A stretch of DNA of 36,929 bases from assembly GCA_041946735.1 (NCBI GenBank), contig JBHGAY010000037.1, forward strand, positions 1 through 36,929. The letters run 5' to 3'. A program made the position numbers and the translations under genes. The stretch is from Candidatus Eiseniibacteriota bacterium (GTDB lineage Bacteria > Eisenbacteria > RBG-16-71-46 > CAIMUX01 > VGJL01). Below the pieces are notes generated by a model. The model worked only from the letters and a program-made list of their open reading frames with translations. It did no database searches and was not told where the DNA came from. Positions 1-36,929 of this stretch are shown here, in pieces (the stretch's first letter is position 1; the number at the start of each line of letters is the position of its first letter).

Positions 1-213
1 CCCGGCCGAACTGGCGGGAGTCACGTAATCTGGTCTCCGGAGAACCCGGGGCGGTTCAGGCCCGCTGCCATAGTATGTGGACTGGATCGAACCCGGACTT
101 GGAGTGGTAGTTGTCTCCAAGTCGATAGCCAGTTCCGGTGCGCCGGTGCTTGCTTGCGCATGGATGAGAAGGAGTGCCACGGCAAGCGACAAGATCGAGT
201 AGAATCGCTTCAT
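1..213 (-). CDS. Secreted hypothetical protein, 5' part only (runs off the window)
   Basis: ATG at 213 with GGAGG upstream, just after the stop of the 229-933 gene; translates MKRFYSILSLAVALLLIHAQASTG (Sec-type signal peptide) with no stop down to base 1. Confidence 0.75.
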   Translation of the reverse strand, partial: MKRFYSILSLAVALLLIHAQASTGAPELAIDLETTTTPSPGSIQSTYYGSGPEPPRVLRRPDYVTPASSAG

Positions 214-228
214 CTTAGTGACCTCCCC

Positions 229-933
229 CTACTCAGTTACGGCCTTGATCGTGCCAGTTGTGCCGGTGCCCTGAGGGTCGTCCTGCCATTCGGCTCCGTC
301 GAGACTCGGTCCACCAGGGCAGTCGTTCATGCCATCGCTTTGCCACCGCAGAATTCCGAAGTTTGTGATCTCATCTTCCACGGCCGGTACAGAGTCATCA
401 GCGAAGTAGCTGTGGCCGGAGCCAGGATACTCCGCTGTGCGCAGTGAGTCCCCGAGCGACCCGTAGGCGGCTACCCAACAGACCGGAAATAGCGTACTGC
501 CTGAGACCGGCTCGCCATATGCAACAAGCGTCCCTCCTGGCGTGCCTGGGAAACCATCATCTGGAAGCTCCAGTGGGCTCTCCCCACACGCTTGGTACGC
601 GACAACGCCCTCTTGTCCTTGCGGTAGGTTGTGCTCGACGCCAAACTGGATTCCGGCTACGGCAGGGTCACTCTCCTCAGGGAAAGCGGCCAGGATCCAG
701 ATCACGGCCGGAGTCTTGGAGTTCTTGTTGCTCCTGGCAACTGCATCCTCGCAAGATCCCGGCATCCGAAGATCGACCCCGCAGTAATCGCCGGTAGCCG
801 TGTACGTGACGGTGTTGTCAGTATGAACAATCAGAGCACCGTCGGCGTTCTTCCCAGCCCTTACTGTCAAAGCGGACAGGAGCAACAAGCCAGCAGCTAC
901 GATACCTGTGATCCTCCAACGAGAGAGGCACAT
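229..933 (-). CDS. Secreted Cys-containing hypothetical protein of a type I associate with Eisenbacteria-like genomes
   Basis: GGAGG then ATG at 933; signal peptide ending VRA; mature start GKNADGALIVHT..DYCG..SCEDA..WILAAFP. Confidence 0.75.
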   Translation of the reverse strand: MCLSRWRITGIVAAGLLLLSALTVRAGKNADGALIVHTDNTVTYTATGDYCGVDLRMPGSCEDAVARSNKNSKTPAVIWILAAFPEESDPAVAGIQFGVEHNLPQGQEGVVAYQACGESPLELPDDGFPGTPGGTLVAYGEPVSGSTLFPVCWVAAYGSLGDSLRTAEYPGSGHSYFADDSVPAVEDEITNFGILRWQSDGMNDCPGGPSLDGAEWQDDPQGTGTTGTIKAVTE

Positions 934-1543
934 GCGGCCCTCCAATCCATCTGCAGTTGAGGACACCACGATCACATTGGGAAGAAGAGGGAGGAGTCAT
1001 CGGCACGCTGGATTCCGACATTGACTTCTCGTTCGCTCTCCACCCGTTCGACTGCACACGCACCATCACGGACCGTCCAACTCCATCGGACTTGAGCCGG
1101 ACCGGTTGAGTATCGAAGCCCTCGGCCAAAAAGGATCATGGTTCGAGCGTGAGATGTCAAGCGCGAGACGCGTCTCGATCATCTTCGGCCGAGCCTCCCA
1201 CTTCCCCCTATCTCCGAGCGCCGGACTTTACATTCGAACCCCGAAATGACTCCTGGCGGTCCGCGCATCCGCGGCTCCAGCGCCCACTCTCTTCCATCGC
1301 GTCTCCCGCATGCCGTCACGCCACAGATGAATAGGGCCGAGCTCGCCTGGAAGCTGACCGTCGACTTCTCCGTTGGACTGCGACCCGCGTCAATCTTGGA
1401 AACGATGTCGTCGAGCAAGGACCTTGCGTGGTCCGTCGGGAAGGTGAGGTACTGCCAAGCCCGCAACCGAGGAAATCGCCACCGCGAGTCGTGGGCGCTC
1501 GATATCGCCGCCGGCAAGCAGACGCGCCCACCTTGGAGAACCA

Positions 1544-1990
1544 TCACGGCGCCTCGTACAAACACTGGATCACATTGGTCGAGTAATCGAACCAGTCGTC
1601 CTCGCAACCCGAGTCGGTGCCGATCCCGAGATCGAAGTACCCGTAGCCGCGATCCGGGGGAACCCAGTAGTAGACGTGCCCACTGTCCGCGGACTGCCCT
1701 TTGGGGGTCACCGTCGTTCTCGCCTCATCTCCTCCCTCGAGATCGTCGAAGGCGATCTGGACGTACCCGGAGTCGTCGGCTATAGCGTACCCCGAATCGA
1801 CGTAGCCAGTGCCAGGGCGGTAGATCTGTACGCTCACATTCGCGTCGCTGATCCAGCCCGCGGCGCCGCAGCGACCGATCTTGAGCTTCAAGACCCCGGC
1901 GGTTCCTGCTTCGCACTCTCCGCTGCTTGCGACAGCCAGTACGCAGAACACCCCGCTCGTCAGAATCCCCCTCCACGCTCTGCCAGTCAC
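1544..1990 (-). CDS. Small secreted beta-rich hypothetical protein
   Basis: GGAGG then GTG at 1990 (ORF track starts at 2011); hydrophobic signal-like N-terminus; acidic, Tyr/Gly-rich mature part with Cys residues; directly downstream of the kinase gene. Confidence 0.7.
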   Translation of the reverse strand: MTGRAWRGILTSGVFCVLAVASSGECEAGTAGVLKLKIGRCGAAGWISDANVSVQIYRPGTGYVDSGYAIADDSGYVQIAFDDLEGGDEARTTVTPKGQSADSGHVYYWVPPDRGYGYFDLGIGTDSGCEDDWFDYSTNVIQCLYEAP

Positions 1991-2052
1991 TGCCCCCTCC
2001 TCTCTCGCCATCCGGCGTCACGTTCGCAATCCGCGCGTGCAACAAACGCCCC

Positions 2053-5000
2053 CTACGGTCCGTCTACTTGCCCCCGGAATTCCAGGCAGTCGGTCAAGAG
2101 CCCCAGACACCGGAACCGCCGCGCCAGGGCTATGGCCTGATCGATCTGCTGGGATGCCACGGCCAGCTCACCGGCGGCCCGGCTTGCCTTCGCGAGGTCC
2201 AAACGAGCTCGACCGCGGTAGTACCCATATCCTTGGCGAGGAAACGTCAAGAGCTCGTCCTCGAACACCGCGGCGGCACGCAACGCGGCCTCGGTGTTCT
2301 TCCTCTTGACCGCGATCGCGAGACTCAGACGGCCAAGCTGGTGAAGATAGCGGGCAACGGTGAGAACATCCCGTGCCCCCGTCATTGCCGGAGCCAGCCT
2401 GAGGGCCGCGAGGGCGGCTTCCGGGTCACCCTCGGCTTCCTTGAGCAGAGCCGCCAGGCGAGCCCGCGTGTTGGGCCCCGCTGCCGATAGCGTGCGTTCG
2501 AGTTCCTGGCCGTGCGCCTGCACGACGTCCCACGCCTCGAAGTCCAGAAGGGTGTCGATGTACTGGCACCAGATGTGGTCCTGAAGCGACCCCGGGACCT
2601 CGGTACTTAGGAGCCAGGCCTCGGCGGCTGCCCGAAGCGCTTCCCGCTGCATCCCGCAATGCAGGTGGCAGAAGGCGAGGAGTCCGCGGACAGTGACATC
2701 ATTGACAGGGTCAAACCGCACGACGGGCAGAAGGTCCAAAGCCTCCGCCTTCGCCGCTTCGATCCGCCCGAGGTCTGCCCAGCTCCAGGCTCTGCGGATT
2801 CGCAAGCCCACGATGCGCCCGCGCGTCGCGTGGTCGCGCACGGCCTCGCGGATGCCTTCTTCCGCACACTGCTCCTCCAGGGTCGGCTGACCGATCTGGC
2901 TATATATCAAGGCGAGGTTCGTTCGAAGCTGCGCAGCCGTCTCCGGGTCGTGGGAGGAGTGCACGGCTGACCGGAGGGCGCGAATGGCGGCTTTCGGGCT
3001 CTCGACAGACTTCAGAGCCGCAAGGAGCTGAAGACTCAACGGCTCAAACCAATGCCGGCTACCACGTAACCGCCGGACTGCTCGGCCGCAGAGCGCCTGG
3101 GCTTCTGCTTCTCGGCTGCTCGCATAGGCGTGCCGGGCCTGCAGGAAGTCCACAGCGCCACCCGCGTATGGGTGTTGTGACTTCGACAAAAGTCCGATCG
3201 CGTGCTCCCCGTCCTTGCCTTTGCGTAGAGCGAGGTCGGCCAGGATGCACCGGCTCTCGAACGATGCTTCCTGATCCTCCCCCTCCGCCGCTGATTGCAG
3301 CAGCAGGAGGCTCACTTCGGGAGAAACCGCGCGGAGAGCCATCCCGAGGAGCACGGCCAGCCGCTCTCGGCTCCACGCATCCCCAACGACTGTCCGAAAT
3401 GCCTCGAGGCGTTCCTCGGCCGCGGTGATCGTCCAGGTCTCGGGACTTCCCGTGCTTGCGGTAATGAGTCGAAGGGCGTCCCGCCAGCGGCGCTGCTGAT
3501 GAGCGATGAGTAACGCCGTGGAAACCGCTCGACGCTCGGTCTCATGGTCCCCAACCCGCCGGGCGAGAGAGCACTTGAAGATCACACCGTCAACGTCATC
3601 GGGCCTCGTGCGGTAGTGCTCGAGCAGCCAGACGCTCATTCCCGGTGTTGCGGCCCGCGACTTCGAGGCCGCATCGCGCCACAGTCTCTGAGTTACGAAC
3701 GCGAGTCGTCCTTCTCCCGGCGGCAGGAGCAGACCGCGGTTCTCGAGCTCCGCCAGCACCCGATCCGCAAGAAACCGGCCGGAGAACAACGTCGCCAGGT
3801 CGCGATCGAAGGCCCGGCCGAGCTGAGCCATCGATTCCAGACTCCGCTGCAGATGGTCCGGCAAGCCCTCGAAGACCGGCGGGGGCGGTGCTGGATGCCA
3901 GGCCTCGAGCGCTTGCCCGAGTCCCGTTGGATCGAGGTGCCATACCTGCCCTTCCGGAACCCCGGATGAGCGCATGCAGTGGGCAAACCCTTCGGCGGCA
4001 AGCCCGAGGTCGCCTTCGGTGCGTTCGTACAGCGCCGAGGAGAGCCCGACCGCGTCAGGTCCCGGCGCCCCGAGGGTCGCGCTCACGATCTCGGAGAAAT
4101 CCTGCGGCTCGATCGCGCGCAGGGATATCGCGGGGTGGGCCGCGGCTTGGAGAACGATGCTGCGAAGGCGATCCGCCTCCGGGCCCGACTTCCAGGTGAG
4201 CCCTGGGGAGGGATCGTCGACGCCAAGGACCACGGGGCACGGAAGGCGCAGCAGCTGCTCCAGGATCTCCATGTCGACGGAGCTCGTCCCCCCGAGGTCG
4301 ACGACGCGAAGGCAACTGCGCTTCTCGGCCGCCGCATCCAGGGCTGCCTCCAGCAGAAAGCGCGTGAGACCGCACCCCGGGCGAGATTGGATCAGGACGC
4401 GAGCCAGGCTGTGCCGTCGCAACTGGCTCTTCAGCTGCGAGAGCGGCTCTTCACGACCGCGGAGGGGACCGCCCCCCAAGGCCGGCGGCTGCGGGTCGAG
4501 ACGGATGCCGAAGGCGGCGGCAATCGCGTCGGCGAGTTCCACGCTGTCGGCAAACCGGCGGGCAGGCAGCTCGTCGCGAAGGCGGGCCACGATCGGCGGC
4601 CAGCGCGAATCCTCTCGGACTCCTGGGAAGTCCTCTTCGAGCAGCACGCCGAGCGAGTAGAGGTCCGCCCGGCCATCGACCACCCACTCTCGGCTGATTT
4701 CGGGGGCGAGGTAAGGAGGAAGCCCTCCGCCCACCGCCCCTTCGGCGGAGCCGTAACGATCGTGGGCGAAACCGAAGTCGAGCAGGCGAAGGTTCCCCGC
4801 TTCGTCGAAGAGAACGTTGGCGGGGCGAAGGTCGCCGTGGATCCACCCCGCCCGATGCACATGACCGAGGACTTGGCAGAATCGCAGCGCTAGCTCGGCG
4901 ACGTGTTGCGCATCGAGGTCACGCGACTCGGCCAGTGGCCGGCCTGGGATGTGCTCGAGGACGAGCACCACATCCCGTGATCCGACGCGGAAGAGATCGA

Positions 5001-5280
5001 GAAGGCGCGGGCCAATCCCCGGAGGCAAGCGAAGCAGGCAGCGCGCTTCCCAGCATCCCTCGGCGAGGGGCACGCGCTTCAAAACCACCTTCGAACCCGT
5101 GAGTCTATCGTGCGCGAAATCGACCTGCCGTCCTGCGGTCTGGCTCAGGGGAGTCTCGGGTTCGTAGCGAGGATCCGAGACGGCTGTCACCGTCTCTCCG
5201 GACTGGGGCGATCGTGCGGTTCGTTTCGCATTCATTCTCTGCTCTTCCCGAAGAAAGCTCAGCCTGGACACTGAGCTCAT
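2053..5280 (-). CDS. Ser/Thr protein kinase fused to a degenerate AAA_16/STAND-like P-loop domain and a helical TPR-like region
   Basis: Kinase motifs VVLKR, HGDLRPANV, DFG, YLAPE, DLYSLG; then LRGREE..SRPGCGLTRF (Walker A lacking Lys), VLGVDD and a long Ala/Leu/Arg helical region; start may be 5235. Confidence 0.85.
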   Translation of the reverse strand: MSSVSRLSFLREEQRMNAKRTARSPQSGETVTAVSDPRYEPETPLSQTAGRQVDFAHDRLTGSKVVLKRVPLAEGCWEARCLLRLPPGIGPRLLDLFRVGSRDVVLVLEHIPGRPLAESRDLDAQHVAELALRFCQVLGHVHRAGWIHGDLRPANVLFDEAGNLRLLDFGFAHDRYGSAEGAVGGGLPPYLAPEISREWVVDGRADLYSLGVLLEEDFPGVREDSRWPPIVARLRDELPARRFADSVELADAIAAAFGIRLDPQPPALGGGPLRGREEPLSQLKSQLRRHSLARVLIQSRPGCGLTRFLLEAALDAAAEKRSCLRVVDLGGTSSVDMEILEQLLRLPCPVVLGVDDPSPGLTWKSGPEADRLRSIVLQAAAHPAISLRAIEPQDFSEIVSATLGAPGPDAVGLSSALYERTEGDLGLAAEGFAHCMRSSGVPEGQVWHLDPTGLGQALEAWHPAPPPPVFEGLPDHLQRSLESMAQLGRAFDRDLATLFSGRFLADRVLAELENRGLLLPPGEGRLAFVTQRLWRDAASKSRAATPGMSVWLLEHYRTRPDDVDGVIFKCSLARRVGDHETERRAVSTALLIAHQQRRWRDALRLITASTGSPETWTITAAEERLEAFRTVVGDAWSRERLAVLLGMALRAVSPEVSLLLLQSAAEGEDQEASFESRCILADLALRKGKDGEHAIGLLSKSQHPYAGGAVDFLQARHAYASSREAEAQALCGRAVRRLRGSRHWFEPLSLQLLAALKSVESPKAAIRALRSAVHSSHDPETAAQLRTNLALIYSQIGQPTLEEQCAEEGIREAVRDHATRGRIVGLRIRRAWSWADLGRIEAAKAEALDLLPVVRFDPVNDVTVRGLLAFCHLHCGMQREALRAAAEAWLLSTEVPGSLQDHIWCQYIDTLLDFEAWDVVQAHGQELERTLSAAGPNTRARLAALLKEAEGDPEAALAALRLAPAMTGARDVLTVARYLHQLGRLSLAIAVKRKNTEAALRAAAVFEDELLTFPRQGYGYYRGRARLDLAKASRAAGELAVASQQIDQAIALARRFRCLGLLTDCLEFRGQVDGP

Positions 5281-5329
5281 CGTTCGCGCACGGACAACCT
5301 AGCGCCTCGCATTCCTGATCACAAGGGAA

Positions 5330-5357
5330 TTGCTTCTCTTGAAGATTGCCCTAGAAT
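5330..5357 (+). promoter_or_regulatory. Putative sigma70 promoter of the activator gene
   Basis: TTGCTT-N16-TAGAAT upstream of GGAGG and ATG 5403. Confidence 0.4.
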
Positions 5358-5402
5358 AGGGCGTGAGCCAGCCGGCTGGCGGCAGCCAGAAACGGAGGGA
5401 GT

Positions 5403-6977
5403 ATGCCCAAGACGAGGAAACCCAAGGAGCTTACAGGTCGAGGAGGCAAGCTCATCGACCGAATGGAACTCGCGAGTCTGAAGGCCGATCTCCGCGGCGA
5501 GAAGCCCGCATCCGCGCAGACACTCGGCCCGGAACACCTCGAAGCGCTCCAGAGGTTCTCCTGTTCCCTGTTGGGTGAGGTCGATTTCGATCGTCTGCTG
5601 AAGACGATCCTCGGTGAGGCCGTCCGCCTCCTCGGTGCTCAGCGGGCCATCCTGTTCCTCGGCCGGCAGGACTCCGTGGGCCTGATGCCCGTCTCCGCAG
5701 TCGGCCTTCATGGGGAGGCATTGCGCAGAGTCGAGAAGGTGAGCCGGACGATCCTCGCCGAGTGCCGGCAAGGTCGGGTGGTCCTGACCGATGACGCAAC
5801 CGCCGATCCCCGCTACACGGGCGTCCACAGCATTCGCGCGAACCGCATTCGCTCGATCCTCGGCGCTCCACTCCTCTCCGCCACCGGACAGATCGGGGTC
5901 CTCTACCTGGACGCGCCCACAGCTCACGCCTTTCCACAGGAAGCCCGCCCGCTCGTCGCTTCAATGTGCCAGATCGCGGCGGCCGCACTCGAAGGTGCCC
6001 GGTTCCACGGGGAAGTCCTGAGAGAGGCCTCCTCGGCCGAGACCCAGGCGGGCGTGCTGCGTCACCTGCTCGGCGTCAGCGCGGCGAGCGAGACGCTTCG
6101 CCACCAGGCGGGAATCGCCGCGCGGGTCAACCAGCCGGTGCTGATCCTCGGAGAACCCGGAACGGGCCGAGGCTTCCTCGCTCGGGTGATCCACGACGCG
6201 AGTCCGCGCGCTCGCGGGCCGTTTGTGACAGCAGCCTGCGATGCGGCCCCACCCGCGATGCTCCCCGGTGTCTTCTTCGGCCGGACCGGCTTGGCCGGCA
6301 CGGGCAGCTATTCGAACGAGTCCGGGCTGTTGCGTCAGGCCGATCGCGGGTCCCTCTATCTCTCGAACGCCTCGGAGCTCGATGAGAGGACGGCGACGGC
6401 ACTCTCCGAGGTCCTCGAGAGCGGTCTCTTCCGTCCGGTCGGTGCCCATCGGGACGAATCGGTCGACGTTCGCCTGATCCTCTCCGCGGTGAGCCAGGAC
6501 CCGACGCGGCGGGGAACGCTCCGCGATCTGCTGCCGCCCCGCCTTCAGGTGCTCGCCATTGAGATCCCCCCTCTTCGCGAGCGGCCTGAAGACATCCCGG
6601 AGTTCGCGGTGGCCTTCCTCCGCAGCGCGCAGGCCCACACAGCGAGCGATCGCCTCTCCTTCACCGACGAAGCCCTGGACGTCTTGACCCGCTACCCCTG
6701 GCCCGGGAACCTCCGTCAGCTGCGCACCGTGCTCCATCGCCTGCTCCTCTTGGCGGTCGCAACGATCCAGGCCCGGGACGTCGAAGAGGTGCTGTCGCAG
6801 GACAGCGGGGACCTCGACTGGGCGAGGGATCGGTCCGGGGAGGTGCTGAGCCTTCAGGCACTCGAGGAAGCGGCCATTCGGCAGGCACTGAAGAAGACCG
6901 CGGGCAACCGCGCGGAGGCGGCCAAGCTCCTTGGGATCCATCGCAACACGCTGACGATCAAACTCCGGAAGATCTAG
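5403..6977 (+). CDS. GAF + sigma54-activator-like AAA+ + Fis HTH regulator with degenerate catalytic motifs
   Basis: GAF (VSRTIL..RSILGAPL..GVLYLD), LILGEPGTGRG, PPLRERPEDI, WPGNLRQL, GNRAEAAKLLGIHRNTL; GGAGG RBS. Confidence 0.9.
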   Translation: MPKTRKPKELTGRGGKLIDRMELASLKADLRGEKPASAQTLGPEHLEALQRFSCSLLGEVDFDRLLKTILGEAVRLLGAQRAILFLGRQDSVGLMPVSAVGLHGEALRRVEKVSRTILAECRQGRVVLTDDATADPRYTGVHSIRANRIRSILGAPLLSATGQIGVLYLDAPTAHAFPQEARPLVASMCQIAAAALEGARFHGEVLREASSAETQAGVLRHLLGVSAASETLRHQAGIAARVNQPVLILGEPGTGRGFLARVIHDASPRARGPFVTAACDAAPPAMLPGVFFGRTGLAGTGSYSNESGLLRQADRGSLYLSNASELDERTATALSEVLESGLFRPVGAHRDESVDVRLILSAVSQDPTRRGTLRDLLPPRLQVLAIEIPPLRERPEDIPEFAVAFLRSAQAHTASDRLSFTDEALDVLTRYPWPGNLRQLRTVLHRLLLLAVATIQARDVEEVLSQDSGDLDWARDRSGEVLSLQALEEAAIRQALKKTAGNRAEAAKLLGIHRNTLTIKLRKI

Positions 6978-7261
6978 GAGCGCTTTGAGAGCCCGAGGAG
7001 TTCGAGGGTCCCCGAGGCCTGTGCCCGAAAGGCGGGCATCGGCACGTGGTGTATCTCTGTCAAACCCGACGCGCCGGCGACATGCCGATGACGTCAACGG
7101 AACGAGACGCTTGCGGGCAAGCGGCTCCTGACGGCTTTCCTCGCCGGCTCGCTCGCCCCTGACATATTTGGTGTCCATAATGGGCCCAAGCCCGGAGAAG
7201 ACGGGGCAAGTCCACACAAAGAGCTTTCGGTTCTAACCATGTATGGATACAAGAATTACGA

Positions 7262-7347
7262 TACCGGGAGTGGGGCTCGAACCCACATGGGCCTCACGGC
7301 CCGGCGGATTTTAAATCCGCTGCGTCTACCTGTTCCGCCATCCCGGC
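7262..7347 (-). tRNA. tRNA-Leu(UAA)
   Basis: Reverse complement folds to a cloverleaf: acceptor GCCGGGA/TCCCGGT, anticodon arm GCGGA-TTTAAAA-TCCGC, long variable arm, T arm GTGGG-TTCGAGC-CCCAC; CCA not encoded. Confidence 0.97.
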
Positions 7348-7383
7348 CCACACACGATACGAGAGAGCATCACGCGGCCGATT

Positions 7384-8610
7384 CTACCGCGGTTGCTCCC
7401 CCGTCGCTTCCCGGGCGATCCGGTCTGCCATCCTGCCGGCCGCCGCCCGGAACGTCTCCTCGGGAGGGAGAAGGCTCAGGACGAGGTAGCCCTCCCCCGG
7501 AAAGTCGAAGAGATAACCCGGGTGGACGTAGACGCGCTCGTCCTCGAGCAGGCGCATCGCCCACTGCTCGTCGGTCAGGATGCGCGGGACTCGGACGACC
7601 GCGTACCAGCCGCCGTCGGCCGCCAGGACTTCCCAGCAGCATCCCGGCACGGAGGCCGCCGCCTCGAGATGCGCGCGATTCGCTCGCACGCGGGCGCGGA
7701 TCGTATCACGCACGGCGCGGCCCGCACCGAGCAGCGCGTCGACCCCGGCCTGCACCGGCGTTCCCACCGAGAGGAACGTGTCGCCCAGGATCTCGAGCCG
7801 CGCGAGTGCCTCCTCACGCTCCGCCGCCGGACCGTCCGCCAGGATCCAGGAGAGCTTCAGCTGCGGCAATCCCGCGGCCTTCGAGAGGCCTCCGAGGGAG
7901 AAGACGAGCGCCGTTCGCCCCACGATCCCGAGGAGCGAACGCGGCGTGCCGGCCGGAAGGTCGTCACCGAAGGGGAAGTCGGCGAAGACCTCGTCGGAGA
8001 TCACGGCCAGCCCGCGCTCAGCGCAGAACGCCGCCAGCTCGCGCGCCTCGGTCTCGCGCAGCATGGAGCCGGTCGGATTGTTCGGATGGACGACGAGGAC
8101 GGCGCGCGAGCGCTGCGTCGCGGCGTGCGCCAGCTCGCCGGCGTCGAGCCTCCACCGTCCGTCGTACTCGAGCGGGTAGCGGACGATCCCCACTCCCTCG
8201 ACCTGCGCGAGGAAGTCGAACAGCGGGTAGCTCGGAGCGGGAACGAGGATCTCGTCGCCGGGCTCGCAGAGAAGCTTGAACAGCCAGGCGTAGGCCTCGC
8301 TCGTGCTCGCGGTCAGGACCATCCGCTCGGCGGACGCCCCCTCGATGCCCCCGGCCGCGAGATGCGATGCGATCGCCCGGCGAGCGGCGAGCGCCCCGCG
8401 CGGATCGGGCACGTAGTGCAGCGCGGCGTCGCGGGCAAGCGCGGCGAGGATCCGCTCGCCCGGATAGGGCAGCCCGGCGCGCGTCGGATTCGACTCGGTG
8501 AGATCGAGGACCGCAACACCCGCCGCCTCCATCTCGGCGCGCAAGCGAGCGAGCGGCTCGACGGCGCGGTCCCATGCGGTCCGGCGGGAGAAGGGGATCG
8601 TGGAGGACAT
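7384..8610 (-). CDS. PLP-dependent aminotransferase class I/II
   Basis: VHPNNPTG, ISDEVF, SLGGLSKAAGLPQLKLSW (PLP lysine), YVHPGYLF. Confidence 0.92.
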   Translation of the reverse strand: MSSTIPFSRRTAWDRAVEPLARLRAEMEAAGVAVLDLTESNPTRAGLPYPGERILAALARDAALHYVPDPRGALAARRAIASHLAAGGIEGASAERMVLTASTSEAYAWLFKLLCEPGDEILVPAPSYPLFDFLAQVEGVGIVRYPLEYDGRWRLDAGELAHAATQRSRAVLVVHPNNPTGSMLRETEARELAAFCAERGLAVISDEVFADFPFGDDLPAGTPRSLLGIVGRTALVFSLGGLSKAAGLPQLKLSWILADGPAAEREEALARLEILGDTFLSVGTPVQAGVDALLGAGRAVRDTIRARVRANRAHLEAAASVPGCCWEVLAADGGWYAVVRVPRILTDEQWAMRLLEDERVYVHPGYLFDFPGEGYLVLSLLPPEETFRAAAGRMADRIAREATGEQPR

Positions 8611-8700
8611 AGGCGGAGGCTAGCCGCCATGCGACGACCTGGCAATACGGCGCTCCTTGACCCGCTTCGAAACGCGCGGGATCCGTCGCCCGAGAGTGAT

Positions 8701-9867
8701 CTACCGGAACGTCGCTTTCAGCCGCCCCCACGATGTCGGAGCGATGGCCGTGGGGGCAATGCATCCCAGCGGCCAAGCTCCGATCAGGCCGCAGTCGGTG
8801 TTGAAGTCCGGACCGCAGGGCGAGTCGGACCGCAGGGTCAAATCGCCCAAAGACAGGTCACAGAAGATCGGGTCGAGGCAGAGATTGCCGTTCTCGCCTT
8901 CCTGACCGGCCAGGCAATCAACCCAGTCCCCACCCTCGTTGCCGAAGACGTCGCAGCAAGAGAGGTCGAAGTCAGAACCAGAGTCACAGTAGGTCACCGG
9001 TCCAGCGCTTGACCTGTTCATCGCAATGACACAGTTGTCGAGGACCAGGTCTGCCTCGTAGGCTCCGATCGCCCCACACGCAAAGCCTGCGTTCCCCGCG
9101 AACGTACAGCGGTGAAAGACCGCCGAGGTCCGGCCGATCCAGACAGCGCCCGTGCCCGGGTCGGCGTGATTGCCATAGAACGTGCAATCTTCGACGACGA
9201 TCGAGGCGAACTGACAGTGAAGGGCGGGACCGTTGATGACGGGTGGGTTGGAGACATCAGCCACGTTGTCGACGAACATGCAATTCCGTATCGTCGCCGC
9301 CCCGGAACCCACGCATACCGCGCCTGCGCCCACGAAGGTGCGGAGCTCATTCTTCGCGAACTTGCAGGACTCGATCAGCGAAGACGACCCGTCGAGGTAG
9401 ATCGCCCCACCGCCCAGCCCGACGGGACAAACGTTCCCCTCGAACACGCAACCACGGATGGTCGGGCTGGAGTTGATGGCATAGGCACCGCCTGCTCGTC
9501 CTCCGACTCCATTTCGGATCGTAATGCCCTCGAGCACCGTAGTCGGCTCCTCGCCGCCGACGAACGAAAACCCGTAGCCTTCCCCCTCGCAATCGACAAT
9601 GCAGGTGTTCGGATCGAGCGCGCGAGAACGAACGACGAGCCTGCGCCCGTAGAATGTCACGTCCCGATTTCCCTGACCTGTGAAAACCCCCGGCAGTAGC
9701 TCGATCACGCTTCCTTCCGGAATGGGACCGCCGATTGCGGCCTGGATTGTCGGAAAGTCCCCCGATCCGTCCGGGGCGACTGTGTAGGTCTCGGCGAGCA
9801 GCGGGAGAGGCAGGAACATGAGTAGGAAACAAGTCAGGCCACGCGGCCATGCGGCGATGCGGCTCAT
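8701..9867 (-). CDS. Secreted right-handed parallel beta-helix repeat protein with C-terminal SWGxLKA motif
   Basis: Signal peptide; VAPDGSGDFPTIQAAI; repeated CxFxxN..GGA units; ends PTSWGRLKATFR; AAAGGA upstream of ATG 9867. Confidence 0.88.
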   Translation of the reverse strand: MSRIAAWPRGLTCFLLMFLPLPLLAETYTVAPDGSGDFPTIQAAIGGPIPEGSVIELLPGVFTGQGNRDVTFYGRRLVVRSRALDPNTCIVDCEGEGYGFSFVGGEEPTTVLEGITIRNGVGGRAGGAYAINSSPTIRGCVFEGNVCPVGLGGGAIYLDGSSSLIESCKFAKNELRTFVGAGAVCVGSGAATIRNCMFVDNVADVSNPPVINGPALHCQFASIVVEDCTFYGNHADPGTGAVWIGRTSAVFHRCTFAGNAGFACGAIGAYEADLVLDNCVIAMNRSSAGPVTYCDSGSDFDLSCCDVFGNEGGDWVDCLAGQEGENGNLCLDPIFCDLSLGDLTLRSDSPCGPDFNTDCGLIGAWPLGCIAPTAIAPTSWGRLKATFR

Positions 9868-9997
9868 CGTGCATTGTCCTTTCAATGAAGTCCAATCGCA
9901 GTGGAACCATTTGGCCCGGGCACGAGCCGAGTCAATTCATTCGCGCAACCAGCGTACTTGTGCTACTCGAGGCTCGTCAAGCAGACGCTTCGCGAAG

Positions 9998-10013
9998 GCA
10001 AGCATGCTGCCAA
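9998..10013 (-). promoter_or_regulatory. Putative sigma54 (-24/-12) promoter for the beta-helix gene
   Basis: Minus strand TTGGCAGCATGCTTGC has GG-N10-GC spacing and matches TGGCA-N6-TTGC; intergenic and correctly oriented. Confidence 0.5.
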
Positions 10014-10053
10014 GAAGGAAGCGGCCGGTGTTGACGTCGAAGTCGTGGAGTTC

Positions 10054-11223
10054 TCACTCTCCCCCTGCCCGCGCCGCGACCGCCTCGACGCGCACCTTCT
10101 GCAGCGGATGGATCTTGTTGTAGATGCGCTGATTCAGCACGGCCTTGCTGCACGTCGTGAAACACTCGCCGCAGATCCAGCGTCCCGTCGCCGGCATCTC
10201 GATCATCCGACGCCGCAGGTCGCGATAGCGCGCGTTCCACCAGATCTTGTCGAAGTCCTCGTCGAAGATGTTGCCGAGCTTCTCCTCCTCGCAGAAGCAG
10301 CACGGCACGACCGTCCCGTCGGGACCGATGACGCAGAACATCCACGCCTCGTAGCAGGGCAGCTTGCGCTGCAGCGGATTGTCCTGCGCCGTGGCCTCCC
10401 CGGTGCGCGCGCGCAGCGGGAGCTCCTTGGCAAGGTTCCCGAGATCGTGCGCGATCCCGTGTGACTCGAGCTTGCGGCTCCATCCCGGGATCCCCTGGAG
10501 CACCGTCCCGATCTCCGCCTCGCGAAGCTGCAGGTCCCCCGTCTCGGGAAGCTCCGCCATCACGTAGAAGTTGATCTCGTCGATTCCGAGCGCGCAGGCG
10601 TGGTCGATCATCGCCGGAAGATCTCCGGCGTTGTCGCGATTGATGACGTGGCTCACCCGCACCCAGGGAAGCTCACTCCCCGCCGCCTTACGTCGCGCGA
10701 GCACCTCCTCGAGGAACGCGACCGCCTTGTCCCACAGGTCGCGGCCGTTGACCTTCAGGTAGACCTCGCGCGAACCGGCGTTGAGGGAGACGTTCAAGCG
10801 GTCGAGGCGCGACTCGACGAGCGTGGGGGCGAGGTCGGGCTTCGCGAGCGTCGCGTTCGTGACGAGCGCGCAGCGCAGGCCTCCCTGCTTGATGGTCCTG
10901 ACGACAGCGGCCAGCTCCGGATGCGCGATCGGATCCCCCTTGCCGGACAGCTCGACCAGGTCCCCACCGATCCGGGTGAGGCTGCGCACGAGCCGCTCGA
11001 TCGTGGCGAGGTCCATCGTCCGGCGGCCCCCCACGTATTCGCGGCGTGCCGTAATCGGCAGGGCCTGGAGGCTGCCGTGGGACTCGCAGAAGACGCAGCG
11101 GAGATTGCAGTGGTGGGTGATCTCGAGGCTGACGGTCTGCGGACCGACGATCGGACGCCCGGCAGCGATCCCCATCAGGCGCTGCGCGCTGTTCCATTTG
11201 CCCGGAAAGCCAAAGCGATTCAT
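10054..11223 (-). CDS. Radical SAM protein with SPASM/Twitch domain
   Basis: CNLRCVFC (CxxxCxxC); C-terminal CYEAW..IGPDGTVVPCC..LGNI..CGEC; AGGAGG then ATG at 11223. Confidence 0.92.
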   Translation of the reverse strand: MNRFGFPGKWNSAQRLMGIAAGRPIVGPQTVSLEITHHCNLRCVFCESHGSLQALPITARREYVGGRRTMDLATIERLVRSLTRIGGDLVELSGKGDPIAHPELAAVVRTIKQGGLRCALVTNATLAKPDLAPTLVESRLDRLNVSLNAGSREVYLKVNGRDLWDKAVAFLEEVLARRKAAGSELPWVRVSHVINRDNAGDLPAMIDHACALGIDEINFYVMAELPETGDLQLREAEIGTVLQGIPGWSRKLESHGIAHDLGNLAKELPLRARTGEATAQDNPLQRKLPCYEAWMFCVIGPDGTVVPCCFCEEEKLGNIFDEDFDKIWWNARYRDLRRRMIEMPATGRWICGECFTTCSKAVLNQRIYNKIHPLQKVRVEAVAARAGGE

Positions 11224-11636
11224 CCGTCCCCTCCTGCACCGTTTCACGATCGCCGCAAGCCCCACCGTCGTGTACGTGGATCGATACGACAACAGACCAG
11301 TATACCGGCGCCCATGAGCCCGCCCAAGTTCCGGGTCGGTAATCGGGCTGCTGGGTCCGTCATTGGTTCTCGCTCCCCGTTCCTGCCGGATCGCGCCAGC
11401 TCTCGGTTGCTCTCGCACGGCGCTTCGCGCCCCGTCCCTGAGGGGGCCGGGCCGTCCGCTAATTCCGCGGCGGCTCTGGATAAGTTCTTGCATTACTTAT
11501 GACTAATGAGCGGACCTTCATGCCTATCCTCGGGGTAGCCGCACGGTTGCGTATCGAACGCCCGGCTGGCCGCCGGGGCTTCCGCCCAAGGGCCCGGGAT
11601 GAGGATGAGGACGAGGACACCAGTGGGAGAGCCCTG

Positions 11637-12299
11637 ATGAAGCTGCTCCGTTTCCGCCCACAGACCGCAGCCCTGCTGTCACCCCACGCATCGCCGCCCC
11701 CCGACACACGCGTCTTGGCCGCCCCGGATCCGTCGAGAAGGAAGTTCCTCGCAGGCCTGGCTGCCGTCGCCGGCACGATCCTGCTGCCGGGAGTCGGGCG
11801 GGCGATGGATGCGCTGGCTCCCGTTGGAGCCGGAGTCGCGGGGGTCGGTGCGGGGGTCGCCAAGAGCCTTTCGTTCGTTCACCTCCACACGGGAGAGAAG
11901 CTCCGCGTCACCTACTGGGCGGAAGGGGTCTACAAGGCGTCGGGCTTGAGGCAGATCGATCACTTCCTCCGCGACTTCCGCACCGGGGAGGTCATGGCGA
12001 TCGACCGGAAGCTTCTCGACCTGCTCCACGAGCTGCAGAGCGCGCTCGAGACGAACGAGCCGTTCCACGTCGTCTCCGGCTACCGTTCGCCGAAGACGAA
12101 CGCGATGCTCGCCGCGAGCAGCTCGCGTGTCGCGAAGCACTCCCTGCACATGGAGGGACGTGCGATCGACATTCGTGTGCCGGGGGTGAGCTTGCACCTG
12201 CTACGCGACATGGCGCTCGCGATCGAGAAGGGCGGCGTCGGCTTCTATCCGAAGTCGCAGTTCGTGCACGTCGACACGGGTCGCGTGCGCGCCTGGTAG
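11637..12299 (+). CDS. mepK: YcbK/MepK-family (DUF882, peptidase M15) murein endopeptidase with Tat signal
   Basis: SRRKFL twin-arginine motif; HTGE, LRDFRTG, VSGYRSPKTN, SLHMEGRAIDI, FVHVDTGRVRAW. Confidence 0.9.
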   Translation: MKLLRFRPQTAALLSPHASPPPDTRVLAAPDPSRRKFLAGLAAVAGTILLPGVGRAMDALAPVGAGVAGVGAGVAKSLSFVHLHTGEKLRVTYWAEGVYKASGLRQIDHFLRDFRTGEVMAIDRKLLDLLHELQSALETNEPFHVVSGYRSPKTNAMLAASSSRVAKHSLHMEGRAIDIRVPGVSLHLLRDMALAIEKGGVGFYPKSQFVHVDTGRVRAW

Positions 12300-12329
12300 G
12301 GCCGAAAGGCTCGCGCTCGGCCCCGCTCC

Positions 12330-13451
12330 TCAACGCGGCGGGGTCGTGACCGCTTCGGCGTGCGGCGCCGCGTGGGCGCCTTCCGCCTGGGCGCCTTCCG
12401 CCTCACCGCGCATGAGAAACAGCGTTCGCGTCGGATAGGCGAAGTCGATTCCCTCCGCCTCGAACCGTTCGTGGATCCTCAGGAGGACCCTCTGCTGAAT
12501 GTCCATGTAGAGGTTGTATTCCGGCGAGAGGACGTAGTAGACGGTCTCGAAGTTCAGCGCCGATTCGCCGTACGACTGGAAATGCGAGCGATCGAAGCGG
12601 ATCTTCTCCTGCGCCTCGACTGCCTCGCGCAGGATCTTCGGAATCTCCACGATTTTGGCGCGCGGGGTCTGGTAGGTGACGCCGATCGTGAAGACTACGC
12701 GGCGCTCCGCCATCCGCCCGTAGTTGCGGATCCGGCTCTGGAGGAGATCGGCGTTCGAGAAGATGAGCTGCTCTCCCGAGAGGCTCCGCAGGCGCGTCGT
12801 CTTCAGTCCGATCTGCTCAACAGAGCCGAGGAAGCTGTCGATGGCGAGGAAATCGCCGGGAACGAACGGCTTGTCGAATACGATCGACAGCGAGGCGAGC
12901 AGATCCCCGAGGATGTTCTGCACCGCGAGGGCGACGGCAATTCCACCGACTCCCAGGCCGGCGACGAGCGCGGTGATGTCGACGCCCAGATTGTCCAACG
13001 TCATGAGCAGGACGACCGACCAGACGACCACCTTCGCGAGGAAACTGACGAGCCCCGCCGTCATCGCCCGGATCGCATCTTCGCCCGCCTGCGTCGCTCG
13101 ATACCCGATCAGCAGAAACGAAACGGCGGCGTTCAGCCAGATCCCGGTCTGTAGCAGGAGGCAGAGGATCGCGATCTTCTGAAGAAAGCCGCGGAGCCGG
13201 TCGGGAAGGATCAGGATCATCGCGCCGACGTAGATGCCGAGGAAGATCAGGACGAGGATGTTCGTCTTCGACAACGTGTGCGCGATCAGGTCGTCCCAGC
13301 GAGTGGCGGTCCGTTGCGCCAGTCGGGAGAGACGGCGGGTGAGGAGCGCGACGATCACACGGAATCCGGCGACGAGGAGAAGCGTCGCGCCCACCGCGGT
13401 CAACCAGTGCAGAACCGTGTTGCCGTAGAAGCTGTCGTAGAGGAATTCCAT
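12330..13451 (-). CDS. Small-conductance mechanosensitive channel (MscS family)
   Basis: ALVAGLGVGGIAVALAVQNILGDL, DKPFVPGD, VEQIGLKTTRLRSLSGEQ, FAYPT; GGAGG then ATG 13451. Confidence 0.93.
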   Translation of the reverse strand: MEFLYDSFYGNTVLHWLTAVGATLLLVAGFRVIVALLTRRLSRLAQRTATRWDDLIAHTLSKTNILVLIFLGIYVGAMILILPDRLRGFLQKIAILCLLLQTGIWLNAAVSFLLIGYRATQAGEDAIRAMTAGLVSFLAKVVVWSVVLLMTLDNLGVDITALVAGLGVGGIAVALAVQNILGDLLASLSIVFDKPFVPGDFLAIDSFLGSVEQIGLKTTRLRSLSGEQLIFSNADLLQSRIRNYGRMAERRVVFTIGVTYQTPRAKIVEIPKILREAVEAQEKIRFDRSHFQSYGESALNFETVYYVLSPEYNLYMDIQQRVLLRIHERFEAEGIDFAYPTRTLFLMRGEAEGAQAEGAHAAPHAEAVTTPPR

Positions 13452-13946
13452 CGTCGCTGCCTCCCTCGTCCCCGTCTGCCGGCTCGTGCCGCGCCGTTCG
13501 TGCACGTCGATCCGCGCGCCGCGGCCGGCTCCGCCGAACGTTCGGATTCCGCCCCCCGCTAGGATGCAACAGCTCTCCCCCCTCCTGTCACATCCGTTTC
13601 CGCGAGCTCTCGACCCGATGAACCTTCCGTCACCGTCGCTTCATGACCGCCAGCGGGCATTCTTGCACATCCGGAATGTGGAAAGATGCCGCCGGACCTC
13701 CAGTTTCCGTCTCGCACGCAGGTTGCGCGATGCCGCGCGGTGGAAGGATGGAGCGCTCGCCGGCGAGGGCAGGCCCGACCGGGCTCGATTCATGAAAGGG
13801 CGGCGGGAATGGCGCCGGAGAGGACGGTGGTTTACGATCCCAGCCGTGTCGCGATCGCGCAACAGATCCGAGCGCGCGCACAGTGGACGGCGGAGGAGGG
13901 ACGTCGGGCCGCAGGCCCTCGTCCATCCGCCCGCGCGGGAGGTCCC

Positions 13947-15200
13947 ATGCATGAGGAAAGCCGCCATCTCCCCTTCTCGGCCATCGTCGGGCAGGAGCTG
14001 TTCAAGACCGTCTACCTGGCGAATATCGTCGATCCGCTGATCGGCGGCCTGCTCGTAGCGGGCGCGAAGGGGACCGGCAAGAGCACGATGGTCCACTCCG
14101 TGTCGACCCTCCTTCCGGAGTACCAGGCGGTGGCCAACTGCCCGTTCCATTGCGATCCGGCGCGGGTGGACCGGCTCTGCTCGTTGTGTGGCGAGAGGCC
14201 GGACCGTCCTGTCGAGCGGATGCGAATGAAGATCCTCACGCTTCCGCTGTCCTGCACGGAGGACCGGCTGATCGGCAGCCTCGACATCGAGGCGCTTCTG
14301 CGCGAACGGCGTCGCCACGTTCAGCCCGGGATCCTCGGCGAAGCGAATCGCAACCTTCTCTACGTGGACGAAGTGAACCTTCTGCCCGATCACCTCGTCG
14401 ATGACATCCTCGATGCCGCGGCGAGCCATTGGAGCCGGATCGAGCGCGAAGGCGTGTCGGTATCGCACCCGGCGGAGTTCGTCCTCGTCGGAACGATGAA
14501 CCCGGAGGAGGGGGAGCTTCGCCCGCAGATCCTGGATCGCTTCCCGCTCTCCGTGAAGATCGAGACGATTCGCGATCCGGAGAAGCGCGCGGAGATCGTC
14601 CGCCGCAACCTCGCCTTCGAGCGGGATCCGGAAGGGTTCCACCGGCGCTTCGCGGCGGCCGAGGAGGATCTGCGCCGGCAGATCCTCGATGCGCGGCAGC
14701 GGCTCGAGCAGATCGAGATCGAGGACGAGATGCTGCTCGGAATCGCCCAAGCGTGCACCGCGCTCAAGGTGGACGGCCAGCGTCCCGACATCGTCATCGC
14801 GAAGACCGCGCGCGCCGTCGCCGCCCTCGAGGCGCGCGACCGGATCGCGCAGGAGAACGTCCTCCTCGCCGCGCAGGCGGCGCTCGGTCATCGCACGCGC
14901 GACGGCGGCCTTCTCGAGCCTCCCTCGGCCGAAGAGATCCGCGACCAGTTCTCCGCGCACCTCTCTCGCATGCGCAAGGGGGGCGGCGCCGGCGGGCCCG
15001 GGAAGCGGTCGGCGGCGCGCGAGTCGCAGGCGGGGCCGCCGCAGGGGCAGGCGCAGGGTGCGCAGGCGCAGGCGCAGGCGCAACGGCAGGCCCAGGCGCG
15101 GGAGCGATCGCGGGAGGCGGAGAAAGCGCCGGCTGCCGCGCCGCTGCGAGCCCCGCAACCACCCGACAGCGCGACCGGCTCAAAAAAAGCGTCCGGCTGA
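13947..15200 (+). CDS. ChlI/ChlD-type chelatase AAA+ ATPase, zero-frame short product (417 aa)
   Basis: PFSAIVGQ, Walker A GAKGTGKS, Walker B LYVDEVNLL, GTMNPEEGELRPQILDRF; GGAGG then ATG 13947. Confidence 0.92.
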   Translation: MHEESRHLPFSAIVGQELFKTVYLANIVDPLIGGLLVAGAKGTGKSTMVHSVSTLLPEYQAVANCPFHCDPARVDRLCSLCGERPDRPVERMRMKILTLPLSCTEDRLIGSLDIEALLRERRRHVQPGILGEANRNLLYVDEVNLLPDHLVDDILDAAASHWSRIEREGVSVSHPAEFVLVGTMNPEEGELRPQILDRFPLSVKIETIRDPEKRAEIVRRNLAFERDPEGFHRRFAAAEEDLRRQILDARQRLEQIEIEDEMLLGIAQACTALKVDGQRPDIVIAKTARAVAALEARDRIAQENVLLAAQAALGHRTRDGGLLEPPSAEEIRDQFSAHLSRMRKGGGAGGPGKRSAARESQAGPPQGQAQGAQAQAQAQRQAQARERSREAEKAPAAAPLRAPQPPDSATGSKKASG

Positions 15201-16354
15201 GCGCGGGCAGCCAGGTAACTCCCGCGCCCCGCGCCGGGCGGCTCTTGAGCCTGCTGCACGCTCTGCGCGCGCGGTTCCAGCGCCGGGCCACGATTGTCGC
15301 CCCCGGCGTCAAGGCAGCCCCTCCGATCTCGACCGAGCCGGACCCGGAGCGGGAGCGCGAGGAGCTCCTCTTCCAGAGCGCGCCGACGCTGGTCCGCACC
15401 TACCGCAACCTGCTCCGCGGCCTGATCCGTCGCATGCGTCGCAACGCGCGCGGGGCGCGGCGCGGCCGCCGGAGACGCGGCGTACAGAATCCCTACGAGG
15501 GAAGGAGCATCCGGCTGGTCCCCTACCGGCCCGCCGAGAATCTGCTCGCCCCGTTGCCGTCGATCCTGCAAGCGATGCGGTCCGGCCGGATGCTCGGCGC
15601 GAGCGGCGAGGGGCTCACCCGGGAGGATCTGCGCGGTTGGGCGAAAGTCGAGCGAGAAAGTCTGACCCTCATCCTCCTGGTCGATGTCAGCGGGTCGACG
15701 CGCTGGTATCTGCGCAGCTTCGCCGAAGTGCTGCGCTCCCTCGCCGGTCACTTCCATCGCAACCGCGACCGGATGGGGCTCGTCGCGATCCAGGGGCGGC
15801 AGGCGTCGGTCCTTCACCATCCGACCCACAACTACAGGATCGTGACGCGTCATCTCGCGAAACTCGCATTCCGCGGCAGCACGCCGATCGCCGACGGCCT
15901 ACGCAAGGCCCTCGACGTCGCCCGGATGGAGCGGTTCAGGAATCCCGGCTCGCAGAGCCTCGTCATGCTCCTCTCCGACTGCTGCCCGGAGCCGGTCGCG
16001 CCGGGCTCGCCCGATCTCTTCGAGGAGCCGCCCTACCGGGATGCGCAGACGGTCGCGCGGCTCTATGCGAAGCAGAAGGTGAGCCTTCTCGTGCTCCTGC
16101 CGACGCCGCGGCGCGGCTCGCTCACCCCCGGCTTCGTCCGTCCCGGTGACCGGCTGGCCGAGGCGATCGCGCGGCTGTCGGAGGGGAAGCTGCTTCGGCT
16201 CGCTTACGAGGAGCAGGCGTCGTTGGGACGCGGCGCGGTCGAAACGGTGCTGAGCGCGATCGAGTCGATGTTCGGAGCCGATACGCGCAGCGCAGGCGAC
16301 CGCGTCTCTCCGGAACTGCCGGGGATGGCGGGAGGCCCGGGCTCGGGCCGGTGA
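13947..16354 (+). CDS. chlD: Full-length ChlD-like AAA+-linker-VWA protein (about 802 aa) predicted via -1 frameshift at 15182-15188
   Basis: The -1 frame is open across the A7 run through a VWA domain with MIDAS LLVDVSGS, RDRMGLV, GSTPIADGL, LLSD; no obvious separate RBS/start for the VWA part. Confidence 0.75.
15182..15239 (+). other. Candidate programmed -1 frameshift signal (A_AAA_AAA plus 3' stem-loop)
   Basis: TCA AAA AAA GCG TCC GGC TGA; GCGCGGG (15201-15207) pairs with CCCGCGC (15221-15227); GTCCGGC (15191-15197) pairs with GCCGGGC (15233-15239). Confidence 0.72.
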
Positions 16355-16456
16355 GCGCGCGCAAGCGGCCACCGCCGGTCGGGCGGCGGCCGTGCCGTTC
16401 ACCAATGGATGAGGCGCCGGGGGGGACCCAGCTGCACGGTCGCGCCAGCCGGCCGA

Positions 16457-17506
16457 TCATCGCGGAGAGCGCCCCATCTGCCGCTTCTTCGGCTTGTCCG
16501 GCTTCTTCGGCTTCTCCGGCGTCTCCAGCCTCTCCGCCTTCTTCGGCGTCTCCGGCTTCTCAGTCTGTTCGGGATCGATCCTGCGTCCTCCCTTCGGGAC
16601 GTGCGCGCGGATCAGGCGGGCGAGGAGACGATAGTCCTCCTGGCGCGGCGCGTTCTTGCGCCAGACGAGGCCGATCCGGCGGCCGGGCGCTGGGCTGGCA
16701 AACTGACGAACCGCGTACATGCGCGTCTCGCGCGGCTCGCACTCGACCGCGATCCGCGGAAGCAGGGTCACTCCGGCGCCGCTCGCGACCATCTGCACGA
16801 GCGTCGGAAGGCTGGTCGCCCGAAAGTCCGCCTGCTCGCGCGCGCCCGCGCCCCGGCAGACTTCGAGCGCCTGATCGCGAAGGCAGTGGCCGTCCTCGAG
16901 GAGAAGCACCTCCTCCCCTTCGAGATCGCCGGTCTCCACCTTCCCCTTGCGCGCGAGCCGATGGCCGGACGGTGCAGCGAGCAGGAACTCGTCGGAGAAG
17001 AGAGACGCTTTCGCCAGATCGGACGATGGCACCGGCAGGGCGAGCACGGCCGCATCGAGCCGGCCGTTCTCGAGGCGGTCGAGCAGGCGGGATGTCTGTT
17101 CCTCCAGCAGGAGCAGCCGCAGCTGCGGGTACTTTTCGCGGGCAGCCGGCAAGATCGACGGAAGCAGGTACGGCGCGACCGTCGGGATCACGCCGAGCCG
17201 GAGGGTCCCGGTCAGCGGCGGCCGATGGGAACGCGCTGCTTCCCTCACCCGGTCGGCCGCAGCGAGGACCTCGCGCGCGCCTGCGATCACCTCTGCCCCC
17301 GCGGCGGTCGGCAGAACGCGGCGACGATCGCGCTCGAAGAGCCGGACTCCGAGCGTGCGCTCGAGCTCCGCGATCTGCCCGCTCAGCGCCGGCTGGCTCA
17401 CGAAACACGCTTCGGCGGCCTTGCGAAAGTTCCGCGTCTCCGCAAGGGCGAGCAGGTATTCGAGCTGACGGATCGTAGGACGGACCGTGGGACGGACCGA
17501 AGGCAT
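16457..17506 (-). CDS. oxyR: Hydrogen peroxide-responsive LysR regulator OxyR
   Basis: LysR HTH (IRQLEYLLAL..FRKAAEACFVSQPALS); LEDGHCLRDQALEVC with both redox cysteines; RATSLPTL; divergent from ahpC. Confidence 0.93.
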   Translation of the reverse strand: MPSVRPTVRPTIRQLEYLLALAETRNFRKAAEACFVSQPALSGQIAELERTLGVRLFERDRRRVLPTAAGAEVIAGAREVLAAADRVREAARSHRPPLTGTLRLGVIPTVAPYLLPSILPAAREKYPQLRLLLLEEQTSRLLDRLENGRLDAAVLALPVPSSDLAKASLFSDEFLLAAPSGHRLARKGKVETGDLEGEEVLLLEDGHCLRDQALEVCRGAGAREQADFRATSLPTLVQMVASGAGVTLLPRIAVECEPRETRMYAVRQFASPAPGRRIGLVWRKNAPRQEDYRLLARLIRAHVPKGGRRIDPEQTEKPETPKKAERLETPEKPKKPDKPKKRQMGRSPR

Positions 17507-17571
17507 CTTCCCCCTCCTGGCGACCTGCGCCGCGCTACGCGCCCGCCTTGCGCGCGGGCGCGCTCCTCTTG

Positions 17572-17608
17572 ATAGCCACAGCCTATCACACACATACGAA
17601 AGAGCGAT
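17572..17608. promoter_or_regulatory. OxyR operator
   Basis: ATAG-N7-CTAT-N7-ATAC-N7-CGAT, 14 of 16 matches to the ATAG-N7-CTAT-N7-ATAG-N7-CTAT consensus, between oxyR and ahpC. Confidence 0.8.
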
Positions 17609-17835
17609 TGGATCTTATCACCACGCGGGGGCGATCCTGTGGATGTGCCGCAGGGACGCGCGAGGGCGATTGCGAGGCCGGTGCGCGAGGGGCGAGCGGC
17701 ACCCCGCCTTGGGAGGACCCAGGCGGCGGGACGAGGCAAGGACGAGCCGTGAGCGAGTAATAACCAAGCCATGACCGAGCCACGAGAACCTGCGAAAACG
17801 AGCCAGAGTCTGCACCAATAAGGAGGATCCGAGAG

Positions 17836-18375
17836 ATGCTTACAGTCGGCGACCGCTTTCCCGCCTTCCATCTGAAGGGGGTCGTGTCCAACGACATGAC
17901 GAATGCGTTCCAGGAGTTCCGGGAGACCTCGTTCCCGGATCGCTGGAAGGTCTACTTCTTCTGGCCGAAGGACTTCACGTTCATCTGCCCGACCGAGATC
18001 GCCGAGTTCGGCAAGCTCGACGCCGAGTTCCGCGATCGCGACGCGCAGATCCTCGGCATCAGCACGGACAGCGAGTACGTCCATCTGGCGTGGCGGCGCC
18101 AGCATCCCGACTTGAAGGCGCTTCCGTTCCCGATGCTCGCCGACATCCGCAAGGACCTCGCGGGCGCGCTCGGGATCCTCGACAAGGAGGAGGCGGTCGC
18201 GCTCCGGGCGACCTTCGTCGTCGATCCGAGCGGGATCATCCGTCATGTATCGGTCAACGACCTGAACGTCGGGCGCAACCCGCAGGAGGTCCTTCGCACG
18301 CTCGACGCCCTGCAGACCGACGAGCTCTGCCCCTGCAACTGGAAGCCCGGCCAGGAGACGCTGCAACCGGCCTGA
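17836..18375 (+). CDS. ahpC: Peroxiredoxin, alkyl hydroperoxide reductase C
   Basis: FWPKDFTFICPTE and TDELCPCNW; AGGAGG RBS. Confidence 0.96.
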   Translation: MLTVGDRFPAFHLKGVVSNDMTNAFQEFRETSFPDRWKVYFFWPKDFTFICPTEIAEFGKLDAEFRDRDAQILGISTDSEYVHLAWRRQHPDLKALPFPMLADIRKDLAGALGILDKEEAVALRATFVVDPSGIIRHVSVNDLNVGRNPQEVLRTLDALQTDELCPCNWKPGQETLQPA

Positions 18376-18441
18376 GGCCGCGGCGGGCGCCCTCCGCGCC
18401 GCGCCGCGCGCCCCGGCGGGCGCCGGTGCGGTTGGCGGTCC

Positions 18442-18499
18442 GAGAACCAGGCGGGCAGGAGAACCAGACGGCACGGTGCCAAACGGGCAGGAGAACCAG
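18442..18499 (+). repeat. Three short direct repeats in the ahpC-ahpD spacer
   Basis: GAGAACCAG occurs three times, twice within CGGGCAGGAGAACCAG. Confidence 0.6.
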
Positions 18500-18511
18500 T
18501 CAGGAGGGAGA

Positions 18512-19135
18512 ATGGTCGATCTCGAATCGTTGAAGGCAAGCATTCCCGAGTACGCGAAGGATCTCCGCTTCAACCTGGGGACGATCGCGAGCTCCGCGCA
18601 GCTGACCGAGCAGCAGATCTGGGGCGCCGCGCTCGCCTCGGCGCTCGCCTCTCGCCAGCCGGACGTGATCCGCGCGATCGCCGCTGAGGCGGAACGCCGC
18701 ATGAGCCCCGGCGCGTTCGCGGCCGCGAAGGGCGCTGCGGCGATCATGGGGATGAACAATGTCTACTACCGCTTCACGCATCTGACGACGGACGGCGACT
18801 ACGGGAGCATCCCGGCGCGCTTGCGAATGCAGCTCATCGCCCGCCCCGGCGTCGATCCGCCTGACTTCGACCTCTGGAGCTTCGCTGCCTCCGCGGTCAA
18901 CGGCTGCGGCGCGTGCATGGACTCCCACGCCCGGGACGTCCTCGCGAAGGGCGGCACGAAGGCGATGGTGCAGGAGACGGCTCGCATCGCCTCGATCGTG
19001 CATGGGATCGCCGTCACGATCTGCGGCGAGCGCGCGATCGCCGGCGCGGGGGCCGAGCCGGATGCGCAAACCGCCGCAGAGGCCGGCGCGCAGATCGCCG
19101 GAGGGACGGCCGCGGCCACGCCTTCCCCCGCCTGA
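18512..19135 (+). CDS. ahpD: Alkylhydroperoxidase AhpD
   Basis: PEYAKDLRFNL, MGMNNVYYRF, SAVNGCGACMDSH (CxxC); follows ahpC. Confidence 0.95.
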   Translation: MVDLESLKASIPEYAKDLRFNLGTIASSAQLTEQQIWGAALASALASRQPDVIRAIAAEAERRMSPGAFAAAKGAAAIMGMNNVYYRFTHLTTDGDYGSIPARLRMQLIARPGVDPPDFDLWSFAASAVNGCGACMDSHARDVLAKGGTKAMVQETARIASIVHGIAVTICGERAIAGAGAEPDAQTAAEAGAQIAGGTAAATPSPA

Positions 19136-19471
19136 GAGCGGAACCCACGTCCCGGAGACGACTGCGCGCGCCGAACAACGATTGGGCGGCTGCCCAGCGG
19201 CGGCCGGCGCCGGGGCGCCGCCCGTGCCGCCCGTGCCGCCCGGCACCCCTCTGCACCCGCCGCCGCCTCTCGGCCGCCGCCTCTCGGGCGGCCGATCGCC
19301 CTTCCCACCTCCCACCCGCCAAGCCCAGACCCCCGCCCTCTTTCGACATATCGTGCGGCTGCCCTCTGGACGGCCGGACCGCGATCGTGGATCGTGTTCC
19401 GTTCCTCTTGCACGAGGCGGCGGCGAGGAGCGATCGCTCGCCGCGCGGCGCAGCAACGGAGGCGCAGCGGC

Positions 19472-21853
<2,382 letters not shown>

Positions 21854-21969
21854 CCCGCTCCGCCGCCCCGGCGCCCCGCTCGCCGACGACGATCCGCGTC
21901 TCACCGGCGCGGAGCCGCGACCTGCACGCCGGGATGATGCCTTCCCACGGAGCGTTTCCGCAGAGCGCG

Positions 21970-22141
21970 GAGCGGCACTCCCGCCTTGCGCGGAAGGCGT
22001 CTGCGCCGTGCAGAGCGGCACTCCGCTGCTGCGACGGGGGCGTCTGCGCCGTTCGGAGCGGGAACTCCGCCTTGCGACAGGCCTGTCTGACGAGCGCAGA
22101 ACGGCCCTACCGCGTGGCGAAGGGCCTGTCTGGGGAGCGCA
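21970..22141 (+). repeat. Degenerate tandem array of four 43-bp units
   Basis: Units start at 21970, 22013, 22056 and 22099, each beginning GA(G/A)CGG with GCG and GTCTG at the same offsets and no length change. Confidence 0.85.
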
Positions 22142-22253
22142 TGATCTCATGCAGGTCGCAGACAGGAGAGAGGCGGCACGTTTCCCGCATCCCCGCCGGC
22201 TGGACGCTTCCACCGAACTCTCTAGCTACGGCATCAGTTCGGAGGTATTCTGC

Positions 22254-23456
22254 ATGCCCGTGAGATCGAATCAGACTGCCCGACCAGCCGAGAGACATCA
22301 GCTCACCGTTGCCGGCTTGTTCGCCGGCATTGGCGGAATCGAGCTGGGCCTCGATCGTGCCGGTCACAACACCGCGCTCCTTTGTGAAATCGACCCTGGC
22401 GCCTCCCGGGTCCTCCGTAAGCGGTTTCCATCGGTTCCACTAGTCGATGACGTACGTGCGATCGAGGCGCTGCCAAGAGTGGACCTCGTCGCAGCCGGCT
22501 TCCCTTGCCAGGACCTTTCGCAGGCGGGGAAAACCGCAGGCATCCGGGGTGAGCAATCGGGTTTGGTCGGACAGGTCTTCCGACTCCTCGATTCTCGCAA
22601 ACGCCCTCCAAAGTGGCTGTTGCTCGAGAACGTCTCCTTCATGCTGCAGCTGGATCGCGGCCGGGGGATGACGTTCCTCGTCAATGAACTCGAGCGGCGG
22701 GGCTTCAGTTGGGCGTATAGGATCGTCGATACTCGGTCCTTCGGACTTCCACAGCGTCGCCAGCGGGTTATCCTCCTCGCGTCGAAGTCCGAGGACCCTC
22801 GCAGCGTCCTCCTCACCGATGACGCCGGCCCGGGGGAAACTAGGTTCAGCCAGAGTGTGTGGTGCGGTTTCTACTGGACCGAAGGGCTCCGGGGCCTTGG
22901 ATGGGCCATCGACGCCGTTCCGACGCTCAAGGGAGGTTCCACAGTCGGGATCCCGTCGCCCCCCGCCATCTGGGACCCCCGCGGGGGAGACATCATGACC
23001 CCGGAGATTCGAGATGCAGAGCGATTGCAGGGCTTCGATGCAGACTGGACCCATCCGGCCCTCGACGGCCCGGGGGTCCGCCGAGGCCATCGATGGAAGC
23101 TCGTTGGCAATGCCGTCAGCGTTCCCGTGGCTGCATGGGTGGGCGAGCGGCTGGCGCGACCGGCCCGCTTCTCGATCGCCAGCCAGGATTCCTTCCTCGA
23201 CCGGACCACGGTTTGGCCGAAGGCGGCATGGGGTCACAAAGGGAAGGTGTATCCCGTGCATCTATCTATGTGGCCGGTGAGGAGCAAGACGCAGCACTTG
23301 GCCGACTTCCTCGAATACCCCCTCTGTTCACTCTCGCCCAGGGCAGCCGCTGGATTCCTCTCTCGGGCCGAGACGAGCAGTCTCCGTTTCGAGAAGGGCT
23401 TCTTGGATGACGTCCGTAGGCACATCGAGAGGACGTCGAGAGAAGCAATCGGATGA
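22254..23456 (+). CDS. DNA (cytosine-5) methyltransferase
   Basis: LFAGIGG, GFPCQDLS, LLENV, PQRRQRV, ERLQGF, VGNAV; GGAGG then ATG 22254. Confidence 0.95.
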   Translation: MPVRSNQTARPAERHQLTVAGLFAGIGGIELGLDRAGHNTALLCEIDPGASRVLRKRFPSVPLVDDVRAIEALPRVDLVAAGFPCQDLSQAGKTAGIRGEQSGLVGQVFRLLDSRKRPPKWLLLENVSFMLQLDRGRGMTFLVNELERRGFSWAYRIVDTRSFGLPQRRQRVILLASKSEDPRSVLLTDDAGPGETRFSQSVWCGFYWTEGLRGLGWAIDAVPTLKGGSTVGIPSPPAIWDPRGGDIMTPEIRDAERLQGFDADWTHPALDGPGVRRGHRWKLVGNAVSVPVAAWVGERLARPARFSIASQDSFLDRTTVWPKAAWGHKGKVYPVHLSMWPVRSKTQHLADFLEYPLCSLSPRAAAGFLSRAETSSLRFEKGFLDDVRRHIERTSREAIG

Positions 23457-24232
23457 ATCCGAGACGGAAGGGAAGCAGAACCCCGATCGAACCGGCCAGG
23501 ATCGACGGAATCTCGCTCCTAAAAGGTGTGCTCGAAAGAAGCCGTCGCGACGTCGAGGAAGCAAGAAGCCAAACCAAGAAGAAAGATCGATTCAAGCCGG
23601 ATCTCAAGTTCGCGATATCTTTCGCAAAGCACTTCGGTACCGAGCTCGCCCGCGTCCTTGATCCTCTCTTCCCCGGCATACGAAGCGGTGAGATCCCGTC
23701 GAAAACCGCACGAGGCATGAAACGGGTCGACCTCAGCTACAGCACGGCCGAGACCGGCTTGGCTCTCGGACTCTCCTTCAAGTCCGTGCACAAAGGTGAG
23801 AACGAAGAGGGCAATGCCCGGTTCATCCACAACATGAAGCGGAACGACGAAGAGCTCCGGGTGGAGGCGACGTCTCACCACCTACGACAGCCGTATGCCG
23901 TTCTCATCGCAATCGTCTTCCTGCCATTCGAGAGCTGCGACGACGCGGAAACTTCGTCGTTTGCCAGGTGGGTGGAATATCTGTGGCCTCTCAAGGGCCG
24001 TAGCGAACCCGAGGATGCCCCAGATCGGTTCGAGTTGGTGTTCATGTCCCTCTATGCTCGGGACGGTAGTGATCTCGGTTTTTACGAGGTCGGAGGACCG
24101 GAGCCGTGCCCTAGAAAGGGACGTCCGGAGCATCTGCTGTCTCTAGAGGAGTTCGTTCGCCGACTCAAGGAAGTCTACGACCGTCGCAATGGCAATGACT
24201 TCTACTTCAAGGGTGAAGAGCCACAAGCCTGA
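23453..24232 (+). CDS. Putative PD-(D/E)xK-type restriction endonuclease
   Basis: ATGA overlap with the methyltransferase; sits between MTase and vsr; KRVDLSY..GLSFKS..NMKRNDEELRVE resembles a nuclease core. Confidence 0.65.
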   Translation: MNPRRKGSRTPIEPARIDGISLLKGVLERSRRDVEEARSQTKKKDRFKPDLKFAISFAKHFGTELARVLDPLFPGIRSGEIPSKTARGMKRVDLSYSTAETGLALGLSFKSVHKGENEEGNARFIHNMKRNDEELRVEATSHHLRQPYAVLIAIVFLPFESCDDAETSSFARWVEYLWPLKGRSEPEDAPDRFELVFMSLYARDGSDLGFYEVGGPEPCPRKGRPEHLLSLEEFVRRLKEVYDRRNGNDFYFKGEEPQA

Positions 24233-24665
24233 CCGGCCCTCGCCATCGTCTCCCGAGGCGCGGAATCGGATGCTCGCCACACGAAGACGGGATACGCCCG
24301 AGGAGGTGCAGCTCAGGTCGCGGCTTCACCGAATGGGGTTGCGTTTCCGAGTCGACTGGCCGATTCCAGGTTCGAGGCGGCGCGCAGACATCGCCTTTGT
24401 CCGTCCGAGGGTCTTGGTCTTCGTCGATGGGTGCTTCTGGCATGGCTGCCCGAAGCACGGAACTTGGCCCAAGGCAAACGCGGCTTGGTGGCGACAGAAG
24501 ATCGAAGGAAACATCGTACGGGACCGCGACACCGACGCGGTCCTCCGATCTGGGGGGTGGTTGGTCCTCCGCTTCTGGGAGCACGATGATCTGAGGGCCG
24601 CGGCGAGAGAAGTGGCTGACGCGGTTCGGAGGAGGATGGACCGCTCGGGTCAGACGCGGGTGTAG
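24189..24665 (+). CDS. vsr: Very short patch repair endonuclease
   Basis: RRRDTPEE, GLRFRV, RADIAF, FVDGCFWHGCP, NIVRDR, GWLVLRFWEH; exact start uncertain. Confidence 0.93.
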   Translation: MAMTSTSRVKSHKPDRPSPSSPEARNRMLATRRRDTPEEVQLRSRLHRMGLRFRVDWPIPGSRRRADIAFVRPRVLVFVDGCFWHGCPKHGTWPKANAAWWRQKIEGNIVRDRDTDAVLRSGGWLVLRFWEHDDLRAAAREVADAVRRRMDRSGQTRV

Positions 24666-24748
24666 CTCCAGGGGTCCCGTTTGCGGTCTTGCCAGGGCCC
24701 GCGGCGCCCGGATCGACATGCCGCCCACGACCTCAAGCGGGACCGCCC

Positions 24749-24777
24749 TTTACAGCCGCGCCTCCGGTGGCTACTCT
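24749..24777 (+). promoter_or_regulatory. Putative sigma70 promoter of the sulfur-relay operon
   Basis: TTTACA-N17-TACTCT upstream of AGGAG and ATG 24843. Confidence 0.5.
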
Positions 24778-24842
24778 CTTTCACGGTGCCCACGAGGGTG
24801 GGGGACGACGGGGTGGGGGTTCCTGCAGACAGGAGTACGGGC

Positions 24843-25163
24843 ATGCCTACGATCGACTTCGGCGGCCGCTCGCTCGAGCTGAACGACGAGGGGTTCCTTC
24901 TCCACCCTGAGGAGTGGAACGAGGATCTCGCTCTCGAGCTGGCTCGCAAGGCGGAGAAACTGGACTCGCTGACCGACGAGCACTGGGCGGTCATCCGCTT
25001 CATTCGCAGCTACTTCGAGGAGAAGCAGTCGGCGCCGATGGTGCGCTCGGTCTGCAAGTCGACCGGGCTCCCGCTCCGGCGGATCTACGAGCTGTTCCCA
25101 TCCGGGCCCGCCAAAGGGGCCTGCAAGCTGGCCGGGCTTCCGAAGCCGGACGGCTGCGTCTAG
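24843..25163 (+). CDS. DsrC/TusE-family sulfur carrier with both C-terminal cysteines (C-X10-C)
   Basis: NDEGFL..EEWNE, LTDEHWAVIRFIR, YELFPSGPAKGACKLAGLPKPDGCV. Confidence 0.93.
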   Translation: MPTIDFGGRSLELNDEGFLLHPEEWNEDLALELARKAEKLDSLTDEHWAVIRFIRSYFEEKQSAPMVRSVCKSTGLPLRRIYELFPSGPAKGACKLAGLPKPDGCV

Positions 25164-25172
25164 GGCCGCGCC

Positions 25173-25793
25173 GTGCCGGGCCCGCTTGCCATCGGAGTCA
25201 TCGCGCTCGCACTGTGGGCGGTCGCGGGTCTCGCCGCGCAGCTCGTCGCCGCCCGCGGGTGGGGGCAGCGCACCGCCTACGCCGTTCCCGCCGGACGGCC
25301 GCGTTCCGGAATCCTCTACATGCTCGGTCCTGGCATGTCGCCGACGGCGAAGGAGAGCGCCCGGCTGCACTTCGGAACCTGGCTCGCCGGGGTCGGCTAC
25401 CATGCCGGCATCGCCGGCGGATTTGCCGCGCTCCTGCTCGTCCTCGCGAGAGTCGAGCTGAGCGGAGCGGCGCTGCGCGCCGTCCAGGCGATGCTCGCCG
25501 CCGGCCTGGCCGGCGGAGTCTTCCTTCTCGTCAAGAGGATCGCGCGCCCGCCGATGCGCCGGCTGAGCCACCCCGACGACTACATCGCCAACGGCCTCAC
25601 CACCGGCTTCGTCGCGCTCGCGTTCGCCCGCACGCTCTGCCCGGCCGCGGAGGTCCCGTGGCTGGGGCTCGCGATGCTCCTCTTCCTGTACGTTCCGATC
25701 GGGAAGATCCGGCACTGCTTCTTCTTCTTTGCGACACGCATCCACGCAGGGACCTTCTTCGGCCGGCGGGGGGTGCTCCCGCCGCACGCTTGA
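25173..25793 (+). CDS. NarI/DsrM-like membrane subunit, putative cytochrome b
   Basis: Several TM segments; YHAG, RRLSHPDDY, LYVPIGKIRH; located between dsrC-like and dsrK-like genes; GTG start. Confidence 0.75.
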   Translation: MPGPLAIGVIALALWAVAGLAAQLVAARGWGQRTAYAVPAGRPRSGILYMLGPGMSPTAKESARLHFGTWLAGVGYHAGIAGGFAALLLVLARVELSGAALRAVQAMLAAGLAGGVFLLVKRIARPPMRRLSHPDDYIANGLTTGFVALAFARTLCPAAEVPWLGLAMLLFLYVPIGKIRHCFFFFATRIHAGTFFGRRGVLPPHA

Positions 25794-25813
25794 GAGACCG
25801 GAGCGGCATCGTC

Positions 25814-27169
25814 ATGGCAGGGGAACCGACGACGCACACCGACGAGATCGAAGCCCGGCTGGCGGCGATGACGCCCGAGGACTTCCGTCGCGGGATGGAG
25901 ATCTTCCGCTCGAAGCTGCGCGAGAGCGAGGTCGACTACCTGAAGAGCTGCGTGCGCTGCGGCCTTTGCGCCGAGTCGTGCCACTACTTCCTCAGCGACG
26001 GCGAAGCCGACTCGATCCCGGCCTCGAAGCTCGACGTCGTGGCCTCGGCGTTCCAGCGGCACTTCACGATCGCCGGCCGGATCGCGCCGGGACTATCCGG
26101 CGCCCGCCGATTCGACCGCGCCCTCGCCCGCCGCTGGGTCGACGCGGTCTTCGGCCGATGTAGTCTCTGCGGTCGATGTAGTCTCCAGTGCACCATGGGA
26201 ATCCATATCCCCTCCGTCCTTCGAGCCGCTCGCGGAACCCTCACCGAACTCGGACTCATCCCCTCGGACCTCCTCGCCACCGTCCAAGCCTCCCTCGACA
26301 AGGGCAACAACATGGGGATCGAGCGGCAGGACTGGATCGAGACGATCGAGTGGCTCGAGGAGGAGCTGCAGACGGCGACGGGCGATCCGAACGCGAGGAT
26401 CCCGATCGACCGGCACGGGGCGCGCTATCTCTTCACCGTCAATCCGAGGGAGCCGAAGTTCTTCCCGTTGACCCTGCTCGCCAGCGCGACCGTCCTGCAC
26501 GCGGCGAAGGAGGACTGGACGGTCGCGAGCGAGGGCTGGGACCTGACGAACTACGGCCTCTTCAGCGGAAGCGCCGCGCAAGGTGGACCGATCTCGGCGC
26601 AGATGCTCGCGTCGATGGACCGGCTCGGGTGCGGGACGCTCCTGATGGGCGAATGCGGCCACGGCTTCGCAGCCGCGCGCTGGGAGGCCCCCGAGTGGCT
26701 TCAGCGCACGCCCGCCTTCCCGATCCGCTCCTTCCTGGAGGTGATGGAGGAGTACCTGCGGGACGGACGGATCCGAGTCGACCCAAGCAGGAATCCCGAG
26801 CCGGTGACGCTCCACGATCCCTGCAATCTCGTGCGCCACGGCGGCGTCTTCGAGCCGCAACGGGAGATCCTGCGGAGGAGCGTCGCCCGCTTCGTGGAGA
26901 TGACACCGAACCGCGCGGAGAACTACTGCTGCGGCGGAGGCGGCGGCCAGCTTTCGATGGGACGCTACAAGGAGCGGCGCCTGCGCGCCGGCGGGATCAA
27001 GGCGGAGCAGATCCGGCGGACGGGCGCGAAGATCGTCGTCGCCCCCTGCCACAACTGCATCGATCAGCTCATGGAGCTGAACAAGGAGTACGAGCTCGGC
27101 GTGTCGATCCAGACGGTCGCCGAGGTCGTGTCGAATGCGCTCGTGTTCGAGTCCCCGGTCGCGGGGTGA
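25814..27169 (+). CDS. DsrK/HmcF/HdrD-like Fe-S oxidoreductase with CCG domain
   Basis: CVRCGLCAESC and CSLCGRCSLQC ([4Fe-4S] motifs); TNYGLF, GECGHG, HDPCN, NYCCGGGGG, APCHNC. Confidence 0.92.
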   Translation: MAGEPTTHTDEIEARLAAMTPEDFRRGMEIFRSKLRESEVDYLKSCVRCGLCAESCHYFLSDGEADSIPASKLDVVASAFQRHFTIAGRIAPGLSGARRFDRALARRWVDAVFGRCSLCGRCSLQCTMGIHIPSVLRAARGTLTELGLIPSDLLATVQASLDKGNNMGIERQDWIETIEWLEEELQTATGDPNARIPIDRHGARYLFTVNPREPKFFPLTLLASATVLHAAKEDWTVASEGWDLTNYGLFSGSAAQGGPISAQMLASMDRLGCGTLLMGECGHGFAAARWEAPEWLQRTPAFPIRSFLEVMEEYLRDGRIRVDPSRNPEPVTLHDPCNLVRHGGVFEPQREILRRSVARFVEMTPNRAENYCCGGGGGQLSMGRYKERRLRAGGIKAEQIRRTGAKIVVAPCHNCIDQLMELNKEYELGVSIQTVAEVVSNALVFESPVAG

Positions 27170-27179
27170 GAGGAGAGCC

Positions 27180-28466
27180 ATGACGCACGCGCTCGACAAG
27201 GTCGCGAAGGGACGGGAGATCGCGGAGCCGAACGCCGGCGGGAAGCAAGACCCCGCGGGAGAGGAAGAGGCGGAACCGATGCTCGAAGCTTCCAATCTGA
27301 TCTACCTTGACAACGGGGCAACCTCCTTCCCCAAGCCGCCCGAGGTCTACGATTTCATGGACCGCTTCTACCGCCACTACGGCGTCAATCCGGGCCGCTC
27401 CGGCTATGACATCTGCATCGAGTCGGGCAACATGGTCGAGGAGACCAGGCGGATGCTGTGCCGTTTCTTCGGCGGCACCGTGCCCGAACGGGTCGTCTTC
27501 GGCCAGAACGCGACCGACGCGCTCAACCTCTCGATCTTCGGGCTGCTCCGTCCCGGCGACCATGCGATCACGACCCACCTCGAGCACAACTCCGTGATCC
27601 GTCCCCTCTGGCATCTGCAAGAGGAGGGAGTCGAGGTCGACTGGGTCGACTTCGATGATCGCGGCTATGTCGATCCGGAGGAGATCGCGCGCCGGATCCG
27701 GCCGAATACGAAGGCGGTCGTGATGAATCACGGCAGCAACGTGATCGGGACGGTGCAACCGGTCGGCGCCGTCGGGCGGATCTGCCGGGATCGTGGCATT
27801 CCGCTCGTCGTAGACGTCTCGCAGACCGCCGGCATGATCCCGATCGACATGGAGGCGATGTCGATCGACGTCGTCTGCTTCACCGGACACAAGTCGCTGA
27901 TGGGGCCGATGGGAGTCGGCGGCATGTGCGTGCGCGACGGCCTCGACATCCGTCACACCAGGGCCGGCGGCACCGGCGTCCGGAGCGCGCAGCGCCGCCA
28001 CCTCGACGAGTACCCGTACCGGATGGAGTACGGAACTCCGAACCTCCCCGGGATCGCGGGGCTCCACGCGGGCGTGAAGTGGGTGCTCCAGCGCGGGATC
28101 GACGCGATCCACGCGCACGAGATGGCGCTCTGGAAGCGGCTTCGGGACGGGCTCGCGGCGATCGACGGCGTCATCCTCTACTGCCAGGACTCCGCCGAGA
28201 ACCACACGAGCGTTCTCGCATGGAACGTCGAAGGGATGGAGGCGGGCGACGCCGGCACGATGCTCGACGTCGATTACGACATCGCCTGCCGCACCGGGCT
28301 CCACTGCGCGCCGATGGTCCACGAGCACCTCGGGACGGACAAGATCCATGGCGCGGTACGGTTCGCGATCGGCGCCTTCAACACCGAGGCGGAGATCGAT
28401 CATGCAATCCGGGCGGTGGAAGCGATCGTCGGGACGCGGAAGAAGGGGCGGAACGCCGGACGTTGA
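27180..28466 (+). CDS. Cysteine desulfurase family (class V PLP enzyme)
   Basis: IYLDNGATSFPKP, LEHNS, NHGSNVIG, DVSQTAG, FTGHKSLMGP, EYGTPN, RTGLHCAP (catalytic Cys); alternative start at MLEASN. Confidence 0.92.
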   Translation: MTHALDKVAKGREIAEPNAGGKQDPAGEEEAEPMLEASNLIYLDNGATSFPKPPEVYDFMDRFYRHYGVNPGRSGYDICIESGNMVEETRRMLCRFFGGTVPERVVFGQNATDALNLSIFGLLRPGDHAITTHLEHNSVIRPLWHLQEEGVEVDWVDFDDRGYVDPEEIARRIRPNTKAVVMNHGSNVIGTVQPVGAVGRICRDRGIPLVVDVSQTAGMIPIDMEAMSIDVVCFTGHKSLMGPMGVGGMCVRDGLDIRHTRAGGTGVRSAQRRHLDEYPYRMEYGTPNLPGIAGLHAGVKWVLQRGIDAIHAHEMALWKRLRDGLAAIDGVILYCQDSAENHTSVLAWNVEGMEAGDAGTMLDVDYDIACRTGLHCAPMVHEHLGTDKIHGAVRFAIGAFNTEAEIDHAIRAVEAIVGTRKKGRNAGR

Positions 28467-28499
28467 CGAAGACGAAGACGACGAAGACGAAGACGAAGA
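28465..28499 (+). repeat. GACGAA-type simple repeat after the desulfurase stop codon
   Basis: GACGAA GACGAA GAC GACGAA GACGAA GACGAA GA. Confidence 0.7.
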
Positions 28500-28644
28500 G
28501 CTGACCCGCCCGCGCATCCGCTGGTCTAGGCTAGGACCGCATCGGCCGCCGTGTGCGACCGCCCCGGAGCTACGCCGTCCGGGGCGATGGCAAGGCGCCG
28601 AGGATACATACCCATATGCCTTTCATCCATCCAGGAGGTGCTGC

Positions 28645-30330
28645 ATGAAGCCTTGTTCGTTAGCCGGCGCTGCTCTTTTCGTGCTTCTTGCCGTCGCCGT
28701 TCCGCTGGTTGCCCACGGGCTGCCGCTCGTCGAATCGATCGAAGGTCCGGACGGCGCCCGGCTCGTTCGGTCTCTCACTCCCGCGCAGGAACAACCGGCG
28801 CTTCCCTTGCCGGTCGCCGGCGCGCAGGGTCCGGCCGCGCGCGATGCGAACGACTACCTGTGGATCGACACGAACCACCAGGACGCGATCGCCGAGGACG
28901 TGGCGATCACCGGGGACGGCGTCTCGGTGTTCGCCGGATGGTGGCTGAACAACAAGCGTGTCGCGCTCTATACATTCGCCGGCGATGCCGCCCCCGAATG
29001 GACATTCCCGATGTCTCTCGCCGAATTCCAGATCCGCGTCGATGCTGACGACTCGGGCGACCGGCTGACGGCGACGGGCCGAGGCGAGCCGCTCTACGTC
29101 TTCGACGAGGGCTCGAACGTCCCGCTCTTCACCGAGGGATACGGCGGCGGTTCTCTCGTCGGCTACTGGTGCGCGGTCTCCGACGGCGGCGAGACGATCG
29201 CCGCGGCCGCCGGGAATCCCGCCGGAGGCGAGGGTGCGGTCTTCGTCTACTCGGGGGACGGCCAGCTCCGCTTCACCCGCTCGCTCCCTGCGCCCCCCGA
29301 AGGGCTCGCGCTCTCGGAGGACGGCCACGTGGTTGCGGCGAACGTCCGGACCTTCGTGAAGATCTGGGACGCGGACACCGGAGCGCTGCGCGATTCGGTC
29401 GCGATCCCGGGCGAGACGCAGGTGCCTGCGGTTCTTTCGGCGGATGGCTCGGTCCTCGTGACCGGCGGATTCAGCCGGACGGTCCGCGTCTATCGATGGA
29501 CCGGGGCCGCGTACGAAGCCGCCTGGTCGCACGCGATCCCCTCGACGACATGGATCACCGCGCTCGACGTCTCCGAGGACGGGTCGACGATCGCCGCCGG
29601 CACCTGGACCAGCCCCGAGGGGGGCAAGGTCGTGCTCTACGACGCCGGTTCGAGCACGCCGCTTTGGACCGATAGCTCCTACGGCGACGAAGTGGCCTCG
29701 GTCGCGTTCACGCCGAACGGCCAGTTGCTCGCCGCCGGCTCCTGGGGCCGCTACAACGCGACGGTCGGCAACGTCATCACCGTCTATCACCGCGACGGGT
29801 CGCTCTTGTACAACATGCAGGACGATGCGGTCCCCGGCATCGGATCCTGCTTCGACGTGGAGATCAGCGAGACGGGCACCCATCTCGTTGCCGGCGGCAA
29901 GGCGGTCCACGCGCGCGAATTCGGACGGGGCGGCTTCGTCGTGGCGATCGACCTGCAGAATCCGGCGAACGTCGAGGAGGTTTCGCTCCCCGGCATCGAT
30001 CACGGCCTCTCCGCCTACCCCAATCCGTTCCGCGGCGCGGTCCGCTTCGAGACACGCCGCGCGAGCGCGGGCGCGAGCGTCAGCGGGGCGGTGGGCGGCG
30101 GCAACGCTGCGGACGGAGGCGAGATGGGTGCCGTTCTTGGACCGCTCGCCGTGTACGGCGCGGACGGGCGGCTCATTCGCTCGCTGGCCGCCGACCCGGT
30201 CGACGGCGGATGGATCTGGGACGGCCGGGACGAACGTGGCCGAGAGGTGCCTCCCGGGGTCTACTTCGCCGTCCGTTCCGGTTCGCGGGGAGCGACCGGC
30301 GAAGGTTTGCGCATCTTGCGGATTCGCTGA
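28645..30330 (+). CDS. Secreted WD40-like beta-propeller protein with C-terminal FlgD-Ig-like domain
   Basis: AGGAGG then ATG 28645; signal peptide; repeated VSxDGxxxAA blades; AYPNPF..VYGADGRLIRSL..WDGRDERGREVPPGVYF. Confidence 0.88.
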   Translation: MKPCSLAGAALFVLLAVAVPLVAHGLPLVESIEGPDGARLVRSLTPAQEQPALPLPVAGAQGPAARDANDYLWIDTNHQDAIAEDVAITGDGVSVFAGWWLNNKRVALYTFAGDAAPEWTFPMSLAEFQIRVDADDSGDRLTATGRGEPLYVFDEGSNVPLFTEGYGGGSLVGYWCAVSDGGETIAAAAGNPAGGEGAVFVYSGDGQLRFTRSLPAPPEGLALSEDGHVVAANVRTFVKIWDADTGALRDSVAIPGETQVPAVLSADGSVLVTGGFSRTVRVYRWTGAAYEAAWSHAIPSTTWITALDVSEDGSTIAAGTWTSPEGGKVVLYDAGSSTPLWTDSSYGDEVASVAFTPNGQLLAAGSWGRYNATVGNVITVYHRDGSLLYNMQDDAVPGIGSCFDVEISETGTHLVAGGKAVHAREFGRGGFVVAIDLQNPANVEEVSLPGIDHGLSAYPNPFRGAVRFETRRASAGASVSGAVGGGNAADGGEMGAVLGPLAVYGADGRLIRSLAADPVDGGWIWDGRDERGREVPPGVYFAVRSGSRGATGEGLRILRIR

Positions 30331-30608
30331 CGCCTTCCGCGGGAACCACGAACGTCCGGCTTGCGCTTCCCGTCGCGCCCGGCTGGGACCGATTCCGTCC
30401 AGGCCAGGCGCGGCGGCGGAGCGGCCGGGCGTTGTCCCGTTCCCGGCGGACCCCAGCCCGCCCCGCTCGCCGGCGGCAGTGCGGGGCGGCGTGCGCTTCC
30501 CACTTCCCGAGAGCGATCCTCCTCGCCTAGCATGGCGTCCTGATCTGCGGCCGCAGCAGGACGGGTCAGCCGGGGACCGTCCGAAGCGCCGAGGAAAGGG
30601 ACGGCCCG

Positions 30609-31358
30609 TTGCCTCGCTTCGAGGACCACTTCTCCGCGCACGCCCGGGAATACGCGCTCCACAGGCCCGGCTATCCAAGCGGGCTGTTCGAGCACCTCGC
30701 CGCACTCGTCCCGAAGCACGAGCTGGCTTGGGACTGTGGGACGGGCAACGGCCAGGCGGCTCTCGAGCTGGCGCGCGTGTTCGCTCGCGTCGTCGCGACC
30801 GACGCGAGCGCGGATCAGATCGCCAATGCGTTCCTCCATCCCTCCGTGCAGTACCGCGTCGAACCGGCCGAGCAGGTTTCGATCGAGGATCGGTCGGTCG
30901 ATCTCGCGGTCGTGGCCCAGGCGGTCCATTGGTTCGATCTCGAGCGCTTCTATGCGGAGGTTCGGCGCGTCGTGCGCCCCGGCGGGATGCTCGTCGTCTG
31001 GACGTACCACCTTGCGGAGATCTCGCCCGCCGTCGATGCCGTCCTCTCCCGCTTCTACTTCGATACGCTGGCCGGCTACTGGCCCGAGCGCATCCACTAT
31101 CTCGAGGAAGGTTACGCGACGTTGCCCTTCCCCTTCCCGCACGTGCCGATTCCCGCATACGCGATGCAAGCCGACTGGGACCTGACGGCGCTCCTCGGGT
31201 TCCTCGATAGCTGGTCGGCGGTGCATCGCTACCGGGCACGCCACGGGCGTGATCCGATCGACGAGGTGCGAGAGGACCTGGCCGCCGCCTGGGGCAAGGA
31301 GACGCGCCGTATGCGCATCCTCTGGCCCCTCTCCTTCCGGGCCGGCAGGATCGGCTGA
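30609..31358 (+). CDS. Class I SAM-dependent methyltransferase
   Basis: FEDHFS..YALHRPGYP, AWDCGTGNGQ, AQAVHWFD, VRPGG; TTG start. Confidence 0.9.
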   Translation: MPRFEDHFSAHAREYALHRPGYPSGLFEHLAALVPKHELAWDCGTGNGQAALELARVFARVVATDASADQIANAFLHPSVQYRVEPAEQVSIEDRSVDLAVVAQAVHWFDLERFYAEVRRVVRPGGMLVVWTYHLAEISPAVDAVLSRFYFDTLAGYWPERIHYLEEGYATLPFPFPHVPIPAYAMQADWDLTALLGFLDSWSAVHRYRARHGRDPIDEVREDLAAAWGKETRRMRILWPLSFRAGRIG

Positions 31359-31733
31359 ACCGATCGTCGGGATTCGCGCACCGGATCGCGCGGGCGGATC
31401 GGCGCGGCGCCGCGCCGGCTTCACGGCCGCCCCCACGCCCGTTCGTGACAGGCGACCCGTAGTCCGGATCGCGTGCGAAGGGATGCCCCACTCCCGCCAC
31501 AAATCCACCCTCGCCCACCCCCGCCTGCTTTGCCGGGTCGGCTCGTCGAAACCGAATGCTAGGCTTCGAACGAGGGCCCGTCTGCAGCCCTCGAGCGAGG
31601 GAGCGCCGCCTCCCGGCTTCCTCACGGCTCCTCCAAGTCGATCGGAGCGAGAACGAGAGAGAGCGCGCGCGCAGAGAGAGCGAGAGCGAAAGACGAAGCG
31701 AAACAGCATCGTGGTAGACAAGGAGGGTTCCTC

Positions 31734-32714
31734 ATGGCACGGGACGATCGAGGAGATGGTGGACGTAAGCGGACCGAGGCGAGATGGCGTCCTGACGAGG
31801 AGAGACGGCGGCGCAGTGAGCCGTACGATGCCGGCTACTACCAAGATGAGCGGCGGCAGAGCTGGGACAGTGAGCGCGTACGGCCGCGCGACTGGGATCG
31901 CGAACGGTGGGAGGATCGCGATCGCTGGAATCGCGATCGCTGGAATCGCGAGAGGCGGCGCGAGATCGCTCGGCCCGGCTTATGGTGGGGCGAGTCCGAC
32001 GCTCGCTACACCGCGGAGCCGTACGAACGCTACGGCCGTTACGGCGGCTTGTACGGCCGCGAGGAACGCGACGACCGGCCCGATCGTGACGAAAGCCGGT
32101 ACGCGCCCTACGAGCGCGGCGGCAGGGAACAGGAACGCGGAAACGACGAACGAGGCTACGACGAATGGGTCCGGCCAACCATCACCGGCCGTCATGCGGG
32201 ACGCGGGCCGCGCGGGTATCGGCGCTCCGACGACCGGATCCGTGACGAGGTGTGCGATCGCCTGACGGATCACGGCTGGATCGACGCGAGGGACGTCGAG
32301 GTCCGCGTCGAGGACGGAGACGTGGCGCTGGAAGGGAGCGTCGAGACTCGCGAGGAGAAGCGGTTGGCCGAGGAGGTCGCCGAGCAGGTAGGCGGAGTGC
32401 GCGACGTGCAGAACCGCATCCGGGTGCGAACCCGCCGTTTCGGCCGTCCCGGCTGGGGACGGACGGCGTCCGGGCGTGTCCGCGAGGGGATGGAGGTCAT
32501 CGACCACGGCGGAGCGGGCATCGGCAGCGTGAAGGAGATCTACGATCATGACTTCCTCCTCGATCGACCGATGAAGCGCGACGTTTTCGTCCCTCTCGAT
32601 CGAGTGCAGACCGTCGAGAGCGACCGGATCCAGCTCGACGTCGACGAGGATCGGATCGACGAGATGGGATGGACGACGACCTCGGAGCGCAAGCCGGAAG
32701 ACGCGCGAAGGTGA
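31734..32714 (+). CDS. BON-domain protein with charged low-complexity N-terminus and small C-terminal beta domain (DUF2171/PRC-like)
   Basis: GRGPRGYRRSDDRIRDEVCDRLT..VEDGDVALEGSV..VRDVQNRIRV; VREGMEVID..IGSVKE; AAGGAGG RBS. Confidence 0.88.
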   Translation: MARDDRGDGGRKRTEARWRPDEERRRRSEPYDAGYYQDERRQSWDSERVRPRDWDRERWEDRDRWNRDRWNRERRREIARPGLWWGESDARYTAEPYERYGRYGGLYGREERDDRPDRDESRYAPYERGGREQERGNDERGYDEWVRPTITGRHAGRGPRGYRRSDDRIRDEVCDRLTDHGWIDARDVEVRVEDGDVALEGSVETREEKRLAEEVAEQVGGVRDVQNRIRVRTRRFGRPGWGRTASGRVREGMEVIDHGGAGIGSVKEIYDHDFLLDRPMKRDVFVPLDRVQTVESDRIQLDVDEDRIDEMGWTTTSERKPEDARR

Positions 32715-32809
32715 TCCCGCAGAAGCCGGGCCCCGGGAATCGTCGAAGACCGCTACGGGAACGGAGAGCCGCTGCCCGGCCGCAGCGCGCTCCCGAGAGG
32801 AGAGACGCG

Positions 32810-33598
32810 ATGAGCAGAGACATCGCCCGCGCTGCGCGCTCGGGCAGGACCATGAGGTTCCGCGCCGTTCTCGCGTGCCTCGTCGCCGCCGCCAGCGTTC
32901 TCGCCGGCGGCGGTCCCGGCGCCGCCTTCGCGCAGGATCGGGCCACCGATGCCGCAACCGGGATCTACGCCTCGGGCCGCGGCGTCGTCGATGTGGCGCC
33001 GGACCGGGCGATCGTCCTTCTCGGGGCGACCGTGCAGGACGAGCGGGCGGACGTCGCGCAGCAGCAGGTAAACCGCATCCTGGAGAAGGCGATCGACGCG
33101 ATCCGCCGCCTCGGAATCCACGAGGAGGATCTCCAGACCGCCGGGCTGTCGCTGCAGCCGGTCTACTCGAACCCGCCGTACGAGCCGCGCGGCGGAGAGG
33201 GCGGCGGCGAGCCTCGCATCGTCGGCTACCGCGCCTCGAACGTGCTGCGCGTGCGTGTCGATGCCATCGACCGGGTTGGATCGGTGATCGACGCCGGCGT
33301 GCGCGAGGGAGCGAACGAGATCCAGGGCATCTCGTTCGACAAGATCGACCCGGCGCCGGCCAGGCAGGAAGCGCTTCGCCGCGCGGTGGCGGAGGCGCGC
33401 GGGAAGGCACAGGCGATGGCGGAGGCCCTGGGCGTGAGGCTGGGCGATCTGTTGCAGGCGACCGAGAGCGGCTCGGGGCCCATCCAGCCCTATGGGACGA
33501 TGCTGAGGATGGAAGCCTCGCAGGCCGCCACGCAGGTTCAGCCGGGGAGGATCGAGATCGAGGGGACGGTGACCCTGCGCTACGCGATCGAACGCTGA
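32810..33598 (+). CDS. SIMPL (DUF541/YggE-like) periplasmic protein
   Basis: Signal peptide; GRGVVDVAPDRA, LQTAGLSLQPVY, GYRASN, GANEIQGISF, ARGKAQAMAEALG; start 32810 or 32852. Confidence 0.9.
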   Translation: MSRDIARAARSGRTMRFRAVLACLVAAASVLAGGGPGAAFAQDRATDAATGIYASGRGVVDVAPDRAIVLLGATVQDERADVAQQQVNRILEKAIDAIRRLGIHEEDLQTAGLSLQPVYSNPPYEPRGGEGGGEPRIVGYRASNVLRVRVDAIDRVGSVIDAGVREGANEIQGISFDKIDPAPARQEALRRAVAEARGKAQAMAEALGVRLGDLLQATESGSGPIQPYGTMLRMEASQAATQVQPGRIEIEGTVTLRYAIER

Positions 33599-36500
33599 GA
33601 CGGTCTCGCGGGTTTCGCCGCATCGCAGAGGCGTGCCGCGATCGCGAGCAGCTCCTGCGGATCGACCGGCTTCGCCAGGTGGTGCTGGAAGCCCGCTTTG
33701 CGAGCACGCTCGCGGTCTTCGTGGCGCGCGAACGCGGTGAGGGCGACGGCCGGAATCCGCGCGATCGCGGCGTCGGAAGAGGAGCGCACGGCGCGGATCA
33801 GGTCGTAGCCGTCCTGGTCCGGCATGCCGATGTCGCTGACGATCAGGTCGTAGCGTCCAGAGACCAGCAGATCGAGCGCGGCCGCGACAGAGGACGCCAT
33901 GTGCGCCTCCGCCCCCGCCTCCCGCATCCATAGCGCGATCAGGCGCGCCGCCTCCATCTCATCCTCGACGACGAGCACGCGGATTCCGGCGAGCGAGCGT
34001 GAAGCCGCCTCGAGCTGCTCGTCCGACGGCTCGCGACTCGACTCCGTCCGCGGGGCCGGACGCTCCCCTTCCGGGGCGACCCTCTGCATGCGGACGGTGA
34101 ACGTTGCGCCCTTCCCTTCTCCTTCGCTCCAAGCCTCGATCGTCCCCTCCTGCAGCGCGACGAGCTGCTTCGCGATCGAAAGTCCGAGCCCGAGGCCTTT
34201 GTACTTCCGTGTCGTCGAGGAGTCCTGCTGCCGGAACCGCTCGAAGATCGCCAAGAGGGACTCCTGGCGGATCCCGACGCCGCTGTCCGAAACGACGAAG
34301 CAGACCTGGTCGTTCTGCGCGAACACATCGAGACGGACCTCTCCCCCCTCGGGCGTGAACTTCACCGCGTTGGTCAGGAGATTGCCGAGGACCTGCTGGA
34401 GGCGATCCGGGTCGCCGAAGACCCGGCCGGCCGCGGGATCGATCGACTGCGTCAAGCGGAGGCCCTTCGCCTCGATCGATGGCAGGATCGACGCGGCGGC
34501 TTGCAGCGCCACCTCGGAGGGATCGACGAGCTGCAGGTCGAGATGGACCTTCCCCGAGATGATGCGGCTCATGTCGAGAAGCTCCTCGATCAGCTCCTTC
34601 TGGTTGCACGCGTTCCGTTCGATCGTGCGGATCGCTTCGCGGGCCTCGTCGTCGTGCAGGCGACCGGAGGAGAGCATCTGCGCCCAGCCGAGGATGACCG
34701 ACAGCGGGGTTCGCAGCTCGTGCGAAAGGGTCGCGAGGAACTCGTCCTTCATTCGTCCTGCTCGCTCCGCTTCGCTCCTCGCCTCGATGTGCTGCAGCGC
34801 CAGGGAAGCGATGCTGGCGAGCTGCACGAGCAGCGACTCGTCCTCCTCGGTCATCCCGCCGGGGTCGGGAGCCGCTTCGTCCTCCCCCTCGAACTTGCCG
34901 CAGGCCACCAGCAGCCCGCGCACGGAGCCGTTCGCCGACTCGAGGCGCGCAGCGACCACCTCTCGCGTCGCGGGGGCGGGCGGGCCGGTCGTCGAGGAGC
35001 CATCTCCCCCGGTTGTGGCGGCCGCATCCCCGCCGGTCCTGGCGGGCTCGTTCCCGCCGGCGTCCGCATCGCTGCGGCCCTCAGTGACCGCGCATTGCAG
35101 GCGGCAGGAGCGCGCCCGAAGCAGCTTCGCCCTACATGCGATGCCGTCCGCGTCGGGACGGAAGAGGATCGACGCATCGCGCTCCTCCACGCCGGACGCC
35201 GTCGCGACCGCGCCAAGCCGGAGGCTCTCCGCCGACTCTCCCAGCGAGGACACGGCCCAGCGGGCCGAAATCAGGTCGCGCGCAGCCGTGGCGACCTCGG
35301 AGAGCAGCCCCTCGACGGAGGTCTGCGCCACGACGGTCGTGGAGACCTGCGCGAGCCGCAGCCGCTGCGCAGCCGCGCGCCTCAGCCGGAGCTCGGCCTG
35401 CTCCTTCCGCTGGGCGGCAAGTTTGCGCTCCGTCACGTCGCGCAGGACGACCTGCACTCCCTGCCGTCCCTCCCATTCGGCGAGATCCGCGGACGCCTCG
35501 ACATCGACGGCGCGCCCGTCGAGCCGGAGGATCCGCGTCTCGCGAAGAGGATTGGGAGCGCCGCTCTCGGGCAAGGAATGGATCCTCTTCGCCACGCTCT
35601 CTCGGTCTTCGGGATGGACCAGATCGAGGACGCGCTGGCCGATCAGATCCCGGGGGTTCGACACGCCGAAGATGCGAAGCGCCGCCGGATTCGCGAAGAC
35701 GTAACGCCCATCGACGTGGACGAGAATCGCATCGGGACAGAACTCGACGAGGCTGGTGTAGCGCTGGTGCGTTTCTCGCAGCACGCCGATCGAGATCGTC
35801 CATGCGTGCGCGTGACGCACGGCATGAAGGGAGGCGACGATCAGATACACGCTTCCCAGGTACTGAGCAGCCCGTCCGAGCCATGCTTGCAGCGAGCCGA
35901 GGTCGCTGATGTGAAATACCCCGAGCAACCCGATCGTCGTCAAACCCAGCCCCAGCGCGTACCAGTAGAGGAAGACGGAGCCGAGCCGGCGGCTGACGGC
36001 GAGCAGCACGACCGCCGCTGCCGCGTGTCCGACGATCGCAGTGCCGAGGACCAGGTTGCGCGTAGCGGTCGGACCCTGCCCCTGCACGAAGAACTCCGGC
36101 GTCAGATGGGAGGTGGCTGCGCGAAGGATCAAGAGGGTGCCGAGGAGGATCGATCCGTACGCGAGAACCACGACGAGGGCGGGGTTCTTCGACGCGGGGC
36201 GGCGGCTGGGAGAGAGGAGCAGCAGAGCGCCGCCGACGTTGAAGATCGCGGCGAAGCAGGCGCCGATGTTGTGGATCGTCACCGCCGCGTCGAAACGCCC
36301 CCCCGGGAGGCTGAGCCCCGTGAGGGCGTTGACGAGTCCGAAGGCGAATCCCGCCGAGCCGAGCAGCAGCACGCCACGCGGTCCCCCCTCGATGTAGGCG
36401 CGCGCGGCGAGGACGGCGACCAGGATCCCTCCGAGCGTGGTGAACAAGAAGTTGCACAAGGGGGTCAGATAACGGTGCGCGCTACTCGAAACAGGGACCG

Positions 36501-36771
36501 GCCCCAGCAGGAAGAGGGCGGCGAGGATCAGTGGGATCGGGACCCAGGCGAGGCGGGCAATGCCGCGAGGCGCACGCGAGCCGGCACGGGCGCCGGGTGT
36601 GGGATCCGGCACCGCCGGGTCTACGGACGAGGAATCGACCACCGGCGTGTAGCGGTACGACGGAAGATCGGGATGCGAGTTCGACTCGCCCGCGCGCAGG
36701 ATCCGAGACGACCCGGAGTCGTCACCCCGATTCCACCGCGAGAAGAACCGGTTCGGCCGGCTCGGCTTCAT
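33580..36771 (-). CDS. Hybrid sensor histidine kinase (multi-TM MASE-like, PAS, GAF-like, HisKA, HATPase, REC)
   Basis: FANPAA..VHPEDR (PAS); FLATLSHELRTPL; NLLTNAVKFT; DSGVGI; GLGLGL; IVSDIGMPDQDG; true start probably downstream of 36771. Confidence 0.92.
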   Translation of the reverse strand: MKPSRPNRFFSRWNRGDDSGSSRILRAGESNSHPDLPSYRYTPVVDSSSVDPAVPDPTPGARAGSRAPRGIARLAWVPIPLILAALFLLGPVPVSSSAHRYLTPLCNFLFTTLGGILVAVLAARAYIEGGPRGVLLLGSAGFAFGLVNALTGLSLPGGRFDAAVTIHNIGACFAAIFNVGGALLLLSPSRRPASKNPALVVVLAYGSILLGTLLILRAATSHLTPEFFVQGQGPTATRNLVLGTAIVGHAAAAVVLLAVSRRLGSVFLYWYALGLGLTTIGLLGVFHISDLGSLQAWLGRAAQYLGSVYLIVASLHAVRHAHAWTISIGVLRETHQRYTSLVEFCPDAILVHVDGRYVFANPAALRIFGVSNPRDLIGQRVLDLVHPEDRESVAKRIHSLPESGAPNPLRETRILRLDGRAVDVEASADLAEWEGRQGVQVVLRDVTERKLAAQRKEQAELRLRRAAAQRLRLAQVSTTVVAQTSVEGLLSEVATAARDLISARWAVSSLGESAESLRLGAVATASGVEERDASILFRPDADGIACRAKLLRARSCRLQCAVTEGRSDADAGGNEPARTGGDAAATTGGDGSSTTGPPAPATREVVAARLESANGSVRGLLVACGKFEGEDEAAPDPGGMTEEDESLLVQLASIASLALQHIEARSEAERAGRMKDEFLATLSHELRTPLSVILGWAQMLSSGRLHDDEAREAIRTIERNACNQKELIEELLDMSRIISGKVHLDLQLVDPSEVALQAAASILPSIEAKGLRLTQSIDPAAGRVFGDPDRLQQVLGNLLTNAVKFTPEGGEVRLDVFAQNDQVCFVVSDSGVGIRQESLLAIFERFRQQDSSTTRKYKGLGLGLSIAKQLVALQEGTIEAWSEGEGKGATFTVRMQRVAPEGERPAPRTESSREPSDEQLEAASRSLAGIRVLVVEDEMEAARLIALWMREAGAEAHMASSVAAALDLLVSGRYDLIVSDIGMPDQDGYDLIRAVRSSSDAAIARIPAVALTAFARHEDRERARKAGFQHHLAKPVDPQELLAIAARLCDAAKPARPSQRSIA

Positions 36772-36859
36772 GATCCAACCGTCTGGCCCACGATGGGCCT
36801 TCTCCGCCGATTCCGCTGTGGGAACGGCGTCTCTGCCGGTCGCGGCACGAGGGAGAGGC

Positions 36860-36929
36860 TGGAGGCGCCATCCGGATTCGAACCGGAGAATAACGGTTTT
36901 GCAGACCGTCGCCTTACCACTTGGCTATG
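36860..36929 (-). tRNA. tRNA-Cys(GCA), 5' end cut by the window edge
   Basis: Reverse complement CATAGCCAAGTGGTAAGGCGACGGTCTGCAAAACCGTTATTCTCCGGTTCGAATCCGGATGGCGCCTCCA; anticodon GCA; CCA encoded. Confidence 0.96.

Follow-up and report, generated by a model that had tools for sequence, protein, structure and literature searches.

DsrC and DsrMK are marker genes for dissimilatory sulfite and sulfate reduction and for sulfur oxidation. DsrMKJOP has been reported to reduce the DsrC trisulfide with menadiol (PMC10861901). The same source places DsrK, HmcF and TmcB in one group, recognized by two ferredoxin 4Fe-4S motifs, a CX(n)CCX(n)CXXC motif and a (T/G)ECGH motif, with one CCG motif and the GECGH cysteine common to all of them. 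According to a cryo-EM preprint on the A. fulgidus complex, the arm of DsrC reaches into DsrK with sulfane sulfur bound to its last cysteine, and a persulfide is seen on the GECGH cysteine (preprint 10.64898/2026.08.25.746951). A related membrane architecture is described for the mycobacterial EtfD (9ojn, an ETF:menaquinone oxidoreductase), a single fused polypeptide that has ETF as partner. It contains two CCG domains, with clusters that are shielded and play no catalytic part, and a lone haem b ligated by His78 and His241, with the menaquinone 4-5 A away (PMC13083937).

Gene products of the locus

Positions 24843-28466 of the window (the whole stretch of DNA analysed, 36,929 nucleotides) contain four co-directional genes, at 24843-25163, 25173-25793, 25814-27169 and 27180-28466. 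A previous sequence-only reading had described here a tight operon of DsrC, membrane protein, DsrK-like protein and cysteine desulfurase, an observation that holds and is partly confirmed in its details. The gaps of 9 and 20 bp separating the first three genes are correct by coordinates; the third gap is the 10 bp described only if ATG 27180 is the start of the desulfurase, and not if translation begins at M34 (27279). The 33 residues that follow ATG 27180 are unconserved and the similarity to homologues begins at M34, so that the gap to the DsrK-like gene may be ~109 bp, but there are purine-rich stretches upstream of both candidate ATGs and the start codon is ambiguous between the two. The sigma70-like promoter assigned to the operon was not recovered, a scan of 24400-28800 giving no such site. 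The operon ends with the desulfurase, without any DsrJ, DsrO or DsrP gene, and the next gene encodes a WD40 protein. Our Pfam scan of the window comprised the four operon proteins and 17 further ORFs, and the statement that isc, suf and mnmA are missing applies to these proteins.

The first gene (24843-25163, plus strand) encodes a 106 aa sulfur-carrier protein, the only DsrC of the genome, with scores of 120.5 bits for PF04358 (E 5e-35, cut-off 24.9) and 105.1 bits for TIGR03342 (cut-off 53.5). Both of the redox-active C-terminal cysteines that had been read from the sequence, C94 and C105, are present and invariant in the 70 aligned rows (window plus homologues). Its C-terminus, AGLPKPDGCV, shows a single difference (Thr to Asp) from the DiSCo motif for DsrC, AGLPKPTG..C, in which one difference is allowed (PMC8477390). 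The Asp, D103, is invariant in all 34 cluster-linked DsrC rows, and Thr is found at that position in the four canonical DsrC compared. True DsrC proteins of sulfite reducers were the best PDB matches (2xsj_C, E 2e-31), with a TusE-like chain reaching only 1e-7. An identity as TusE, of the tRNA 2-thiouridine relay, was rejected, since the score for the equivalog NF008562 (70.4 bits) is below the cut-off of 191.

The third gene (25814-27169, plus strand, 451 aa) codes for a cytoplasmic iron-sulfur catalytic subunit of the DsrK/TmcB/HmcF kind, with matches to PF02754 (CCG, 43 bits) and PF13183. Its sequence carries two motifs for cubane 4Fe-4S clusters, a single CCG motif of the kind that binds a noncubane 4Fe-4S cluster, and the GECGH cysteine, i.e., the motifs of the DsrK/HmcF/TmcB group of single-CCG HdrD relatives. 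All 75 aligned rows share C46/49/52/56, C116/119/122, C281, H283 and C337/372/373/412/415, and C126, in the second 4Fe-4S motif, is conserved at 0.99, in agreement with the original description as a DsrK/HmcF-like CCG protein. Nevertheless, it scored below the equivalog cut-offs of all three named families: 288 bits for HmcF (NF045711, cut-off 750), 278 for TmcB (NF045724, cut-off 735) and 231.5 for canonical DsrK (NF045796, cut-off 400), a model for which true DsrK proteins of the same phylum score 717-727. The tree points the same way with respect to DsrK, the protein standing apart from two true DsrKs in a quick reconstruction where a partial TmcB was nearest, although the position of the latter is unsettled. 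Identity was 28-30% to the true DsrKs of the phylum (L099, L101) and 32-33% to a DsrK-like protein and the partial TmcB found there. EtfD (9ojn) was the sole PDB sequence match (E 4e-12).

The second gene (25173-25793, plus strand) encodes a membrane anchor of 206 aa with five transmembrane helices, for which Pfam gave no match and the HmcE (2e-6) and TmcC profiles gave weak ones. The AlphaFold model (pLDDT 95.6) has the NarI fold: its structural comparison yielded Z 12.5 with NarI 1q16_C (rmsd 5.1 A, 162 residues aligned) and Z 10.8 with EtfD 9ojn_A (rmsd 3.3 A over 192 residues), after which Z falls to 6.5, and the top 8 Foldseek hits were all NarI, but at E 0.02-0.08. The only invariant histidines, H77 and H181 (60/60 rows), align with H56 and H205 of NarI. 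A dihaem cytochrome b of the DsrM/NarI/HdrE type requires four histidine ligands (one pair in helix 2, the other in or after helix 5), of which the anchor has two; at the positions of the distal pair none of five cluster representatives has His, whereas all four ligands are there in DsrM, in TmcC and in a TmcC-like protein of the phylum. What remains of the proposed NarI/DsrM-like protein is thus the NarI fold, with neither a Pfam match nor the second histidine pair of DsrM and NarI. The one pair retained and the superposition on the one-haem EtfD suggest that the anchor is probably a one-haem cytochrome b talking to menaquinone (a haem count taken from ligands and fold) and that together with the DsrK-like subunit it probably makes up a one-haem, non-electrogenic quinone module. 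The redox loop that had been envisaged at the membrane would then be unlikely to build proton-motive force at this enzyme, as the anchor is of the one-haem type and not the dihaem type of DsrM or NarI. The new element here is that the membrane subunit retains a single histidine pair, against the two of dihaem DsrM and TmcC.

The last gene (27180-28466, plus strand) encodes a cysteine desulfurase of the EF2568/TIGR01977 type, of 428 aa, or 395 aa from 27279. The score for TIGR01977 is 421.8 bits (cut-off 377), followed by SclA (NF040779, 316.4), the SufS family (238) and IscS (145), so the enzyme scores closer to SufS than to IscS. The PLP lysine in GHKS and the cysteine in GLHC, both reported as intact from the sequence, are invariant in 34 of 34 rows. 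Five full-length class-V paralogues are encoded in the genome, and this one is an extra, dedicated paralogue that belongs to the four-gene unit.

Genomic context and conservation of the unit

Neither dsrA nor dsrB was found over cut-off in the whole genome (94.8% complete), which extends to genome scale the absence of dsrAB first noticed in the window. The 80 other carrier genomes also lack dsrA (0/80). The search does recover true dsrA, as a positive control, from two genomes of the phylum that do not carry the unit, and these two, together with a third in which dsrA is cut at a contig end, are all without the DsrK-like clade. A MenA gene is present in the source genome (206 bits, cut-off 102). 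The genome also has a DsrE-like gene and a TusA-like-OsmC gene at other locations, and a SelD with an in-frame TGA.

To assess conservation we used 80 related loci from several phyla. All four genes appear in the order of the window in 43 of them, and in 9 more the desulfurase is convergent. Six loci end just downstream of the DsrK-like gene, and in the 74 examinable for the desulfurase an orthologue adjoins the DsrK-like gene, on either strand, in 59 and is absent nearby in 15. Following up the genomes of these 15 loci and of 3 of the cut ones, an orthologue with 63-69% identity was located elsewhere in 15 of the 18, and the desulfurase of the window used as query retrieved none in the other 3. 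DsrC is missing nearby in just 2 of the 80 loci. The unit is patchy within the phylum (28 of 206 genomes), and a desulfurase of at least 50% identity accompanies the DsrK-like gene in 26 of these 28. The linkage persists even in divergent copies, with DsrK identities of 43-50%, and the gene order proposed for a check across phyla is therefore conserved well beyond close relatives. We conclude that the association of the desulfurase with the DsrC, anchor and DsrK-like genes is not due to chance. No fifth gene is conserved beside the cluster in the 80 loci, the commonest extra neighbour being a PALP enzyme (~10/80). The unit was found in many uncultured Acidobacteriota, Eisenbacteria, Zixibacteria, Latescibacterota and relatives, and our literature search for this type of operon retrieved no description of it.

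Proposed sulfur transfer and direction of electron flow

We consider, with a probability of about one half, that the four genes form a sulfur-redox unit devoid of sulfite reductase, in which the desulfurase would pass persulfide sulfur to DsrC and the membrane module would reduce it to sulfide with menaquinol. The core of the sequence-only reading, i.e., cysteine sulfur carried on DsrC and exchanging electrons with the membrane quinone pool, gains support from the absence of dsrAB, the conserved linkage and the non-canonical DsrK; we infer both that the sulfur reaches DsrC and which way the electrons run. By the chemistry of its family, the PLP enzyme would convert L-cysteine to L-alanine, the sulfur staying behind as a persulfide on a cysteine of the enzyme. 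The conserved linkage suggests that this sulfane sulfur would next move onto the flexible C-terminal arm, at Cys105, of DsrC, which would play the role that SufE, SufU or CsdE have for other SufS-like desulfurases. By analogy with DsrK, the arm would enter the DsrK-like subunit and the sulfane sulfur would leave as H2S at the single noncubane 4Fe-4S cluster, with the help of the GECGH cysteine; alternatively, Cys94 might expel H2S first, and the DsrC disulfide formed would then be reduced. The electrons would arrive from menaquinol via the one-haem b anchor, a step that relies in part on sequence and fold, and the quinone site would be near the cytoplasmic face, as in EtfD. With the site on that side, the enzyme would be an electron sink that does not itself generate proton-motive force.

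The net reaction would be cysteine + menaquinol -> alanine + H2S + menaquinone. From the free energies of formation reported by Thauer 1977, we estimate the E0' of the couple cysteine/(alanine + H2S) at ~ -105 mV, near that of menaquinone (~ -74 mV), and the reaction would thus be feasible at low product levels; the reduction of the persulfide by menaquinol may be uphill. Given that cells already possess simpler cysteine desulfhydrases, the benefit of a route through desulfurase and DsrC is unproven. Overall, the data point to an undescribed route from cysteine sulfur to the quinone pool, most likely with sulfide as end product. More tentatively, and with odds that we put below even, this could be a widespread respiratory-type pathway in which free cysteine is the terminal electron acceptor: sulfane sulfur placed on DsrC by the dedicated desulfurase would be reduced by a one-haem complex of the DsrMK/EtfD kind, with menaquinol as the donor. 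In that case, anaerobes from many phyla would re-oxidise their quinone pool by making sulfide and alanine from cysteine, and modules of DsrC with DsrMK-type proteins would live outside sulfite reduction, perhaps in an older role.

The anatomy is just as compatible with electrons moving from DsrC to menaquinone, since a one-haem, non-electrogenic anchor would leave the direction to be set by potentials alone. The DsrK-like subunit would oxidise the DsrC persulfide together with Cys94 to a trisulfide or disulfide and deliver two electrons to menaquinone, with cysteine sulfur as the donor, as proposed for the DsrMK(JOP) of sulfur oxidisers, which oxidises persulfurated DsrC (PMC8477390, the DiSCo paper). 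The resemblance of the anchor to EtfD, an enzyme that feeds electrons into menaquinone, is in line with this, and organic trisulfides are placed at ~ -346 mV (PMC10861901), so their formation by oxidation with menaquinone would be downhill. However, with dsrA absent here and in all the carrier genomes, and without a conserved fifth gene beside the cluster, the oxidative cycle would not be closed by the four proteins. To our knowledge the DsrC trisulfide has no resolver other than DsrAB, and we regard this direction as unlikely.

The desulfurase and DsrC could instead feed a thio-cofactor, tRNA or Fe-S target, like the IscS-Tus-MnmA relay, the membrane module only re-reducing DsrC oxidised off-pathway. 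Desulfurases normally supply biosynthesis, this DsrC belongs to the DsrC/TusE family, and the DsrE-like and TusA-like-OsmC genes would fit such a relay. This seems rather improbable to us, as this DsrC keeps both cysteines and gives far better matches with dissimilatory DsrC than with a TusE-like chain, no MnmA, ThiI or other acceptor enzyme is conserved beside the cluster in the 80 loci, and the patchy distribution is unlike that of a housekeeping pathway; moreover, we know of no biosynthetic sulfur relay with a quinone-linked membrane partner.

Dedicated desulfurases do exist beside complex Fe-S enzymes, NifS being an example, and the DsrK-like protein has three clusters, one of them of the unusual noncubane kind. 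The desulfurase might then just serve the maturation of these clusters, with DsrC loaded or oxidised otherwise, e.g., by cellular persulfides or polysulfide. But four other full-length class-V paralogues are available for housekeeping, no NifU/IscU/SufU-type scaffold appears among neighbours common to several of the 80 loci, and the canonical DsrMK operons near dsrAB in the phylum showed no such desulfurase in the stretches read and blasted with that of the window, which makes this explanation quite improbable. A selenium route, with a selenocysteine lyase like SclA (the second-best match, in the same TIGR01977 family) and DsrC ferrying selenium towards the TGA-containing SelD, is very improbable, because the SclA score is below the cut-off of 525, no selenium gene is conserved beside the cluster in the 80 loci, and SelD occurs in 191 of 206 genomes of the phylum, carriers or not, so that no co-variation can be read.

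Returning to the reduction of cysteine-derived sulfur on DsrC by menaquinol, this chemistry, if true, would provide DsrC with a second sulfur donor and sediments, peat and digesters with an extra, quinone-linked source of sulfide from organic sulfur. It would also offer a simple two-subunit, one-haem system to study how protein-bound sulfane sulfur is reduced by a single noncubane cluster. In any event, DsrC/DsrMK-type genes occur in a stable unit free of DsrAB, and counting them as sulfate-reduction potential would therefore be misleading.

Comparison with known systems

The closest parallel is DsrC with DsrMK or DsrMKJOP, which acts as menaquinol:DsrC-trisulfide reductase in organisms that reduce sulfite and sulfate. 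The locus shares with it a two-cysteine DsrC, the C-M-K gene order, a NarI-fold partner and a catalytic subunit in which two cubane clusters and a single CCG motif go together with the cysteine and histidine of GECGH. Unlike those systems, there is no DsrAB in the genome and no DsrJOP in the operon, the sulfur input would be a cysteine desulfurase, the anchor has 206 aa and one His pair versus the 320-position model of the dihaem DsrM, and DsrC ends in PKPDGCV instead of the canonical PKPTGCV. Both subunits score best against TmcBC and HmcEF, modules of the Desulfovibrio Tmc and Hmc complexes with an anchor of similar size, but the scores are far below the equivalog cut-offs, the cytochrome c partners (TmcA, HmcA) are missing, the TmcC found in the phylum has four histidines against two in this anchor, and the module described here is linked to DsrC and a desulfurase. 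EtfD matches the anchor in fold and the DsrK-like protein in sequence; its membrane domain, of five helices and with a single haem b held by two His beside the menaquinone site, is joined to a ferredoxin and CCG domain. Here there are two genes, one CCG motif with a catalytic-type GECGH cysteine, and DsrC as the partner. Finally, as in SufS-SufE, SufS-SufU and CsdA-CsdE, the gene of a SufS-like desulfurase lies beside that of a small protein with an exposed acceptor cysteine, although the putative acceptor is DsrC, unrelated to SufE, SufU or CsdE, and the partner of the pair is a membrane redox module instead of an Fe-S scaffold.

The operon and its conservation

The four co-directional genes recognised in the sequence-only reading were borne out by the ORF listing and the family scans. 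All lie on the forward strand and encode a DsrC of 106 residues (24843-25163; PF04358, E 5e-35; TIGR03342, 105 bits), a membrane protein of 206 residues with only weak similarity to HmcE and TmcC (25173-25793), a DsrK-like protein of 451 residues with two ferredoxin-type 4Fe-4S motifs and one CCG domain (25814-27169), and a cysteine desulfurase of the EF2568 family (27180-28466; TIGR01977, 421.8 bits over a cut-off of 377). The first two of the short gaps claimed between these genes, 9 and 20 bp, stand as they were given, whereas the third, of 10 bp, holds only with the ATG at 27180. As the similarity of the desulfurase to its homologues begins at M34 (27279) and not at that ATG, both by alignment and by tblastn, its start codon is ambiguous. 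The sigma70-like promoter placed ahead of the operon was not reproduced by the promoter scan, which returned no sites; two terminator-like matches were found in the scan for terminators, no more than shuffled sequences yield.

Homologues of the DsrK-like protein number in the thousands, and those nearest to it, at 63-74% identity, belong to Eisenbacteria, Thermoanaerobaculaceae and Holophaga MAGs. From a pattern scan limited to one genome per species came 123 relatives; 80 loci were retained and sorted by tblastn, using the four proteins of the operon as queries. The gene order proved to be conserved, with DsrC, anchor, DsrK-like protein and desulfurase on one strand in 43 of the 80. The desulfurase follows the first three genes convergently in nine others (within 131 bp in eight of them), seven have the DsrK-like gene and the desulfurase with the upstream end missing, six are cut off downstream, and from 15 the desulfurase is absent. 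An orthologue of it (63-69% identity) was found elsewhere in 15 of 18 genomes, namely those of the 15 desulfurase-less loci and of three cut ones, in several cases only a few kb past the locus on the same contig. Within the phylum of the window, the DsrK-like gene is present at E <= 1e-100 in 28 of 206 genomes, and in 26 of these carriers a desulfurase with 50% identity or more is also present, usually on the contig of that gene. Ten divergent copies from the phylum (42-57% identity) were also fetched. In eight of them a desulfurase comes soon after the DsrC, anchor and DsrK-like genes (convergent in seven, divergent in one). Of the other two, one shows no more of a desulfurase than a fragment at the outer edge of its stretch, and in the stretch of L095 neither DsrC nor desulfurase was seen.

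No fifth conserved gene was found beside the 80 loci. In about 10 of them, mostly Holophagaceae, a PALP (CysK-like, cysteine synthase-like) gene comes directly after the desulfurase (L022:7624-8820, L026:7594-8736, L050:7206-8276 and about seven more loci), a second link to cysteine metabolism that is absent from the window itself. The phosphate-transport neighbours in Aminicenantes look incidental.

Directly 5' of the operon there is a restriction-modification-like island (22296-24665) with a G+C content of 0.60-0.64, compared to about 0.68-0.72 around it. It comprises a C-5 cytosine methylase (Dcm, 22296-23456), an ORF of 259 residues without Pfam match that is possibly an endonuclease (23453-24232), and a Vsr mismatch endonuclease (24189-24665). 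Further out on the same side, a few kb before the operon, a LysR-type regulator on the minus strand is divergent from a peroxide-defence pair, AhpC/peroxiredoxin and CMD (AhpD-like) (16457-19135), which a Ser/Thr kinase with TPR repeats (19394-21853) separates from the operon. A radical SAM/SPASM enzyme, also on the minus strand, adjoins a DUF882/peptidase M15 gene (10054-12299). The downstream neighbour, a WD40 beta-propeller ORF listed at 28348-30330, shares about 120 bp with the 3' end of the desulfurase; a signal-peptide-like stretch some 100 residues into the ORF suggests that translation really begins later.

Sulfite reductase and other sulfur genes

The missing dsrAB of the window is also missing from its genome (4.89 Mb, 72 contigs, 94.8% complete), where dsrA is absent and dsrB gave only weak ferredoxin-like matches. 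This genome has one DsrC and one DsrK-like gene. Among genomes carrying relatives of the latter, dsrA was found in none of 50 and none of 30 in the two sets searched. With the same search, two genomes of the phylum gave a dsrA above the cut-off and a third gave a truncated one, and none of the three has the desulfurase-linked clade. Full canonical sets of dsrAB, dsrC and dsrMK(JOP) are present in two genomes (G098:C7 and G095:C6, stretches L099-L102), and thus the phylum contains true sulfite reducers without this clade. In addition, a TmcC stands next to a partial TmcB in G095, and a TmcC-like anchor next to a DsrK-like protein in G098.

The window's genome encodes five full-length class-V aminotransferases, so that the desulfurase of the operon is an extra one. 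It also encodes MenA, ca. 4 kb from another full-length aminotransferase/desulfurase paralogue of this class (C72:96293-97381, in the stretch C72:91550-97381). On a different contig (C21, stretch L004, 690-2244, minus strand), a fusion of a TusA-like domain with OsmC adjoins an ORF of 256 residues with a DsrE-like domain in its C-terminal part. The two, a small pair related to sulfur or stress, have no connection with the contig of the operon and do not amount to a TusBCD or DsrEFH set. The SelD gene (C2:108941-109867, minus strand) contains one in-frame TGA, from which the protein is probably a selenoprotein. Nearly universal in the phylum (191 of 206 genomes, many with the same TGA), selD has a phyletic pattern that is neutral on a selenium link.

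The catalytic subunit and its anchor

The DsrK-like protein scores 288 bits with HmcF, 278 with TmcB and 231 with DsrK, all far under the equivalog cut-offs. In contrast, true DsrK found beside dsrAB in the same phylum reaches 717-727 bits on the DsrK model, and its identity to the window protein is only some 28-30%. The 75 aligned sequences conserve all eight cubane-motif cysteines (C126 at 0.99), the CCG cysteines C337, C372, C373, C412 and C415, and C281 and H283 of GECGH. One CCG motif and the GECGH cysteine are common to DsrK, HmcF and TmcB, according to the 2024 PNAS paper on DsrMKJOP (PMC10861901). The only PDB sequence match is EtfD. Distinctness from canonical DsrK was maintained in a quick tree, where two DsrKs and a DsrK-like protein are separated from the 84 cluster-linked sequences (SH-aLRT 94). 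The partial TmcB falls, without firm placement, at the base of the cluster group, both it and the row from L100 being on very long branches.

The membrane anchor matched no family in the Pfam scan. Its sole invariant histidines in 60 sequences are H77 and H181, and R122 and R129 are invariant too. In a profile search H77 aligns with NarI H56, and 'PlgKirH' with NarI 'PFSRLIH205'; H56 and H205 are the ligands of the cytoplasm-side haem of NarI. In an alignment of the anchor with the DsrM, TmcC and TmcC-like protein that dsrAB genomes of the phylum encode, these three had a second histidine in helix 2 and another 18 residues before the last one, both of which are missing in five out of five cluster representatives. 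DsrM is described as a dihaem cytochrome b (PMC10861901). The AlphaFold model of the anchor (pLDDT 95.6) matched nothing in the PDB at E <= 0.001 with Foldseek, only NarI appearing at E 0.02-0.08. The wide VIA-align search gave NarI (Z 12.5) and residues 9-258 of M. smegmatis EtfD (Z 10.8, rmsd 3.3 Å over 192 residues), with the next match at Z 6.5. According to the EtfD paper (PMC13083937), this five-helix protein binds a single haem b through His78 and His241; arginines meet the propionates, and menaquinone is 4-5 Å away from the haem. We therefore read the anchor as probably a one-haem quinone module whose quinone site would be near the cytoplasmic face, in which case there would be no charge separation across the membrane at the enzyme.

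A proposed route from cysteine to sulfide

The C-terminus of DsrC reads C94-x10-C105-V, and its PDB matches, at E 2e-31 to 1e-22, are to the DsrC of sulfite reducers, a TusE-like chain following far behind at 1e-7. The protein ends in PKPDGCV, with Asp103 invariant in the cluster-linked rows, whereas four canonical DsrC have Thr at this position. Cys71, although invariant, was discarded as a clade signature because it is also found in a canonical DsrC beside dsrAB in the same phylum. The desulfurase scores higher with the SufS model than with those of IscS or NifS. A complex prediction with two desulfurase copies and DsrC (score 0.02, mark 0.32) was counted neither for nor against.

In the reading that we favour, sulfur from cysteine would pass through a persulfide on the desulfurase to one on DsrC and be released as sulfide, with menaquinol as the reductant. 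Such a closed cycle would employ all four proteins and only known chemistry, and the overall couple would be near -105 mV, a rough estimate from formation energies. It is conceivable that electrons run the opposite way, as a non-electrogenic anchor would allow it, but that direction leaves a product that nothing known resolves. Our literature search, which covered papers outside subscription, found no description of an operon of DsrC, anchor, DsrK-like protein and desulfurase. For DsrMKJOP, reduction of DsrC trisulfide with menadiol as reductant is reported (PMC10861901). In the A. fulgidus complex (2026 preprint, 10.64898/2026.08.25.746951), the DsrC arm, its last cysteine loaded with sulfane sulfur, reaches into DsrK, and a persulfide is seen on the GECGH cysteine. 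By analogy, a persulfide made by the desulfurase on Cys105 of DsrC would be chemically close to this intermediate.
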